From an uncultured Rhodospirillales bacterium (GTDB lineage: Bacteria > Pseudomonadota > Alphaproteobacteria > CAAGCB01 > CAG-977), in the NCBI GenBank assembly GCA_902777205.1, contig CACYSU010000005.1:9362-73361 (forward strand): a stretch of 64,000 nt of DNA. The letters run 5' to 3'. Shown here in pieces: positions 1 through 64,000 of the stretch (the first letter of the stretch is position 1; the number at the start of each line of letters is the position of its first letter). Below the pieces are notes generated by a model, which did no database searches, was not told the DNA's origin, and saw only the letters and a program-made list of their open reading frames with translations. The position numbers were made by a program, and so were the translations under genes.

Positions 1-439
1 CCGCCCGACCGTCAAACAGCGAAAAGCTTTCGGAAGGTTTGAAATCGTGAAAATGCAGAACCGAAGGGATCATGTGCATTGGTAAAGGGAAAAACGGTTC
101 CGACATCAACACGCCAAAGACTTCCTCGGCCGTTTGGCCGTTCGGCAGTCGGGCGGCATGAATATTCAGGTTTGCTGTTTCCTGAAAAGCCGGATAAAAA
201 AAAGGAAATCCGCAAATGTGATCCCAGTGCGTGTGCGAAACCAGCATGGTGACGCGGTTGATCGACCGCTTGGCCAGACTGATCCCCAGCGCGCGAATTC
301 CGGATCCGGCGTCAATGACGACCGTTTCCCCGTCCAAATCGACTTCGACGCAGGAAGTGTTGCCGCCGTACACGGTGTGTTCCGCAGAACAGCACGGTAT
401 GCTGCCGCGCACTCCCCAGAAAGTAATTTTAACAGGCAT
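1..439 (-). CDS. MBL-fold metallo-hydrolase; C-terminus runs off the window edge
   Basis: My own minus-strand translation from the ATG at 439 gives MPVKITFWGVRGSIPCCSAEHTVYGGNTSCVEVDLDGETVVIDAGSGIRALG...VSHTHWDHICGFPFF, the HxHxDH metallo-beta-lactamase motif. The frame stays open across the A8 tract at 196-203 and has no stop before position 1. The ORF track does not list it because it has no in-window stop. Confidence 0.75.
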   Translation of the reverse strand, partial: MPVKITFWGVRGSIPCCSAEHTVYGGNTSCVEVDLDGETVVIDAGSGIRALGISLAKRSINRVTMLVSHTHWDHICGFPFFYPAFQETANLNIHAARLPNGQTAEEVFGVLMSEPFFPLPMHMIPSVLHFHDFKPSESFSLFDGRA

Positions 440-652
440 CAGCCGAAATCCTTGTCTTTATCGTTCACCTTTTTACCATAATCCGGCCGGCCGCCGCTGT
501 GACGAACGGCATAAACAAACCGGATAAAATACATTATGCGGCAAAAAGGTTAAAGAATGTCTGAACGACGCGCGGGATTGATTTTTCCCGCGGTTTTTAT
601 ATACTTGACACCGGCGGCCGTCCGCCGCCGCGAAAAGGAAAGGATCGGGAAG

Positions 653-1114
653 ATGAAAAAATTTTTGACGCTTGTTTGTTTGACGGCGGCGCTGGCCGCG
701 GGGGCGGCGCCGGCGGCGGCGCAGCAGGTCAAAGAGGTCAAACGGCTGCCGACGTGTTTGGATTTCGCCGACGTTTATTCCCGAACGGTTTTGGGCACGG
801 CGACCTTTTCCCCGCAAGAGGAACAGGAAATGCAGAATCTGGCGTCGATCATGATGGGGTACGTTTCCGCGCTGCAGGACATTTACGGCAACCGGCTGGT
901 CGGCATGACCGCGGCGGACAACGAATGGTCGCTGTTGGAAAAGGTCGCGCGGTTCTGCAGCCAGAATCCGCAGCTGACGTTCCAGCGCGCCGTCCGGTCG
1001 ATTCCCGCCGTGTCGCAGACGATCCAAGCGCTGCAGGATCAGGAATTCAAACGCTGCACCAACTATATCGAACAGACGAAACCGACGATCTGTTCTTCTT
1101 ACAAGCAAAATTAG
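653..1114 (+). CDS. Hypothetical secreted protein with an N-terminal signal peptide
   Basis: The ORF track gives 557-1114. The internal ATG at 653 (MKKFLTLVCLTAALAAGAAPAAAQQ, a typical Sec signal) is preceded by GGAAAGGA. I recognise no domain. Confidence 0.5.
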   Translation: MKKFLTLVCLTAALAAGAAPAAAQQVKEVKRLPTCLDFADVYSRTVLGTATFSPQEEQEMQNLASIMMGYVSALQDIYGNRLVGMTAADNEWSLLEKVARFCSQNPQLTFQRAVRSIPAVSQTIQALQDQEFKRCTNYIEQTKPTICSSYKQN

Positions 1115-1182
1115 CCCTTTAAATCCCGCGCGAACAGGCCTATATCTTTGACAACTTGGTTTTCAAAGGAACGGGGGCAGGT

Positions 1183-3954
1183 ATGGATTATATCAAGATC
1201 CGCGGCGCGCGGGAACACAACCTGAAAAACGTCGATCTGGACATTCCGAAAAACAAACTGGTCGTCGTGACGGGGTTGTCGGGGTCGGGCAAATCGTCGC
1301 TGGCGTTCGACACGCTGTACGCCGAAGGGCAGCGCCGCTATGTCGAAAGCCTGTCCGTCTATGCGCGCCAGTTCGTCGATTTGATGAAAAAGCCCGATGT
1401 CGATTTGATCGAAGGCCTGTCCCCCGCGATTTCGATCGAACAGAAAACGACATCGCACAATCCGCGTTCCATCGTCGGCACGGTGACGGAGATTTACGAC
1501 TATATGCGTTTGCTGTGGGCGCGCGTCGGCGTGCCGTATTCGCCCGCGACGGGATTGCCGATCGAAAGCCAGACCGTTTCCCAAATGGTGGACAAGGTCA
1601 TGGCGATGCCGCAGGGGACGAAGCTGCTGCTGCTGGCGCCGGTCGTGCGCGGGCGCAAAGGCGAATATAAAAAGGAAATCGGCGAATACCGGAAAAAAGG
1701 ATTCCAGCGGCTGAAAATCGACGGGACGGTTTACAACATCGACGAAACGCCCGAACTGAACAAGAATTTCAAACACGACATCGCCGTCGTCGTCGATCGC
1801 GTGGTCGTCAAGGACGGCATCGAATCCCGTCTGGCCGAATCGTTTGAAACGGCTTTGGGGCTGTCCGACGGGCTGGCGGTTGCGGAAAACGCGGAAACGG
1901 GCGAACAGACGATGTTTTCGTCGCGCTATTCGTGTCCCGTGTCGGGCTTTACGATCGACGAAATCGAACCGCGGCTGTTCTCGTTCAACAATCCGCACGG
2001 CTATTGCCCCGAATGTGAGGGGTTGGGCGTCAAACTCTACATCGACCCCGATCTGGTCATTCCCGACAAGGAAAAACGCCTTGACGAAGGTGCGATCGCG
2101 CCGTGGTCGGGGGCGAACGGCGAAATCTATCCGTGGCACCGCGAAGCCCTGTACGGCCTCAGCCGCCGTTTCCGTCTGGATCTGTCGGCGCGGTGGTGCG
2201 ATCTGGACGAAGAAACGCAGCAGGCTATTTTGTACGGAACGCCGACGTTCGAGGGCGTCATTCCGAACCTGAACCGCCGTTTTCTGGAAACCGATTCCGA
2301 ATATATGCGCGAAGAGATCCAGAAATTCCAAAACAACATCGTGTGCGAACACTGTCACGGCAAACGTTTGCGCCCCGAAGCGCTCGCGGTCAAAATCGAC
2401 GGCAAGGACATCGCCGACGTGACGAATATGTCGATCGCCGAAGCGCGCGAATGGTTCGGCGGCGTGATGGAACGGCTGAAACCGCAAAACCGCGAAATCG
2501 CCGGCCGGATATTGCGCGAAACGAACGAACGGCTGGATTTCCTGATCAACGTCGGGCTGGGGTATCTGTCGCTGGGGCGTTCGTCGGGGACTTTGTCGGG
2601 CGGGGAAAGCCAGCGCATCCGTCTGGCGTCGCAAATCGGGTCGGGGCTGACGGGCGTTTTATATGTGCTGGACGAACCGTCCATCGGTTTGCACCAACGC
2701 GACAACGACCGGCTGCTGGCAACGTTGTTCCGCCTGCGCGATCTGGGCAACACGGTCATCGTCGTCGAACACGACGAAGACGCCATGCGCGCCGCCGATA
2801 TGCTGATCGACATGGGGCCGGGGGCGGGGGCTTTGGGCGGCAGCGTCATCGCCGCCGGCACGCCGCAGGAGGTCGCCGACAACCTGAACAGCCTGACGGG
2901 ACGCTACCTGTCGGGGACGAAGCGCATCGCCGTTCCGGAAAAACGGCGCGCGGGCAACGGCAAATTCTTGAAAATCGTCGGGGCGCGGGTGCACAATCTG
3001 CGCAACATCGACGTGCGATTCCCGCTGGGGACGTTTACTTGCGTCACGGGCGTGTCAGGCGGCGGCAAGTCTTCGCTGGTCATCGAAACGCTGTACAAAG
3101 GGCTGGCGAAAGCGTTGAACGGCACGCGGTTGAGTGTCGGCGATCATGATCGTATCGAAGGTTTGGACAACATTGACAAAGTGATCGACATCGACCAGTC
3201 GCCGATCGGGCGCACGCCGCGCAGCAATCCCGCGACTTATACGGGCGTGTTTTCGCAGATCCGCGAATGGTTCGCCGGATTGCCCGAAGCCAAATTGCGC
3301 GGGTACAAGGCGGGGCGTTTTTCCTTTAATGTCAAAGGCGGACGGTGCGAAGCCTGTCAGGGCGACGGCGTTTTGCGTATCGAAATGCACTTTCTGCCCG
3401 ATATGTATGTTCAATGCGACGAATGCAAAGGTACGCGCTATAACCGTGAAACGCTGGATGTCAAATACAAAGGCAAGTCCATTGCCGACGTTTTGGATAT
3501 GACGGTGGACGAGGCGGTCGTATTTTTCGACGCCGTCCCGTCGATTAAAAACAAACTGACGCTGCTGCAGCGCGTGGGGCTGGGGTACATCAAGCTGGGG
3601 CAGTCCGCGACGACCCTTTCGGGCGGCGAAGCCCAGCGCATCAAATTGTCCAAGGAGCTGTCCAAAAAGGCGACGGGGCGCACGGTCTATATTCTGGACG
3701 AACCGACGACGGGATTGCATTTCGAGGATATCGCCAAACTGCTGGACGTTTTGCACCAGCTGGTGGATCAGGGCAACACGGTCGTCGTCATCGAACATAA
3801 TCTGGAGGTCATCAAAACGGCCGACTGGATCGTCGATATGGGCCCCGAAGGCGGCAACGGCGGCGGCACGGTCGTCGTCGAGGGAACGCCCGAACAGGTC
3901 GCGCAATGCGAACAAAGCTATACGGGCAAGTATTTGAAAAAATACCTGAAATGA
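1183..3954 (+). CDS. uvrA: Excinuclease ABC subunit A
   Basis: [58 protein letters not shown], two ABC ATPase modules and zinc-finger Cys clusters; about 920 aa. The ORF track begins at a TTG at 1156. I prefer the ATG at 1183. Confidence 0.96.
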
Positions 3955-3957
3955 CAA

Positions 3958-3990
3958 AAAGGGCATCCGCGGCGGGCGCCCTTTTCATAA
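3958..3990. terminator. Putative bidirectional terminator between uvrA (+) and HAD paralog A (-)
   Basis: AAAAAGGGC...GCGCCCTTTTC, a GC-rich imperfect hairpin flanked by an A-run and a T-run. Confidence 0.4.
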
Positions 3991-4004
3991 CCGGAATATC
4001 GGGA

Positions 4005-4994
4005 TCAGCGCGCTTTGTGCGCCAGCCGCCGCATCACGGCCGGATTGATTTTTTCACCGGACTGCGTTTGCGTTTGCGCTTTCGCCGCCATGGCCTTTTC
4101 CGGCGACATAAAGCGGTAGTGTTTGCTTAAATCCTTGAAACCCTCCAACACTTCGGTCGGTCGGTTGGTGTCGTTCATCTGTCCCAAATGTTCCGCCGTC
4201 GTCAGCTTGTAATTCGGATCCTGACAGAAAACCGTGTAGCATCGCATCGTCGGTTCGTCGATGACGGTGCCGCCCTTTTGCCACGCGTAGTTCATTCCCA
4301 ACGTGACGGCCGCCGTTCCGTCCGAACGGATATTGTCGCCGACCATGACGGCGGTTGACGGGTCTTTGACGCCCATATCATCCAGAATTTTCTGCATATT
4401 CTTGGGGTTGGGCTTGTTCGTTTTGGGCGGCAGGACGACCAGTTTATCCCCCAGCGCGTTGCGTAGCTCTTCGGCTTTTCCTTTGACGGGTTTGTGAATG
4501 ACCTGTCCGTCTTTCAAATCGGGCAGGACATACAGGCCGTCGATCATGTCGGCCGTAATGCCCATTTTCGCCAGCCGCGGGACGCAGACGGATTCGCGCG
4601 AATCCGTGTAAAGGACGAACTTTGCGCCCGACGATTTGATTTTATTGATCGTGGCCAGAACGCCTTCGTACAATTCGGCCTTGCTTTTTTCCTTGTCCCA
4701 TTCGTGGAAAATCTTTTCCTGTTCCTTTTCCATTTCGGGCGAGGTCGGCTTCATCGACGGGGTGCAGGCGACATCCATGCGCAGATCCTTGCCGATATAG
4801 GGGCCGGAAATGTGTTTCATGCTGTCGGGAACGTGCGCCAGCATATCCTGTTCCAGATCGGCGCGGTCGCGGCCGTGCAGCTTGGCCAGTTTGTCCATGG
4901 CGGCGTCCAGCGCGTTGCCCCATGCGCCGAATTTGTCTGCGATCGTGTTGTCAATGTCGCTGACGACCAGACTGACGGGTTTCTTATCGGCCAT
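4005..4994 (-). CDS. HAD-superfamily hydrolase with a long C-terminal extension (paralog A)
   Basis: HAD motif I is VVSDIDNTI (DxDxT), motif II is FVLYTDS, then a KPNPK lysine motif and MVGDNIRSD (GDxxxD). A roughly 90-aa basic/Ala-rich tail follows. I prefer the ATG at 4994 (MADKKPVSL...) because AAGGAA sits 7 nt upstream. The ORF track starts at a TTG at 5012. Confidence 0.7.
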   Translation of the reverse strand: MADKKPVSLVVSDIDNTIADKFGAWGNALDAAMDKLAKLHGRDRADLEQDMLAHVPDSMKHISGPYIGKDLRMDVACTPSMKPTSPEMEKEQEKIFHEWDKEKSKAELYEGVLATINKIKSSGAKFVLYTDSRESVCVPRLAKMGITADMIDGLYVLPDLKDGQVIHKPVKGKAEELRNALGDKLVVLPPKTNKPNPKNMQKILDDMGVKDPSTAVMVGDNIRSDGTAAVTLGMNYAWQKGGTVIDEPTMRCYTVFCQDPNYKLTTAEHLGQMNDTNRPTEVLEGFKDLSKHYRFMSPEKAMAAKAQTQTQSGEKINPAVMRRLAHKAR

Positions 4995-5141
4995 GATGAT
5001 TTCCTTTTGCAATGGATGAAACGATTTTTTCCTTTATAGCAGAAAAAACGGGGAAAGAAAAGTGTTTTTTGTCTATAGACGAAAAAGGCGTTCAAAGCGG
5101 AGATTTTTTCCGGTGTTTTGAAGGGGGTGTGGACGAAAAAA

Positions 5142-6926
5142 CTATTTTTCGGCCGCGTCGCCGCATTTTGAAAAATCGACCTTGAACATGGTGTACGGCG
5201 GCGGGGTGTTGAAATCCTCCGTAATGCCGCAGGGCAGATCCTTGCCGGACATCAGCCGCGTCAGCAAACCGTCGTTCCGCGCTTTTTTGAAAAAGGTGTA
5301 GCGTTTGTTCATGTTGTAAAACAGGTCGGGTTCCGCATCCACTTCCAAAAACACCAAAATGGCCTTGATCCGGTGCTTTTTCATCAGCGCGACGCTTTCG
5401 TCCATATCCAGCGAATACAGCATGAAATGGTCGTCAACGATGCCTTCGATATTGCGGTGATAGGGCGTGCCGACGACCGGTTCGTCCAGTTTCCATATGA
5501 TTTCGGGGCCGCTGGACGTGTCGGACAGAACGGCGCCCTCCCGATCCGGCAGATAGGGGGCGACGGTGTCGATCGGCGGGCGGCGCAGAGCCATCATGCG
5601 GTTGACGGAAATGTAGTTGACCGCCAGATACGCGGCGAACAGGACATAGACGGCGGCCAGAAACGCGCCCTTGACCTTGTCGGAACGGGGCGTTTTGTCG
5701 GCGCGCAGCGAAAAGGCGACGGCCAGAATGTACGGCGTGAACAGCGACGACAGGCGCGCGTACCGGATCGACTTCATCGACAGCAGCGTCAAAAACAGCA
5801 GCGGCGGCAGAACGGTGACCAGCATCGCCCTTTTCCTTGCGGGACAAAACGGCAGCAGCGCGATCCCGATGACAAAAACCAGCAGCGACGGCGCCGATCC
5901 CAAAAAGAATCGCACCCAGTCGCGGACGGAGGGCTGCAGTTCGACGATGTTGTCCGCCCAAATGCCTTTGATGATCGGCGGAAAGTGGGGGGCGAAAACG
6001 ACGGCCGGCGTGAAGCACAGCAGCAGCAATCCGGCAAAAGCCCCCGTCAGAAACGCCAGCGCGCCCGCCCTGCGCCAAAAGGAACCGAGCATCCCCTTGT
6101 CCTGCATCAGGGACAGCAGGATCATGGCGGCGGCGGTGAAACCGGCGACGACGACCGTCAAAAAGGACAGCCGCCCGTTGTCGGGGTTGAAGAAACCCTC
6201 GAACGGCGGATTGACGGCCAGACATAGTAACGCCGCCGTGAAATAGTAAAAGCAGAAAACGGCGCAGGCGCGGGCGGAAACCTTTCCCGCCATGAACAGA
6301 ACGGCCAGACCGGTCAGCAACCCGTAGCAGATCAGAATGCCTTCGATTGATGTCCACAGCCCCAGCGCGGCGGCGACGCCCGCGATCCGCAGGTCTTTTT
6401 CATCGTCCGTGAACAGGAAGCGAGCCAGCCCGCCCGCCGTGACGAAACAGAAAAAGGCCGTCAGGGCGTGGTGGTCGGGTTTGATCAGGATGTACGTTTC
6501 CGTGACCGACGGCTGCACGAACAGCAAACACACGGCGATCAGCCGCACGATCGGCCCGACGGCCGGCCGCAGCCCCCAGACCAAAGCGACGGCCGACAAG
6601 GCCAGAACGCCCGTTTGGAAAATGTATCCGCCCCAGAACACGGCTTCTTTCAACGGGAAAAATAAAAAGGCGGGGAGCGAGAAAAACAGCCAGAACAGAT
6701 CCGTGATTCGCGTGAAATGCAGCACTTCGCCGAACGGATAGTTGGAATGCATATACGGCGTTTCCGCCCAGTTTTTCGATTGCAGGAAATCCAGCACGCG
6801 GCGGGCGTGGGTGTAGTTGTCCGTGTCCGGATACCAATCCCCCAGTTCGGGCAGAACCGCCAGCTGGGAAATCAGGACGAACAGGGCGATCAGCAGATAT
6901 TCGTGCTTTTTATAGAAAGCGTACAT
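5142..6926 (-). CDS. GT-C fold polytopic membrane glycosyltransferase (ArnT/PMT- or STT3/PglB-like); substrate unknown
   Basis: 594 aa with more than 10 predicted TM helices and a soluble C-terminal domain. The first extracytoplasmic loop carries DWYPDTDNYTHARR, a DxD...Y...R motif reminiscent of GT-C donors that use polyprenyl-phosphate sugars. Confidence 0.5.
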   Translation of the reverse strand: MYAFYKKHEYLLIALFVLISQLAVLPELGDWYPDTDNYTHARRVLDFLQSKNWAETPYMHSNYPFGEVLHFTRITDLFWLFFSLPAFLFFPLKEAVFWGGYIFQTGVLALSAVALVWGLRPAVGPIVRLIAVCLLFVQPSVTETYILIKPDHHALTAFFCFVTAGGLARFLFTDDEKDLRIAGVAAALGLWTSIEGILICYGLLTGLAVLFMAGKVSARACAVFCFYYFTAALLCLAVNPPFEGFFNPDNGRLSFLTVVVAGFTAAAMILLSLMQDKGMLGSFWRRAGALAFLTGAFAGLLLLCFTPAVVFAPHFPPIIKGIWADNIVELQPSVRDWVRFFLGSAPSLLVFVIGIALLPFCPARKRAMLVTVLPPLLFLTLLSMKSIRYARLSSLFTPYILAVAFSLRADKTPRSDKVKGAFLAAVYVLFAAYLAVNYISVNRMMALRRPPIDTVAPYLPDREGAVLSDTSSGPEIIWKLDEPVVGTPYHRNIEGIVDDHFMLYSLDMDESVALMKKHRIKAILVFLEVDAEPDLFYNMNKRYTFFKKARNDGLLTRLMSGKDLPCGITEDFNTPPPYTMFKVDFSKCGDAAEK

Positions 6927-6992
6927 GAAACCATCCTTTATGCCGTTCGGCCGTAAAGGATACGGAAAAACCGTTCCGGCGTCAAGGCGGCT

Positions 6993-8417
6993 TTACCCGT
7001 TGCCGCCGACGGTGATTTTGGAAATGCGCACGGACGGCTGGCCGACGCCGACGGGGACGGTTTGTCCGCCTTTGCCGCACGACCCGACCCCCTGATCCAA
7101 ACAGGCGTCGGTCGCGACCATGTCGATTGCGTTCATGACTTCGATCCCGCTGCCGATCAGGGTGGCGTCCTTGATCGGGGCGGTGATTTTTCCGTTTTCG
7201 ATCAGGTACGCTTCGGCCGAAGTGAACACGAATTTGCCCGACGTGATATCCACCTGTCCGCCGTGGAACGATTTGGCGAAAACGCCCTTTTTCACCGAAG
7301 CGACCAGTTCGTCGGGATCTTTGTCCCCCGCGGTCATGAACGTGTTCGTCATCCGCACCTGCGGGGCGCAGGCAAAGGATTCGCGCCGCCCGTTGCCCGT
7401 CGGGGCGCGGTTCGTCAGCCGCGCGTTCAGCCGGTCAAGCATATAGTTTTTCAAAATGCCGTCTTCGACCAAAACGGTGCGCTGGGACGGCGTGCCCTCG
7501 TCATCGACGGCGATCGACCCGCGGCGGTCGGGCAGGGTGCCGTCGTCAACGATCGTGATGCCCTTTGCCGTGACCTGTTCGCCCGTTTTGCCGGAAAAGA
7601 CAGAGGATCCCTTGCGGTTGAAATCGCCCTCCAATCCGTGGCCGACGGCTTCGTGCAGCAAAACGCCGCACCATCCGGAACTGAGGACGACGGGCATTTC
7701 GCCGGCGGGGGCGGGGACGGATTCCAAATTGACCAAAGCGGTACGCAGCGCTTCGTCGGCGGCGGATTTCCACACGTTTTCAGCGATGATCCGGTCGTAC
7801 AGGTAACGGCCGCCCAACCCGAACGAACCGCTTTCCAGCCGGTCGCCGTTTTTCACGACGACGCTGATCATCAAATTGACCAGCGGGCGGATGTCGCCGG
7901 ATTCGCCGCCGTCCGCGCGGATGATCTCGACGGCCTGCCATTCGCCGGACAACGCCGCGGACACTTGCGCGACTCTGGCGTCTTTGGCGCGCAGATAGGC
8001 GTCGATTTCCCCCATCAGCGCGACCTTGCGTTCAAAGGGGACGGGCGACAGCGGGTTTTCGTCGGTATATAGCTTTTTCGGCGCGGCGCTGGCGGGGGAA
8101 TACAGCGTTCCGTTCCACCCCGCCTTGACCGGCGCGATGCTGCGCGCGGCGTGTTCCAACGCGTTTTGCGTCAATTCGTTTGAAATGGCGTAGGCGCAGG
8201 TTTCCCCGCAAATCGCGCGCAATCCGAATCCGGCCGTCGCGTCGAACGACGACGTTTTGATCCGCCCGTCGTCCAGCGTCAGCCGTTCGGACAGGCAATG
8301 TTCCAAAAACAGTTCGCCGTCGTCGCATCCGGCCAGCGCGTCTTGAACCGTTTTTTTCGCGCGATCCTTATCCATTTGATTAAAAAGCAAATTGTCGGCG
8401 ACGGTCAAATCGGTCAT
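6993..8417 (-). CDS. tldD: Metalloprotease TldD
   Basis: 474 aa with an HEAVGHGLEGD zinc-binding motif and full-length TldD/PmbA-family similarity. The C-terminus reads GQPSVRISKITVGG. Confidence 0.9.
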   Translation of the reverse strand: MTDLTVADNLLFNQMDKDRAKKTVQDALAGCDDGELFLEHCLSERLTLDDGRIKTSSFDATAGFGLRAICGETCAYAISNELTQNALEHAARSIAPVKAGWNGTLYSPASAAPKKLYTDENPLSPVPFERKVALMGEIDAYLRAKDARVAQVSAALSGEWQAVEIIRADGGESGDIRPLVNLMISVVVKNGDRLESGSFGLGGRYLYDRIIAENVWKSAADEALRTALVNLESVPAPAGEMPVVLSSGWCGVLLHEAVGHGLEGDFNRKGSSVFSGKTGEQVTAKGITIVDDGTLPDRRGSIAVDDEGTPSQRTVLVEDGILKNYMLDRLNARLTNRAPTGNGRRESFACAPQVRMTNTFMTAGDKDPDELVASVKKGVFAKSFHGGQVDITSGKFVFTSAEAYLIENGKITAPIKDATLIGSGIEVMNAIDMVATDACLDQGVGSCGKGGQTVPVGVGQPSVRISKITVGGNG

Positions 8418-8492
8418 AACGTTTCCTTTCTTTTTCGGGAATATCTGTTATATTTAGAACGATTCGCAAAAAAATGCTTTAAGAAAAAAGCG

Positions 8493-8502
8493 TTCGCGCG
8501 AA
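8493..8502. promoter_or_regulatory. Perfect 10-bp palindrome TTCGCGCGAA flanked by an A-run and a T-run in the tldD/motA divergent intergenic region
   Basis: AAAAAAGCG-TTCGCGCGAA-TTTTTTT lies 40 nt upstream of the motA ATG. No gene ends here, so it is more likely an operator than a terminator. Confidence 0.25.
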
Positions 8503-8544
8503 TTTTTTTAACAGAATGTTTCTAAAAAAGCAGGAGCTTTCATC

Positions 8545-9396
8545 ATGTTTCCCTTGATCGGCATTTTGGTTGTCGTCGCCAGCGTCGCGGGCGGTTACGC
8601 GTGGGGCGGCGGGCATTTCGGCGTGTTGTGGCAGCCGGGCGAGTTTTTGATCATCGGCGGCGCGGCGTTCGGCGCGTTTTTGATATCCAACCCGCCGTCG
8701 GTCGTTTTCGCGACGTTCAAAACGCTGCCCCGCATATTCGCCAAACCGCGCTATGACAAAAAAAGCTTTTCCGAAGCGCTGGCGATGCTTTACGCCTTTT
8801 TCCGGCTGGCGCGGGCGAAAGGCAACATGATGTTGGAACAGCATATCGAAAAACCGGAAAACAGCGACATTTTCAAACAGTTCCCCCTGATCACAAAGGA
8901 CGCGGAGGCCATGGATTTCATGACCGGCTATATGCGGCTGCTGACGTTCGGGACGCTGGCGCCGCACGAGGTCGAATCCGTCATCGACGCGGAAATGGAG
9001 GGGATACAGCATGAAAAGGAATCGCTGGCCGCCGGTTTGAACCGTGTCGCCGACGCTTTGCCCGGATTGGGCATCGTCGCCGCGGTTTTGGGCGTCATCC
9101 ACACGATGGGCGCGCTGAACGAACCGCCCGAAGTGTTGGGCAACCTGATCGGCGCGGCGCTGGTCGGAACGTTTTTCGGCGTGCTGATGGCCTACGGCTT
9201 TGTCGCGCCGCTGTCCGCGGCCGTCGCCAACGTGTCCAACCCCGAACTGGAATACCTGAATTTGATTAAGGCCGCTTTGATGGGGCATATTCAGGGCTAC
9301 GCGCCGCAGGTGTCGGTCGAATTCGCGCGCAAATCCCTGCCGCCGGAGGTGCGCCCGACCTTCGCCGAAATTGATGCGATTTGTGAAAAGCTCTGA
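8545..9396 (+). CDS. motA: Flagellar-type motor stator protein MotA (MotA/TolQ/ExbB channel family)
   Basis: 283 aa. GGHFGVLWQPGEFLIIGGAAFGAFLISN is near-colinear with E. coli MotA (GGSLGALYQPAELVIIAGAGIGSFIVGN). It has four TM helices and a cytoplasmic loop. The RBS is AGGAG. Confidence 0.85.
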   Translation: MFPLIGILVVVASVAGGYAWGGGHFGVLWQPGEFLIIGGAAFGAFLISNPPSVVFATFKTLPRIFAKPRYDKKSFSEALAMLYAFFRLARAKGNMMLEQHIEKPENSDIFKQFPLITKDAEAMDFMTGYMRLLTFGTLAPHEVESVIDAEMEGIQHEKESLAAGLNRVADALPGLGIVAAVLGVIHTMGALNEPPEVLGNLIGAALVGTFFGVLMAYGFVAPLSAAVANVSNPELEYLNLIKAALMGHIQGYAPQVSVEFARKSLPPEVRPTFAEIDAICEKL

Positions 9397-9407
9397 CGCG
9401 GGAGGGT

Positions 9408-10265
9408 ATGGTTATGGCTGAAAACGGGGAACGGCCGATCGTCGTCAAACGCGTGAAAAAAGGCGGGCACGACGCCCACGGCGGATCGTGGAAAGTCGCC
9501 TACGCCGATTTTATGACGGCGATGATGGCGTTTTTCCTGTTGATGTGGATTTTGCAGACGACATCCAAGGAGCAGAAAGAGGGCATCGCGCAGTATTTCA
9601 CGACGGGGTCGGTGATGAATTCGTCCACGTCGGGCGGCGACACGATTTTGACGGGCGGTCAGGAATCTTTGGAAACCGCCGCCGCGCCGCAAGCCTTGCC
9701 CTTTGTCGGTTTCGACGGGTCGAACGAATTTCCCGTCCTTTCCCCGCAGCGGGAACGGCTGGTCGAAAAGGAAAAAGAGCTGTTCGGCCGCGCCCGCATC
9801 GCGTTGGAGGAAGCCATGCGTTCCGACGCCGATTTGATGGAACTGCACGACAGTCTGGTCGTTTCCGAAACCAAAGAGGGATTGCGGATTCAGCTGATCG
9901 ACCAGCTGAACCGCCCCCTGTTCGTCAGCGGATCGGACGAACTGACCCCGAACGGGGCGCGTCTGACGGGGTTGCTGGCGCGCGTGTTGAAACAGATGCC
10001 TCATTCCCTGTCGATCGAGGGGCACACCGACGCCGTCCCCTTCGCCGGCAAGAACGGGTATTCCAACTGGGAACTGTCGTCCCAGCGGGCTTTGGCGTTC
10101 CGGCGTCGGCTGATCAAACTGGGCGTCGCGGAGGAAAAGATCGTCCGCGTCGTCGGCAAGGCATCCACCGAACCGTATTTGAAAAACGATCCGCAGGCGC
10201 CGCAGAACCGCCGGATCAGCGTTTTGCTGCCGTCGTTGGTGACGGATGAAAAGGACGACGATTAG
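9408..10265 (+). CDS. motB: Motor stator protein MotB (OmpA-like peptidoglycan-binding domain)
   Basis: GGHDAHGGSWKVAYADFMTAMMAFFLLMW is the canonical MotB plug/TM region and includes the conserved Asp. The C-terminal OmpA-like domain contains NRRISV. The RBS is GGAGGG, and the gene lies 12 nt after motA. Confidence 0.82.
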   Translation: MVMAENGERPIVVKRVKKGGHDAHGGSWKVAYADFMTAMMAFFLLMWILQTTSKEQKEGIAQYFTTGSVMNSSTSGGDTILTGGQESLETAAAPQALPFVGFDGSNEFPVLSPQRERLVEKEKELFGRARIALEEAMRSDADLMELHDSLVVSETKEGLRIQLIDQLNRPLFVSGSDELTPNGARLTGLLARVLKQMPHSLSIEGHTDAVPFAGKNGYSNWELSSQRALAFRRRLIKLGVAEEKIVRVVGKASTEPYLKNDPQAPQNRRISVLLPSLVTDEKDDD

Positions 10266-11374
10266 GGATTTTTATCCGGAACGATGTCAATGACGACGTA
10301 TTCGGATTTGGTGCCCGTTTTAAATTTGATCGCCCAATCGGACAGTCCCGACGTGACGATGAAATCCGTGTTTTCGCGACGCTCGAACCCATAAGTTTTG
10401 TCGTTCGCGCCGATCCATACGCCGACATCGTTCAGCGGGAAAATCTGCCCGCCGTGGGTGTGTCCCGACAGCACCAGATCGACGCCGGATTCCGCCTGCT
10501 TTTTATAATCGTTCGGCTGGTGATCCAAAACGGCGGCGTATTTCGACCGATCCAAACCTTTGACCAAACCGGCCATTTCCGCCCGTACGCCGCCGCGGTA
10601 TTTTTCGCCAGCGTCCTGCCGCCCGATCAAAACGATGTCGTCGCGGATCGGGGCGGTTTCATCCTGCAAAACGGTCACGCCGTTCTTTTCCAATTCGGCG
10701 ATCAGGTCGTCGCCCGTGAAACCGCGGCGTTTCGGATCGTAATACCCTTTGTCGTGATTGCCGAAAACAAAGAAAACGCCGTGCTTCGTTTTCATTTCGC
10801 CCAACGCTTCGGCGGCCGCGACCATATCGGCGCGGGAGGTGCCGTCGTCAACGAAATCGCCGACAATGACGACGACATCCGGATTTTCGGTCTGCATGGT
10901 TCGGATGTGTTTGGCGAATCCTTTGCCGTCAAACGTCGTGCCGATGTGCGAATCGGCGAATTGGACGATGCGGATCGGGGCGGAAACTTTCGGCGACGCA
11001 ATCGTGTAGCGCGTCGCCCACACGCCGTGGTCAAGCGCCCAGCCCGCCGTCAAAACGGCAACGCTGAAAACGACGGCAACCCAACCGGCGTAATAACGCT
11101 TTTGCGGTTTTTTGAAAAACAGGGCGGCAAAGTCGCAGATCAGCCAGACGCCCGTGAAATGGATCAGGCAGACGATCGCGTTCATCGTGTTCAACACGGC
11201 GCACAAAACGCCGAACAGGGCGGCGACGGCCATAAAATCGAATGTGTAGGCCAAAATCCGCTTGTCCGTGAATTTGCGCGACATGCCGAATTTGTACAGA
11301 CGGGACGCCAGATATAAAACGCCGAAGGCGGTTGCAATCATTGTAACGGTAAAGATGACCAGCCACATTTTCAT
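10262..11374 (-). CDS. Membrane-anchored calcineurin-like metallophosphoesterase
   Basis: N-terminal TM helices are followed by the metallophosphatase motifs QFADSHIG, GDFVDDG, GNHD and GHTHGG. Its start overlaps the stop of the upstream polyferredoxin gene as ATGA (11371-11374). Confidence 0.8.
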   Translation of the reverse strand: MKMWLVIFTVTMIATAFGVLYLASRLYKFGMSRKFTDKRILAYTFDFMAVAALFGVLCAVLNTMNAIVCLIHFTGVWLICDFAALFFKKPQKRYYAGWVAVVFSVAVLTAGWALDHGVWATRYTIASPKVSAPIRIVQFADSHIGTTFDGKGFAKHIRTMQTENPDVVVIVGDFVDDGTSRADMVAAAEALGEMKTKHGVFFVFGNHDKGYYDPKRRGFTGDDLIAELEKNGVTVLQDETAPIRDDIVLIGRQDAGEKYRGGVRAEMAGLVKGLDRSKYAAVLDHQPNDYKKQAESGVDLVLSGHTHGGQIFPLNDVGVWIGANDKTYGFERRENTDFIVTSGLSDWAIKFKTGTKSEYVVIDIVPDKNP

Positions 11375-12642
11375 TTTTGCAAAATCCTTTGTTCAAAAAC
11401 GGGTTCGACGAAAATCGCCTGAACGGGGCAGGCGTTTTGACACGCGCCGCATCCGACGCATTTGTCCGCGCTGATGCGGGGCGGTTCGCCGTCCGCGCGT
11501 TCGATGATTTGGCGCGGGCATTTCATGACGCACAGGCCGCACCGGACGCACGCGTCTTCGTCCACGCGCGCCACGCCGATCTGCGTTCTTTGCTTGACGG
11601 GCAGGGGCAGGCGTTCAATCGCGCCGGACGGGCAGACATCGCCGCATTCGTGACAGTCGAAAGCGCAGAAATTGTTTGAAATGTCCAGATGAACGGCGGG
11701 AAAGTTCCCGTCCGCCTTTTTCAAAATCTTCATCGGGCAGTTTTGAACGCACAGATTGCAGTTCAAACACCGGTTCGCCAGCCTTTGCGCGTTTTTCGCC
11801 CCCGCGGGCAGCAGGACGTTTTTGACTTTGGCGAACGCCTTTTTGCCCAACGCCGCGCCGCCGCCGATCATGGCCGCGAACAACGCCGCCGCCGCGCCCG
11901 CCCGCAGCATTTCGCGGCGATCCGGATCGGTCGGGGCGTCGCTCTTTGCCGCCTTGCCGTAGCGCAGGGCTTTCCTGCGGCAGGTGTTCAGGCATTTGAA
12001 ACATTTGACGCACGTTTCGTTGTCAACGGTTTTTGATTTGAAATCAATGCATCCCGCGGGGCATTTCATCGCGCACAATCCGCACGACACGCATTTGTCC
12101 GCGTCAACGGCGATTTTGCTGCGGGCGTGTTTGGAAATCAGCCCCAGCACCGCGCCGACGGGACACAGGTTCGTGCAGAACCGCCGCCCCTTGAACCAGA
12201 CCAGAACGGCCAAAACCGCCAGAAAGACCAGACCGAACGCCGCGCCCGACACCGCCGACACGAACATCGTGTAGGGTTCGATTTGCCGTAAAACCAGCGC
12301 GGAACCGCCGATCGTCGCGCCGAACGCCGCCGCGGCGATGAAATATTTGTACGCGCGGTTCTTTTGCGGTTTTTGTTTGCGGCGGAAAACGATCGTCAGC
12401 AGTTCCTGAAACAATCCCAGCGGGCAGACGGTCGAACAATACACCCGCCCGAACACGGCGGTGACGATTAAAACACCCGCCAGAACCACCGCCGCGCCCC
12501 ACGAAAACGCGGTCAGGTTCCTTTGGAACACGGCGGAAAACTGAACGTCGAACACTTTGACGGGATAAAACGCCCCCGTCATGCCGCCGACCAGCAGAAC
12601 GGCGATCAAAGCGGCGCAAATCAAACGGATTTTATACAGCAT
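11371..12642 (-). CDS. Membrane-bound polyferredoxin of the NapH/MauN/CcoG family (multiple 4Fe-4S clusters)
   Basis: Two CxxxCP motifs sit in the TM region (CSTVCPLG, CTNLCPVG). Six CxxCxxCxxxC(P) ferredoxin motifs follow: CVSCGLCAMKCP, CVKCFKCLNTC, CLNCNLCVQNCP, CHECGDVCP, CVRCGLCVMKCP and CVGCGACQNACP. I prefer the start at 12642 (MLYKIRL...) because AAGGA sits 8 nt upstream. The ORF track extends to 12684. Confidence 0.75.
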   Translation of the reverse strand: MLYKIRLICAALIAVLLVGGMTGAFYPVKVFDVQFSAVFQRNLTAFSWGAAVVLAGVLIVTAVFGRVYCSTVCPLGLFQELLTIVFRRKQKPQKNRAYKYFIAAAAFGATIGGSALVLRQIEPYTMFVSAVSGAAFGLVFLAVLAVLVWFKGRRFCTNLCPVGAVLGLISKHARSKIAVDADKCVSCGLCAMKCPAGCIDFKSKTVDNETCVKCFKCLNTCRRKALRYGKAAKSDAPTDPDRREMLRAGAAAALFAAMIGGGAALGKKAFAKVKNVLLPAGAKNAQRLANRCLNCNLCVQNCPMKILKKADGNFPAVHLDISNNFCAFDCHECGDVCPSGAIERLPLPVKQRTQIGVARVDEDACVRCGLCVMKCPRQIIERADGEPPRISADKCVGCGACQNACPVQAIFVEPVFEQRILQK

Positions 12643-12653
12643 GGCTTTAATCC

Positions 12654-13310
12654 TTACAAACCGCACAAAATCGCCGCGCCGCACGCCATGATCGTGCCGC
12701 CCGCGATTTCATGGGCGTATTGTTCCAAACGTTTGAAACGCATCGCGCTGATGCCCAGAACGCCGAACGCGACGGCGATCATCATCGTGGCGATGGTCGC
12801 GACGGAAAAGATGAGCGTCGAGGAAACGACGGCGGAAATGCCCATGACGCTGGCCGCGGTCAGGATCGGCAGCAACGCTTCGCACGGGCCCAGAACGAAA
12901 ATGATGAACAGCACCCAGACGGAAACGCTTTTGCCGTCGGCGGGGGTGATGAAATGCGTGTGTTCCGCGCCGTGTTTGTGCTGCCAGCGGTGTTTCAGCG
13001 CCCACAGCAGGTACGCCGCGCCCAGCCCGATCAGGGCGTAGGCCGCGATGTCGCCGCGGTTGTCTTCGATCCACATGAAATTTTCTTCGCTCAGCCAGCG
13101 GGAAAAGTAAATGAACGCCAGCGCGATCATCAGCGCGCTGACAATATGCCCGATGCCGCACACGAACGTCAGCGCCAGCGTTTTTTTCAGGCTGTATCCG
13201 CGGATCTTGCCAATGGCGACAAAGGGCAGGTAATGGTCGGGACCCGTTATCGTGTGAACGACCGCCGTTAAAAACGCCGTCGCCCACAAAGCCGTCAAAG
13301 TTGCCGTCAT
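12654..13310 (-). CDS. Putative Ni/Co transporter-like membrane protein (NicO/RcnA/UreH-like, with a His-rich loop)
   Basis: 218 aa with about 6 TM helices. It has a GPDHY motif near TM1 and a central His-rich loop (KHRWQHKHGAEHTHF), typical of Ni/Co permease or efflux families. I inferred the family from motifs only. Confidence 0.45.
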   Translation of the reverse strand: MTATLTALWATAFLTAVVHTITGPDHYLPFVAIGKIRGYSLKKTLALTFVCGIGHIVSALMIALAFIYFSRWLSEENFMWIEDNRGDIAAYALIGLGAAYLLWALKHRWQHKHGAEHTHFITPADGKSVSVWVLFIIFVLGPCEALLPILTAASVMGISAVVSSTLIFSVATIATMMIAVAFGVLGISAMRFKRLEQYAHEIAGGTIMACGAAILCGL

Positions 13311-14119
13311 AATTCATTTCCTTTCAAATCAAAATCAAAGCATCCGGAACGGAATCCGTCCAGATCCAAAGTCGTAAAGTCGAATCCCAGCCGTTTCATT
13401 TCCGCGGCGATTTCCGCGGCGCGCGCGGCCAAGGCCGGAATCGCGGGGGCGGACACTTCAATCCGCGCCAGATTTTTATGAACGCGCAGACGCACGTTTT
13501 GAACGTCGGGGAACAGATGTTTTAAAAACGCCTCGCCCTTTTCCACCCGTTCGATCGCGTCTTCGGTCAAAACCGTGTCGTATTCAAACCGCGTCGCCAG
13601 ACACGGGGCGGCGGGTTTCGACGCGGTCGGCAGCCCCAGCCGCGCGGACAGGGCGCGAATGTCGGCCTTTGAAAATCCCGACAGCGGGGAAAGGATTCCG
13701 GATTCCCTCAACGCCTTGCGTCCGGGGCGGTAGGCGTGCGCGTCGTCGCCGTTCGTGCCGTCGATGACGTGTTTGAACCCGTGTTCCGCCGCGTATGCCA
13801 GAAATTGGCCGAAAACCGCCTTTTTGCAATGATAACAGCGATCGACGCGGTTGCGGCGCACTTCGTCGATCGACAGCGGGTTGAACGTGAAAACGCGATG
13901 TTCGACGCCGAACCGTTCGGCAAAATCGGCGGCTTCGGCGGATTCGGCGGGCGGCTGCAGCACCGTCCGCATTGTCAGCGCGACAAGGGGGAACGGCCGT
14001 TCGCGCCGCATATCCGCCAGCACCGCCAGCAAAAGCGAGCTGTCAACCCCGCCCGAAAACGCCAGCGCGATTCCGTCGGCGCAAAGTGGTTCCAGCCGTT
14101 GTTTCAACGCGTCAAGCAT
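13307..14119 (-). CDS. larE: ATP-dependent sacrificial sulfur transferase LarE (PP-loop ATP pyrophosphatase)
   Basis: Contains the PP-loop SGGVDSS and the conserved catalytic Cys in AAPCLATRF. It is 270 aa. Its start overlaps the larC stop by 8 nt. Confidence 0.85.
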   Translation of the reverse strand: MLDALKQRLEPLCADGIALAFSGGVDSSLLLAVLADMRRERPFPLVALTMRTVLQPPAESAEAADFAERFGVEHRVFTFNPLSIDEVRRNRVDRCYHCKKAVFGQFLAYAAEHGFKHVIDGTNGDDAHAYRPGRKALRESGILSPLSGFSKADIRALSARLGLPTASKPAAPCLATRFEYDTVLTEDAIERVEKGEAFLKHLFPDVQNVRLRVHKNLARIEVSAPAIPALAARAAEIAAEMKRLGFDFTTLDLDGFRSGCFDFDLKGNEL

Positions 14120-15350
14120 TGTCGTTTTCCTTTGCCGCGCGCCGCGCCGCGTCGAAAATTTCGCGAAACGGCAGGCCGCAGGATTCCGCCGCCCGTTTGA
14201 CGCTTTCGTATTCGGGATTGTAGCGCGCGATGTCGCCCAGCGTGCATTTTTTGACCTCTATTTCGCCGCAGGGCAGGGCGACGCGCACGATTTCGCGATC
14301 CATGCACCGCCGTTCCACCGCGTATTTGCGCAGCCCGATCGTGGTCGTATTGCGGAAAATGATATCCTCCATCACGGGCAGGCGTTTCGAGGCCGCGACG
14401 ACGCGCAGCATATACGCGGGACGGTTCTTTTTCATAAAGCACGGTTCGAAATGCACGTCCGCCGCGCCCGCCGCGAACAGCTTTTCCATCGCCAATCCCA
14501 GCTCTTCGGCCGTCGAATCGTCAATGTTCGTTTCAATGACGTACATCTGATCCGCGTCCGTTTCGTCGTCGATCAGCATCGCCCGCAAAAAATTCGCGCG
14601 GTGAAAGTCGCGCTTGCCCAATCCGACGCCGGATTTTTTGATCTTGAACGACGCCGGCAGCTTTTCCGCCGTGCGGACGGCCGCGGCGATCGCGATGCCC
14701 GTCGGCGTCACCATTTCCCCGTCAACGTCCGTCGGGCGCAGAGGGACGCCGCGCGATTCGGCGATGTTCAAAACGGCGGGGACGGGCACGGGCAGGACGC
14801 CGTGCTGACAGGTGACGAAACCGCGTCCCTCGTTCAATCCGTCAACGATGACGTTTTTGACGCCCAGATCGTCGATCAAAACGGCGGCGGCGATGATGTC
14901 AACGATGGAATCGACCGCGCCGACTTCGTGAAAATGGACTTCCTCCACCGCGCAGCCGTGGGCTTTGGCTTCGGCCTCGGCGACGATTTGAAAGATTTTT
15001 TTCGCCAGATCGCGCGCCGCGGCGGTGATGTCCGCATGGTCGATGATGTGGAAAACGTCGGCCAAATGGCGGTGTTCGTGAGGGTGATGATCGTGGCTAT
15101 GGTCGTGATCGTGGTCGTGGTCATGGTCATGATCGTGGTGATGTTCCGCGCGCGTCAGCCGCACGTCGAAATCCAGCCCCGAAACGCCGTAGGACGATTT
15201 GCGTTCGACCGCCCAGTCGAATTCCCCCGCGGGCAGGCTGGCCAAAGCGGTTTTCAGCTTTTCGACGCTCGCCCCCAGATCCAGCAAAGCCGCGACGGTC
15301 ATGTCGCCGCTGATGCCGCTTTTGCCTTCCAGATACAGATATTCGGTCAT
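14112..15350 (-). CDS. larC: Nickel-pincer cofactor nickel insertase LarC (DUF111)
   Basis: YLYLEGKSGISGDM N-terminus, the HEVGAVDSIVDIIAA and TTTIGLRKY motifs, and a His-rich stretch (HHHDHDHDHDHDHSHDHHPHEH). I prefer the ATG at 15350, which overlaps the larB stop as ATGA. The ORF track starts at 15377. Confidence 0.85.
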   Translation of the reverse strand: MTEYLYLEGKSGISGDMTVAALLDLGASVEKLKTALASLPAGEFDWAVERKSSYGVSGLDFDVRLTRAEHHHDHDHDHDHDHDHSHDHHPHEHRHLADVFHIIDHADITAAARDLAKKIFQIVAEAEAKAHGCAVEEVHFHEVGAVDSIVDIIAAAVLIDDLGVKNVIVDGLNEGRGFVTCQHGVLPVPVPAVLNIAESRGVPLRPTDVDGEMVTPTGIAIAAAVRTAEKLPASFKIKKSGVGLGKRDFHRANFLRAMLIDDETDADQMYVIETNIDDSTAEELGLAMEKLFAAGAADVHFEPCFMKKNRPAYMLRVVAASKRLPVMEDIIFRNTTTIGLRKYAVERRCMDREIVRVALPCGEIEVKKCTLGDIARYNPEYESVKRAAESCGLPFREIFDAARRAAKENDNA

Positions 15351-16024
15351 TTGTGAATCCTTTGCAAAATTTTGCACGCCTGCACCGCCGCGCCGAAACC
15401 GTTGTCGATGTTGACGACGGAAATCCCTTCGGCGCAGGAATTCAGCATGGTCAATAACGCCGCCAGCCCGTGAAACGACGCGCCGTAACCGACCGATGTC
15501 GGCACCGCGATGACGGGCGCGTCCACCAATCCGGCGACGACGCTTGCCAGCGCGCCTTCCATGCCGGCGACGGCGATGACGACGTCGGCTTGGCGGATCG
15601 CGTCGATTTTCGACAGCAAACGGTGGATGCCCGCGACGCCGACATCAAAGTGCCGGTCAACCGCCGCTCCGAAAAACGCGGCGCAGACGGCGGCTTCCTC
15701 GGCGACGGGCAGGTCGGCCGTTCCGCCCGTGCACACGGCGATCCGGCCGTTCAGGCGTTTTTGTTCGCCGGCGTTCAGCGCGATCGTGCGGGAAGCGGCG
15801 TCGTATCGCGCCGCCACCCCCGCCGATTGAACGAAAGCCGCCTGTTCGGGCGAACAGCGCGTTCCCAGAACCCGACAGCCCTTGTTTGCAAAGGCCGCCA
15901 GTATTTTCGCCAGCTGTTCGTTCGTTTTGCCCGCGCAATAAACGGTTTCGGGCAATCCCGTGCGGTCGGCGCGGGTCGTGTCCAGCTTGGCGAATCCCAA
16001 ATCTTCAAACGCGTTGTCCGTCAT
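15347..16024 (-). CDS. larB: Pyridinium-3,5-biscarboxylic acid mononucleotide synthase LarB (PurE-like)
   Basis: GGTADLPVAEEA, VIAVAGMEGALASVV, VIAVPTSVGYG and VVNIDNGFGAA are the LarB/PurE-like signature blocks. It is 225 aa. Confidence 0.85.
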   Translation of the reverse strand: MTDNAFEDLGFAKLDTTRADRTGLPETVYCAGKTNEQLAKILAAFANKGCRVLGTRCSPEQAAFVQSAGVAARYDAASRTIALNAGEQKRLNGRIAVCTGGTADLPVAEEAAVCAAFFGAAVDRHFDVGVAGIHRLLSKIDAIRQADVVIAVAGMEGALASVVAGLVDAPVIAVPTSVGYGASFHGLAALLTMLNSCAEGISVVNIDNGFGAAVQACKILQRIHK

Positions 16025-16028
16025 GGTT

Positions 16029-17267
16029 TCACCCCTCGAACGTTTTGGCGACTTCTTTCATCCATTGACTGATTTCGATGTGCTGCGGACAATGCTTTTC
16101 GCACATTCTGCACCCGATGCAGGACGACGCCTTGCCGTGTTCCTTGATCAGGTTGGCGTAATACATGCGCTGGGCATTGAACGGTTTGTCCGAACGTTCC
16201 TGCTTTTCCGCGTTGTACAGCGCGAAATAGTCGGGGATCGCGATTTTCATCGGACAGAATTCGACGCAGTACCGGCACGCCGTGCAGGGGATCGCGATTT
16301 CGTCGTGCAAGGTCTTGATCGCTTTTTCGATCGTGCGCGTTTCCGCGTCGTCCAGCGGTTTGAAATTTTGCATATAGGACGTGTTGTCCAACAGCTGTTC
16401 CATATTGCTCATGCCGCTTAAAACCATCATGACGCCGGGCAGGGACGCGACATAGCGGATCGCCCACGACGCGACGGACATATCGGGTTCGGCGTCCTTG
16501 AAAATCTTTTCAACCGACGGGGGTACCATGGCCAGCGAACCGCCCTTGACGGGTTCCATGACGACGACGGGTTTGTTGTATTTCTGCGCGATTTCATAGC
16601 ATTTGCGCGATTGGATGCTGGGGTTGTCCCAGTCGATGTAGTTGATTTGCAGCTGGACGAAATCGACTTCGGGGTGGGCTTTCAACACCTGTTCCAACAA
16701 ATCGGCCTTGTCATGGAACGAAAAACCGATGTTTTTGATTTTGCCTTCTTTTTTCTTCTGCGCGATGAAACCGAAGCAGTCGTATTTGTCAACGTTGGGC
16801 AAAGTCGTCGCGTTGACGTTGTGAACCAGATAGTAATCGAAATAATCCAGTCCCGTTTTTTCCAGCTGTTTGTTGAAAATGGTTTCGCGATCCTCCGCGC
16901 TTTTCAAATAACCGGCGGGCAGCTTGCTGGCGACGGTGAACGTGTTGCGCGGGTGGCGTTTGACCAGCGATTCGCGGATGGCGATTTCGCTTTCATATCC
17001 CATGTACATCCATGCGGTGTCGAAATAGGTGAATCCGCGTTCCATGAACGTGTCCACCATTTTGTTCAGCGTTTCATAGTCGATGGCCGTCTGGTCGTCG
17101 GGGTTTTTCAGCGGCAGGCGCATAAACCCGAACCCCAGTTTGTTTTTGGGGTTGACCTTGTCTTTGACCGATTGCGAAACAGGGATCGTTTCCGCCAGCG
17201 TCAGTTTGGGCAAAGCCGTCAGGGCGAACGTGGCCAGCGTGCTCATCAAAAATTGTCTTCTGTTCAT
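16029..17267 (-). CDS. Tat-exported aldo/keto reductase fused to a C-terminal 4Fe-4S ferredoxin domain
   Basis: The real start is at 17267 ([27 protein letters not shown], a twin-arginine signal) with GGAGG 8 nt upstream. The ORF-track extension to 18305 is an open high-GC frame. The protein has an AKR TIM-barrel ([11 protein letters not shown] ... VMEP) and a C-terminal Cys-rich region ([12 protein letters not shown] ... [12 protein letters not shown]). Confidence 0.75.
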
Positions 17268-17349
17268 ATCGAAACCTCCAAGAATGATATGAAACAGGAT
17301 AGGTTTTAAAGCGAACTTTAAGTCAAGTGTTTTTTTGCAAAAAGGAAAA

Positions 17350-17368
17350 GGGGGCGCGCCCCCTTTTT
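17350..17368. terminator. Rho-independent terminator after rlmI, insulating the upstream edge of the lar operon
   Basis: GGGGGCGCGCCCCC palindromic stem followed by TTTTT, 16 nt downstream of the rlmI stop. Confidence 0.55.
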
Positions 17369-17383
17369 CCAACCGGCCGCGGA

Positions 17384-18592
17384 TCAGTCGATCTGGCAGA
17401 CCAGCATTTTCAAATACGCCGTTTCGGGCAGCAGCGGGTGGACGGGGTGGTCGGGGCCCGCGCCGGCCTGTAAAATGACGCGGCCGGTTTTGCCGGCTTC
17501 GGTCAATCCGCGCATACATTCGGTGAAAAACTCGTCGGGTTTGACATGGTGCGAACACGACCCCAATGCCAGAATGCCGTCTTTTTCCACCAATCCGGCG
17601 GCCAGACGGGCGACTTTGCGGTATCCGCGCAAACCGGCCTGAATGTCCTTTTTGACTTTGGCGAAAGCGGGGGGATCGCAAATCACGACGCCGAATTTTT
17701 CCTTGTCCCTGTTCATATTTTCCAAAACGTCGAAAGCGTTGTCCCTGATCCACGAACATTTGTCCTGCAATCCGTTGGCCGTTGCCGCCATTTGCGCCAA
17801 CGCCAAAGCGTTTTCGGAACGATCGACGCCGATAACCTCTTTGGCGTGGCCGATCCCCGTGTGCAGGGCGAATCCGCCCGCGTAGGTGTAAAAGTCGATG
17901 CACCGTCTGTTCGGCGCCAGACGGCCGACAAAGGAACGGTTTTCGCGCTGGTCGTAAAACCATCCGGTTTTCTGCCCCTCTTTCAAATCGGCGAAAAAGG
18001 AGATGCCGTTTTCGCACACGGGCACAACGTCGGGCAGGGCGCCTTTGGCCACTTCGTACAGCGGATCCAATCCCTCCAGCGCGCGGGCGGAGCTTTCGGC
18101 GCGCAAAACGATGCAGGACGGGCGCAGCACTTCGTCCAGCGCGGCGACGATTTCGTTTTTCAGCGCGTCCGTCCCCGCCGTGTTCAGCTGGCAGGCGACG
18201 ATGTCGTCGAACCGGTCGATGACCAGCCCCGGCAGGCCGTCGCCTTCGGAATGAACCATGCGGTAGAACGGCGAATTGACCAATGCGTCGCGCAATGTGA
18301 CGCACCGGCGGAATTTTTTGGCGAAAAAGGAGGCGTCGATCGCGGTTTGCGGATCGGCCGCCATTTTGCGGAACGAAATCAGCGAATGGGGATTGAACGA
18401 ACCGACTCCGATAAACGTGTCGGCCGCGTCATGCAGGCGAACCAACGTCCCCGCGGGAATGTTTTTGGTTTCGGCGGTCATGTCGATTTCGTTCGAGAAA
18501 ACCCACGGACTGCCGGATTTCGCGCGTTTGGCGCACCCTTGTTTCATCTTTACGACGGGATAATTTGTATTTTTCATGGCGTTTGTGTTCAA
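17384..18592 (-). CDS. rlmI: Class I SAM-dependent 23S rRNA methyltransferase (RlmI/RlmK-like, PUA-like N-terminal domain)
   Basis: 402 aa. An N-terminal PUA-like domain is followed by a Rossmann SAM-binding fold ([18 protein letters not shown]). Confidence 0.7.
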
Positions 18593-18639
18593 CCTCTTTT
18601 AAACTGCATGAAAACGTTTTTAACACGACAGAGGCGCAA

Positions 18640-20679
18640 ATGCCAAAAAAAGAAATAACTTTTTCCGCCGGCGACGTTCTGTTCAAACAGGGCGACCCGT
18701 GCACGTCGGTTTACACGATCGTTTCCGGCAAGGCGGAGCTGTTTTACGAAATCAACGGCAAAGCCCGCGTTTTGGGGCGCAAGGGCGAAGACGACCTGCT
18801 GGGCGCGAACAGCGTGTTGGAGGGGGCTTACGACACGGCGGCGCGGGCGGTGACCGACCTGACCGTCACCGTGCAAACCGCGGACGAATATATCGAACAG
18901 CTGCAGCGGTCGGGCGAATTGTCGCCGTCGGCCGGCGCGCCCGCCAAAGTGTCCGCGTCTTTTGACGGCGGCGATGACGACGACGACTTTTCATTCAGCT
19001 TCGGCGGCGATGACGAAGAGGAGGAGGAAAAGCCCGCGCGCCGTTCCGGCCGACCGCCGCGTTCCGCCGTGCCGCGCCGCGGCAGGTCAACGGCCGTGAC
19101 GCGGACGGATATGGCGGAGGATGAAGAGGACGAACCCGCGCCGGTCAAGGGCAAATCGTCCGCTCTGGTTCATGTGGAAAAACCGAAGCCGGCCGCCGCG
19201 CCCGTCGTTTTAAAGCCGGTCGTCCTGCCGGCCGAAATTAAAAAATCGCCGATCCGCGAATGGCTGCGCGAAGGGGCGGACGAAACACCGTCGTTCGGCG
19301 CGGTCGTTTTGCTGGCCAGCATCGCGGGCGACGACGACGGATCCGTGCGCGACGACATTTTCCGCACTTTGCGTCAAATCCCGAATATGCAGGTCACGGT
19401 CGTTGACAAGGCCGTCGCCGATTCCGACGTCCGCCGCGGGGCGATGCAGGTGCGCGCGTGGCTGGAACAGCACACCGCGGACGCGGGGTTGTACGCCGTT
19501 TTGGACAACGCGGGGCGGGTGTTGGAATTTCACACGGTGCGGCCGGTTTCCGGCAATGAAAGCGCGCCGTTTTCCGCCGGAACGCGCTTTTTCCTGCCCG
19601 TGCGGATGAGCGACGAGCAAAAAACGCTGCTGAAGATATTCACGGTGTGCGCGCTGACGCCGACGCGGTTGGAACACGAACAGTTGCTGCGACTGTTCGT
19701 GCCGTCCCTGATCGGCGAAGTCGCCGCCTACGCGTCAAAGCCGATGGTCGGTTTGACGCCGGAGGAACAGGCCGTCAACCTGACGGCGTTCGCGAACGTC
19801 CTGTCGTGGATCAGTTTCATGACGCCCGAGGAAAACCGCCAAAATCAGGCCGCCGCACTGTATGAACAGGCGTTGACCCTGCTGCCGGCGCACGCGCCCG
19901 AATACGTGTTCGTCAACCGTCAGGTCGGGTTGCTGCGCCAGTTGGAGGGCGAACGCCGCGACAGCGTCGAAGCCTTTAAAGTCGCCGAGGAAACGTTCCG
20001 CAAAGGGTTGGCGGCGGTTTCGGAAAAATACCAGCCGGCCGCTTTTGCCGATTTGAATTTGCGCATCGGCAACGTGCGCCAGAAAATCGCCCTGCAAACC
20101 GGCGACGGTGAGGATTTTTCCGCCGCGATGACGGCGTACCGCGACGCGCTGAAAGTGTTGAAGCCGTCGGGCGACGCCGAACGGTGGGCGGACACGGTCA
20201 ACGGGTTGGCGCGCACGATGCAGCTGTTTTCGTCCTACAGCACGAAAACGACGCTGTTGAAAAAGGCGGTTGAGCTGTATGAAAAAGAGCTGAGCGTTCT
20301 GGACAGGGACGAACATCCGATGCTGTTCGGGCGGGCGTGCAACAATCTGGCGTCGGCGCTGTTCCTGTTGTCGGACAGGGAGGGCGGCAAGCCCGATCTG
20401 CTGCGCCGCGCGGTCGAAGTGTTTTCCGACGCTTTGCGGATTTACGACAGGGCGGGGGCGCGCCGGATGGCCGATGTCGCCGACAGCAACCTGAAACGTG
20501 CGGAACGGGCATTGGCGCGCACGGAAAAGGAATTGGAAAAGAACAAAAACTGGCTGGACGACATTTTGAACGACGGCGGCGAAACGGACGCGGACGCGGA
20601 TACGAATACGGACGCCCCCGCCGAAGAACCGCTGACCTTTGAACGCATTGCCGTGTTCGAGGAATTAGACGACGAATAA
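18640..20679 (+). CDS. Multidomain protein: N-terminal cNMP-binding domain, acidic/basic disordered linker and a C-terminal TPR-like helical domain
   Basis: The ATG at 18640 begins MPKKEITFSAGDVLFKQGDPCTSVYTIVSGKAELFYEINGK, a Crp-type cyclic-nucleotide-binding fold. A DDDDDFSFSFGGDDEEEEE linker and an Arg/Pro-rich segment follow, then a roughly 400-aa helical-repeat region. I recognise no named family. Confidence 0.6.
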   Translation: MPKKEITFSAGDVLFKQGDPCTSVYTIVSGKAELFYEINGKARVLGRKGEDDLLGANSVLEGAYDTAARAVTDLTVTVQTADEYIEQLQRSGELSPSAGAPAKVSASFDGGDDDDDFSFSFGGDDEEEEEKPARRSGRPPRSAVPRRGRSTAVTRTDMAEDEEDEPAPVKGKSSALVHVEKPKPAAAPVVLKPVVLPAEIKKSPIREWLREGADETPSFGAVVLLASIAGDDDGSVRDDIFRTLRQIPNMQVTVVDKAVADSDVRRGAMQVRAWLEQHTADAGLYAVLDNAGRVLEFHTVRPVSGNESAPFSAGTRFFLPVRMSDEQKTLLKIFTVCALTPTRLEHEQLLRLFVPSLIGEVAAYASKPMVGLTPEEQAVNLTAFANVLSWISFMTPEENRQNQAAALYEQALTLLPAHAPEYVFVNRQVGLLRQLEGERRDSVEAFKVAEETFRKGLAAVSEKYQPAAFADLNLRIGNVRQKIALQTGDGEDFSAAMTAYRDALKVLKPSGDAERWADTVNGLARTMQLFSSYSTKTTLLKKAVELYEKELSVLDRDEHPMLFGRACNNLASALFLLSDREGGKPDLLRRAVEVFSDALRIYDRAGARRMADVADSNLKRAERALARTEKELEKNKNWLDDILNDGGETDADADTNTDAPAEEPLTFERIAVFEELDDE

Positions 20680-21381
20680 AAACGCCGCCGGTTCAAAACA
20701 CCGCAAAACCAGAACCGTCAGCGTTCCCAAAAACAGCGACGCGCCGTAGGGGCCTTCGCGATTTTTGCGCGCGACGGCGATCAAAATGAAAAACACGACG
20801 GACGCCAAAACCGCGACAGCCAATCCCGCGACACCCAGCCATGCCCCCAGCGCGGTCATCATTTTAAAATCACCGCCGCCCAGCGACCGCGGCAAAAACG
20901 GCGTCATGATCGCGGCCGTGACGGTCGGCAGGGCAAACCCGAACACCGCGCCTGCCGCGGATTCGCCGGCGGTGACGATGCCGCAAAAATTGGCGGCGGC
21001 GAAAAATCCGGCGATCAAAAGGGGGACGGTCAACACGTCGGGCAGCAGGTGCAGTTTTTCGTCAACGCAGGCCATCAGCGCGCCCAGCCACAACAAAACC
21101 AGCAAAGCCGGCGGATAGCCGGTCGCGAACAGGAAATGCAAAAACGCCGCGCCCGCGACGCCCCACAACGCTCCCGCGCCCAGCAACCGCGCCCATAAAC
21201 GGTTGCGCCGCCCCCTTAACACAGAGGATTTCGACACGGCGAAACGGGGGATGTGGAATGAGCGAACCAACGCCGTCCCCGCGTCGGCGGGCAGGAATTT
21301 TCCGAACCGGCGGGCAAAAAGGGGAACCGGAAAAAACAGAATGAACGCGACCGCTTCGGCCGCCCAGAAAATTCCCGTCAT
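20665..21381 (-). CDS. A24-family prepilin peptidase (TadV/CpaA-like)
   Basis: Polytopic membrane protein with GGGDFKMMTALGAWLG, the second catalytic Asp box of type IV prepilin peptidases. It is 238 aa. Confidence 0.75.
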   Translation of the reverse strand: MTGIFWAAEAVAFILFFPVPLFARRFGKFLPADAGTALVRSFHIPRFAVSKSSVLRGRRNRLWARLLGAGALWGVAGAAFLHFLFATGYPPALLVLLWLGALMACVDEKLHLLPDVLTVPLLIAGFFAAANFCGIVTAGESAAGAVFGFALPTVTAAIMTPFLPRSLGGGDFKMMTALGAWLGVAGLAVAVLASVVFFILIAVARKNREGPYGASLFLGTLTVLVLRCFEPAAFLFVV

Positions 21382-21455
21382 GAAAAAATCCTTTTACTGT
21401 TGCTTTTTTTCAGATTAACGCAAAAAAGTGTTTCTGAAAGCATATTTCTTACGCC

Positions 21456-21461
21456 TATAAT
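21456..21461 (+). promoter_or_regulatory. Putative -10 element (TATAAT) of the tyrA-pheA promoter
   Basis: A perfect TATAAT lies 25 nt upstream of the tyrA ATG. The -35 (TTCTGA, with an 18-nt spacer) is weak. Confidence 0.3.
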
Positions 21462-21485
21462 GAAAAAAAAATCAAAGGAGTCGGG

Positions 21486-22409
21486 ATGACGGTTCATTTT
21501 CACAAAGCGGCGATCGTCGGCGTCGGGCTGATCGGATCGTCTTTGGCGCGGGTGTTGCGCGCACGGGGGATGGCGGACGAAATCACGGGGGCGGCGCGGT
21601 CGGAAAAAACGCGCGGCGCGGCCGTCGCTTTGGGGGTGGTCGATCGGGCTTTTGAAAATCCGGCCGACGCGGTCGCGGACGCCGACATCGTGTTCGTCTG
21701 CACGCCGGTCGGGGCGATCGCGCAAACGGTCGCGGATTTTATGCCTGCGCTGAAATCGGGGGTGATCGTGACGGATGTCGGGTCGGTCAAGGCGGAAATC
21801 GTCGCGCAAACGGCTCCGGTCGTGCGTCCCGACGTGCGTTTTGTTCCCGCTCATCCCGTCGCCGGAACGGAAAAATCGGGGCCCGAAAACGGGTTCGTCG
21901 AATTGTTCGAGGGACGCTGGTGCATTTTGACGCCGACGGAAAAAACGGACGCGTCAGCCGTCGAAACGGTGCGCGCCGTTTGGGAAGCGGCGGGAATGAA
22001 GGTTGAGGAAATGTCGCCTGAACGGCACGACAGGGTGATGGCGCTGATGTCGCATCTGCCGCATTTGATCGCTTACACGATCGTGGGGACGGCGGACGAT
22101 ATGGAAAAAGACACGGGCGCGGACGTAATCAAATACGCGGCCGGCGGTTTCCGCGACTTTACGCGCATCGCCGGATCCGATCCCGTGATGTGGCGGGACA
22201 TTTTCCTGAACAACACGGACGCGGTTCTGGATTGCTTGCAGCGTTTTTGTGAAGATCTGACCGTTTTGCAAAAGGCGATCCGCCGCCGCGACGGCCGCAC
22301 GCTGCAGGATTGGTTTACGCGCACCCGCCGCATCCGCCGCGAAGTCATCGACGCGCGTCAGGATCAGCCCGAAAACGAAAAACTGCTGTTAAAGGACAAG
22401 AAAAAATGA
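21486..22409 (+). CDS. tyrA: Prephenate/arogenate (cyclohexadienyl) dehydrogenase
   Basis: IVGVGLIGSS Rossmann motif and TyrA-family similarity; 307 aa. The RBS is AAAGGAG. Confidence 0.85.
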   Translation: MTVHFHKAAIVGVGLIGSSLARVLRARGMADEITGAARSEKTRGAAVALGVVDRAFENPADAVADADIVFVCTPVGAIAQTVADFMPALKSGVIVTDVGSVKAEIVAQTAPVVRPDVRFVPAHPVAGTEKSGPENGFVELFEGRWCILTPTEKTDASAVETVRAVWEAAGMKVEEMSPERHDRVMALMSHLPHLIAYTIVGTADDMEKDTGADVIKYAAGGFRDFTRIAGSDPVMWRDIFLNNTDAVLDCLQRFCEDLTVLQKAIRRRDGRTLQDWFTRTRRIRREVIDARQDQPENEKLLLKDKKK

Positions 22410-23347
22410 AAGTCACATATCAGGGAATCATCGGCTGCTTTTCATTGATGACGTGCGAAAAATGCTTTCCGGACGCCATTCACCGCAGTTGTTTGTCGTT
22501 CAGTGACGCGATGCAGTCCGTTGTGAACGGCGAAGCGGATGTCGCGGTCATTCCGGTCGAAAATTCCACCGCCGGCCGCGTGACGGAGGTTTACAGCCTG
22601 CTGCCCGAAGCGTCGTTGTCGATTATCGGGGAATACTTTCTGCCGATTCACCATTGTTTGATGATGCCGACAAAGTTCGTGCGCGGGCTGCCGCCCCAGA
22701 ATTTGACCGAGGACGAATTGCTGGAATGGAAACGCGGCGCGCCGACGCAGCGGGAAATCGACCGCGCCATATCCCAGATCGCCGAAGTCCGGTCGCATCC
22801 GCAGGGGTTGGCGCAATGCCAGAAATTTTTGTGGAAAAACCTGCCGAACGCCCGCCAGCGCGCGGCGTGGGACACGGCGGGGGCGGCGCGCGATCTGGCG
22901 CAGGAAATGATCCCGAACGTGGCGGTGATCGCGCCGGCCGGCGCGGCGCGCTACGGCATGACGATTTTAAAGGAAAACATCGAAGACCAGTCCGGCAACA
23001 CGACGCGTTTCCTGTTTTTGCGCAAAACGCCGCTGACTGCGGACGAAATCCGCGCGCACCCGATCACGACGCTGGTGTTCCGCACCCGTCACGTCGCCGG
23101 CGCGCTGGTCGAAGCGTTGAAAGTGTTTCAGGCGCACAATATTAATATGACGAAACTGGAAACCTATATGACGGGCGTTCATCATTCCGAACCCGTTTTC
23201 TATGTCGATCTGGCGATGAACCGGTTTGACAAAACAGGCAGAAAAACGCTGGAGGAACTGCGCGCCGTCACGTTGAGCGTGGACGTTCTGGGGACTTACG
23301 ACGCCTGTCCCGCGCGTTCCGAAACGTTCGGATTTCCCGAAGCTTGA
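22406..23347 (+). CDS. pheA: Prephenate dehydratase with a C-terminal ACT domain
   Basis: The real start is MKVTYQG at 22406, overlapping the tyrA stop as ATGA. It has a PDT domain (AVIPVENSTAGRV) and a C-terminal ACT regulatory domain. Confidence 0.85.
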   Translation: MKVTYQGIIGCFSLMTCEKCFPDAIHRSCLSFSDAMQSVVNGEADVAVIPVENSTAGRVTEVYSLLPEASLSIIGEYFLPIHHCLMMPTKFVRGLPPQNLTEDELLEWKRGAPTQREIDRAISQIAEVRSHPQGLAQCQKFLWKNLPNARQRAAWDTAGAARDLAQEMIPNVAVIAPAGAARYGMTILKENIEDQSGNTTRFLFLRKTPLTADEIRAHPITTLVFRTRHVAGALVEALKVFQAHNINMTKLETYMTGVHHSEPVFYVDLAMNRFDKTGRKTLEELRAVTLSVDVLGTYDACPARSETFGFPEA

Positions 23348-23354
23348 TTGAAAG

Positions 23355-23891
23355 ATGAAAAAAATAAGCAATTTGTACGATTTGCATTCCCGTGTACCGA
23401 CTTTTCCCGATTTTCCGAAGAAAGGCGTTAATTTTTACGACATCACCGGATTGTTCAGGGATGCCGAGGTTTTCGCCCTGACCGTGCGCAGCATGACGAA
23501 TTTGATCGCGCAGTACCGCCCCGACCGGCTGTTCGCGATTGATTCCAAAGGGTTCATTTTCGCCGCGCCCGTCGCCGCCAATCTGGGGATCGGGCTGTCG
23601 CTTTTGCGCAAAGCGTCGAAGCTGCCCGGAACGGTCGTGCGTCATTCCTACGCGCTGGAATACGGAACGGATGAAATGGAATGCCGCGTGTCGGATTTCG
23701 ACGCGTCGGAACGTTTGGTCGTCGTGGACGACGTGCTGGCCACCGGCGGCACGCTGGCCGCGGGCGTCACTTTGCTGCGCCAAGTCGGCGGCAACGTCGT
23801 CGGCGCGGTCGCGGCGTTGGAAATCGGCAATTTGAAAGGGCGCGAAAAAATCGACGCGCCGTTTTCGGCGATGCTGTACTATCCCGAATGA
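23355..23891 (+). CDS. apt: Adenine phosphoribosyltransferase
   Basis: Contains the VVVDDVLATGGT PRPP-binding motif. It is 178 aa. Confidence 0.9.
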   Translation: MKKISNLYDLHSRVPTFPDFPKKGVNFYDITGLFRDAEVFALTVRSMTNLIAQYRPDRLFAIDSKGFIFAAPVAANLGIGLSLLRKASKLPGTVVRHSYALEYGTDEMECRVSDFDASERLVVVDDVLATGGTLAAGVTLLRQVGGNVVGAVAALEIGNLKGREKIDAPFSAMLYYPE

Positions 23892-24275
23892 TCAGTTCGC
23901 GGCCAAAACTCCCTGCAGGGGGCTTTGTACTGTTTGCGCCTTTTGCGCGATGATGTCGCCCAACATGGTGACGTAGCGCGCGCCTTCGACCGTGCGGTAC
24001 AGGTTGACGCTGCGGCGGTCGGTTTCGTCCGTCTGCCGCTTGATCAGCCCTAAAACGCTCAGCTTGTCAATCGCGCGCGTCACCGCCGGTTTCGATATGT
24101 TCAATTCCGCCGACAAAGCGCGCACCGTGTGCGGTTCGGGCGTCAGATAAACGTTCAGCAAAATGGCCGTCTGACGGGTGGTCAGGTCGTTTTCCCCGTC
24201 GTTGCGCCGCACGATTTCGTGCAGGGTTTGACGCCACAGCTCCAATCCGGTGAAATTGTCCAAACTCATGCTCAT
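23892..24275 (-). CDS. MarR-family transcriptional regulator
   Basis: 127 aa with a winged helix (LTTRQTAILLNVYL...LNISKPAVTRAIDKL...DRRSVNLYRT). Confidence 0.75.
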   Translation of the reverse strand: MSMSLDNFTGLELWRQTLHEIVRRNDGENDLTTRQTAILLNVYLTPEPHTVRALSAELNISKPAVTRAIDKLSVLGLIKRQTDETDRRSVNLYRTVEGARYVTMLGDIIAQKAQTVQSPLQGVLAAN

Positions 24276-25618
24276 TTCCCCGCGACGGTTAATCCGGCCA
24301 GTCTGATTGTCGGCGCGTTGATCGCGTGACGGTCGTCCAAATCGTTCGCGGCGGCCATGTTCCGGAACATTGATTTCAGGTTGCCGGCGACCGTGATTTC
24401 GCTGACGGGAATGGTGATTTCCCCGTTTTCGATCAAAAATCCGGACGCGCCGCGGCTGTAATCGCCGGTGATCATGTCAACGCCCTGACCGAACAGCTGG
24501 GTCAGGTACAATCCGCGTTTGATGTCGCCGATCAATTCCGCGGGCGACAGCGTTCCGCCGGTCAAAAACAGGTTGGACGCCGACGGATGCGGGTTCGCGC
24601 CCAATCCGCGCGCGGCGTGGCCGTTCGGTTCCAGCCCCAGTTTCCGCGCCGACCGCAGATCCAGCAGCCACGCGGACAGAACGCCCTTGTCCGCCAAAGC
24701 GCACGGGGCGCAGGGCAATCCTTCGGCGTCGCAGGGACGCGAGGCCGCCCCCCGTTTTTTCAGCGGGTTTTCCAAAATGCTTAAGGTTTCGGGCAGCACT
24801 TGACGCCCCATTTCATCCTTTAAAAACGATGTGCCGCGGGCGATGCCGGCGCCGTTGACCGCGCCCGCGAACGTGCCGACCAGCCCGCGCGCCAAACGCG
24901 GTTCAAACACGACATCCATGACGCCGGAATCAATCTTTGTCGGGCGCAGCCGCTTGACCGCCCGTTCCCCCGCACCGCGGCCGATTTTGGCGGCGTCTTC
25001 CAAATCGGAAAAATAAACGGCGGAGGAATAGTCGTAATCGGTTTCCTTGTTCCCGTCGGCGTCCGCCGCGATGACGGACACGGAAACAAAGGCGGAGGAA
25101 CGGTCGTATTCGCGGGAAAATCCGGTCGTCGAAACGGAAACGATGTGCGATTTTTCAAATCCCGCGGACGCGCCGTCGGATTGGGCGACGCCTTTGACGG
25201 ACAAGGCGGCATCTTCGGTTTTCAACGCCAGTTCCAACAGCTCCGCCGTCGATTTTTCCGCCGGATCGAACAGGTCGAGGTCGGGCGTGTTTCCGGCCTG
25301 AACCGCGGGGTCGGCCAATCCGCAATACGGGTCTTCGGGAACGGTTTTCGCCATTTGAACCGCGCGTTCCGCCAATTCCGCCAGCGTGTCCCGATCCAAA
25401 ACGCACGAGGACACGACCGCGGGGCGTTTGCCGCAAAACACGCGCAGATCGACGCCGGACGTTTCCGCGTATTCCATATTTTCCGTTTTTCGCGCGCGAC
25501 ATTCGGCCGAAGCGGACAAGCTGCGCACGCCGCAGGATTCCGCGGCGTCGGCGCCCGATTTGCGGGCGCGTTCCGTCAAAAAGGCGACGGCGTCGGACAG
25601 GGACAGGATTTCAGTCAT
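24272..25618 (-). CDS. pmbA: Metalloprotease PmbA (TldE)
   Basis: 448 aa and a TldD/PmbA-family member that lacks the HExxxH motif. Its C-terminus (GEITIPVSEITVAGN) parallels TldD. Confidence 0.85.
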   Translation of the reverse strand: MTEILSLSDAVAFLTERARKSGADAAESCGVRSLSASAECRARKTENMEYAETSGVDLRVFCGKRPAVVSSCVLDRDTLAELAERAVQMAKTVPEDPYCGLADPAVQAGNTPDLDLFDPAEKSTAELLELALKTEDAALSVKGVAQSDGASAGFEKSHIVSVSTTGFSREYDRSSAFVSVSVIAADADGNKETDYDYSSAVYFSDLEDAAKIGRGAGERAVKRLRPTKIDSGVMDVVFEPRLARGLVGTFAGAVNGAGIARGTSFLKDEMGRQVLPETLSILENPLKKRGAASRPCDAEGLPCAPCALADKGVLSAWLLDLRSARKLGLEPNGHAARGLGANPHPSASNLFLTGGTLSPAELIGDIKRGLYLTQLFGQGVDMITGDYSRGASGFLIENGEITIPVSEITVAGNLKSMFRNMAAANDLDDRHAINAPTIRLAGLTVAGK

Positions 25619-25621
25619 ATG

Positions 25622-26368
25622 TTATCTCTTTTGTTCGATATGCGGATAAAAAACGGTGCGTTCCAACAGCTCGGCGTTTTTGGGCAGGATGAAAATCCGG
25701 CCGTTCGGGCGGTTGGCGCGCGGGTCGAAACCGGCCAGCACGAAATCGTTTTGACGCGCGGACACCAGAACGAACGTTTCGCCGCCGACGACCGTCATGT
25801 TTTGTCCGGCCGTTTTGGCCGTGGCGATGCCGCCGTAAAACGCCGTCACGATCAGGATCAGGATGAACGACGCCGTCGTGAACATATGCGCCAGCGAACT
25901 TTTGCCCGCTTTGAAATGGACGCACAGGACGCAAACGTACAGGAAAACGATATACAGACATTCCGTCAAAAACCGTCCCGTTTTAATCGCATGCACCGCG
26001 ACGGCGCAAATATACGCCGTGAACGCCAGCGTCGCCAGCAGGGAAAAGAAATAGCTGATTTTCTGCGACCGGCTGAGGATGCCTTTGGCGGAATTTTCGC
26101 CGCCCAGCGTTTTTTGCAAAGCCATGCCGGCCAGCACCGCCAGAAACAGGGCGCAGGCGATGCCGCACGCGACGCCCGTCGGAAATTCCATCAAAAACAG
26201 GGGGATTTTGTATTCGACAAAGCGTCCGGCCTTTATGGCGACGGACAAAACGCACGCCAGACAGGCGCCGAAAACGAAAACCAGAAAGGCGACAACGGCG
26301 AACGGCGTTTTTTCAACGGCGCGTTCCGTGCGGTCGTCCGCGGTTTTCCGGTCTGAAAACAAAGCCAT
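25622..26368 (-). CDS. Hypothetical polytopic membrane protein
   Basis: 248 aa with about 6 hydrophobic helices. I recognise no motif. It lies 3 nt downstream of pmbA. Confidence 0.45.
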   Translation of the reverse strand: MALFSDRKTADDRTERAVEKTPFAVVAFLVFVFGACLACVLSVAIKAGRFVEYKIPLFLMEFPTGVACGIACALFLAVLAGMALQKTLGGENSAKGILSRSQKISYFFSLLATLAFTAYICAVAVHAIKTGRFLTECLYIVFLYVCVLCVHFKAGKSSLAHMFTTASFILILIVTAFYGGIATAKTAGQNMTVVGGETFVLVSARQNDFVLAGFDPRANRPNGRIFILPKNAELLERTVFYPHIEQKR

Positions 26369-26480
26369 GATCCCTCCTTGTCCGATTTTTCCGACTCGGC
26401 CATTTTACACCGGAAACCGTTTCGCTTCAGTTAATTTTTTGTTTATGCCGGACGGGACGGCGCCGCCGGCTGTTATGTTT

Positions 26481-26509
26481 TTGACTTTGGCGCGGGAAAA
26501 TGGGATAAT
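26481..26509 (+). promoter_or_regulatory. Putative sigma70-type promoter for the GAF/HD-GYP gene
   Basis: TTGACT (26481-26486), a 17-nt spacer, then GATAAT (26504-26509), placed 30 nt upstream of the ATG at 26540. Confidence 0.4.
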
Positions 26510-26539
26510 ATGTCATTGCGGCAATGAAAGGGCGGTTCG

Positions 26540-28291
26540 ATGGTAAACGATAACGGCGCAGACGAATCCGTATCCCTGACGGCGGAAGAGCTGGATCGCC
26601 TGTTCAACATAGGCATCGCGCTTTCGGCCGAACAGGACATGGATGTGCTGCTGGAAAGCATCCTGACGACGGCGAAGGAATTCTGCAACGCCGAGGGCGG
26701 GACGCTGTACCTGATGGACGCGGCGCAAAACCAGCTGGTGTTTTCCATTTTGCAAAACGACAAGCTGGGCATCAAAATGGGCGGCACGTCCGAAAAAAAG
26801 GAAATCCCGTTTCCGCCGCTGTATCTGTACGATCCCGAAACGAACGAACCGAACTATTCCAACATTTCCACCTACGCCGCGCTGACCGAGGAAATCGTCA
26901 ACGTGCCGGACGCCTATGATTCGACGCGGTTCGATTTTTCCGGCACGCACAAGTTCGACAAGAAATCCGGATACCGGTCGAAATCGTTTCTGACCGTTCC
27001 GCTGAAAACCCGAACGGGGCAGGTCGTCGCCGTGCTGCAGCTGATCAACGCCCGCGCGCCGTCGGGGGAAACGATCAATTTTTCAAAATCCATGCAGCGG
27101 CTGGTCGAGGCGTTGTCTTCGCACGCCGCCGTCGCGATCGACAACCAGCTGCTGGTCACGGCGCAGAAAAACGTGCTGGAGGCGTTTTTGGAAGTGATCG
27201 CCCACGCGATCGACGACAAATCGCCCTATACCGGCGCGCATTGCCAACGCGTCCCCGTGATCGCCCGCATGATCGCGCTGGCCGCCGTGATGTCGCAGGA
27301 CGGCGCGTTCAAGGACTTTGAAATGTCCGAAGACGAATGGTACGCCTTTCATCTGGCGTCGTGGCTGCACGATTGCGGCAAGGTCACGACCCCCGAATAC
27401 GTTTTGGACAAGGCGACAAAGCTGGAAACCGTCAACAACCGTATTCACGAGGTCCGCGCCCGATTCGAGATTTTGCGCCGCGACGCGCACATCGACTATC
27501 TGAAAAAAAGGCTGGCGGGAACGGAACCGAAGGAACAGCTGTTGGCGCAGTTCAACGACCGCGTCCGGAAGCTGGAGGACGACTTCGCCTTTCTGGCCGC
27601 GTCGAACGTCGGGACGGAACCGCTGAACGACGAACAGGTCGCCCGCGTGCGCGAAATCGCCAAGCAGACCTACCACCGTTATTTCGACAAGACGCTGGGG
27701 TTGTCGTGGGACGAAACGGAACGCATCAAGGACAATATGCCGCCGAAAACCAATCCGGCCGAACCGTTGCTGGAGGATCGCCCCGACCACATTTTCGGCG
27801 GGTACAACCGCGGCGAAATCCACAACCTGTCGATCGCGCGCGGCACGCTGACGCCCGAAGAGGCCAAGAAAATCAACAGCCACGTTGAAAAAACAATTGA
27901 AATGCTGAAAGCCATTCCGTTCCCGTCGCACATCAAAAACGTCGTCGAATACGCGGGCGGGCATCACGAACGCATGGACGGCAAAGGATTCCCGAACCAC
28001 TTGACGCGGTTTGAAATGTCCGTTCCCGCGCGTATTCTGGGCGTCGCCGACGTGTTCGAGGCTCTGTCGTCCAGCGACAGGCCGTATAAAAAACCGAAAA
28101 AGCTGTCCGAAATCGTCGCGATCATGTCGGGAATGGCCAAAGGCGGCCACATCGACCCCGATTTGTTCAATTTGTTCTTGACGGCGGGGGTTTATCGGGA
28201 ATATGCGGAACAGTACATGAAGGAAAGCCAGATCGACGAGGTTGACATTCAACAGTATCTGGCCGCGACCGGAACGCCAGCGGAGGAATAA
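26540..28291 (+). CDS. GAF-domain HD-GYP phosphodiesterase (probable c-di-GMP phosphodiesterase)
   Basis: An N-terminal GAF domain is followed by the HD-GYP catalytic core: HDCGK ... GGHHERMDGKGFP (GFP variant of GYP). Confidence 0.8.
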   Translation: MVNDNGADESVSLTAEELDRLFNIGIALSAEQDMDVLLESILTTAKEFCNAEGGTLYLMDAAQNQLVFSILQNDKLGIKMGGTSEKKEIPFPPLYLYDPETNEPNYSNISTYAALTEEIVNVPDAYDSTRFDFSGTHKFDKKSGYRSKSFLTVPLKTRTGQVVAVLQLINARAPSGETINFSKSMQRLVEALSSHAAVAIDNQLLVTAQKNVLEAFLEVIAHAIDDKSPYTGAHCQRVPVIARMIALAAVMSQDGAFKDFEMSEDEWYAFHLASWLHDCGKVTTPEYVLDKATKLETVNNRIHEVRARFEILRRDAHIDYLKKRLAGTEPKEQLLAQFNDRVRKLEDDFAFLAASNVGTEPLNDEQVARVREIAKQTYHRYFDKTLGLSWDETERIKDNMPPKTNPAEPLLEDRPDHIFGGYNRGEIHNLSIARGTLTPEEAKKINSHVEKTIEMLKAIPFPSHIKNVVEYAGGHHERMDGKGFPNHLTRFEMSVPARILGVADVFEALSSSDRPYKKPKKLSEIVAIMSGMAKGGHIDPDLFNLFLTAGVYREYAEQYMKESQIDEVDIQQYLAATGTPAEE

Positions 28292-28995
28292 TGCAGATCC
28301 GTCTTTTTATCGACCAGCCCCTGAATGTCGGGCGGACGGTCGCTTTGCCCGAAAACCAGATTCACTACCTGCGCAACGTTCTGCGCGTTCAAACGGGGGC
28401 GGAGCTGTTCGTTTTCAACGGCCGCGACGGCGAATTCGCCGCGGTGCTGTCGTCTTTGGGCAAAAAGGACGCGGAAATCCAGATTTGCCGCCGGCTGCGC
28501 GGACAGCCCGAACGGCGCGACGTGCGGCTGTACTTTTCCCCGCTGAAACGCGACTGCACGGAACTGGTGGTGGAAAAGGCGACGGAGCTGGGGGCGACGA
28601 CGATCGTTCCCGTCATCACGCAATACACCGCGATGAAACGCGTCAACACGGAACGCCTGCGCGCCGTGGCGTTGGAGGCGTGCGAACAATGCCGCCGTCT
28701 GGACGTGCCGGAAATCGGCGACCCCGTGACTTTGCCGGAGTTGCTGGCGGCGCAGGATGAAACGAAGCCCCTGCTGATTCATCTGGACGAAACGGGACGG
28801 GGGAAAAAGGCCGCGGAGCTGTTCGCGGGATTGGACGGCGCGGCTTTTCTGACAGGGCCGGAGGGCGGGTTTTCCGACGCCGAACGGTCGATGATCGCCA
28901 AAACGCCCCATACGGCGGGGCTGAATCTGGGCGAAAGGATTTTACGCGCCGAAACGGCTTCGATCGCCGCTTTGGCCTTGTTTATGTGCCGGTAA
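28291..28995 (+). CDS. rsmE: 16S rRNA (uracil1498-N3)-methyltransferase
   Basis: 234 aa. An N-terminal PUA-like domain and a SPOUT fold (LLTGPEGGFSDAE). Confidence 0.85.
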   Translation: MQIRLFIDQPLNVGRTVALPENQIHYLRNVLRVQTGAELFVFNGRDGEFAAVLSSLGKKDAEIQICRRLRGQPERRDVRLYFSPLKRDCTELVVEKATELGATTIVPVITQYTAMKRVNTERLRAVALEACEQCRRLDVPEIGDPVTLPELLAAQDETKPLLIHLDETGRGKKAAELFAGLDGAAFLTGPEGGFSDAERSMIAKTPHTAGLNLGERILRAETASIAALALFMCR

Positions 28996-29012
28996 TTTTT
29001 AGGATGAGAGAA

Positions 29013-29366
29013 ATGAAACACGAATGTCATTGTCACGAACACCACGAACATCACGAACACGACGGTCGCGAATGCCATTGTCACGGGCATCACGAACATC
29101 ATGACGGCGAATGTTGCTGCCATGACCGCGAAGACTATTCGGCGGTGGAGGAAATGTTCGGATTGAACGATTCCGTTCCCGAAGACGCGCTGTCCCTGCT
29201 GCAGCTGGAAATGAACGAATGTGACGATCTGGCGGAGCTGCTGGGCGTCGGACGCGATCCGGACGTGGACGACATTTTGCAGGAAGCGATCGGCGATTTG
29301 TCGGAAAAAAAGAAAAAGACGCTGATGAATCTGGCGATCATTCTGCACGATTACCTGCCGGATTAA
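29013..29366 (+). CDS. His/Cys-rich putative metal-binding small protein
   Basis: MKHECHCHEHHEHHEHDGRECHCHGHHEHHDGECCCHD, followed by an acidic helical C-terminus. AGGA sits 8 nt upstream. The reading frame overlaps the rsmE 3' end. The ORF track starts at a GTG at 28986. Confidence 0.55.
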   Translation: MKHECHCHEHHEHHEHDGRECHCHGHHEHHDGECCCHDREDYSAVEEMFGLNDSVPEDALSLLQLEMNECDDLAELLGVGRDPDVDDILQEAIGDLSEKKKKTLMNLAIILHDYLPD

Positions 29367-29392
29367 GGCGGGTTGCCGTGAATGAAAGAAAA

Positions 29393-29417
29393 GGCGGAAT
29401 TCCGTTTCCGCCTTTTT
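29393..29417. terminator. Bidirectional rho-independent terminator between the His/Cys-rich gene (+) and rnhA (-)
   Basis: Hairpin GGCGGAA-ttccgt-TTCCGCC followed by TTTTT, with an A-rich 5' flank. Confidence 0.5.
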
Positions 29418-29864
29418 CTATTTCAGCCGTTCGCGCAGGGATTCGATCGCCGCGCGCGCCAACAGGTCGCACCGTTCGTTTTCGGGGTGGCCGGCGTGGC
29501 CTTTCACCCAATGCCAACGCAGCGTGTGCTGTTTGTTCAAATGGTAGATTTCCTGCCATAAATCGCTGTTTTTGACGGGCTTTTTATCCGCCGTGCGCCA
29601 GCTGTTCGCGACCCACCCGCGCAGCCATTCGGTCGCGCCTTTCATCACATACTGGCTGTCCGTGTAAATGTCGGCTTCGCACGCCGTTTTCAACATTTTC
29701 AGCGCGTTGATCACCGCTTTCAATTCCATGCGGTTGTTCGTGGTGGCCTCTTCGCCGCCGTTGATTTCCTTTTCAACGTCTTTATAGCGCAAAACGGCCG
29801 CCCAGCCGCCCAATCCGGGGTTGCCGCTGCACGCGCCGTCCGTAAAAATTTCAATCCGTTTCAT
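29418..29864 (-). CDS. rnhA: Ribonuclease HI
   Basis: [25 protein letters not shown] ... TDSQYV ... [11 protein letters not shown]; 148 aa. The ORF-track 5' extension to 30008 has no RBS support. Confidence 0.9.
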
Positions 29865-29988
29865 GGCCGCTAATCTGGCACGTTTGAACCCGAATGTCGA
29901 GAAGATAAAACAGTCGGCGCATATCGGCTTGATTTTTCGGGGCGGGGATTGATATGATTGCAAAAAAAAACGACGGACGGGGCGGACG

Positions 29989-30873
29989 ATGGCTTTTCCT
30001 TTTTTCACTTGCGGCGGGATGTTCTATTGGATCGACCGGTACGGTTACGCCGGTTGGCGGATTCAGGAATCCATGTGGACGAAGCGGTTCCGTCTGCTTG
30101 ATCCGTTCAACATCCGGCGCGGTTCCGGCTCGTTCGAGCTGTGCTATGACACGATGCAGTATTATTTGCGCACGTGGGAAGTCGCGCCCGTTCCCAAAAA
30201 GGCGGCCGTCATCATTCACGGCCTGTTTCAGCGTCCCGCGAATTATGAAAAAATGGCGCGCGTCCTGTCGAAAAACTATGAACCGATAATTTTCAGCTAT
30301 CCGACCCTGCGATTCGATTTGATGAAATCGGCGCGCGCGCTGAACGCCTTTTTGGATAAAAGACAGGATGTCGCGCAATTCTGTTTCGTCGTTTACGGCA
30401 TGGGCGGGCTGATTTTGCGCCAAGCGATCGAAATGAACCCGCAATGGCTGGAAAAAATCGGGCGCAGCGTGTTTCTGGGCGTGCCGAATCACGGCTACGG
30501 CTGGGCGGAAAAATGGAAAGGCAAGTGGTGGTACAAACTGCTGCTGGGCAAGGCGGGGGAAAACATCCTGCCCGCGACGGCGGAAAAGCTGTTCCCCATG
30601 CACGGCGAATTCGGCGTGATCATGGGCGGCAAGGACGACGCCAAGGGAATCCTGCCGTGGTTCAAACAGGACAACGATGGCATCCTGACGGTCGAATCGG
30701 CCAAACAGGACGGCGCCAAAGAAGAATATCTGGCTTTGGGCAAAACGCATTTCGCCCTGCATCGGGACGACAAGCTTTTAAATATGACGCTGAGCTTTTT
30801 AAACACGGGACGGTTCGGCCGCGGCCAGCGCGTGCGCAAAGAACAGAGCTACACCAGTTTGTGGGAAAGCTAG
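29989..30873 (+). CDS. Alpha/beta-hydrolase-fold protein (lipase/esterase-like, GxGxG nucleophile elbow)
   Basis: [10 protein letters not shown] ... [10 protein letters not shown] (a G-x-nucleophile-x-G-like elbow) ... GILTVESA. The start is uncertain. A different frame at 29954 encodes a lipobox-like LAAGCS but then degenerates. Confidence 0.55.
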
Positions 30874-31670
30874 GCTTTTTTGCCGCGTTCCATATTTTTG
30901 GCCTCGACCCACAAATCTTCCATTTCCTCCAGCGTCGTTTGGTCGAACGGCTGGCGGCGTTTGGTCAGCGTTTCCTCGATATGGGAAAAGCGGCGCTCGA
31001 ATTTGGCGTTGGTGCGCTTTAACGCCTTTTCCGGTTCGATTTTCAATTTTCTGGCCAGATTGACGCACGCGAACAACAGGTCGCCCATTTCGTCCTCGCG
31101 TTCCGATTCATGATCCTTTTGCGCGATTTCGGCGCGCAGTTCGCCGCTTTCCTCGACGATCTTGTCCAGCACCAGATCGGGTTTGTCCCAATCGAATCCG
31201 ACGGTCGCCGCGCGCGCCTGCAACTTATAGGCGCGGGTCGTCGCGGGCAGGGCTTTGGCGATGCCGGACAGGACGCCGGTCTGGTGGTGTTCGGCGCGTT
31301 CGGCCTTTTTGATCTTTTCCCAATCGGGCGGCGTTTTGTCCGTGCCGAAAATGTGCGGGTGGCGGCGGATCATTTTGTCGCAAATGGTGCGCACAACGTC
31401 GGAAAAGTCAAACGCGCCGCGTTCCTGCGCGATGCGGCTGTAAAAAACGATGTGCAGCAGCAAATCGCCCAGCTCTTCGCGCAAAGCGTCCATGTCGTCG
31501 TTCTGCGCGGCGTCGTAAACTTCGTAAGCCTCCTCCAGCGTGTAATCGGAAATGCTTTGGACGGTTTGCACCCTGTCCCATTCGCACCCGTTTTCGGGGT
31601 TGCGCAGGCGCACCATGATGTTCAGCAATTCGTCAACGGAAGCCTTTTCCTTTTCAGCCATTCGATTCAT
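30870..31670 (-). CDS. mazG: Nucleoside triphosphate pyrophosphohydrolase MazG
   Basis: Two MazG domains (EEAYEVYDA...ELGDLLL and EESGELRAEI...EMGDLLF). Confidence 0.9.
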   Translation of the reverse strand: MNRMAEKEKASVDELLNIMVRLRNPENGCEWDRVQTVQSISDYTLEEAYEVYDAAQNDDMDALREELGDLLLHIVFYSRIAQERGAFDFSDVVRTICDKMIRRHPHIFGTDKTPPDWEKIKKAERAEHHQTGVLSGIAKALPATTRAYKLQARAATVGFDWDKPDLVLDKIVEESGELRAEIAQKDHESEREDEMGDLLFACVNLARKLKIEPEKALKRTNAKFERRFSHIEETLTKRRQPFDQTTLEEMEDLWVEAKNMERGKKA

Positions 31671-32004
31671 ACTCCTGTCAGATGTCCGCCGTCACTCTAT
31701 ATATAAAGAGGGGAGGCCGCTGGCAACAGTTTTTAACGGACGACTCAAGTTCTTTTGTCTATTTTGCGGACGTTCACGGGATTTTATTGCGCATTTTCGG
31801 AAAAAGACGGGGCGGAAAGCGGGCGGACGGCGGCGGGCGGAACCATTTTTAAAAGCGCACAACATATTGAAAAGTAATTATTTTTATCATTTTTATGGCA
31901 GGTTGTTCAAAAAAAATGCGTTTCTGGACAAAATGTGCTTGAAAAAAGCGGGAAGCTCCGCTATAAAAAATGTAAATGAAGTTTTTGTAGAAGTGAGGTT
32001 CTAA

Positions 32005-33039
32005 ATGAGCGAAAAGAAACCCGTCAATTTGATCGTCAGCGACATCGACAACACGATCTCCGACTATTTCAACAACTGGGGTTTGGCTTGGGACAAGGGT
32101 ATCGGCGAACTGGCCGCCAGCCGCGGCATGGAAAAAGACGCCCTGTACGCGGACATTCGCGAAAACGCGGACGGTTATGCCCGTTTCCATAACTTCCACG
32201 ACCTGTTGAAGGAAACCCCGTCCCTGAGTTTGGAAGGAAAATCGCCCGAAGAACGCAAACGTTTAGAAAAATCCGACGCGCAGATCTGCCACAACGTGGC
32301 CAAACAGTACCACGAAGGCAACAAATTGTACGAAGGCGTCATCGCCACGGTTCGCAAGGCCAAAGCCGCCGGCGCCCAGTTCGTTCTGTACACGGATTCG
32401 CCCGCTTCCGGCGCCATCGCCCGTATGGCCGACATGAACTTCCCCATCGACCTGGTTGACGGATTGGTTTGCCGCGCCGACGGAACGACCGAAACGGTTG
32501 ACGGCAAGGTCCAGTTCAAAAAAGCCCCCCTGCAGGTGACGGGCGGCCGTTACGACGGTTACCGCGATCAGTTGGTTGCGAAACTGGGCGACAAGCTGGT
32601 CATGAACGCCGGCGACGTTTGGAAACCCAACATGGGCGTGATGCAGTCGATCATGGACCGTCACGGCGCCAAGGCCGAAGAAACCGTCATGGTCGGCGAC
32701 AACATCAAATCCGACGGCGGCGCCGTCCGTTTGGGGTGTCATTTCGCTTGGCAGAAGGAAGGTTCCGAAGTCTGCGCCGAAGCGCAAACCATGTATTCCA
32801 AGATCAACGAAATGTCCGATTACAAGGTCGGTTCCAAAGCGCACTTGGATATGCTGGCGAAAATGTCCGCCGCCGATCCGAAACTGGGTCAGCAGTACAA
32901 GGACAAAATGGTCACTTTGGAAGGCGGATTCAAGGATTTGAACAAATACTTCCGCTTCCAGTCCGCGGAAAAATCCAAAGACCAGTCCAAAGCGATGGTT
33001 ATGGCTTCCGCTCTGCGCGCGAAACAGGCCGGCCGCTGA
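32005..33039 (+). CDS. HAD-superfamily hydrolase with a long C-terminal extension (paralog B)
   Basis: MSEKKPVNLIVSDIDNTISD, FVLYTDS, VWKPNMG and MVGDNIKSDG. It is colinear with the 4005-4994 protein, including the Ala/Lys-rich tail. The RBS is GAGG. Confidence 0.7.
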   Translation: MSEKKPVNLIVSDIDNTISDYFNNWGLAWDKGIGELAASRGMEKDALYADIRENADGYARFHNFHDLLKETPSLSLEGKSPEERKRLEKSDAQICHNVAKQYHEGNKLYEGVIATVRKAKAAGAQFVLYTDSPASGAIARMADMNFPIDLVDGLVCRADGTTETVDGKVQFKKAPLQVTGGRYDGYRDQLVAKLGDKLVMNAGDVWKPNMGVMQSIMDRHGAKAEETVMVGDNIKSDGGAVRLGCHFAWQKEGSEVCAEAQTMYSKINEMSDYKVGSKAHLDMLAKMSAADPKLGQQYKDKMVTLEGGFKDLNKYFRFQSAEKSKDQSKAMVMASALRAKQAGR

Positions 33040-33226
33040 GCAGGTTTGACACCGATCAAAAGCACCGTTTCGCGACGGTGCTTTTTTATTGCCGGAAATA
33101 TATGATTTTAATGAAAAAACAGCCTTTTTCCGGCGATTTTTTTTCTTAACGGATGCTTGACAGACGCGACGGAAACTTGCAATCTATATAAAAAGTATCA
33201 GCTTCGTTTGATGAAAGGAATCAGCT

Positions 33227-33589
33227 TTGTCTAACCAATATACGGAAGAAAACCTTATCCGTGCCGCGTCGTTCCTGCCGTCCCCGCAAGACAGGGAACA
33301 GGAAAAGGCCGATTTGTCGGCGTCTGCCGATCCGCTGTCGGCACTGCTGTATTCCGACGACCGCGAAACCGTTTTATACGGCATTTTCGGGGATCTGCCC
33401 GATTACGACAATCCTGACATGGAAACCCTGTGGGACGAAGTGCTGGATTCCGATCCGGAGGATGTGTACGAATATTGTTTCCGAAAAGGGGTCGATCTGT
33501 TTCAGGACGACGGGAAGCCCGTCGCCGGATGGCGCGACATCGCCGTGATGTTGAAAGCCATTGAAAAAGGAATTTTGCAATTAGCTTGA
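33227..33589 (+). CDS. Hypothetical acidic protein
   Basis: 120 aa, Asp/Glu-rich (DLPDYDNPDMETLWDEVLDSDPEDVYEY). I recognise no domain. Confidence 0.4.
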   Translation: MSNQYTEENLIRAASFLPSPQDREQEKADLSASADPLSALLYSDDRETVLYGIFGDLPDYDNPDMETLWDEVLDSDPEDVYEYCFRKGVDLFQDDGKPVAGWRDIAVMLKAIEKGILQLA

Positions 33590-33605
33590 TAAAAAGGAAC
33601 GGACG

Positions 33606-34274
33606 ATGCCCGACCAGCCCGCAGCCAAGGACGGCAAAAAAACAACGCTGATGGCGCGTTTGCGCAATTATTTCCTGACGGGGCTGTTGGTGACGGCGCC
33701 GCCCGCTTTGACGATTTATCTGGCCGTGCTGTTCGTCAATTTCGTCGATACGCGCGTGCGGCATTTGATTCCGGACGAATACAACCCCGAACAGTACCTG
33801 CCGTTCGCCATCCCCGGATTGGGGGTCGTGACGGTGATTTTCGTCCTGATCGTTCTGGGGGCGTTCACGACGGGGTATCTGGGGCGTTTGCTGGTGCGCG
33901 TCTGGGAACGGATGTGGGAGAAAATGCCCTTTGTTTCCGGCATTTATTCAACGTTCAAGCAACTGTTTGAAACGGTCTTTTCCCAAAAATCGAACGCGTT
34001 CCGTCAGGTTGTCATGGTCGAATTCCCCCGCAAAGGCGCGTGGACGGTGGCGTTCGTGACCTCTGACGTGCCCGCCGATCTGGCCGCCGCTTTGAACGAC
34101 AACGATCTGATTTCCGTTTATGTGCCGACCACGCCGAACCCGACATCCGGATATTGGAGCCTGTATCGCAAAAGCGAAGTCGTGCCGTTGGACATTTCCG
34201 TCGAAGACGGCTTGAAAATGGTGATTTCTTTGGGTATTGTCGCTAAAAAGAAAAACACCGACGACGATTTTTAA
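33606..34274 (+). CDS. DUF502-family membrane protein
   Basis: The N-terminal TM pair (LLVTAPPALTIYLAVLFVNFVD), the IPGLGVVTVIFVLIVLG block, then VYVPTTPNPTSGY. This matches the conserved DUF502/COG2928 layout. Confidence 0.65.
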   Translation: MPDQPAAKDGKKTTLMARLRNYFLTGLLVTAPPALTIYLAVLFVNFVDTRVRHLIPDEYNPEQYLPFAIPGLGVVTVIFVLIVLGAFTTGYLGRLLVRVWERMWEKMPFVSGIYSTFKQLFETVFSQKSNAFRQVVMVEFPRKGAWTVAFVTSDVPADLAAALNDNDLISVYVPTTPNPTSGYWSLYRKSEVVPLDISVEDGLKMVISLGIVAKKKNTDDDF

Positions 34275-34289
34275 CCAACCGAGGCTTTT

Positions 34290-35867
34290 ATGACTTTTTT
34301 AGCTGAGCAGACGGCTCATCGCAGGACGTTTGCGATCATTTCCCACCCTGACGCCGGTAAAACGACGCTGACCGAAAAGCTGCTGCTGTTCGGGGGAGCG
34401 ATTCAAATGGCCGGCGCGGTCAAAGCGCGCGGGGAACAGCGCCGCGCCCGTTCCGACTGGATGAAAGTCGAACGCGAACGCGGCATTTCCGTCGCGTCGT
34501 CCGTGATGACGTATGAATACAAAGGATGCACGTTCAACCTGCTGGACACGCCGGGGCACGAAGATTTTTCCGAGGACACCTACCGCGTCTTGACCGCGGT
34601 CGATTCCGCCGTCATGGTGATCGACGCCGCCAAGGGCATCGAGGAACGGACGCGCAAGCTGTTTGAGATTTGCCGTTTGCGCGATGTGCCGATCATCACG
34701 TTCATCAACAAAATGGACCGCGATTCCCAAGACCCGTTCGCCCTGCTGTCCGAAATCGAAGACACGCTGGCGCTGGAAGTCGCACCGGTGACTTGGCCGA
34801 TCGGATCGGGCAGGGATTTCAAAGGGTGCTATGACCTGTTGAACGACCGGCTGGTTCTGATGGAACGCGGCGCGACCGCCGAAGCCGAGGTTTGCAACGG
34901 ATTGGATGATAAAAAGCTGGACGAGTTACTGCCCGCCGATCTGGTCGCCAAATTGCGCGAAGATGTCGAAATGGTGCGCGGCGTGTGTCCCGCTTTCGAC
35001 CGGCAGGCGTATTTGGAAGGCATCCAGACGCCCGTGTTTTTCGGTTCCGCCGTCAACAATTTCGGCGTGCGGGAATTGATCGACGGGCTGGTCGCCTACG
35101 CGCCGTCGCCGCGGCCGCAGCCCGCCGTTTCGCGCAAAATCGAACCGACGGAGGACAAGGTCACGGGGTTCGTGTTCAAAATCCAAGCGAACATGGATCC
35201 GAAACACCGCGACCGCATCGCTTTCGTGCGCCTGTGTTCGGGGCATTTCCAGCGCGGGATGAAGCTGCTGCACGTGCGCAGCGGCAAATACCTGCCGATG
35301 CACAATCCGATCATGTTTTTGGCGCAGGAACGCGAATTGGCGGACGAAGCCGTTCCGGGGGACATCATCGGTCTGCCCAACCACGGCAACCTGCGCATCG
35401 GCGACGCGCTGACCGAAGGCGAACAGCTGACGTTCACGGGCATTCCGTCGTTCGCACCGGAATTGCTGCAAAAAATCCGCTCGTCCGATCCGCTGAAGGC
35501 CAAGCATTTGGGCAAGGCTTTGCAGCAAATCGCCGAAGAGGGCGGGGCGAGCGTGTTCAAACCGACCATGGGGACGGATTGGATCGTCGGCGTCGTCGGC
35601 GCGCTGCAATTTGACGTTTTGGCCGACCGCATCCGTACGGAATACGAAATCCCCGTCATTTTTGAACCGACCAGCCTCTATACGGCGCGCTGGGTCAAGG
35701 CGGAAACGAACGCGGACATGGAAAGCTTCGTCAACGCCAACCGCGCCGCCATGGCGACGGATCACGACGGCGAATGGGTTTTTCTGGCGCGCAACGCGTG
35801 GCATTTGAACAAAGCCAAAGAGGATTTTCCCAAAATCAAACTGTTGGAAACCCGACAGAACGCCTGA
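34290..35867 (+). CDS. prfC: Peptide chain release factor 3
   Basis: RTFAIISHPDAGKTTLTEKLL, DTPGHEDF and NKMD GTPase motifs. It is 525 aa. Confidence 0.95.
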   Translation: MTFLAEQTAHRRTFAIISHPDAGKTTLTEKLLLFGGAIQMAGAVKARGEQRRARSDWMKVERERGISVASSVMTYEYKGCTFNLLDTPGHEDFSEDTYRVLTAVDSAVMVIDAAKGIEERTRKLFEICRLRDVPIITFINKMDRDSQDPFALLSEIEDTLALEVAPVTWPIGSGRDFKGCYDLLNDRLVLMERGATAEAEVCNGLDDKKLDELLPADLVAKLREDVEMVRGVCPAFDRQAYLEGIQTPVFFGSAVNNFGVRELIDGLVAYAPSPRPQPAVSRKIEPTEDKVTGFVFKIQANMDPKHRDRIAFVRLCSGHFQRGMKLLHVRSGKYLPMHNPIMFLAQERELADEAVPGDIIGLPNHGNLRIGDALTEGEQLTFTGIPSFAPELLQKIRSSDPLKAKHLGKALQQIAEEGGASVFKPTMGTDWIVGVVGALQFDVLADRIRTEYEIPVIFEPTSLYTARWVKAETNADMESFVNANRAAMATDHDGEWVFLARNAWHLNKAKEDFPKIKLLETRQNA

Positions 35868-35871
35868 TGCG

Positions 35872-35898
35872 AAAACCCCGTCGGCCGGCGGGGTTTTT
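35872..35898. terminator. Bidirectional rho-independent terminator (prfC / ankyrin gene)
   Basis: AAAACCCCG-tcggccgg-CGGGGTTTTT. Confidence 0.55.
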
Positions 35899-35918
35899 CA
35901 TTGTTCAATCGTCCATAT

Positions 35919-36407
35919 TTAATCGTCGTCGTCCGGTTCCGGCGGCCGGTATCCCTTGAACAGGATCTCGACTTCGGAACCTTGCAAAGCGGGATTGCGG
36001 TTGAAATAGTCGTAGGCGGTTTTGCCGAACACGTCGCGGATGTTCTGATCGGCGCCGTTGTTCAGCAGGGTGCGGACGATATCGGGGTTTTTGGTGAATT
36101 TGACAGCGAAGAACAAAGCCGTTTCGCCGGTGTCCCGTTTGCGCGCGTTCGGATCCATGCCGCCGTTGATCAGCGCGCCGATGACGGCCGGATGCGGGTT
36201 GTGCATGGCGGCCAGCATCAACGCGTCGCGCCCCTGATCGTCAAGGGCGGCGATGTCCGCGCCGTGTTGGATCAGCGTTGAAATCAGGTATTCCTCGGCC
36301 GTTTCGTTGACGACGGCTTGCGTCAACGGCGTGAACCCTTCGGTTTCGAGGGCTGACGCCGGAACGGCCGTTATCGCGGTCAGGAAAAGGGCAAGCCAAG
36401 CTTTCAT
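35919..36407 (-). CDS. Secreted ankyrin-repeat protein
   Basis: Signal peptide MKAWLALFLTAITAVPASA, followed by about 3 ANK repeats (GRDALMLAAMHNPHPAVIGALINGGMDPNARKRDTGETALFFAVKFTKNPDIVRTLLNNGAD). Confidence 0.7.
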   Translation of the reverse strand: MKAWLALFLTAITAVPASALETEGFTPLTQAVVNETAEEYLISTLIQHGADIAALDDQGRDALMLAAMHNPHPAVIGALINGGMDPNARKRDTGETALFFAVKFTKNPDIVRTLLNNGADQNIRDVFGKTAYDYFNRNPALQGSEVEILFKGYRPPEPDDDD

Positions 36408-36420
36408 TCAAAAACACCTA

Positions 36421-36445
36421 ACAAAAAAGCCCGTCATACGCGGGC
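36421..36445 (-). terminator. Rho-independent terminator of rpmG
   Basis: On the minus strand: GCCCG-cguauga-CGGGC followed by UUUUUUG. Confidence 0.5.
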
Positions 36446-36468
36446 TTTCTGTCTGTTGAACACGGCGA

Positions 36469-36636
36469 TCAACGCATTTTCGTTTCTTTGAAAACGACGT
36501 GTTTGCGCGCTTTCGGATCGTACTTTTTCAACTGAAGCTTTTCCGTTTTCGTACGCGGATTTTTCTTCGTCGTATAGAAGTATCCCGTTCCGGCCGTGCT
36601 TTCCAGCTTAATTTGCAATGTAGCGGGTTTTGCCAT
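36469..36636 (-). CDS. rpmG: 50S ribosomal protein L33
   Basis: [55 protein letters not shown]; 55 aa. The ORF-track start at 36675 is an upstream extension. Confidence 0.9.
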
Positions 36637-36695
36637 GACAAACCATTCCCTTAATAAATCAAAAACGATATCCAAAAAATACGCTGTTTTTCAGT

Positions 36696-38219
36696 TTAGT
36701 CAAGTGAAAAATAAGTCAGCGACCGTTCGTAGCGTTCCGGATCGGTCAGAATTTGTTTGGCGACTTCGTCTTCGACGGGGTTGTCCTTGCGCGGTTGGGG
36801 CGGGCAGGCGGCCAAAGCTTTGCGTTTGAACGAATCGTCGCCCTGCCGCCACGGTTTCAGCTGGGTTTGCGACACGGGCAAAGCGTCGGCGACGTTCGAC
36901 AGCGTCATTCCCGACGTGCACAGATTCGGGTAAATGCCGTACCCTTGCGGCGAATAGCCGGACGGCAGGGTGTATCGCGCCCATGTCAGATAGATGTGCC
37001 CGCCGTCGGGCGTGTCGTTGTCCGATTGGATGACGCCTTTGCCGAACGTCGGGGTGCCGATGACGACGCCGTGGCGGTATTCCTGCAAAACGCCGGCGAA
37101 AAATTCCGCGCTGGACGCCGTTTTGGAATCGACCAGCAGGGCGATCGGATAGACGGGGCGTTTTTTCTTGGCGGTCGAAGTGTATTCCTGTCGCGTGCCG
37201 TTCGCGCGCCCGTTCGTTTTGATGACGCTCAATCCCTCGGGCAGAAACAGGTCGGCGGCCAAAACGGCCTGCTTCAACAAACCGCCCGTGTTGCCGCGCA
37301 GGTCGATGATCAAACCGGCCGCGCCCAGCTTTTCCGCCTTTTCCAGCGTGACGCGCAGGCCGGAAACGGTTTTTTGCGAAAAAGCGGCGATCCGTATGGT
37401 CATCAGCCGGCTTTTTTCATCAAACAGGTATGTGACCGGCGACGCGGTGATCCGGCCGCGTTTCAACGCGCGCGACAACGGCTTTCCGTCGCGGCGCAGG
37501 GTCAGGAAAACCTCCGTTCCCTCTTCGCCGCGCAGCTGGTTTAAAGCCTCGATGCGGGACAGGTCGGCGATGTCGCGGCCGTTGATCGCGGAAATCCGGT
37601 CGCCGACCGTCAGGTCGGAATGTGCCGCCGGCGTGTCCGGCAGGATTTCCGTGATTTCCAGATATTTTCCGATCCGGCGGTAATTGATGCCGACGCCCGC
37701 CGGATTTTTCAGCGCGACGGGGTCGGCGGGATCCGCGCCGGTGTAATGGGAATAGGAATCGATTTTGCCCAGCGCGGCGTTCAGGAAAATATTGAAAAAC
37801 TCCTCCGCGTCGGCCTTTTGCGCCTTGCCGGAATAGGGGCGCGCCGCGACCGCCGCCGCCAAAGTCAGCCGCGACCAATCGGCGCAATCGTCGTCCGCGG
37901 GGGCGGTGAAGCTTTTTAAAATGCGGCCGTCCGCCAAAATCAAAACGCGTTTTCCGTCCTTGACAACGTTGATTTTTCCGTCGATCGACGACAGGCTTTT
38001 GACGCTTTCAAACGCCAGATCGCTGGCGCTGACGGGGATCAGCGATTTTTCCGTGATCAGTTCGCAGGCGGCGTTCAGCGTGTCGTACATCCGCGAAACG
38101 GGCAGACGGGTGTTGCCCAAAACCGTTTCCCACCACACGGGGGCGGGATGCTGTTCGCCGGCGGCCGCCGGAACAGCCGCCGTCAGACACAATAACAGGG
38201 CGGGCAGACGGCGGATCAT
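36696..38219 (-). CDS. ctpA: S41-family carboxyl-terminal processing peptidase with a PDZ domain
   Basis: Signal peptide, a PDZ domain (LTVGDRISAINGRDI), and the S41 catalytic region (LIIDLRGNTGGLL ... TASSAEFFAG). Confidence 0.85.
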   Translation of the reverse strand: MIRRLPALLLCLTAAVPAAAGEQHPAPVWWETVLGNTRLPVSRMYDTLNAACELITEKSLIPVSASDLAFESVKSLSSIDGKINVVKDGKRVLILADGRILKSFTAPADDDCADWSRLTLAAAVAARPYSGKAQKADAEEFFNIFLNAALGKIDSYSHYTGADPADPVALKNPAGVGINYRRIGKYLEITEILPDTPAAHSDLTVGDRISAINGRDIADLSRIEALNQLRGEEGTEVFLTLRRDGKPLSRALKRGRITASPVTYLFDEKSRLMTIRIAAFSQKTVSGLRVTLEKAEKLGAAGLIIDLRGNTGGLLKQAVLAADLFLPEGLSVIKTNGRANGTRQEYTSTAKKKRPVYPIALLVDSKTASSAEFFAGVLQEYRHGVVIGTPTFGKGVIQSDNDTPDGGHIYLTWARYTLPSGYSPQGYGIYPNLCTSGMTLSNVADALPVSQTQLKPWRQGDDSFKRKALAACPPQPRKDNPVEDEVAKQILTDPERYERSLTYFSLD

Positions 38220-38220
38220 G

Positions 38221-40485
38221 TCATTTCCTTTTGCGTTTGCGGGCGTTTTGACGCCGCTGCGGATCGGCTTTTTTCTTTTTCCTGCGCGCTTTGGCGGTTT
38301 TCGGAGGCAGGGGGCGCTTTGGCCGCTTTTCCCCCGATCCGACGATGTGGAACAGCAATCCGCCCGTGACCGGCGACGCTTCGGCCAAAGTCATTGTGAC
38401 GTGTTCGCCCAGCTCGAACACCGCGCCGGTGGACGAACCGTACAGGCGGTGGCGTTCCTCGTCATGGACGTAATAATCGTTCGGCAGGGTGGAAATCGGG
38501 ATCAATCCGTCCGCGCCGATGTCGTCCACGGTGACGAACAGGCCGAACCGGCTGACGCCGTTGACGACGCCGCCGAACCGTTCGCCGATCCTGTCTTTCA
38601 GGTACGCGGACAGATAGCGGTCTTCCGCGTCGCGTTCGGCCGCGGCGGCGCGCCGTTCCGTCGCGGAAATATGTTCGCCCAGATCGACCATGTCGCACGT
38701 GATGTCGCCGTCTTCGTCGATCAGTCCGTCGTTCCCCAGTTTCAGGGCGGAAATCAGTCCGCGGTGAACCAGCAGATCGGCGTAGCGGCGGATCGGGGAC
38801 GTGAAATGCGCGTATTTTTCCAACGCCAGCCCGAAATGGCCGAGGTTTTCGGGGCTGTAGCGCGCTTGGCTTTGCGACCGCAGGATCAGTTCGTTGATCA
38901 TGCCCGCGCGCGGGGTGCCGCGCACCTTGTCCAAAACCGTGTTGATGTCGTCGTTGCGCAGCTTGCCCAATTTGCCCGCCTTGATCCCCAGCGTTCCCAA
39001 AAACGTCTGCAGGGCGGCGGCTTTTTCCGCGCTTGGCGGTTCGTGGACGCGGTACATGGCGGGGACGTCCTTTTCCTCCAGCGTTTCGGCGGCGGCGACG
39101 TTGGCCAGAATCATAAACTCTTCGACCGTTTTGTGGCTGTCCAGCCGTTCGCGCGGAGTGATGGAGGCGACTTGCCCGTCTTTGTCCAACCGTATCTCGC
39201 GTTCGATCACGTCCAGATCCAGCGCACCGCGCTTTTCCCGCGCCGCGTTCAAAACCAGAAACGCGCCGCGCAAATCCATGATGTGGCGGCGCAGGTCTTC
39301 GTTCATTTCGGGCATTTTGCCGTCGTAAACGTTTTGAACCTCGTGATAATTCAGTCGGGCGGCGGAACGCATCATCGCGCGCACGAATTTTTTGGAGATC
39401 AGCTTGCCGTGCCTGTCGATCCGCATATCGGCCGCGATGCAGGGGCGGTCTTTGGCGGGCTGCAGGGAACACAGGTCGGTGGACAGCTTTTCCGGCAGCA
39501 TCGGCACGCACCGGTCGGGGAAATAGACCGAATTGCCGCGTTCGCGCGCGCAATCGTCCAGCGGCGTTCCGGGACGCACGAAATACGCCACGTCGGCGAT
39601 GGCGACGATGATGCGCCAACCGTCTTTGTTGTCTTTGCCGTCGTCCGGTTCGGCGAATACGGCGTCGTCGAAATCGCGCGCGTCTTCGCCGTCGATAGTG
39701 ACAAGGGGAACGTTGCGCAAATCGGTGCGGTGTTTCATATCGGGCAGCTTTGCCTTTTCCGCCTGTTTCAACGCTTCGGGCGAAAAATCCGTCGGTATGG
39801 CGTGCAGGCGCAGCGCGATCAGGCTGGCGGCGCGGGGAGCATCGGCGCGGCCGACAACCTCGACAACGCGGGCGCGGCGCGTCGTGGCGCCGAATGTGGA
39901 ATCCAGCACTTCGGCGACGACGACATCGCCGTTTTTGGCTTTGCCCGCGTGATCGGAATCGACGATGTAGTTTTGGCGCAGGCGACGGTCAACGGACAGG
40001 ATGCGCCCGCCTTTGCCGGATGTCGTGTCGAACACGCCGACGATGCGTTCGGGTTTGATCGACAGGCGGCGGACGACCGCGCCGTGAAAGAATTTCTTTC
40101 CTTTCGGCGTCAGTTTCAGCAGCACCAGATCGCCCTCGGCCGGCGGCGGGCGCAAACGCCCCAAATCGGTGATCAGGATTTGCGGTTTTGCCGTCGGTTT
40201 GTCCCAATTCAACGGGCGCGCGACCAATTCGCCGTTGGAATCCGATCCCGTGATTTCGCATTGGCAATATTCGGGCAGACCGTCTGCCGGTACCATTTTT
40301 TTGCCGGCCGACATTTCAATTTTGCCGGACGATTTCAAATCCTTGAGCATTCCCTTCAGCTTTGCCCTGTCGTCGCCCTTGACGTGAAAAGCGCGGGCGA
40401 TTTCGCGTTTGCCGGCGCCGGCGTTTTCATTCAAAAACGCGATCAATTCGTCCATGGCGGGCAGGGGGGCTTTGGATTTGCTCAT
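38221..40485 (-). CDS. rnr: Ribonuclease R
   Basis: 754 aa. An RNB catalytic domain (DGEDARDFDDAV), a C-terminal S1 domain, and a basic tail (KKKKADPQRRQNARKRKRK). Confidence 0.9.
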   Translation of the reverse strand: MSKSKAPLPAMDELIAFLNENAGAGKREIARAFHVKGDDRAKLKGMLKDLKSSGKIEMSAGKKMVPADGLPEYCQCEITGSDSNGELVARPLNWDKPTAKPQILITDLGRLRPPPAEGDLVLLKLTPKGKKFFHGAVVRRLSIKPERIVGVFDTTSGKGGRILSVDRRLRQNYIVDSDHAGKAKNGDVVVAEVLDSTFGATTRRARVVEVVGRADAPRAASLIALRLHAIPTDFSPEALKQAEKAKLPDMKHRTDLRNVPLVTIDGEDARDFDDAVFAEPDDGKDNKDGWRIIVAIADVAYFVRPGTPLDDCARERGNSVYFPDRCVPMLPEKLSTDLCSLQPAKDRPCIAADMRIDRHGKLISKKFVRAMMRSAARLNYHEVQNVYDGKMPEMNEDLRRHIMDLRGAFLVLNAAREKRGALDLDVIEREIRLDKDGQVASITPRERLDSHKTVEEFMILANVAAAETLEEKDVPAMYRVHEPPSAEKAAALQTFLGTLGIKAGKLGKLRNDDINTVLDKVRGTPRAGMINELILRSQSQARYSPENLGHFGLALEKYAHFTSPIRRYADLLVHRGLISALKLGNDGLIDEDGDITCDMVDLGEHISATERRAAAAERDAEDRYLSAYLKDRIGERFGGVVNGVSRFGLFVTVDDIGADGLIPISTLPNDYYVHDEERHRLYGSSTGAVFELGEHVTMTLAEASPVTGGLLFHIVGSGEKRPKRPLPPKTAKARRKKKKADPQRRQNARKRKRK

Positions 40486-43085
40486 TCTTTTTTCGCCTTG
40501 GTTGTTTTCTTGGCGGCGGTTTTCTTTGTCGCCGTCTTTTTGGCCGCGGCCGCCTTTTTCGGGGCGGCTTTGGGTTTCTTTTCAGCCTTTGTCGCCAACA
40601 GGGCGACGGCTTCCTCCATCGTCGGCAAACGGTTTTCGTCGCGGATCGCTTTGGGGATCGAGGCGATGACGGAACCGTGCTTGATATAGGGGCCGAACCG
40701 GCCGGAACTGGCCACAACAGGCTTGCCGTCGGCGGGGTGCGAACCGATTTCCTGCGGCGGCGTCTTTTCCTTGACGTTCGCCAGCAATTCCAGCGCGCGG
40801 GACAGTCCGATCGTCAGGACATTGTCCGCGGCCGTCAGGGATTTGAACGTCGAACCGATTTTCAGGTAAGGGCCGAACCGCCCGATTCCCGCTTGGATTT
40901 CCTGACCGTTGTCGGGATTGACGCCCAATGTACGCGGCAGGGCGAGCAGCGCGACCGCCTGTTCCAGCGTCACGTCGGCGGGGTTCATGTTGCGGGGCAG
41001 GGACGTGCGTTTCGTCGTCGATTTTTCCTTCTTTTCCCCTTTGGCGGCCTTTGGTGCGTCCTTGCCCTGCTGGACGTACCAGCCGTAGGGGCCTTTGCGC
41101 AGAACGACGTTTTCGCCGTCATGCGTTCCCAATTCGCGCACGTCGGATTCCTCGGCGGCCGTTTCTTCGGTCGTCTGCGCGCCGAACGGGCGGGTGTAGC
41201 GGCATTCCGGATAGTTGGAACAACCGATGAACGCGCCGAATTTCCCGATTTTCAAGCTCAGCCGCCCGCCTTTGGTCGCGCCGCATTCGGGGCAGACGCG
41301 GTCGGCGGGGTCGGGGAACAGGTGTTCGGACAGGCTTTCCTCCAACCGGTTCAAAACGTCCGTGATCGTCAGCGGTTCGACGCTTTTGACCGTCGTGTCG
41401 AACTGCGCCCAGAAATCGCGCAGCAACGCTTTCCAATCCAGTTTGTCGGCGGACACGTCGTCCAGCGCGTTTTCCAGATCGGCGGTGAAGTCGTACTGGA
41501 CGTATTTGTTGAAAAAGTTTTCCATGAACGCCGTCACGATGCGGCCGCGGTCTTCGGGAATGAAGCGGCGTTTTTCCAACCGGACGTAGTTGCGTTCCTG
41601 CAAAACGGACAGGATCGACGCGTAGGTGGACGGTCGGCCGATGCCCAGTTCCTCCAGCTTTTTAACCAGACTGGCTTCGGAATAGCGGGGCGGCGGCTGG
41701 GTGAAATGCTGTTCGGGGCGGACGACGGCCAGATCCAGCGCTTCGCCGGTTTTCATGGCGGGCAGGATCGCGCCGTTTTCTTCGTCCCCGTCGTCCAGAT
41801 CTTCGTGATACACGCGCAGGAAACCGTCGAAAGACACGGCCTGTCCCGTCGCGCGCAAAACGATTTTCCCGTCGCGGGACGGGCAGTCAACCGCCATTTT
41901 GTCGATTTCCGCGCTTTGCATCTGCGACGCCAGAGCGCGTTTGTAAACCAGTTCGTACAGGGCTTTCATGTCCTTGTTCAAATACCGCGCCATCTGTTCG
42001 GGGCGGCGGTGCAGGGACGTGGGGCGGATCGCTTCGTGCGCTTCCTGCGCGTTTTTGACGTTGTTTTTGTAATAGCGCGGTTTTTCGGGCAGGTATTTGT
42101 CCCCGAAATCGTCCGCGATGACCGACCGCGATTCGGCGATCGCCTCTTGCGCCATTTGGATGCCGTCGGTACGCATATAGGTGATCAGACCGACGGTTTC
42201 GCCGCCGATGTCAACGCCTTCGTACAGCTGCTGCGCCAGCTGCATTGTCTTTTTCGCGGAAAAGAACAGCTTGCGCGCCGCTTCCTGCTGCAGGGTCGAA
42301 GTCGTGAACGGAGGCGCGGGAGAGCGTTTGACCGTTTTGCGTTCGATTTCGCCGACATCGAAATTCGCGGATTCAATCTTTTTTTGCGCCGATTTCGCGT
42401 CGGTTTCGTTGGCCAAAGTGAACTTGCCCAGCTTTTTGCCGTCCAAAACGGACAGGTGCGCGGTGAACCGGTCGGCGCGCAAAGTGGCCAGATCGGCGTC
42501 GATCGTCCAATATTCCTGCGCTTTGAACGCTTCGATTTCATTTTCGCGGTCGCACACCAGACGCAGGGCGACGGACTGCACGCGGCCGGCCGAACGGCTG
42601 CCCGGCAGCTTGCGCCACAAAACGGGCGAAATCGTAAAGCCGACCAGATAGTCCAAAGCGCGGCGCGCCAGATACGCGTCAACCAAAGGCATATCGACTT
42701 CGCGCGGGTGTTTCATGGCGTTGGTGACGGCGGCCTTGGTGATTTCGTTGAACACGACGCGCTTTAACGTTTTGCCTTTCAGCTTGCCGCGTTTGGTCAG
42801 TTCCTGCACGACGTGCCACGCGATGGCCTCCCCCTCTCTGTCAGGGTCGGTGGCGAGATAGACGGTGTCGGCCTTGGCGACGGCGGTCGCGATGGCTTTG
42901 ATGTGCTTTTCGTCCTTGGGTTCGATCGCCCAGTCCATGGCGAAATCCTCGTCGGGGCGCACCGATCCGTTTTTGGCGGGCAGATCGCGGATGTGTCCGA
43001 AACTGGCGATGACTTCGTAGCCGTTTCCCAGATATTTGTTGATTGTTTTCGCTTTCGCGGGAGATTCGACGATAACAACGTCCAT
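40482..43085 (-). CDS. topA: DNA topoisomerase I
   Basis: MDVVIVESPAKAKTINKYLG Toprim N-terminus, the active-site region, C-terminal Zn-ribbon repeats and a Lys-rich tail. It overlaps rnr by 4 nt. Confidence 0.95.
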   Translation of the reverse strand: MDVVIVESPAKAKTINKYLGNGYEVIASFGHIRDLPAKNGSVRPDEDFAMDWAIEPKDEKHIKAIATAVAKADTVYLATDPDREGEAIAWHVVQELTKRGKLKGKTLKRVVFNEITKAAVTNAMKHPREVDMPLVDAYLARRALDYLVGFTISPVLWRKLPGSRSAGRVQSVALRLVCDRENEIEAFKAQEYWTIDADLATLRADRFTAHLSVLDGKKLGKFTLANETDAKSAQKKIESANFDVGEIERKTVKRSPAPPFTTSTLQQEAARKLFFSAKKTMQLAQQLYEGVDIGGETVGLITYMRTDGIQMAQEAIAESRSVIADDFGDKYLPEKPRYYKNNVKNAQEAHEAIRPTSLHRRPEQMARYLNKDMKALYELVYKRALASQMQSAEIDKMAVDCPSRDGKIVLRATGQAVSFDGFLRVYHEDLDDGDEENGAILPAMKTGEALDLAVVRPEQHFTQPPPRYSEASLVKKLEELGIGRPSTYASILSVLQERNYVRLEKRRFIPEDRGRIVTAFMENFFNKYVQYDFTADLENALDDVSADKLDWKALLRDFWAQFDTTVKSVEPLTITDVLNRLEESLSEHLFPDPADRVCPECGATKGGRLSLKIGKFGAFIGCSNYPECRYTRPFGAQTTEETAAEESDVRELGTHDGENVVLRKGPYGWYVQQGKDAPKAAKGEKKEKSTTKRTSLPRNMNPADVTLEQAVALLALPRTLGVNPDNGQEIQAGIGRFGPYLKIGSTFKSLTAADNVLTIGLSRALELLANVKEKTPPQEIGSHPADGKPVVASSGRFGPYIKHGSVIASIPKAIRDENRLPTMEEAVALLATKAEKKPKAAPKKAAAAKKTATKKTAAKKTTKAKKE

Positions 43086-43097
43086 GACCGTTAGACC

Positions 43098-44222
43098 TTA
43101 TAAAGAAGTGATGCGCATAACCTTGTTCCCCGGCAGGCGTTCGATCCGTCCCGCCAGTTCCAATTCCACCAATAAAACCGAAATCGTTCCGGCTGGCAAG
43201 CCCGTTTCGCGAATCAGGCTGTCGATTTCCACCGGCGCGCCGTCCAGCAGGGACAAAACGTCCGTCCTGTCGCGTTCGGCCGGTTCGCCGTAAACCGCGG
43301 GGGCGGCTTCGGTTTCCGGCCGCTTCGCCTTTTTTTCGGAAAAGGCGAACAGCGTGTTCGACTGCAGGTGTTCCAAAATGTCTTCGGCGCTTTCGACCAA
43401 AGGCGCGCCGTTTTTAATCAGCAGATTCACGCCTTTCGCGCGGTCGTCCGTCGGCGTCGCGGGGACGGCGAAAACATCCTTGCCCTGTTCCAACGCCTTG
43501 TTCGCCGTGATCAGCGATCCGGAGCGCAGGGCGGCTTCGATGACGACCAGACCGATCGACAGGCCGGAAATGATGCGGTTGCGCTGGGGGAAATTCGACG
43601 GCTGCGGGTTCGTGTGCAGGGGCAGTTCGGAAACGACGACGCCCTTTTGCCGTATTTCGTCGTACAGCCGGCGGTTTTGCGGCGGATAGGGGATGTCAAC
43701 GCCCGTGCCCAGCACCGCCGTCGTGGACGCCGACGGATTGTCCGCGTGCAACGCCCCGTCGTGCGCCGCGCCGTCAATGCCCAACGCCATGCCGGACACC
43801 GTGCCGTATCCCGCCCGCGCCAGATCCAGCGCGATGTGGCGGGCAATGTTGCGGCCGTTGATTGACGCGTTGCGCGTGCCGACAATGGCGATTTGCGGCG
43901 TTTTCAAAAAAGCTTTGTCGCCCAGCGCCGTCAGCACGGGGGGCGCGTCCGGCAGCGCCGCCAGCAATTCCGGATAGTCCGGATCGTCCAGAAAAATCAT
44001 TTCCGCGCCGATTTTAGCGGCTTCCTCGAATTCCTTTTCCGCCTGCGTTGCCGAACAGATGTTCAGCGGGCGTCTGGAACCGCCCTTGCGCGCCCGTTCG
44101 GGCAGGGCGTCCAAAGCGTCGCGCGCGGATTTGAAATGCCGCATCAGGACGCGGAAAGTGACCGCCCCGACGTTTTCAGAGCGAAACAAGCGCAGACGGT
44201 CGATTTTCTCTTCGTATTTCAA
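43098..44222 (-). CDS. dprA: DNA-processing protein DprA (Smf)
   Basis: Rossmann-like DprA core (IAIVGTRNAS ... MALGIDGAAH ... VVIEAALRSGSLITA) and a C-terminal winged helix. Confidence 0.9.
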   Translation of the reverse strand: MKYEEKIDRLRLFRSENVGAVTFRVLMRHFKSARDALDALPERARKGGSRRPLNICSATQAEKEFEEAAKIGAEMIFLDDPDYPELLAALPDAPPVLTALGDKAFLKTPQIAIVGTRNASINGRNIARHIALDLARAGYGTVSGMALGIDGAAHDGALHADNPSASTTAVLGTGVDIPYPPQNRRLYDEIRQKGVVVSELPLHTNPQPSNFPQRNRIISGLSIGLVVIEAALRSGSLITANKALEQGKDVFAVPATPTDDRAKGVNLLIKNGAPLVESAEDILEHLQSNTLFAFSEKKAKRPETEAAPAVYGEPAERDRTDVLSLLDGAPVEIDSLIRETGLPAGTISVLLVELELAGRIERLPGNKVMRITSL

Positions 44223-44226
44223 AGGG

Positions 44227-44847
44227 TTATTCCGCCTTTTTCTTCAACTTGATCTTGCTTTCCTCGCCGTGGATCAAACGGGCGATGTTGGAACGGTGGC
44301 GGATGACCGACAGAACGGCCAGAAAGCTGTAGAACCAGACGTATTCCGGCGTCGCGAAGTAATAAGCGTAAACGGGCGCCAAGATCAGCGCGGTCAGCGC
44401 CGACAGCGAGGAATAGCGGAAAACCAGCGCCATGGCCAGCCACGTCACGCACGACAGCAACCCCGCCTGCCAGCACGTCGCCAGCAGCATCCCCAGCGTC
44501 GCGGCGACGCCTTTGCCGCCTTTGAATTTCAGCCAAACCGGAAAGTTGTGTCCCAAAACGCCCGCCGTGCCGGCGATCAGCGCGGCGGTGTCGCTGGTGC
44601 CTTCTTCGGGCACACAGTAATAGGCGATGCCGGCCGCCAAAGCCGCCTTGCCCGAATCGAACAACAGGGTCAGCAAAGCCAGATCCTTGCGCCCCGTGCG
44701 CAAAACGTTGGTCGCGCCGATGTTGCCCGACCCGATTTTGCGGATGTCGCCCAGCCCCGCCAAACGGGTGAAAACGATGCCGAACGGGATGGAACCCAGC
44801 AGATAGCCCAAAATGCCGGACAGGATGAGAAGAGTCGTGTCGCTCAT
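44227..44847 (-). CDS. plsY: Glycerol-3-phosphate acyltransferase PlsY
   Basis: GSIPFG, GSGNIGATN and HNFPVWLKFKGGKG motifs. It is 206 aa. Confidence 0.9.
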   Translation of the reverse strand: MSDTTLLILSGILGYLLGSIPFGIVFTRLAGLGDIRKIGSGNIGATNVLRTGRKDLALLTLLFDSGKAALAAGIAYYCVPEEGTSDTAALIAGTAGVLGHNFPVWLKFKGGKGVAATLGMLLATCWQAGLLSCVTWLAMALVFRYSSLSALTALILAPVYAYYFATPEYVWFYSFLAVLSVIRHRSNIARLIHGEESKIKLKKKAE

Positions 44848-44865
44848 GACGGATGCTCCGATTAA

Positions 44866-45861
44866 TCAGTTTTGAATAGAGGATATAACCTTATTGACCG
44901 CTTCTGCAACAGTTTTGAAAGAAACGTCGGGGGAAAACAGCGTTTCCGTCAGCGTTCTGCGCCACGCGGCCGCGCCGGCGCACCCTTTGAACAGGTTCAG
45001 CCAGTGTTTGGCGATCACATGGGGGCGGACGCCGCTTTCCATGTTTTTTTGCAAATAGGGCAGCATGGCGCGCACGGCGTCGGCGCGGGACACGTCATCC
45101 GTTTTTTCGCCGAAAACCACTCTGTCCGCGGCGGCCAGCAGATACGGATCGCCATAGGCCGCGCGCCCGATCATCACGCCGTCAACGTGTTCCAGATGCC
45201 GCAGCGCCGCGTCAAGGGAGGCGACGCTGCCGTTGACGGAAACCGTCGCGTCGGGAAAGGCGGATTTGAACCGGTAAACCAGATCGTAGTTCAGCTGCGG
45301 CCGTTCCCTGTTCTGTTTCGGCGTCCACCCTTTCAGCCGCGCTTTGCGGGCGTGGATGATGAAATCGCCGCATCCGGCCGCGCGCGCCATTTCCGCGCAC
45401 CGGCGCAAATCGTCGAATCCGTCGGAATCCGGCGTGTCCTCCTCCAGCGCGATGCGGGTTTTCAGGGAAACGGGGACGCCGGCGTTTTCCCTCATCGCCT
45501 GCAGGCAATCGGCGATCAACGCCGGATCGCGCCGCATCGCCGCGCCGAAACATCCGGCGGACACGCGTTCGGACGGGCATCCCGCGTTCAAATTCACGCC
45601 GTCGTAACGAAAGCCGCGCGCAATGCGGCAGGCTTTGCCCAACAGTTCGGGATCCGATCCGCCCAGTTGCAGGATGAGCGGATGTTCGTCGCCGTCATAG
45701 GCCAGCAGCTTTTCCGCGTCGCCGAAAACGATTGCCTGCGCCGTGATCATTTCGCTGTACAGCAGGGTGCGGCGCGTCAAACGGCGCGCGAAATAACGAA
45801 AGTGCCTGTCCGTCCAATCCATCATCGGGGCGACGGACAGACGTCCCGCGAAAACGGTCAT
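44866..45861 (-). CDS. dusA: tRNA-dihydrouridine synthase A
   Basis: VAPMMDWTDRHFR ... NLNAGCP ... HARKA. It is 331 aa. Confidence 0.85.
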   Translation of the reverse strand: MTVFAGRLSVAPMMDWTDRHFRYFARRLTRRTLLYSEMITAQAIVFGDAEKLLAYDGDEHPLILQLGGSDPELLGKACRIARGFRYDGVNLNAGCPSERVSAGCFGAAMRRDPALIADCLQAMRENAGVPVSLKTRIALEEDTPDSDGFDDLRRCAEMARAAGCGDFIIHARKARLKGWTPKQNRERPQLNYDLVYRFKSAFPDATVSVNGSVASLDAALRHLEHVDGVMIGRAAYGDPYLLAAADRVVFGEKTDDVSRADAVRAMLPYLQKNMESGVRPHVIAKHWLNLFKGCAGAAAWRRTLTETLFSPDVSFKTVAEAVNKVISSIQN

Positions 45862-46829
45862 GGCAGCGCCGCCAGATGATTCAGCAGCATTTCCTTGAAC
45901 GCGTCCCTGGCCACTTTGTGCGTGACCAGACAGTTGCGTTTGACGCCTTCTTCAAACGTGGTCATGCCGAATTTTTCGTCGTTCGCGTCGGTGTTGACCT
46001 GCACCGTGCCGTACCGGCCGGAAAACAGGGCGGGGCGGATCAGGCACCCCACGGCGCACGGGTCGTACAGGGACGTTCCCGTTTCCGGCGCGACGCCGTC
46101 CTTGTTCAAACGGGCAAGATGTTCGGACAGGACTTTCGCCGTGCGTTCCAGCAGATCAGCGCTCATCGACGCGCAGCGCGTGTTCAGGTCGCGCATTTTT
46201 TCGATGTATTCCTTTTCCGCGGTCGCCTGCATACCGACTTCCATCGGGATGACGGTGACGCGTTCGGCCAAATCGAACACGATCTGCGCGGCGTGCGGGT
46301 CGGCCAGCATATTGAATTCGGCATAAGGCGTCGAATTGCCGCGGGGGCCGTCTTCGCAAAACGCGCCGCCCATGATGATCAGTTCGCGGATTCTGGAAAC
46401 GGTCTTCGGTTCTTTTAAAAAGACGGTGGCGATGTTCGTCAGCGGGCCGATCGCGACGATCGACACTTCGCGTTCGGGGGATTTCATCAACGTTTTGATG
46501 ATGAAATCGACGGCGTTTTCCTCTTCCCCTTTATAAGAGGGCGTGCCGAAATCCAATCCGGCCAAGCCGTCCGAACCATGCACCCATTCGGCGTTGAACG
46601 TCGGGCGTTTCAATGGGCGGTCGCATCCTTTATAGACGGGAATGTCCGTGTGCCACGCGAAATCGCACACGCGGCGCGCGTTTAATTCGGCCTTGTCAAC
46701 CGTGACGTTGCCGTTGACCGCCGTGATGCCGACGATTTCCAAATCGGGGTCGGCCATGGCCATGAACAAAGCGATTGCGTCGTCGATCCCCGGATCCGTG
46801 TCGATGATGATTTTAGTTTTCGCGCCCAT
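45858..46829 (-). CDS. Inosine-uridine preferring nucleoside hydrolase family protein
   Basis: N-terminal DTDPGIDDAIALFMA Ca2+-binding aspartate cluster. It is 323 aa. Confidence 0.85.
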   Translation of the reverse strand: MGAKTKIIIDTDPGIDDAIALFMAMADPDLEIVGITAVNGNVTVDKAELNARRVCDFAWHTDIPVYKGCDRPLKRPTFNAEWVHGSDGLAGLDFGTPSYKGEEENAVDFIIKTLMKSPEREVSIVAIGPLTNIATVFLKEPKTVSRIRELIIMGGAFCEDGPRGNSTPYAEFNMLADPHAAQIVFDLAERVTVIPMEVGMQATAEKEYIEKMRDLNTRCASMSADLLERTAKVLSEHLARLNKDGVAPETGTSLYDPCAVGCLIRPALFSGRYGTVQVNTDANDEKFGMTTFEEGVKRNCLVTHKVARDAFKEMLLNHLAALP

Positions 46830-46910
46830 GGCCGCTTTCCTCCGTCAAAATGTCAAAGTGTGTTGAAAATATAGGCGGCGGACGGATAAATCAATTCTTT
46901 TTGTGACGGC

Positions 46911-46945
46911 AAAAGAAAACGGCCGCGTTCAATCCGCCGCGGCCG
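46911..46945 (-). terminator. Rho-independent terminator of rpoD
   Basis: On the minus strand: CGGCCGCG-loop-CGCGGCCG followed by UUUUCUUUU, 26 nt after the rpoD stop. Confidence 0.5.
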
Positions 46946-46970
46946 CCTGTTTCTTTTATCAAATTCCGGT

Positions 46971-49079
46971 TTAACCGTTGTCCAAAAACGAACGCAGTTT
47001 GCGCGACCGGCTGGGGTGTTTCAGCTTGCGCAACGCTTTCGCTTCGATCTGGCGGATGCGTTCGCGCGTGACGGAAAACTGCTGTCCGACCTCTTCCAGC
47101 GTGTGGTCGGTGTTCATGCCGATGCCGAAACGCATACGCAGCACGCGTTCTTCGCGCGGGGTCAGGCTGGACAGCACCGCCGTGCAGGTTTGGCGCAGGT
47201 TGGTTTGGATCGCGGCGTCCAAAGGCTGGACGACGTTGCGGTCTTCGATGAAATCGCCCAGATGGCTGTCTTCCTCGTCGCCGACGGGGGTTTCCAGCGA
47301 AATCGGTTCTTTGGCGATTTTCAAGACTTTGCGGACTTTTTCCAAAGGCATGGTCAGCTTTTCGGCCAATTCTTCGGGCGTGGGTTCGCGGCCGATTTCG
47401 TGCAGCATCTGGCGGCTGGTGCGCACCAGTTTGTTGATCGTTTCGATCATATGCACCGGAATGCGGATCGTGCGCGCCTGATCGGCGATCGAACGCGTGA
47501 TCGCCTGACGGATCCACCATGTCGCGTAGGTCGAAAATTTGTATCCGCGGCGGTATTCAAATTTGTCCACCGCTTTCATCAATCCGATGTTGCCTTCCTG
47601 AATCAGATCCAAGAACTGCAGGCCGCGGTTGGTGTATTTTTTCGCGATCGAAATCACCAGACGCAGGTTGGCTTCGATCATTTCCTTTTTCGCGCGGCTG
47701 GATTCCTGTTCGCCCTTTTTCACCATGGAACAAACGCGGCGGTATTCAAAGATCGGCATTCCGATCTCTTCGGCCATCGCGGTGACGGCGCCTTGGATTT
47801 CGGCGATTTCCTTGGCGTATTTTTCCGTAAAGGTTTTCCACGCCTTGCCGGTCGTTTTCTGAATCCAGTTGGGATCGAATTCGGACGTTTTGTACGCTTC
47901 CAGAAAATCCTCGCGCTTGATGCGGCAGCTGACGGCCATGCGCAGCATTTTGCCTTCCAAAGTCATCAGGCGTTTGTTGTATTCGTTCAGCTGGTCAACC
48001 AGTTTTTCGATGCGCACGGGGTTCAGCTGAATCCCCTCCATCAGGGAAACCAGTTCCTGCTTGATCTTTTCAAATTTCTTTTCGGTGGCGGCGGGGACGG
48101 GCTTGGCCGATTTGACGCACGCCAGCCGCTGATCCTGAACCTTTTTCAATTTCTGGTGCAGGGAGAGAATCTGGTCGAACTGTTCCAACACCTGCGGCAT
48201 CAGGGACTGTTCCATCTGCGCCAGAGAAACGGAGGGCGAATCGTCTTCGGCGGCGTCTTCGTCGTCGCCGTTTTCGCCGTCGCCGGATTCTTCGTCGTCA
48301 TCGTCGATGCCGTCGTCGAACCCTTCGTCGTCCTTGTCGTCGCCGGATTCGTCGGAATCGTCGAAATCCTCGCCGTTTTCGTCACCGGCGGATTCGCTGT
48401 CCTCTTCGTCGTAATCGTCGGCGTTTTCCTCTTCTTCAAAGGAATCGTCCTCTTTTTCGGGGGCGGCGGAGCTTTCCTCGGCCATGACGGCGGCGGACGG
48501 CATCGAAGTCGCCAGCGACAGCGCGGGGGCGTCCCCGTCTTCGTCGGAGCCGTACGTGGCGTCCAGATCAATAATGTCGCGCAGCAGCATTTTGCCGGAA
48601 ATCAAGGCGTTGTGCCAACCGCTCAACGCTTTGATGGTCAGCGCGCTTTCGCACAAACCGCCGATCATCAAATCGCGTCCGGCCTCGATGCGTTTGGCGA
48701 TGGCGATTTCGCCTTCGCGGGACAGCAGTTCGACCGCGCCCATTTCGCGCAGGTACATCCGGACGGGGTCGTCGGTGCGCGACGTTTCCACTTCGTCCAG
48801 CTTGAAACCCTCGTCCTCTCCGGTTTCGGGGGCTTCCTCCTCGGTTTCGTCGTTTTCGATCAGGTTGATGCCCATGTCGGAAATCATGGCCATGACGTCT
48901 TCGATCTGTTCGGACGATTCCTTTTCGGGCGGCAGGGCGCCGTTCAATTCGTCAACGGTGATGTATCCGCGACTTTTTCCCTTGTTCAACAGCTTTTTCA
49001 ACGAAGCGCTGAGCGTGTCCAGCAAAGCGTCTTCCGAGTTTTCCGCCGGATTGATGTCTTCTTCGGTCGAAGTATTCAT
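46971..49079 (-). CDS. rpoD: RNA polymerase sigma factor RpoD (sigma-70)
   Basis: Regions 1.1 through 4.2 are present (e.g. the [18 protein letters not shown] region 2.4), with an acidic non-conserved insert. It is 702 aa. Confidence 0.97.
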
Positions 49080-49207
49080 ATAAATTCGCCTTTACCTCTG
49101 TTGCGAAAAAACGCACACGAAAAACCGCCGGAAACAATCCGGTGATCTTGCACTTTTTAGTTTTTTGCCAACCGTTTGTCAACCTTTAAATAATAAGGCG
49201 ACATCCG

Positions 49208-51010
49208 TTATGCAAGCCCCTTTTCCTCTTTCAGCAGATTTTGATACCGCTGCCACAGTTTTTCCGCCTCTTCGTCGTCGGCGTCCGCGATTTTTTCCGC
49301 CAGCCGCAACAGCTCGGCGCGCAGGTTTTTGCGCCGCATTCCGGACAGCAGGGCGGCGATGTTTTCCCGCGCGTCCTGCGGCAGGGGGGATTTGCGTTTC
49401 AGCATTTCGATTTCCGTCGCCAGCCGGTCGTAAACGCCGGCGCGGCCGGTGGCGGACAAATGTTCACGCAGCCGGTCGGCTGTCACGTCGGGATCGGCGG
49501 CCAGCGCGTCCAAAACGGCGGCCAGCGCTTCGTCCTGTCCGGTCAGAGGGGCTTGCCAATCGGCCAGATCCTCCAGAAAATCGGCGGCGACATCCGGATA
49601 CAGCAATAAATAGGCCAGCAGCATCCGCGTGTCGTCGCGTTCGGGCGCCAGCGCGGGGTGGTTGACGGGGACGGCCGTTTTCGCGGCGCCGCGTTTGCGG
49701 TCGAAACCGGTCGGGGCGGCGTTTTTGGCTTTGTTTTTATAGGGCGAGGTGATTTCCCACAGCGCGGATTTGAAATCCTGCCGGTAAAATCCCTGAACGG
49801 TCGGGTCTTTGATTTTTTCCAGACATTCTTCAATGTCTTTGCTTAGTCCCGCTTTGCGTTCCGGCGTGTCCAGCGGCCGGTTCGCCAGCAGCATCCCCCA
49901 CAGCTGTTTGAACAGCGGGCGGTACTGCGTTTTTAAAAACTCCTCCAGCGACGCTTTGCCGTGTTCCTTGATGTATTCGTCGGGGTCGAGGTCGTCGGGC
50001 AGGGTGATGAACCGCAGCGACCGTCCGGCCGTCAGCAGGGGCAGAACCCTGTCCGCGGCGCGCGCGGCCGCCCGCTGCCCCGCGCCGTCGCCGTCGAAAC
50101 AGCACAGCGGTTCCGGCGCGTAACGCCACAGCAGTTCGATCTGCCGTTCCGTCAGCGCCGTCCCCAGCGGCGCGACCGCCCGTTCGATGCCGGCCTGCGC
50201 CATGGCGATAACGTCCATGTATCCTTCGACAACGATGATTTCCTGCATTTTCCGCGCCTGCTGCGCCGACAGGTGCAGGGCGTAGAGGTTGTCGCCCTTT
50301 GAAAACACGGGAGTGTCGGGGGAATTGAGGTATTTCGGTTCGCCGTCGTCCATGACGCGGCCGCCGAACGCGATGATTTTGCCCCGCCTGTCCGCGATCG
50401 GGAACATGACGCGGTTGCGGAAATAATCGTAAAGCGATCCGTCGCGTTCCGATTTCATCGCCAGTCCGGCTTCGATCAAAACGTTCGTGTCGAATCCTTC
50501 GCGCGTCAGGTGCGCTTTCAACGCGTTGCCCGACGGTGCGAACCCCAGCCGGAACCGTTTGACGGTTTCGGGCGTCAATCCGCGGCGCTGCAGATAGAAC
50601 AGCCCCTCGCGCCCCGCCGGTTTTTCCAGCTGTTCCTCGTAAAATTTGCAGGCGGCCTCCAACGCTTCGGACAGCCCGCTTTTTTTGCGTTCGCGCTCGT
50701 ATTCCTGCGGCGTCGCCTGCGGGATGTCCATGCCCGCGCGCCGCGCCAGATATTCGACGGATTCGGGAAAAGTCATTCCCAAAATCTTTTGGGCGAAATC
50801 GAAAACGCTGCCGTGCGCGCCGCATCCGAAACAGTGGTAGTATTCCTTTTCATCGCTGACGGAAAAAGACGCCGTTTTTTCATGATGAAAAGGGCAGCAT
50901 CCCCAAAATTCGTTCCCGCGCCGCTTCAGCTTGACGCTTTCGGCGACAAGGCTGACGATCGACGTTCGGGAACGGACTTCCTGAATAAAGGATTGGGGAA
51001 ATACCGGCAT
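49208..51010 (-). CDS. dnaG: DNA primase
   Basis: Zn-ribbon (CCPFHHEKTASFSV...CFGCGAHG), a Toprim domain (EGYMDVIAMAQAG), and a C-terminal DnaB-interaction domain. Confidence 0.95.
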   Translation of the reverse strand: MPVFPQSFIQEVRSRTSIVSLVAESVKLKRRGNEFWGCCPFHHEKTASFSVSDEKEYYHCFGCGAHGSVFDFAQKILGMTFPESVEYLARRAGMDIPQATPQEYERERKKSGLSEALEAACKFYEEQLEKPAGREGLFYLQRRGLTPETVKRFRLGFAPSGNALKAHLTREGFDTNVLIEAGLAMKSERDGSLYDYFRNRVMFPIADRRGKIIAFGGRVMDDGEPKYLNSPDTPVFSKGDNLYALHLSAQQARKMQEIIVVEGYMDVIAMAQAGIERAVAPLGTALTERQIELLWRYAPEPLCCFDGDGAGQRAAARAADRVLPLLTAGRSLRFITLPDDLDPDEYIKEHGKASLEEFLKTQYRPLFKQLWGMLLANRPLDTPERKAGLSKDIEECLEKIKDPTVQGFYRQDFKSALWEITSPYKNKAKNAAPTGFDRKRGAAKTAVPVNHPALAPERDDTRMLLAYLLLYPDVAADFLEDLADWQAPLTGQDEALAAVLDALAADPDVTADRLREHLSATGRAGVYDRLATEIEMLKRKSPLPQDARENIAALLSGMRRKNLRAELLRLAEKIADADDEEAEKLWQRYQNLLKEEKGLA

Positions 51011-51013
51011 TTT

Positions 51014-51493
51014 TTATTTGGCGGCCAGAATCGCTTTGACGACGCCGGACGCCAGACCGAAATCCATTTGGCCGGCGAATTGTTCGCGCAAAGCCGCCAT
51101 GACTTTGCCCATGTCCTTCAATCCCGCCGCGCCGGTCGATTTGACAACGTCCGCGACGCAGGCCTTGATTTCCTCTTCGTTCATCTGTTTGGGCAGGAAC
51201 GATTGGATGATGTCGATTTCGCCCTGTTCGCTGTCCACCAGATCCTGACGCCCGCCCTTGGTGTACATGGCGATGCTGTCCTTGCGCTGTTTGATCATGG
51301 ATTGCAGCAACTGCAAAATGTCGTCGTTGGAAATCAATCCGTCCTTGTTCGTGCCGCGGGACGCGATGTCGCGATCCTTTACCGCCGCCAAAATCAGGCG
51401 GATCGTCGAAATTTTGCGGCTGTCCTTTTCAATCATCGCTGTTTTCAAAGCGGCTTTCAGCTGTTCGCGCAACATGGTGTGTAACTCCTGCAA
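51014..51493 (-). CDS. GatB/YqeY-domain protein
   Basis: 159 aa with full YqeY-family similarity. It sits immediately upstream of dnaG, as is typical of alphaproteobacteria. The true start may be the internal MLREQL. Confidence 0.8.
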   Translation of the reverse strand: MQELHTMLREQLKAALKTAMIEKDSRKISTIRLILAAVKDRDIASRGTNKDGLISNDDILQLLQSMIKQRKDSIAMYTKGGRQDLVDSEQGEIDIIQSFLPKQMNEEEIKACVADVVKSTGAAGLKDMGKVMAALREQFAGQMDFGLASGVVKAILAAK

Positions 51494-51666
51494 TTAAACT
51501 TTTGCCATAAAACACCGTTTTTCCGTTTTTGGCAAGCTGATGTTTTTTATATCTCTTGAAGAAAAGAAACAACATCTGTATTATACACGTCGGAAAAGAG
51601 TGCGGCTTTTCCGGCGAACCGGCCGGAAAGGTTGTTTTTTTGTTATTTGGAAAGGATGTCGGTCGA

Positions 51667-52128
51667 ATGCAGAAAGTACCCATGACCAAAAGAGGCGCCG
51701 AACGCCTGCAAAAGGAATTGAACAACCTGAAAAACGTCGAACGCCCCGCCATTATCGCGGCGATCGCCGAAGCGCGCGAACACGGCGATTTGTCCGAAAA
51801 CGCGGAATACCACGCCGCCCGCGAAAAACAGAGCTTTATCGAAGGGCGTATTCAGGAATTGGAATACGCGGTTTCCTGCGCGGAAATCATTGACACGGCC
51901 GCTTTGAAAAACGACGAAATCGTTTTCGGCGCGACCGTCGTTTTGATGAACGAGGACACCGAAGAGGAAAAAACGTACCAGATCGTCGGAAAATACGAAG
52001 CCGATCTGGATCACGGGCTGATTTCCGTCCTGTCGCCGATGGCGCGCGCCTTGATCGGCAAATCCGAAGGCGACAGCGTCGAAATCGCGGCCAAATCCTA
52101 TGAAATTCTGGAAGTGAAGTACGTCTGA
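51667..52128 (+). CDS. greA: Transcription elongation factor GreA
   Basis: [21 protein letters not shown]...[25 protein letters not shown]. The ORF-track start at 51556 is an upstream extension. Confidence 0.9.
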
Positions 52129-52130
52129 GC

Positions 52131-52595
52131 ATGACCGCCGAAAGAACCGAACTGACAGCCGGCGCGCTGGCGTTTTTCGCCGCGGTCGTCTGCTTTTGCC
52201 TGATCGGATCGGGCGCCGTGCGCAAACCTGCGGAAACCTATGACGTGCAGGCGCGCTTCAACCAGACCGAAGGGCTGGCCGCCGGCGACGACGTCCGTTT
52301 GGCGGGCATCAAGGTCGGACGGATCGCCGATTTGCGGCTGGACGACTATTACGGCGTCGTGGCGACGCTGACCCTGCCGGCGAAAATCCGTTTGCCGGAC
52401 GACAGCGGCGCCGCCGTTCAATCGACGGGGCTGGTCGGGGCAAAATATGTCGAATTGACCCCCGGCGGTTCCGAAGATATGCTGACGGACGGTTCTTTTA
52501 TCGAATTCACGCAGGATTCGCCGAACCTGCAAAACCTGTTGGACAAGGTCGTCGATATGGCCAAGGCCGACAGGCAGAAACGGAAATGTCACTGA
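52131..52595 (+). CDS. MlaD-like MCE-domain protein (paralog 1)
   Basis: Single N-terminal TM, then an MCE domain (YDVQARFNQTEGLAAGDDVRLAGIKVGRIADL). Confidence 0.65.
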   Translation: MTAERTELTAGALAFFAAVVCFCLIGSGAVRKPAETYDVQARFNQTEGLAAGDDVRLAGIKVGRIADLRLDDYYGVVATLTLPAKIRLPDDSGAAVQSTGLVGAKYVELTPGGSEDMLTDGSFIEFTQDSPNLQNLLDKVVDMAKADRQKRKCH

Positions 52596-52610
52596 TCACG
52601 GCGGAGGGAT

Positions 52611-53063
52611 ATGATGAAAAAAAGTCCGATTGAAACGGTTTTGGGAATTCTGGTTATTCTGGTGGCCGTGTTTTTCGTTCACTTCGCCGCGAACAAAATC
52701 GACGCGCGGCCGCAGCGCGGTTACGAACTGACCGCCGAATTTTCGCGTTCCGGCGGATTGGAAAGCGGCAACGACATCCGGATCAGCGGAATCAAGGTCG
52801 GGTCGGTCACGGGGTTGGATCTGACGGACGATTACACGGCCAAGGTGACGCTGAACATCCGCAACGGCGTGCGTCTGCCGGTTGACACGGCGGCGGCCGT
52901 GACGACGGACGGGTTGATGGGCGGGACGTTCGTCCAGCTGACCCCCGGAAAATCGGCGTCGTACCTGAAAGACGGCGACCGCATCCAAAAAACGAAAGAC
53001 TTCCGTTCGCTGGAGGACGTGATCAGCGAAGTGATCTTTTTAGCCACCGGAAAAGAAGATTGA
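52611..53063 (+). CDS. MlaD-like MCE-domain protein (paralog 2)
   Basis: Single TM plus an MCE domain (YELTAEFSRSGGLESGNDIRISGIKVGSVTGL), colinear with the preceding gene. Confidence 0.65.
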   Translation: MMKKSPIETVLGILVILVAVFFVHFAANKIDARPQRGYELTAEFSRSGGLESGNDIRISGIKVGSVTGLDLTDDYTAKVTLNIRNGVRLPVDTAAAVTTDGLMGGTFVQLTPGKSASYLKDGDRIQKTKDFRSLEDVISEVIFLATGKED

Positions 53064-53067
53064 TCCC

Positions 53068-53946
53068 ATGAAAAAAACATTGCCGGCTTTCGCCCTGTCG
53101 CTTTTTCTGCCTTTCGCCGCACAGGCCGAGGACATTTCCTATACCCAAGTCGTCCTGCGCGGATTGGACAAGATCACGGGGCGGTTGAGCACGATGACCG
53201 TCAACGTCGGTGAAAAAACGACGTTCGGCGCGCTGGATGTTTACGCGCGCGTCTGTTACGCCCACCCGCCCGAAGAAACGCCCGAAAACGCGGCTTTTCT
53301 GGAAATCGTCGAAAATAAAGAGGACGGACAGCTGAAACTGTTTTCGGGGTGGATGTTTTCTTCGTCGCCGGCTTTGTCCGCCATGGATCACGCCGTTTAC
53401 GACGTTTGGGTGATGAAATGTCAGGGCGAACAGGCCGCGCCGCCCGTTCCCGAACCGCTGGTTCTGGACAGGCCGCTGGAATACAAACCCGTCGCGCCGA
53501 AACTGAAAATCACATGGGACGAGGAAAGCCAGACCGTCACCGATCTGCCCGAATTGCAGCCGGACGAGGAAAAGCCCGTCGATCCGGAAGCCGCCGAATC
53601 CGCGGAAACCGCCGCGCCGGAAAACGAACCGGTCGTCATTCGCGTCGAACAAAGCCGGACGGACGAGGAAAACGCCGAACCGCAGGAATTTAAGCTGACG
53701 CCGATTTCCGAACCGGTCGAAACGCCGGCGGACGAATCCGCTGAAACTTCGGAAAGCGCAGATGTTCAGGGAGAGGCGGAACACGTTGATCAAAGCGGTG
53801 ACGAATCAACCGCCCCCGTTGAAGAGCCTGTTGAACAGCCGCTTGTTCAGGAACAAAACGAACCGGCGGCAAGTGAAGAAAATACGGCGACCGAAGACGG
53901 CACGCCGGTTGAAGAGGAAGCTTTCGACGAAGACGCGGCGGATTGA
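53068..53946 (+). CDS. DUF2155-domain periplasmic protein with an acidic C-terminal tail
   Basis: Signal peptide MKKTLPAFALSLFLPFAAQA. The N-terminal 120 aa match the DUF2155 pattern (VVLRGLDKITGR...AFLEI), which is usually adjacent to mlaD in alphaproteobacteria. A 150-aa Glu/Pro-rich low-complexity tail follows. Confidence 0.55.
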   Translation: MKKTLPAFALSLFLPFAAQAEDISYTQVVLRGLDKITGRLSTMTVNVGEKTTFGALDVYARVCYAHPPEETPENAAFLEIVENKEDGQLKLFSGWMFSSSPALSAMDHAVYDVWVMKCQGEQAAPPVPEPLVLDRPLEYKPVAPKLKITWDEESQTVTDLPELQPDEEKPVDPEAAESAETAAPENEPVVIRVEQSRTDEENAEPQEFKLTPISEPVETPADESAETSESADVQGEAEHVDQSGDESTAPVEEPVEQPLVQEQNEPAASEENTATEDGTPVEEEAFDEDAAD

Positions 53947-54023
53947 TCCGCACGGCGCGAAAACAACCCGCATCCCCCGTCCGGTTCGCGCCGTTCGGGG
54001 GATCGCTTTCAAAAGAGGAAAAT

Positions 54024-55199
54024 ATGACGAACAAACGGAATTCGGCCAATTTCATATTTGTGCTGCTGGGGTTGCTGACGGCGTTCGGGCCGTTTGTGAC
54101 GGATATGTATCTGCCCGCTTTGCCGGTGATGACAAAGTATTTCGACACGGACGTTTCCATGGTTCAGCTGGGGCTGACATCGTCCATGCTGGGATTGGCG
54201 ATCGGCCAGCTGTTTTTCGGGCCTTTGAGCGACCGTGTCGGGCGTCGCCGTCCGCTGTTGTGGGCGATGGCCGTTTTTATCGTTTCGACGGCCGGATGCA
54301 TCGCCGCGCCGGACATTCAAACCTTTGTCGCCCTGCGTTTTCTGCAAGGGGCGGCCGCGTCGGGCGGCATCGTCATCGCGCGGTCGATCGCGACGGATAA
54401 GTTTAAAAGCAAAAATCTGGCCAAAGCGTTGGCGATCGTCGGGGCGATCAACGGCATGGCGCCGATCGCCGCGCCCGTCATCGGCGGCATGGTGTTGAAA
54501 CCTGTCGGCTGGCAGGGGATTTTCGTCATCCTGCTGGGCATCGGAATCGTGCTGGCGGTATTCTGCCTGTTTTTCAAGGAAAGCCTATCCACTCAGCGCC
54601 GGTCGAAAGAAAAGCCGAGCCGGTCGTTCAAGCTGTTCGCGGCGGTTTTGAAAAACAGAAAATTCGTGTGCTATATGGCCGAACTGTCGTTCGCGCTGGC
54701 GATCCTGTTTTCCTATATCGCGTCGTCGCCGTTCATTATTCAGGAACATTACGGGTTTTCTCCGCGCGCTTTCAGCTTTTTCTTTGCCGCGAACGCCGTC
54801 GCGATCGGGATCGGCGCAGGCGTTTCCGTCAAATTCAAATCGCCTTTGTCGTGCCTGACGGCCAGCTGCGCGGGCGTCGCGCCGTGCTGTTTCGCTCTGG
54901 CCGTTTTGATGCCGGCCGGAATTCCCGTCGCCGCGTATGAAACTCTGCTGTTTGTTTTGTGCTTTTCCCTCGGATTGTCGTTCACGGCGGCGACCGCGGC
55001 GGCGATGGACGCCGAACGGACGTATTCGGGGACGGCCTCGGCGGTTATGGGGGCGGCCGGATTTTTGCTGGGCGGCGTCGTGTCGCCGCTGGTCGGTTTG
55101 GGAAACATTCTGATATGCGGCGGGGCGGTTATGTCCGTGTTCGCCGTTTTAACCGTTTTGACTGTGATCATAGCCAAACGGATGGGGCAAGGGCTGTAA
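54024..55199 (+). CDS. MFS transporter, Bcr/CflA drug-resistance subfamily
   Basis: The real start is MTNKRN at 54024 (AGAGGAAAAT RBS). 12 TM helices, with the TDMYLPALP and GPLSDRVGRRRP MFS motifs. Confidence 0.85.
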   Translation: MTNKRNSANFIFVLLGLLTAFGPFVTDMYLPALPVMTKYFDTDVSMVQLGLTSSMLGLAIGQLFFGPLSDRVGRRRPLLWAMAVFIVSTAGCIAAPDIQTFVALRFLQGAAASGGIVIARSIATDKFKSKNLAKALAIVGAINGMAPIAAPVIGGMVLKPVGWQGIFVILLGIGIVLAVFCLFFKESLSTQRRSKEKPSRSFKLFAAVLKNRKFVCYMAELSFALAILFSYIASSPFIIQEHYGFSPRAFSFFFAANAVAIGIGAGVSVKFKSPLSCLTASCAGVAPCCFALAVLMPAGIPVAAYETLLFVLCFSLGLSFTAATAAAMDAERTYSGTASAVMGAAGFLLGGVVSPLVGLGNILICGGAVMSVFAVLTVLTVIIAKRMGQGL

Positions 55200-56075
55200 T
55201 TACTTCGCAGCGTCCTTGAACATGGCGACGGCGTTTTGTTTCCGGATCGGGTCGGAAACGACGATGCCGCCCATGTTGAAACCGTCCTTGGTGACAAAGC
55301 GGTGCTGCAGTTCGCGCAAACGGTGGCCGTAACGGTCGCGCAATTCCGCCGCGGCGGGTTGGACGTGGACGTTGTGCACGATGTCGGAACAGTAAACCCA
55401 GCTGGCGATCGGGAACAGAAACGCGGAACACAGGATGTCGCACAGCTGCAATCCGGCCAGATTGTTGCTGTGTCCGAAACACGGCATTTCGACGATGTTT
55501 TGGTACAGCGGGTACAAATGGCGGAATTTCTGCGTGAAAACGGAATGTGACAGGTTGATGTTTTTCATGTAATCCCGACTGTCCGCGATGACGACGCCGT
55601 AATCCTGCTTTTGCTGCAAATAGTTGTCGAAATAGGTGTAGATGCTTTGGATCGACGACGTGTAAACCGCTTTGCCGTTAAAAGGCTGGCCGGGGATTTT
55701 CACCCAGATGCGGCCGACGATGCGGATGTCGTATTTGTAAAACAGATCGACAATCCTGTCCAGAAAACCGATGGCGTGACGTTTGATCCGTTTGCTGCCG
55801 CGCATGGCGTTGCGGCGCAGGTCGGCGCCTTTGATTTCAGGGATGATGCGGTCAAGGAATTTGTCCGTCGGATAGTTCAATCCGGGGTAGTAACGGTATT
55901 TCAGCTTGATGAAATCGTGCGTCAGATTGTACAAATCCTCGTGATCGGCGAAAATGCCCGCGATCGCCAAAACGGGCTGGTGGTTGCCGTCGGGATTGGA
56001 TTCGACGGGCAGGGTGCCCAAATCGCCGGATTCGTCAATGTAGCAGATTTTGACCAAGACACGCTCCGAATACAA
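55200..56075 (-). CDS. DUF3800-family protein
   Basis: The N-terminal KICYIDESGD matches the DUF3800 signature (a conserved DES near the N-terminus). I recognise no other motif. The ORF-track start at 56075 is a TTG. A second TTG at 56057 has GGAG 6 nt upstream. Its stop abuts the MFS stop convergently. Confidence 0.5.
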   Translation of the reverse strand: MYSERVLVKICYIDESGDLGTLPVESNPDGNHQPVLAIAGIFADHEDLYNLTHDFIKLKYRYYPGLNYPTDKFLDRIIPEIKGADLRRNAMRGSKRIKRHAIGFLDRIVDLFYKYDIRIVGRIWVKIPGQPFNGKAVYTSSIQSIYTYFDNYLQQKQDYGVVIADSRDYMKNINLSHSVFTQKFRHLYPLYQNIVEMPCFGHSNNLAGLQLCDILCSAFLFPIASWVYCSDIVHNVHVQPAAAELRDRYGHRLRELQHRFVTKDGFNMGGIVVSDPIRKQNAVAMFKDAAK

Positions 56076-56326
56076 CTAAGGCCACCGAATGGTGACCTCA
56101 GGATTTGCAGCCGTTAACAGGACTGCTGAAAAATTACAAAGCCAACCATAACAAATCCCGCCCGCCGTGTCAAATGAAAATGTATAAGCGGGAGGGGGCA
56201 CTGTCTTGGGTGCTTGGCGTGTTTGTTTATAAATACGTCGAAAAGCCCGCGGCCGCTTTTTTGAAAAGAAAGTGGAAATGATCTTCACTTTTTCCGCTTG
56301 ACGCAAACAACGCGGGCGGAAAACGG

Positions 56327-57661
56327 TCACGGCCGATCGGTCGGTTCGGCGGTTTCGGAAGCGGGAGAGGGCGTTGCGGCCGCGGCGGAATGGGCGGATG
56401 CGGCCGGCTGCGGGGCGAAGCTGGTCTGGAAAACGTTTTCCAATATGCCCTCGCGGTCTTCGTCCTTCGCTTTGCCTTCGGTTTCCAACGCCGCCAGCGT
56501 TTCCAGCATCGACACCTTTTCCTGCGCCTGCGCGGCGACCTTTTCATAGCGGGTGCGCGTCTGGAGCAGCATGAACAGCAATCCGCAGGCGATCGCGATC
56601 GGCAATCCCAGCGTGACGATGCTCATAAACGTCGAGATGTTCGGCATTTTGAACGAAATGCCCGCGACGATCGCCAAAACGGCCGTGATCGAAAACAGGC
56701 CGGAAATGACGTACCACCCCGTCATCTGGTTGGCTTTGGTTTGGTTTTGGTTCAGCTGGTCGTTCCAATAATCCAGCGCCGTGCCGTAACGGATGCGGCT
56801 GGCGACACTTTGACGCAAGGCGGCCAGCTGGCGTTCGTGGTCGTTTTGAATCAGGTTCAGCTGATCCCACATCGCGCCGACCGCGCTGTCCGACGTTTGT
56901 TTGATTTCAGCCACCAGCTGGGAAACGTATTGCGCGACATCGTTGCGGTACATCTGCAGCTGGCGGCGCGCCTCTTCGATCCCCTGCTGCAGGGCGAAGT
57001 GTTCGCTTTCGATCGGTTTGATCTGCTTTTCCGCCAATTCGACGCGGCGGATGATGCCGTTGATTTTGCGCAGGGTTTCCGACACTTTGCCGTCCAGCAT
57101 TTCCGGTTGGACATTTGTTCGGAACTGCAATGTGAAAGCGTACCCGAACGTGAAGCTTTCCGCGTCGGCCGACGTGCCGAAACCGGCCGCGTCCATCAGG
57201 GGCGCCGCGCCCGTCGCGCCGGCCAGAATGCCCATCAGCATCGGTTCGTAGCGGTACATGATCGTCGCCATCTGCCCCAGCGTGCCCTGCGAATGGATGC
57301 ACTTGAACCCCAGATAGGCGTTCAAATCCTTGCGGATAATGGAAAATCCCTCGGCCGCGGACATTTCCGTGTTCAAAACGGAACGGGCGGCGTTCAGGAT
57401 CGACCGCGGCGTTTGCAGCTGAAAGTCGATGATTTTCTGGATGAACGGTTTGTCGGACGTTTCCGATCCGATGATGTCGTGCCACGCTTTCAATTCGCCG
57501 GCGGCGAAAACGCCCGCTTCGTAAAACGAACGCAATTCGACCACGCCGCCGTTGTCGTCCAATTCGATGTGAATGGGAACGCCGAACGGGATGTCCCTTT
57601 CCCGATCAAGGGAAAAGTCCGCGGAAGCGGGGGCGGAATATGTTTCGTTTTGCGTGTTCAT
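56327..57661 (-). CDS. Hypothetical protein: N-terminal soluble domain, coiled-coil, C-terminal TM hairpin and an Ala/Pro-rich tail
   Basis: 444 aa. The ATG at 57661 has no clear Shine-Dalgarno sequence upstream; it lies 39 nt downstream of the GT2 gene. Two predicted TM helices (WYVISGLFSITAVLAIVAGISF, MSIVTLGLPIAIACGLLFMLL). I recognise no family. Confidence 0.45.
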   Translation of the reverse strand: MNTQNETYSAPASADFSLDRERDIPFGVPIHIELDDNGGVVELRSFYEAGVFAAGELKAWHDIIGSETSDKPFIQKIIDFQLQTPRSILNAARSVLNTEMSAAEGFSIIRKDLNAYLGFKCIHSQGTLGQMATIMYRYEPMLMGILAGATGAAPLMDAAGFGTSADAESFTFGYAFTLQFRTNVQPEMLDGKVSETLRKINGIIRRVELAEKQIKPIESEHFALQQGIEEARRQLQMYRNDVAQYVSQLVAEIKQTSDSAVGAMWDQLNLIQNDHERQLAALRQSVASRIRYGTALDYWNDQLNQNQTKANQMTGWYVISGLFSITAVLAIVAGISFKMPNISTFMSIVTLGLPIAIACGLLFMLLQTRTRYEKVAAQAQEKVSMLETLAALETEGKAKDEDREGILENVFQTSFAPQPAASAHSAAAATPSPASETAEPTDRP

Positions 57662-57700
57662 GGCTTTAGACTATGGCTTATATCGTTTGAAAAATCAACC

Positions 57701-58597
57701 TTAATCCTGTCCGTCGGCGAACGGCTGCGCCAGATAGGCCAGCCGCACGGTTTCGCGCCGGTTTTTCAGCTGGCCGTCGCGCAAAACGGCGCAGAACAGG
57801 AAAAACCAGAATCCGCAGAACAGCCACAATCCGGCGGGAAAAGCGATGTCCGGCATCAAAAATTCAAGGACGAACGTCGCGGCCAGCGATAAAAACGCCA
57901 GCGTGCCGTAAAACAGGGCGGGGCGTTCCGACATGATCAGGCGGGCGATCATCCACGCGATTTTGAATCCGTCTTTGAACGTGGACAGTTTGCGGAACGA
58001 TCCGGCCGGACGGGCGAAATAGTCGGTTTCGATTTCGGAGAACGGCAGGTTGTTCATCGCGGTGAAAACGTTCAGCTCCGTTTCGATTTCAAACCCGTTC
58101 GACCGCGCGGAAAACGTTTTGACGTAGCGTTTGGAAAAAACGCGCAGCCCCGACAGCATATCCGTTTGCCGGATGCCGAACAGGAAACGCACCAGCCCCG
58201 TCAGAAAAGCGTTGCCGAATCGGTGGAACAGGGGATAGGCGGCCTGTTCCGTTTCCCGACGCGTGCCGACGACCATGTCCTTTCGCCCTTTGACCAGCGC
58301 GTCAATCAGGCGCGGGGCGGCGGTCAGGTCGTAAGTCATATCCCCGTCCGTCATGACATATATGTCCGCGTCGATGTCCGCGAACATCCGGCGCACGACG
58401 CTGCCCTTTCCCTGCTGCGGGACGGCGCGCACGATCGCCCCCGCCCGCGCGGCCAGTTCGGCCGTTTTGTCCGTCGAGTTGTTGTCGTAAACGTAAACGG
58501 CGGCGTCAGGCAAAGCCTTGCGCGCCATGGCGACGACATCCGCGACGGTGGCTTCTTCGTTGTAACAGGGGATCAGCACGGCGGTGCGCAGGGACAT
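57701..58597 (-). CDS. GT2-family polyprenyl-phosphate glycosyltransferase (GtrB/ArnC/Dpm1-like)
   Basis: The real start is MSLRTAVLIPCYNEE at 58597, with AAGGAG 7 nt upstream. DxD is in YVMTDGD, and two C-terminal TM helices are present. The ORF-track start at 58624 is an extension. Confidence 0.8.
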   Translation of the reverse strand: MSLRTAVLIPCYNEEATVADVVAMARKALPDAAVYVYDNNSTDKTAELAARAGAIVRAVPQQGKGSVVRRMFADIDADIYVMTDGDMTYDLTAAPRLIDALVKGRKDMVVGTRRETEQAAYPLFHRFGNAFLTGLVRFLFGIRQTDMLSGLRVFSKRYVKTFSARSNGFEIETELNVFTAMNNLPFSEIETDYFARPAGSFRKLSTFKDGFKIAWMIARLIMSERPALFYGTLAFLSLAATFVLEFLMPDIAFPAGLWLFCGFWFFLFCAVLRDGQLKNRRETVRLAYLAQPFADGQD

Positions 58598-58852
58598 GGA
58601 CGACTCCTTATATAATGTTTTCACTGCGCGCCAGTATAAATGATCGCGATGCGGAAAGAAACTTTTTTCCGTTTCGCCGGATTTCGCGCGGACGGCGCGA
58701 TTTCAAAGGGCACGCAGGTGGGTAAAATGATACCAACTTTATAACGCGTTGAATTTCATTGATTTTTTTGTGATAAAAAATGTTGACTTATTCCGGCGGG
58801 CGTTATACCTTAACCGCAGTTTTTAAACTGTAATTGTAAGGAACAAAACTAA

Positions 58853-59314
58853 ATGCAGACCTTATCCGTTAAGCCGTCTGAAGTCCAAAAGAAATGGTAT
58901 CTGATTGATGCCGAAGATTTGGTCTTGGGACGTTTGGCCAGCATTGTCGCCAAGATTTTGCGCGGCAAGCACAAAACCTGTTTCACTCCGCACGTTGATT
59001 GCGGCGATTGCGTCGTCATCATCAACGCCGAAAAAGTGCATCTGACCGGCAAAAAGCTGGAAGACAAGGTGTACTATCGCCACACCGGTCATCCGGGCGG
59101 CATCAAGAGCGTCACGGCCGGAAAAGTCATCGCGGGCGAACATCCCGAACGCGTGATCATCAAAGCCGTCGAACGCATGATCACCCGCAACCCGTTGGGC
59201 CGCAAACAGATGACGAACCTGCGCGTTTACGCCGGCGCCGAACACCCGCACGCTGCCCAGAACCCCGAAGTTCTGGATGTCGCCGCTTTGAACCCGAAGA
59301 ATAAGAGGAAATAA
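58853..59314 (+). CDS. rplM: 50S ribosomal protein L13
   Basis: [30 protein letters not shown]...; 153 aa. Confidence 0.95.
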
Positions 59315-59317
59315 TCC

Positions 59318-59800
59318 ATGGCTGGCTTAGAAGATCTGAAAAAAGAAATGGCCGCGACGGCCGCGGCTCCCGCTGCCGAAACGGTTGTCGTTCGTGAACC
59401 GAAAAAAGACAAATTCGGCCGCGCTTATGCGACCGGCCGCCGCAAGGACGCCAGCGCCCGCGTTTGGATCAAAATGGGATCCGGCAAAATGACGATCAAC
59501 GGCGTGGACGTTGAAAAATATTTCTCCCGTCCCGTTTTGCGCATGATCATCAACCAGCCGTTTGAAGTGACGAACCGCGTCGGCCAGTTCGATGTCGTCG
59601 TTACGGTCACGGGCGGCGGTTTGTCCGGTCAGGCCGGCGCCGTCCGTCACGGGTTGAGCCGCTGCTTGGACAATTTTGAACCGGAATTGCACACCGCGTT
59701 GAAACGCGCCGGTTTCCTGACCCGCGATCCGCGTGTCGTTGAACGTAAAAAATACGGCAAAGCGAAAGCCCGCCGCAGTTACCAGTTCTCGAAACGTTAA
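59318..59800 (+). CDS. rpsI: 30S ribosomal protein S9
   Basis: [12 protein letters not shown]...[17 protein letters not shown]...[11 protein letters not shown]; 160 aa. Confidence 0.95.
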
Positions 59801-59823
59801 TCGAACGGTGTTTACAAAAAAAA

Positions 59824-59856
59824 CGGGTCGCAAGAAATTGCGGCCCGTTTCCGTTT
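59824..59856. terminator. Rho-independent terminator after rpsI (bidirectional with elbB)
   Basis: A 10-bp stem, CGGGTCGCAA-gaaa-TTGCGGCCCG, with a GNRA loop, followed by TTTCCGTTTC. Confidence 0.6.
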
Positions 59857-59868
59857 CGGCGGAACTTT

Positions 59869-60525
59869 TTATTCCGATAACATGGCCATCAGGTCGCGCA
59901 CGGCGGCGGACGTGCTTTGCGCGACGCCTTTCAGTGTTTTATCCAGCATATAGCATGGCGTTGAGATGATTTTGTTTTTGCGGTCAACGCACACCTGTGC
60001 GGCGGAACAGATTTCCGGAACGCCGCCCATGGCTTTGATTGCCATGGATGTTTCGGGGTCGTTGCCGATCGTGACGGTGACGCCTTTTAACACACGGGCG
60101 ATCAAAACGGGGGCGATACATAGGGCGACGATCGGTTTTTTCGCCGCGTGCATTTCCCGAATCACGCGTTCAACGTCGGGATTGACGGAACAGTCTTTGC
60201 CTTTGCGCGCGAAATCGCACAAGTTTAAAATGACGCCCATTCCCCCCGGAAACAGGATGGCGTCGTAAGCATCGGCTTTGAACAACCGCAACAGGGAAAT
60301 GTCGCCGCGCGCGATGCGGGCGGATTCGGCGGGCATTTTCCGGATTTCATTGACGGGTTGTTTCGTCGCGTGGTTCATTACGACGGTTTGTTCGCCTTCG
60401 GGCGCAAAACAACGGTAGATTCCGCCCTGCTGTTCAATCGCCAGCATGGCGGTGACCGCTTCGTGAATTTCGGAACCGTCCATGACGCCGCATCCGGACA
60501 GGACGACCGCTATTTTTTTAACCAT
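59869..60525 (-). CDS. elbB: DJ-1/PfpI-family isoprenoid biosynthesis protein ElbB (glyoxalase-like)
   Basis: The real start is MVKKIAVVLSGCGVMDGSEIHEAV, the ES1/ElbB class I glutamine-amidotransferase-like fold. The ORF-track 5' extension to 60663 is unlikely to be real. Confidence 0.8.
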   Translation of the reverse strand: MVKKIAVVLSGCGVMDGSEIHEAVTAMLAIEQQGGIYRCFAPEGEQTVVMNHATKQPVNEIRKMPAESARIARGDISLLRLFKADAYDAILFPGGMGVILNLCDFARKGKDCSVNPDVERVIREMHAAKKPIVALCIAPVLIARVLKGVTVTIGNDPETSMAIKAMGGVPEICSAAQVCVDRKNKIISTPCYMLDKTLKGVAQSTSAAVRDLMAMLSE

Positions 60526-60578
60526 GTGTATCTCCTCACACCTGTGAAAATCTTTGATGTTGTAATTATACAGATAAG

Positions 60579-60594
60579 TTGTATTTATATACAA
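60579..60594. promoter_or_regulatory. Inverted repeat TTGTAT-N4-ATACAA in the elbB/thrC divergent promoter region
   Basis: TTGTATttatATACAA sits in an AT-rich 80-bp intergenic region and is a candidate operator. Confidence 0.25.
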
Positions 60595-60607
60595 CAATGT
60601 AAAGCAT

Positions 60608-62020
60608 ATGGTAACGGAGAGTCCTTTGAAATACGTCAGCACGCGGGGAAAGTCGCCCGCCATCGGTTTTGAAAATGTTTTGCTGGCCGGATTGGCGCCG
60701 GACGGCGGGTTGTATGTGCCGGAAAGCTATCCGGTTTTCACGCCGGAACAAATGCGCGAAATGCGGTCGCTGGACTATGCCGGATTGGCGGCGAAAGTGA
60801 TGGCGCCGTTTACGGCCGGATGTCTGAGCGAACAGGATCTGCTGGAAATCGCGCGGGACGCTTACAGTTCGTTTTCGCACGCGGCGGTCGCTCCGTTGAA
60901 ACAGACGGCGGACGCGCTGTGGGTGATGGAGCTGTTCTACGGGCCGACGCTGGCGTTCAAGGATTACGCGCTGCAGGTCGTCGGGCGGATGTTCGACAAG
61001 GTTTTGAAACGCACGGGCGAACGGATCACGATCGTCGGCGCGACCTCCGGCGACACGGGTTCCGCGGCGATCGAAGCGTGCAAGGGATGCGACAATCTGG
61101 ACATTTTCATTTTGCACCCGCACAACCGCGTGTCCGAAGTCCAGCGCCGCCAGATGACGACGACGATCGCGCCCAATGTTTTCAACATCGCGCTGGAAGG
61201 CACGTTCGACGATTGCCAGTCGATCGTCAAAACGCTGTTTTCGGACGAGGAATTCCGTTCCAAATACCACTTGTCCGCCGTCAATTCGATCAACTGGGCG
61301 CGGATTATGGCGCAGGTCGTTTACTATTTCCGCGCCGCGCTGGCGTTGGGCGCGCCCGACCGCGAACTGTCGTTCGCCGTTCCGACGGGGAATTTCGGCA
61401 ACATTTTCGCGGGCTACGTCGCCAAACGCATGGGCTTGCCCGTCAAGCGGCTGGTTCTGGGATCGAACGAAAACGACATTCTGCCGCGGTTTTTGGAAAC
61501 GGGCGTGATGGAAAAACGCGAAGTCCGCCCGTCGATCAGCCCGTCCATGGACATTCAGGTGTCCTCGAATTTCGAGCGTCTGCTGTTTGAAATGCTGGAT
61601 CGCAACGCGGAAGAGGTGTCGCACCTGATGGAAACGTTCAAATACGAAAAAAGCTATCAGGTTCCCGCCGCGACGCTGGAAAAGATCAAACAGGTGTTCG
61701 CGGGCGTCCGTTGTTCCGACGCGGAAACGAAATCGGAAATCGGCCGCGTGTATGCGATGTGCGGCGAAATCGTCGATCCCCATTCCGCGATCGGTTTCGC
61801 GGCGGCGGAAAAGTTCGGGGAAAAGGAAGTGCCAACCGTCGTTTTGGCGACGGCGCATCCGTCGAAATTCCCCGTTCCCGTGCGCGAAGCGACGGGGATA
61901 ACGCCCGCTTTGCCGTCCCGACTGTCCGATTTGATGACGCGTCGGGAAAATTTCACGGTGCTGCCCAATACGCGGGAAGCGATCAAATACTATATCGAAA
62001 CGACCGGAAGAAAAGGATAA
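60608..62020 (+). CDS. thrC: Threonine synthase
   Basis: LKYVSTRG N-terminus and the FKD PLP-lysine block (PTLAFKDYALQ). The true start may be the TTG at 60626 (MKYVSTRG), which has GGAG 6 nt upstream. Confidence 0.9.
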   Translation: MVTESPLKYVSTRGKSPAIGFENVLLAGLAPDGGLYVPESYPVFTPEQMREMRSLDYAGLAAKVMAPFTAGCLSEQDLLEIARDAYSSFSHAAVAPLKQTADALWVMELFYGPTLAFKDYALQVVGRMFDKVLKRTGERITIVGATSGDTGSAAIEACKGCDNLDIFILHPHNRVSEVQRRQMTTTIAPNVFNIALEGTFDDCQSIVKTLFSDEEFRSKYHLSAVNSINWARIMAQVVYYFRAALALGAPDRELSFAVPTGNFGNIFAGYVAKRMGLPVKRLVLGSNENDILPRFLETGVMEKREVRPSISPSMDIQVSSNFERLLFEMLDRNAEEVSHLMETFKYEKSYQVPAATLEKIKQVFAGVRCSDAETKSEIGRVYAMCGEIVDPHSAIGFAAAEKFGEKEVPTVVLATAHPSKFPVPVREATGITPALPSRLSDLMTRRENFTVLPNTREAIKYYIETTGRKG

Positions 62021-62025
62021 TTCCC

Positions 62026-63282
62026 ATGACCGCGGAAATGACGGTTTTGAAAAACGGAATGCGCGTCGTTACCGACACGATGAACGAACTGGACACGGTG
62101 TCGCTGGGCGTGTGGGTCGGTGTCGGTTCCATGTTCGAACCGGCGGAAATCAACGGCATATCGCATTTGCTGGAACACATGGTGTTCAAGGGGACGACCA
62201 CACGTTCCGCCCGCCAAATCGCCGAGGAAATCGAAAACGTCGGCGGGTACATCAACGCCTGCACGTCGCGCGAAACAACGTCCTTTTATATCAAAGTGCT
62301 GAAAGAGGACACAGCTTTGGCGTTTGACATTCTGGCGGATATGCTGCGCCGTTCCACCTTCGATCCGGAGGAGTTCGGCCGTGAAAAGACGGTCGTCCTG
62401 CAGGAAATCAGCCAGTCGATCGACACGCCGGACGATATCGTTTTCGATTATTTCCAAGCGCGCGCCTTTCCCGACCAGCCGGTCGGCCGCCCCGTTCTGG
62501 GCAGCGTCGAAACCGTGACGGGCGTGGATCGCAAAACGCTGGATTCGTATCTGAAAACGAACTACACGCCCAAACGGATGGTCGCGGCCGCCAGCGGCAA
62601 GATCAACCACGCGGATTTCGTGCGTTTGGTGGAACGGGCGTTCGGCGATTTGACCGACAAGCAGGGGCTGGACGCGCCCGCGGCCGTATATGCCGGCGGC
62701 GAACACCGCGAAGTCAAAGCGTTGGAGCAAGTCAATCTGGTGCTGGGTTTCCCCGGCGTTTCCGTGACGGGCGACGATTATTACACCGCGCACGTCCTGT
62801 CCACGATTTTGGGCGGCGGGATGTCTTCGCGCCTGTTTCAGGAGATTCGCGAAAAACGCGGGCTGGTGTATTCCGTGTATTCGTTCAACGCGGCGGCGAC
62901 GAACGGCGGGCTGTTCGGCATTTACGCCGGAACGGGCGAGGAAGAGGCCGCCGAGCTGATGCCGGCCGTGTGCGACGAGATTGTAAAAGTGCGCGAATCC
63001 GTGACCGAGGACGAATTCCTGCGCGCCAAGGCGCAGCTGAAATCCGGCGTTTTGATGGCGTTGGAGCATCCGACGGCGCGTTCGGAACAAAACGCGGGGC
63101 ATTTGCTGACGTTCGGGCGTCTGTTGTCCAAAGAGGAGATTTTGCAGAAAATCGCCGACACGACCATGGACGGCGTCGTTGCGCTGGCGAACAAAATCTT
63201 TGCGCAAAAACCGACGCTGGCCGGTTTGGGGCCCGTCAAACACGTCATGGATTACGACAAGGTGGTCGAACGTTTGAAATAA
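62026..63282 (+). CDS. M16-family zinc peptidase (insulinase/MPP-like)
   Basis: The real start is MTAEMTVLKNG at 62026 (AAGGA RBS). HLLEHMVFKGT is an inverted HxxEH zinc motif. About 418 aa. The ORF-track start at 61711 is an extension. Confidence 0.85.
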   Translation: MTAEMTVLKNGMRVVTDTMNELDTVSLGVWVGVGSMFEPAEINGISHLLEHMVFKGTTTRSARQIAEEIENVGGYINACTSRETTSFYIKVLKEDTALAFDILADMLRRSTFDPEEFGREKTVVLQEISQSIDTPDDIVFDYFQARAFPDQPVGRPVLGSVETVTGVDRKTLDSYLKTNYTPKRMVAAASGKINHADFVRLVERAFGDLTDKQGLDAPAAVYAGGEHREVKALEQVNLVLGFPGVSVTGDDYYTAHVLSTILGGGMSSRLFQEIREKRGLVYSVYSFNAAATNGGLFGIYAGTGEEEAAELMPAVCDEIVKVRESVTEDEFLRAKAQLKSGVLMALEHPTARSEQNAGHLLTFGRLLSKEEILQKIADTTMDGVVALANKIFAQKPTLAGLGPVKHVMDYDKVVERLK

Positions 63283-63292
63283 GGGGGACGCC

Positions 63293-63475
63293 GTGGAAAA
63301 GGACGACGAAATCCTGCTGCAGCTGTTCGCGGTCGGCAACGCGCTGAAAGTCACCGCCGTGCACGCCGCCACGGGGACGGAGGTCAGCTTTATGGCGCCG
63401 AAAAACACGCCGATGCTGTCGATTAAAATGATGGCGCGCAAAAAGCTGGAGTACGTTTTAAGCAAAAAGGCTTAG
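63293..63475 (+). CDS. Hypothetical small protein
   Basis: 60 aa with a GTG start preceded by AAGGGGGA. It has no internal stop. This is weak support. Confidence 0.35.
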   Translation: MEKDDEILLQLFAVGNALKVTAVHAATGTEVSFMAPKNTPMLSIKMMARKKLEYVLSKKA

Positions 63476-63529
63476 CAAATCCCGCCGGTGTGTGCTAAAA
63501 AATAAAAAATTTTCAGAAAGGATTGAAAG

Positions 63530-63970
63530 ATGTCTAAAGTTATCGCTCTGGCGTCGGATCACGGCGGCTTTGAATTGAAAAACGAACTGGTCGAAAAATT
63601 GAAAAAGGACGGCTACGACGTTCTGGATCTGGGGACGCACACGAAAGATTCCGTCGATTATCCGGATATCGCCGCATTGATGGCGGACGCGATCAAAACG
63701 GGCAAGGCCGAACGCGGCATCCTGCTGTGCGGCACGGGCATCGGCATCAGCATCGCCGCCAACCGCTTTCCGTTCATCCGCGCCGCGCTGGTGCACGACG
63801 CTTTCGGCGCGCGCTTGTGCCGTCAGCACAACAACGCCAACGTGTTGGTGATGGGCGGACGCAACACGGGCGTCGAAGTCGCTTTTGAATGTGCCGACAT
63901 TTTCCTGAACACCGAATTTTTGGGCGGACGCCACGAACGCCGCGTCGAAAAACTGTCCCATATGTGCTGA
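63530..63970 (+). CDS. rpiB: Ribose-5-phosphate isomerase B
   Basis: MSKVIALASDHGGFELK...LLCGTGIGISIAANR; 146 aa. Confidence 0.9.
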   Translation: MSKVIALASDHGGFELKNELVEKLKKDGYDVLDLGTHTKDSVDYPDIAALMADAIKTGKAERGILLCGTGIGISIAANRFPFIRAALVHDAFGARLCRQHNNANVLVMGGRNTGVEVAFECADIFLNTEFLGGRHERRVEKLSHMC

Positions 63971-64000
63971 AAGGATTGAAATGACGAATCCGTTTTTTAC

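Follow-up and report, generated by a model that had tools for sequence, protein, structure and literature searches.

The gene analysed here encodes a fusion of a twin-arginine (Tat) signal, an aldo-keto reductase (AKR) barrel and a 2x[4Fe-4S] ferredoxin domain, and it stands at the head of a nickel-pincer-cofactor operon within the window, that is, the whole 64-kb stretch of DNA investigated. The AKR-ferredoxin leads this operon and is therefore probably a nickel enzyme wired to a membrane electron chain. On genomic evidence only, the complete proposal, in which the protein would be a periplasmic oxidoreductase loaded with both the nickel-pincer and Fe-S clusters and coupled to the quinone pool, is given an even chance of being correct. 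The association of AKRs with the lar genes is known (Semersky et al., Nat Chem, June 2026, PMC13524815), whereas the Fe-S-fused, Tat-exported and NapGH-coupled form is new: that paper holds no mention of ferredoxin, Fe-S, Fe-S fusions, Tat or the periplasm. The original prediction had regarded the whole as an undescribed system, which remains valid for this form and not for the AKR-lar link.

Table 1. Features of the AKR-ferredoxin operon in the window
Feature	Position	Strand	Remarks
Terminator-like hairpin, AAAAGGGGGCGCGCCCCCTTTT then CCTTTTTG	17346..17367	-	terminator scan; 5' operon boundary
AKR-ferredoxin gene (Tat signal / aldo-keto reductase / 2x[4Fe-4S] ferredoxin fusion)	16029..17267	-	412 aa
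Twin-arginine signal peptide, residues 1-25	17193..17267	-	predicted cleavage after TLA, mature start ET
AKR TIM-barrel, residues 43-317	16317..17141	-	Pfam, alignment, AlphaFold model
AKR barrel residues: tetrad D83, Y88, K115, H149; Q207	within 16317..17141	-	
S183-F184-H185	H185 codon 16713..16715	-	end of strand 5
M237-E238-P239-V240-K241	K241 codon 16545..16547	-	after strand 7
Ferredoxin-like domain, residues 328-397	16077..16286	-	two CxxCxxCxxxCP motifs
larB	15347..16024	-	NCBIfam LarB 288.9 bits vs cut-off 175
larC	14112..15350	-	LarC1 198.8 bits vs 90; LarC2 138.6 vs 50
larE	13307..14119	-	LarE 254.6 bits vs cut-off 150
218-aa six-helix membrane protein (putative Ni permease)	12654..13310	-	motifs HTITGPDH, GPCE, His-rich loop KHRWQHKHGAEHTH
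NapH-NapG-like fused membrane polyferredoxin	11371..12642	-	ORF reaches 12684
Membrane-anchored calcineurin-like metallophosphoesterase	10262..11374	-	final unit gene; 4-nt overlap with NapHG-like gene

The genes of the unit are arranged successively as AKR-ferredoxin, larB, larC, larE, putative Ni permease, NapH-NapG-like protein and phosphoesterase (Table 1). Upstream, a GC-rich hairpin followed by a T-run (17367..17346, minus strand) ends the gene of an RlmI-like methyltransferase, and all genes downstream of AKR-ferredoxin overlap or lie no more than 12 nt apart; both features agree with its predicted place as the first gene of the lar operon. The stop codon of AKR-ferredoxin (16029-16031) and the larB ATG (16022-16024) are separated by 4 nt, exactly as had been claimed. 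LarB, LarC and LarE have been called at NCBIfam equivalog cut-offs, all of which were passed. The larC reading frame reaches 15377, the likely start being the ATG at 15350 with a 4-nt overlap with the larB stop, and its product carries a His/Asp-rich insert; the larE product possesses SGGVDS and CXXC...C motifs, which identify a [4Fe-4S]-type LarE. The metallophosphoesterase is probably not a core part of the unit, because it is absent at the matching place in the related loci checked (L007, L008 and L104); in L102 a Metallophos gene lies about 3 kb upstream on the opposite strand. No LarA was detected among ten long open reading frames of the window or the Pfam-annotated flanks in a non-exhaustive check. 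The region 9800..18800 gave no Rfam match to a riboswitch or other RNA at E up to 1, and no sigma-70 promoter was found on the minus strand upstream of the AKR-ferredoxin gene.

The analysis of the encoded protein bears out the original description of an AKR TIM-barrel with about eight Cys in a C-terminal domain. The barrel is matched by Pfam Aldo_ket_red (PF00248; E 4e-49, 167.6 bits against a cut-off of 24), and the C-terminal domain by Fer4_9 (residues 328-396; 37.2 bits, cut-off 27) and Fer4_17 (29.2 bits, cut-off 22.2). The two cluster-binding motifs contain exactly eight Cys, namely C328/331/334/338 and C383/386/389/393, of which seven are invariant in a 48-sequence family alignment and C383 is kept in at least 90%; two extra Cys, C164 and C223, are located outside the ferredoxin motifs. 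The AlphaFold model (pLDDT 90.9) presents eight barrel strands and a ferredoxin domain with pLDDT of 77-97, disorder being limited to residues 1-40. Its Foldseek matches are exclusively AKRs, with E down to 1e-15, and all of them are nicotinamide-dependent. The residues D83, Y88, K115 and H149 align with the catalytic tetrad of Tm1743 and are kept in at least 137 of the 151 family representatives. No flavin domain was found in the protein by profile search. A fusion of AKR and ferredoxin is absent from the solved structures covered, i.e. the best 60 of 169 PDB sequence matches and the Foldseek PDB set to April 2026.

The cofactor of the barrel may be approached by comparison with NphT. AKRs adjoining larBCE, of which 427 cases have been found, bind the nickel-pincer mononucleotide in place of NAD(P)H, and in NphT (PDB 9YEB) the covalently held pincer coexists with a retained AKR tetrad (PMC13524815). 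In that enzyme the Ni ligand is H144, two residues past T142, and the Lys forming a thioamide with the cofactor is K200, which follows I199; 40% of the lar-adjacent AKRs possess the His without the Lys (PMC13524815). Judged by residue spacing, S183-F184-H185 corresponds to the Ni-ligand position, the offsets between the two proteins being +36 for D, +36 for Y, +40 for K, +43 for H and +41 for the T/H pair. The canonical AKR Tm1743 has N-F (within 'GVSNF') where the AKR-ferredoxin has F184-H185, and H185 is present in 150 of the 151 family representatives. The counterpart of K200 falls on V240-K241 when counted from the strand-5 Ser and on M237 when counted from the strand-8 Gly, leaving M237, E238 and K241 as candidates for the covalent position; K241 is replaced by Arg in 37 of the 151. 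Residues 176-320 used alone as a PDB sequence query returned no match.

Both NphT and the AKR-ferredoxin thus share (i) the AKR fold with an intact D-Y-K-H tetrad; (ii) a position beside larB, larC and larE with no larA nearby; (iii) a His two residues past the strand-5 Ser/Thr, together with the loss of the carboxamide-binding Asn. However, NphT is a cytoplasmic monomer of about 290 aa without an Fe-S domain, which shuttles hydride between two substrate molecules at zero net electron flow, whereas the AKR-ferredoxin carries a 2x[4Fe-4S] domain, a Tat signal and a NapGH-like membrane partner. Plain lar-adjacent AKRs that could stand in for NphT were sought as well. A tblastn search with LarC against plasmids gave 109 records; among the seven plasmid LarC loci examined (five by family profile, two from annotation) an AKR occurs only in Clostridium butyricum, and it is itself an AKR-ferredoxin. 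The one AKR obtained from a LarB-seeded scan of metagenome contigs (80 loci), L119, was rejected as an NphT-type stand-in, being short (256 aa), divergent and provided with S-A-K at the His position.

Clustered at 50% identity, the AKR-ferredoxin family falls into more than 7,600 groups, spread over Clostridia, Bacteroidales, spirochaetes, methanogens and the alphaproteobacterial clade of the window. No functional study of the family and no characterised member were found. Its cytoplasmic members, which we take to be COG1453, share with the window protein the two-domain architecture, the invariant Cys, the GFSFHD and MEPVKGG motifs and 40-66% identity; unlike it, almost all of them lack a signal peptide and NapHG-like and tatAC neighbours. 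In four separate branches, AKR-ferredoxin genes are flanked by genes of the lar pathway. They are found in C. butyricum, where larB-larC-larE, an ECF transporter and an AKR-ferredoxin (WP_071981854.1) with 58% identity to the window protein form one locus, in a Lachnospiraceae MAG (L066), in Robinsoniella (L072) and in the alphaproteobacterial clade (the window, L104, L007 and L008). Because the lar-adjacent members fall into four distinct regions of a neighbour-joining tree, a rough one without support values, the idea that they form one specialised subfamily has been rejected. This repeated adjacency, taken together with the published pincer binding by a lar-adjacent AKR (PMC13524815), favours the predicted functional link with the lar pathway.

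At the same time, homologues are found broadly without lar genes, an outcome that the original prediction had itself named as refuting. Of 80 species-level loci, 76 have no lar gene within about 10 kb, four of the nine alphaproteobacterial orthologs likewise have none, and in L099/L100 the neighbouring lar genes have been deleted down to a remnant while the AKR-ferredoxin gene is intact. These cases weaken the link to lar and do not overturn it, because the lar genes may be located elsewhere in the respective genomes.

The same distribution speaks for the strongest alternative, according to which the protein is a Tat-exported AKR-ferredoxin with tightly bound NAD(P), like the glucose-fructose oxidoreductase of Zymomonas, or without any nicotinamide-type cofactor, and the lar genes serve another enzyme encoded elsewhere, e.g. 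a LarA homologue, which may exist in the genome beyond the window. Besides the many homologues away from lar and the lineage that lost lar and kept the gene, the retention of the full tetrad and of Q207, the carboxamide-binding Gln of NAD(P)H-using AKRs, speaks in its favour. The end of strand 5 points the other way, since there the carboxamide-binding Asn beside the conserved Ser has become Phe and is followed by the family-invariant His at the Ni-ligand position. In addition, the transfer of hydride from NAD(P)H to single-electron Fe-S clusters normally needs a flavin, for which the protein has no domain, and the 4-nt larB junction and the lar adjacency in four branches would be hard to explain by chance. 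This alternative is considered unlikely.

A flavin might nevertheless be held by the barrel itself. In such a case another cofactor, e.g. FMN at the phosphate-binding end, would mediate between the substrate and the Fe-S clusters, and H185 would have a different role. Flavin is indeed used by enzymes combining a TIM-barrel and Fe-S clusters, dihydropyrimidine dehydrogenase and trimethylamine dehydrogenase being examples; H185 and the Fe-S domain occur throughout the family while lar adjacency is rare (4 of 80 loci), and flavodoxin-like genes neighbour the AKR-ferredoxin in L101, L103 and C. butyricum. However, we know of no flavin-binding AKR, the structural matches are all nicotinamide-dependent enzymes, the acid-base tetrad is intact and the repeated lar adjacency would be left unexplained, all of which makes a different cofactor very unlikely.

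The export of the protein has been examined through its N-terminus, which combines an RRxFL twin-arginine motif with a hydrophobic core, a c-region Lys and a cleavage-type site, T-L-A. Some 75 distinct N-termini of orthologs at 77-100% identity keep the patterns M[NKQ]RR[EDQT]FL and LPKLT[LFI]A. The clear Tat signal reported originally is therefore upheld among the orthologs, but it is an exception in the wider family and not a family trait, as it occurs in three of 150 representatives, the remaining 147 having no signal of any kind. The genes tatA-tatC adjoin the homologue in L007, L008, L098, L101, L103, L092 and L095. Such adjacency is seen in five of the nine alphaproteobacterial species and, among the three distant Tat-bearing lineages, in two; within the 64-kb window neither tatA nor tatC was found. 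On the strength of the motif, of how well it is conserved and of the genomic neighbourhood, the AKR-ferredoxin is probably Tat-exported to the periplasm. A cytoplasmic enzyme, like most of its relatives, in which the RR stretch is an uncleaved anchor or results from a wrong start, would fit the signal-less majority of the family, the lack of tat genes in the window and the choice of the alternative start M8 by some gene callers (405-aa versions); it is regarded as a remote prospect, given that the motif, the core and the cleavage-type site are conserved upstream of M8, and that several lineages have, beside the gene, tatA-tatC and a partner that itself carries an internal RR motif.

That partner is the fused NapH-NapG-like polyferredoxin. 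It begins with four transmembrane helices that contain two CxxxCP motifs, followed by two Fe-S motifs, then by an internal twin-arginine sequence (PDRREML) with a fifth transmembrane helix, and lastly by four further Fe-S motifs. Judged from its sequence, the protein resembles NapH and NapG in architecture and falls outside both families, with 97.4 bits against the NapH model TIGR02163 (cut-off 213) and 53.7 bits against the NapG model NF007012 (cut-off 269). A homologous gene adjoins the AKR-ferredoxin in all three distant Tat-bearing representatives and in seven of the nine alphaproteobacterial species, and the internal RRxF/L before the fifth helix is kept in four of four NapHG-like proteins. 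Among the 78 signal-less loci (L009-L086) similarity to NapHG is limited to one short ferredoxin-domain match, in L058. In two species a Sec-exported flavodoxin-like protein is added. The conserved signal and the NapH-NapG-like and tatA-tatC genes adjoining Tat-bearing homologues in several lineages support the earlier suggestion that a redox enzyme is exported folded and cofactor-loaded.

The second membrane protein of the unit, of 218 aa, is a putative Ni2+ permease, as suggested by its motifs and by its co-variation with the lar genes among relatives. Neither Pfam nor NCBIfam matched it at a threshold as loose as E = 10, and its relatives are all named 'hypothetical'. The best fold match, CcdA (5vkv), was set aside, the TM-score of 0.49 being not significant.

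These components may be assembled into the following sequence of events. Both kinds of cofactor would be loaded in the cytoplasm: the pincer mononucleotide, made by LarB, LarE and LarC with nickel delivered to LarC from the 218-aa membrane protein, would occupy the AKR barrel instead of NAD(P)H, and two [4Fe-4S] clusters would be inserted into the C-terminal domain. The folded holo-enzyme would then pass through Tat and lose its signal peptide. Since the periplasm lacks a pool of NAD(P)H, the cofactor has to be pre-loaded. In the periplasm the tetrad D83, Y88, K115 and H149 would act on an alcohol, hemiacetal or carbonyl, with hydride moving to or from C4 of the bound pincer. The Fe-S clusters would pass two electrons singly to or from the periplasmic NapG-like half of NapH-NapG and thus the quinone pool. 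Standard redox potentials favour the direction in which an aldose or alcohol is oxidised towards quinone. We know of no precedent for one-electron exchange between Fe-S clusters and a nickel-pincer, and we only infer this transfer, as well as the pincer occupancy, the direction of the reaction and the substrate. That the AKR-ferredoxin is instead an accessory of pincer synthesis or repair, e.g. a reductase of an intermediate, would suit its place at the head of an operon whose other genes serve cofactor synthesis and nickel supply, yet it is highly improbable, since LarB, LarE and LarC alone make the cofactor in vitro (PMC13524815) and a helper would be neither Tat-exported nor paired with a NapGH-like module and tatAC at lar-less loci.

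A wider reading concerns the family as a whole. All AKR-ferredoxins might be nickel-pincer and Fe-S enzymes, in which the pincer, in lieu of flavin, would interconvert hydride and single electrons; the cytoplasmic members would use ferredoxin or flavodoxin, and the Tat-exported ones would form, together with the fused NapH-NapG, a new periplasmic respiratory module. This extension is offered tentatively and is rather doubtful. The almost universal His at the Ni position and the scattering of lar-adjacent members over the tree, with no single clade, are observations that lie on its side.

Among known systems, the NapGH and NosGH quinol dehydrogenase modules are likewise built from a NapH-type membrane protein with four transmembrane helices and CxxxCP motifs, and a Tat-targeted poly-[4Fe-4S] NapG-type domain facing a Tat-exported periplasmic enzyme. 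They differ from the module of the window in that NapH and NapG are fused in the latter, with an internal twin-arginine motif, and in that their client is a molybdo- or copper enzyme and not an AKR. The LarA lactate racemase superfamily receives its cofactor from the same LarB, LarC and LarE proteins, but has an unrelated fold and catalyses racemisation or epimerisation, reactions that leave the net redox state unchanged. The glucose-fructose oxidoreductase of Zymomonas mobilis is a periplasmic enzyme exported by Tat because its nicotinamide-type cofactor is tightly bound and already loaded in the cytoplasm, and in this respect it parallels the AKR-ferredoxin; it has a Gfo/Idh/MocA fold with bound NADP, no Fe-S cluster, a two-sugar ping-pong mechanism and no respiratory link. 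A Tat-exported acetol dehydrogenase described in a bioRxiv paper was rejected as a parallel, being an unrelated GMC flavoprotein.

So far, the nickel-pincer has been known only from cytoplasmic enzymes that take up the hydride for a short time and give it back, i.e. the LarA racemases and the NphT shuttle. If the AKR-ferredoxin carries the pincer, it would be without predecessor among nickel-pincer enzymes in three respects, namely its predicted export, its built-in Fe-S wiring and its tie to a membrane electron-transport module. This would imply net redox chemistry, with hydride-to-electron conversion without flavin. A very large and uncharacterised family, common in gut anaerobes, would also gain a function, and the older question of the cofactor's users in the many larBCE-positive, larA-negative genomes would receive a concrete answer. 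A single operon names all the parts for a test, and the cultured relative C. butyricum carries the cytoplasmic version.

The AKR-ferredoxin gene encodes a protein with the three elements put forward in the original prediction, i.e. a Tat signal, an aldo/keto reductase (AKR) barrel and a Cys-rich ferredoxin-like tail, all confirmed by Pfam, the N-terminal motif and a 48-sequence family alignment. The AKR domain covers residues 43-317 (Pfam, E 4e-49) and is followed by a 4Fe-4S dicluster domain (residues 328-397; several Pfam models above cut-offs). Alignment with the solved canonical AKR Tm1743 places the catalytic tetrad at D83, Y88, K115 and H149, and the eight ferredoxin Cys, which make up two CxxCxxCxxxCP motifs, show complete or almost complete conservation across the 48 sequences. 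The proposed structure prediction, an AlphaFold model built on the same alignment, is confident (pLDDT 90.9, pTM 0.83); its only disordered part is residues 1-40, as expected for a signal peptide and linker. In a Foldseek comparison with the PDB only the barrel was matched, exclusively by nicotinamide-dependent AKRs, and no barrel-plus-ferredoxin fusion was present among the solved structures.

The N-terminus matches the twin-arginine consensus and continues with a hydrophobic core, a Lys in the c-region and a cleavage-type T-L-A site; the predicted cut lies after residue 25, before ET. The elements M[NKQ]RR[EDQT]FL, hydrophobic core and LPKLT[LFI]A are kept in all of about 75 distinct ortholog N-termini (77-100% identity), which is good comparative evidence that the predicted Tat signal is a working one. 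The identical protein, in an unchanged gene order, recurs on 12 metagenome contigs; relatives that carry a name are entered as 'MAG: Alphaproteobacteria bacterium' and come from gut and rumen.

A terminator hairpin ends the upstream RlmI-like gene, so a new unit begins with the AKR-ferredoxin gene, in agreement with its proposed first position; the proposed 4-nt gap to larB is likewise present. Six same-strand genes follow, which overlap or are separated by no more than 12 nt (see table). No LarA domain was found in the annotated flanks and ten long ORFs of the window, and no Rfam RNAs in the operon region. LarE carries SGGVDS and CYHC...PCLATR, the latter constituting a CXXC-C motif, which marks LarE proteins that act catalytically and depend on a [4Fe-4S] cluster (PMC9283937); by this motif the window LarE is assigned to the [4Fe-4S]-dependent, non-sacrificial type. 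The NCBIfam model it matches carries the name 'sacrificial' despite the motif. LarC possesses a His/Asp-rich insert, HHHDHDHDHDHDHDHSHDHHPHEH (residues ~78-101 of the long ORF), probably a nickel-collecting stretch; a weak match of LarC to a nickel/cobalt efflux family is spurious and caused by this insert. The neighbouring 704-aa gene, kept beside the operon in the same species, encodes a cyclic-nucleotide-binding domain at the N-terminus, then a long acidic stretch of low complexity and a C-terminal region without family match.

Features of the window operon and gene orders at other genome loci (L numbers) encoding AKR-ferredoxin relatives
Locus	Feature or gene order	Position	Strand	Remark
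Window	Hairpin of RlmI-like gene	17367..17346	minus	GC-rich, with T-run
Window	AKR-ferredoxin gene	16029..17267	minus	single gene, 412 aa
Window	larB		minus	first after AKR-ferredoxin; above NCBIfam equivalog cut-off
Window	larC	14112-15350	minus	second; above NCBIfam equivalog cut-off
Window	larE	13307-14119	minus	third; above NCBIfam equivalog cut-off
Window	218-aa membrane protein	12654-13310	minus	fourth
Window	NapHG-like polyferredoxin, 423-437 aa	11371-12684 (long ORF)	minus	fifth
Window	membrane-anchored calcineurin-like metallophosphoesterase	10262-11374	minus	sixth; overlaps NapHG-like gene end by 4 nt
Window	704-aa gene	18565-20679	plus	
Window, L104	AKR, larBCE, membrane protein, NapHG			
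L007	AKR, larBCE, membrane protein, NapHG, TatA, TatC			Alphaproteobacteria, Tat form; lar genes adjacent
L008	NapHG, TatA, TatC, AKR, larBCE, ~1.1 kb gap, membrane protein			Alphaproteobacteria, Tat form; lar genes adjacent
L098	NapHG, TatA, TatC, AKR			
L101	NapHG, TatA, TatC, AKR, flavodoxin-like gene	flavodoxin-like 11249-11842		
L103	AKR, flavodoxin-like gene, NapHG, TatA, TatC	flavodoxin-like 11244-11813		
L102	AKR alone			
L099, L100	AKR, LarB/membrane-protein deletion remnant	remnant 10378-11065 (L099)		
L092	two Tat-AKR-ferredoxin copies, NapHG, TatA, TatC	tandem pair 8688-11239; NapHG-like 11239-12558		
L095	Tat-AKR-ferredoxin, NapHG, TatA, TatC	NapHG-like 11267-12529		
L094	NapHG, two Tat-AKR-ferredoxin copies	NapHG-like 8892-10004; tandem pair 10001-12478		
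L066	AKR-ferredoxin, larB, larC			Lachnospiraceae MAG
L072	merR-type gene, larE, larB, larC, AKR-ferredoxin			Robinsoniella
L087	flavodoxin, larB, larC, larE, ECF (CbiM/Q/O-type) transporter, AKR-ferredoxin	591856-599465	same strand	Clostridium butyricum megaplasmid NZ_CP013238.1

A survey of LarC neighbourhoods without LarA (Semersky et al., Nat Chem, June 2026) described AKRs beside lar genes in 427 cases and characterized one of them, NphT, an enzyme that acts on aldoses and carries covalently bound nickel-pincer mononucleotide (+450 Da; structure 9YEB at 1.3 A) (PMC13524815). NphT keeps the AKR tetrad (D47, Y52, K75, H106); its Ni ligand is H144, two residues past T142, and its cofactor tether K200, next after I199, with both His and Lys present in 34% and His only in 40% of lar-adjacent AKRs (PMC13524815). 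The numbering offsets of the AKR-ferredoxin are consistent (Asp +36, Tyr +36, Lys +40, His +43, and +41 for S183/H185 versus T142/H144), so H185 is assigned, by residue spacing, to the Ni-ligand position. After the strand-5 Ser, Tm1743 has Asn-Phe, whereas the AKR-ferredoxin family has Phe-His. The counterpart of K200 depends on the direction of counting: from strand 5 it is V240-K241, a good match to I-K, and back from the strand-8 Gly it is M237, K241 being often Arg. Plain lar-adjacent AKRs that could stand in for NphT were sought twice, without success.

Homologs without lar genes, named in the original prediction as evidence against it, are widespread: 76 of the 80 species-level genome loci encoding a relative have no lar gene within ~10 kb. 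The four with lar genes within that distance, L007, L008, L066 and L072, to which the C. butyricum megaplasmid adds an independent case, represent, on that basis, an enrichment over a background of about 0.1% (427 cases among ~370,000 AKR sequences; PMC13524815), the denominators being not strictly comparable. On a rough neighbour-joining tree the lar-adjacent members are scattered over four separate positions, and the link is therefore not peculiar to one subclade. At two loci, L099 and L100, the intact Tat-AKR-ferredoxin gene is directly followed by LarB residues 1-160 fused, in a different reading frame, to the C-terminal 75 residues of the 218-aa protein; ~2.6 kb is deleted here, from the 3' end of larB through larC and larE into the 5' part of the membrane gene. 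As the two samples are independent, the enzyme gene has been retained in this lineage despite loss of the neighbouring cofactor genes. Such a decayed cluster, the many orthologs without lar genes nearby and the retention of Q207 count against a pincer cofactor; the gene context and H185 support, without proving, membership in the nickel-pincer-dependent AKRs, and on balance we lean towards use of the cofactor by the AKR-ferredoxin. The literature search revealed no functional study of AKR-ferredoxin fusions and no paper tying the cofactor to Fe-S-fused or exported AKRs; ferredoxin, 4Fe-4S, iron-sulfur, twin-arginine, periplasm and signal peptide are mentioned nowhere in PMC13524815. The protein is best filed among the nickel-pincer-dependent AKRs as an Fe-S-fused, Tat-exported, NapGH-coupled variant. 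The original interpretation of a periplasmic redox enzyme linked to the cofactor pathway was largely right, while its claim of an undescribed architecture and context has been partly overtaken by that report.

Export is opposed by the absence of tat genes, including tatC, from the whole 64-kb window; the window phosphoesterase gene stands where relatives carry tatA-tatC. In all three distant Tat-bearing representatives, L092, L094 and L095, a NapHG-like gene (34-38% identical to that of the window) adjoins the AKR-ferredoxin, and in two of them tatA-tatC directly follows. Only one of 78 signal-less loci (L009-L086) showed NapHG similarity, a short ferredoxin-domain match in L058. The varied gene orders across the nine alphaproteobacterial species sampled, namely the window, L104, L007, L008, L098, L101, L103, L102 and the L099/L100 lineage, reveal the AKR-ferredoxin gene as the hub of two sub-modules, larBCE with the membrane protein and NapHG with TatAC. 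Export and partnership with NapHG are held with high confidence as a prediction. In L101 and L103, species without adjacent lar genes, the gene directly after that for the Tat-AKR-ferredoxin encodes a Sec-type signal and a flavodoxin-like domain (Flavodoxin_4 / FMN_red); its product could serve the module as an additional electron carrier in the periplasm. Tandem Tat-AKR-ferredoxin pairs occur in the lipoprotein-type lineage (L092, L094); the first L092 copy is called as ORFs of 50 and 354 aa, which may reflect a frameshift.

The first half of the polyferredoxin is NapH-like (four TM helices, two CxxxCP motifs, two Fe-S motifs) and the second NapG-like (four Fe-S motifs), joined by an internal PDRREML motif and a fifth TM helix. 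It scores well under the NapH and NapG cut-offs, so it resembles these families and is not a member. Our reading is that a NapH-like and a NapG-like protein are fused here and that Tat would take the C-terminal half to the periplasm. An RRxF/L motif before TM5 is kept in all four NapHG-like proteins, those of the window, L092, L094 and L095 (PDRREML, PSRRNFI, LERRKFL, MERRELI), which suggests Tat-dependent translocation of the four-cluster C-terminal domain of a polytopic membrane protein. The 218-aa protein has six helices, invariant HxxxGPDH (H19-x3-G-P-D-H26) and GPCE (G141-P-C-E144) motifs and a His-rich loop; it matches no Pfam or NCBIfam model and no fold significantly, and the best 120 of its 1,522 relatives (E up to 0.001) are all unnamed or 'hypothetical'. 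It is present with lar genes in all alphaproteobacterial lar loci and travels with them, not with NapHG and Tat; this and the motifs make it a putative nickel permease.

In the proposed mechanism, nickel would enter through the 218-aa protein, LarB, LarE and LarC would make the pincer mononucleotide, and the AKR-ferredoxin would fold in the cytoplasm, loading the cofactor and two [4Fe-4S] clusters, before export by Tat; these steps follow from gene content and established Tat and Lar knowledge. In the periplasm the AKR tetrad could move hydride between a hydroxyl/carbonyl substrate and the cofactor, and the clusters might trade electrons with the NapG-like domain and then with quinone via the NapH-like half. 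Aldose or alcohol oxidation coupled to menaquinone is downhill by standard potentials; ordinary carbonyl reduction by menaquinol is not. We know of no precedent for electron exchange between an Fe-S cluster and the nickel-pincer cofactor, and the complete scheme, from nickel uptake to quinone exchange, appears evenly poised.

Searched exhaustively, 1.8 billion cluster representatives yielded 7,635 relatives (1,093 at E up to 1e-30). Among the best 150, 100 are 355-400 aa long and the great majority start near query residue 42, hence lack a signal peptide; an RR motif with a hydrophobic stretch is present in just three, all with a lipobox Cys. Two motifs mark the whole family: GFSFHD, with H185 present in 150 of 151 sequences, and MEPVKGG, where position 241 is Lys in 107 and Arg in 37. 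That every member is a nickel-pincer and Fe-S enzyme is a further, less likely reading. The C. butyricum protein (372 aa, 58% identical over its full length, without signal) is encoded in a 19-kb stretch around the lar run with no annotated larA, and this cultured species is convenient for testing the cytoplasmic form.
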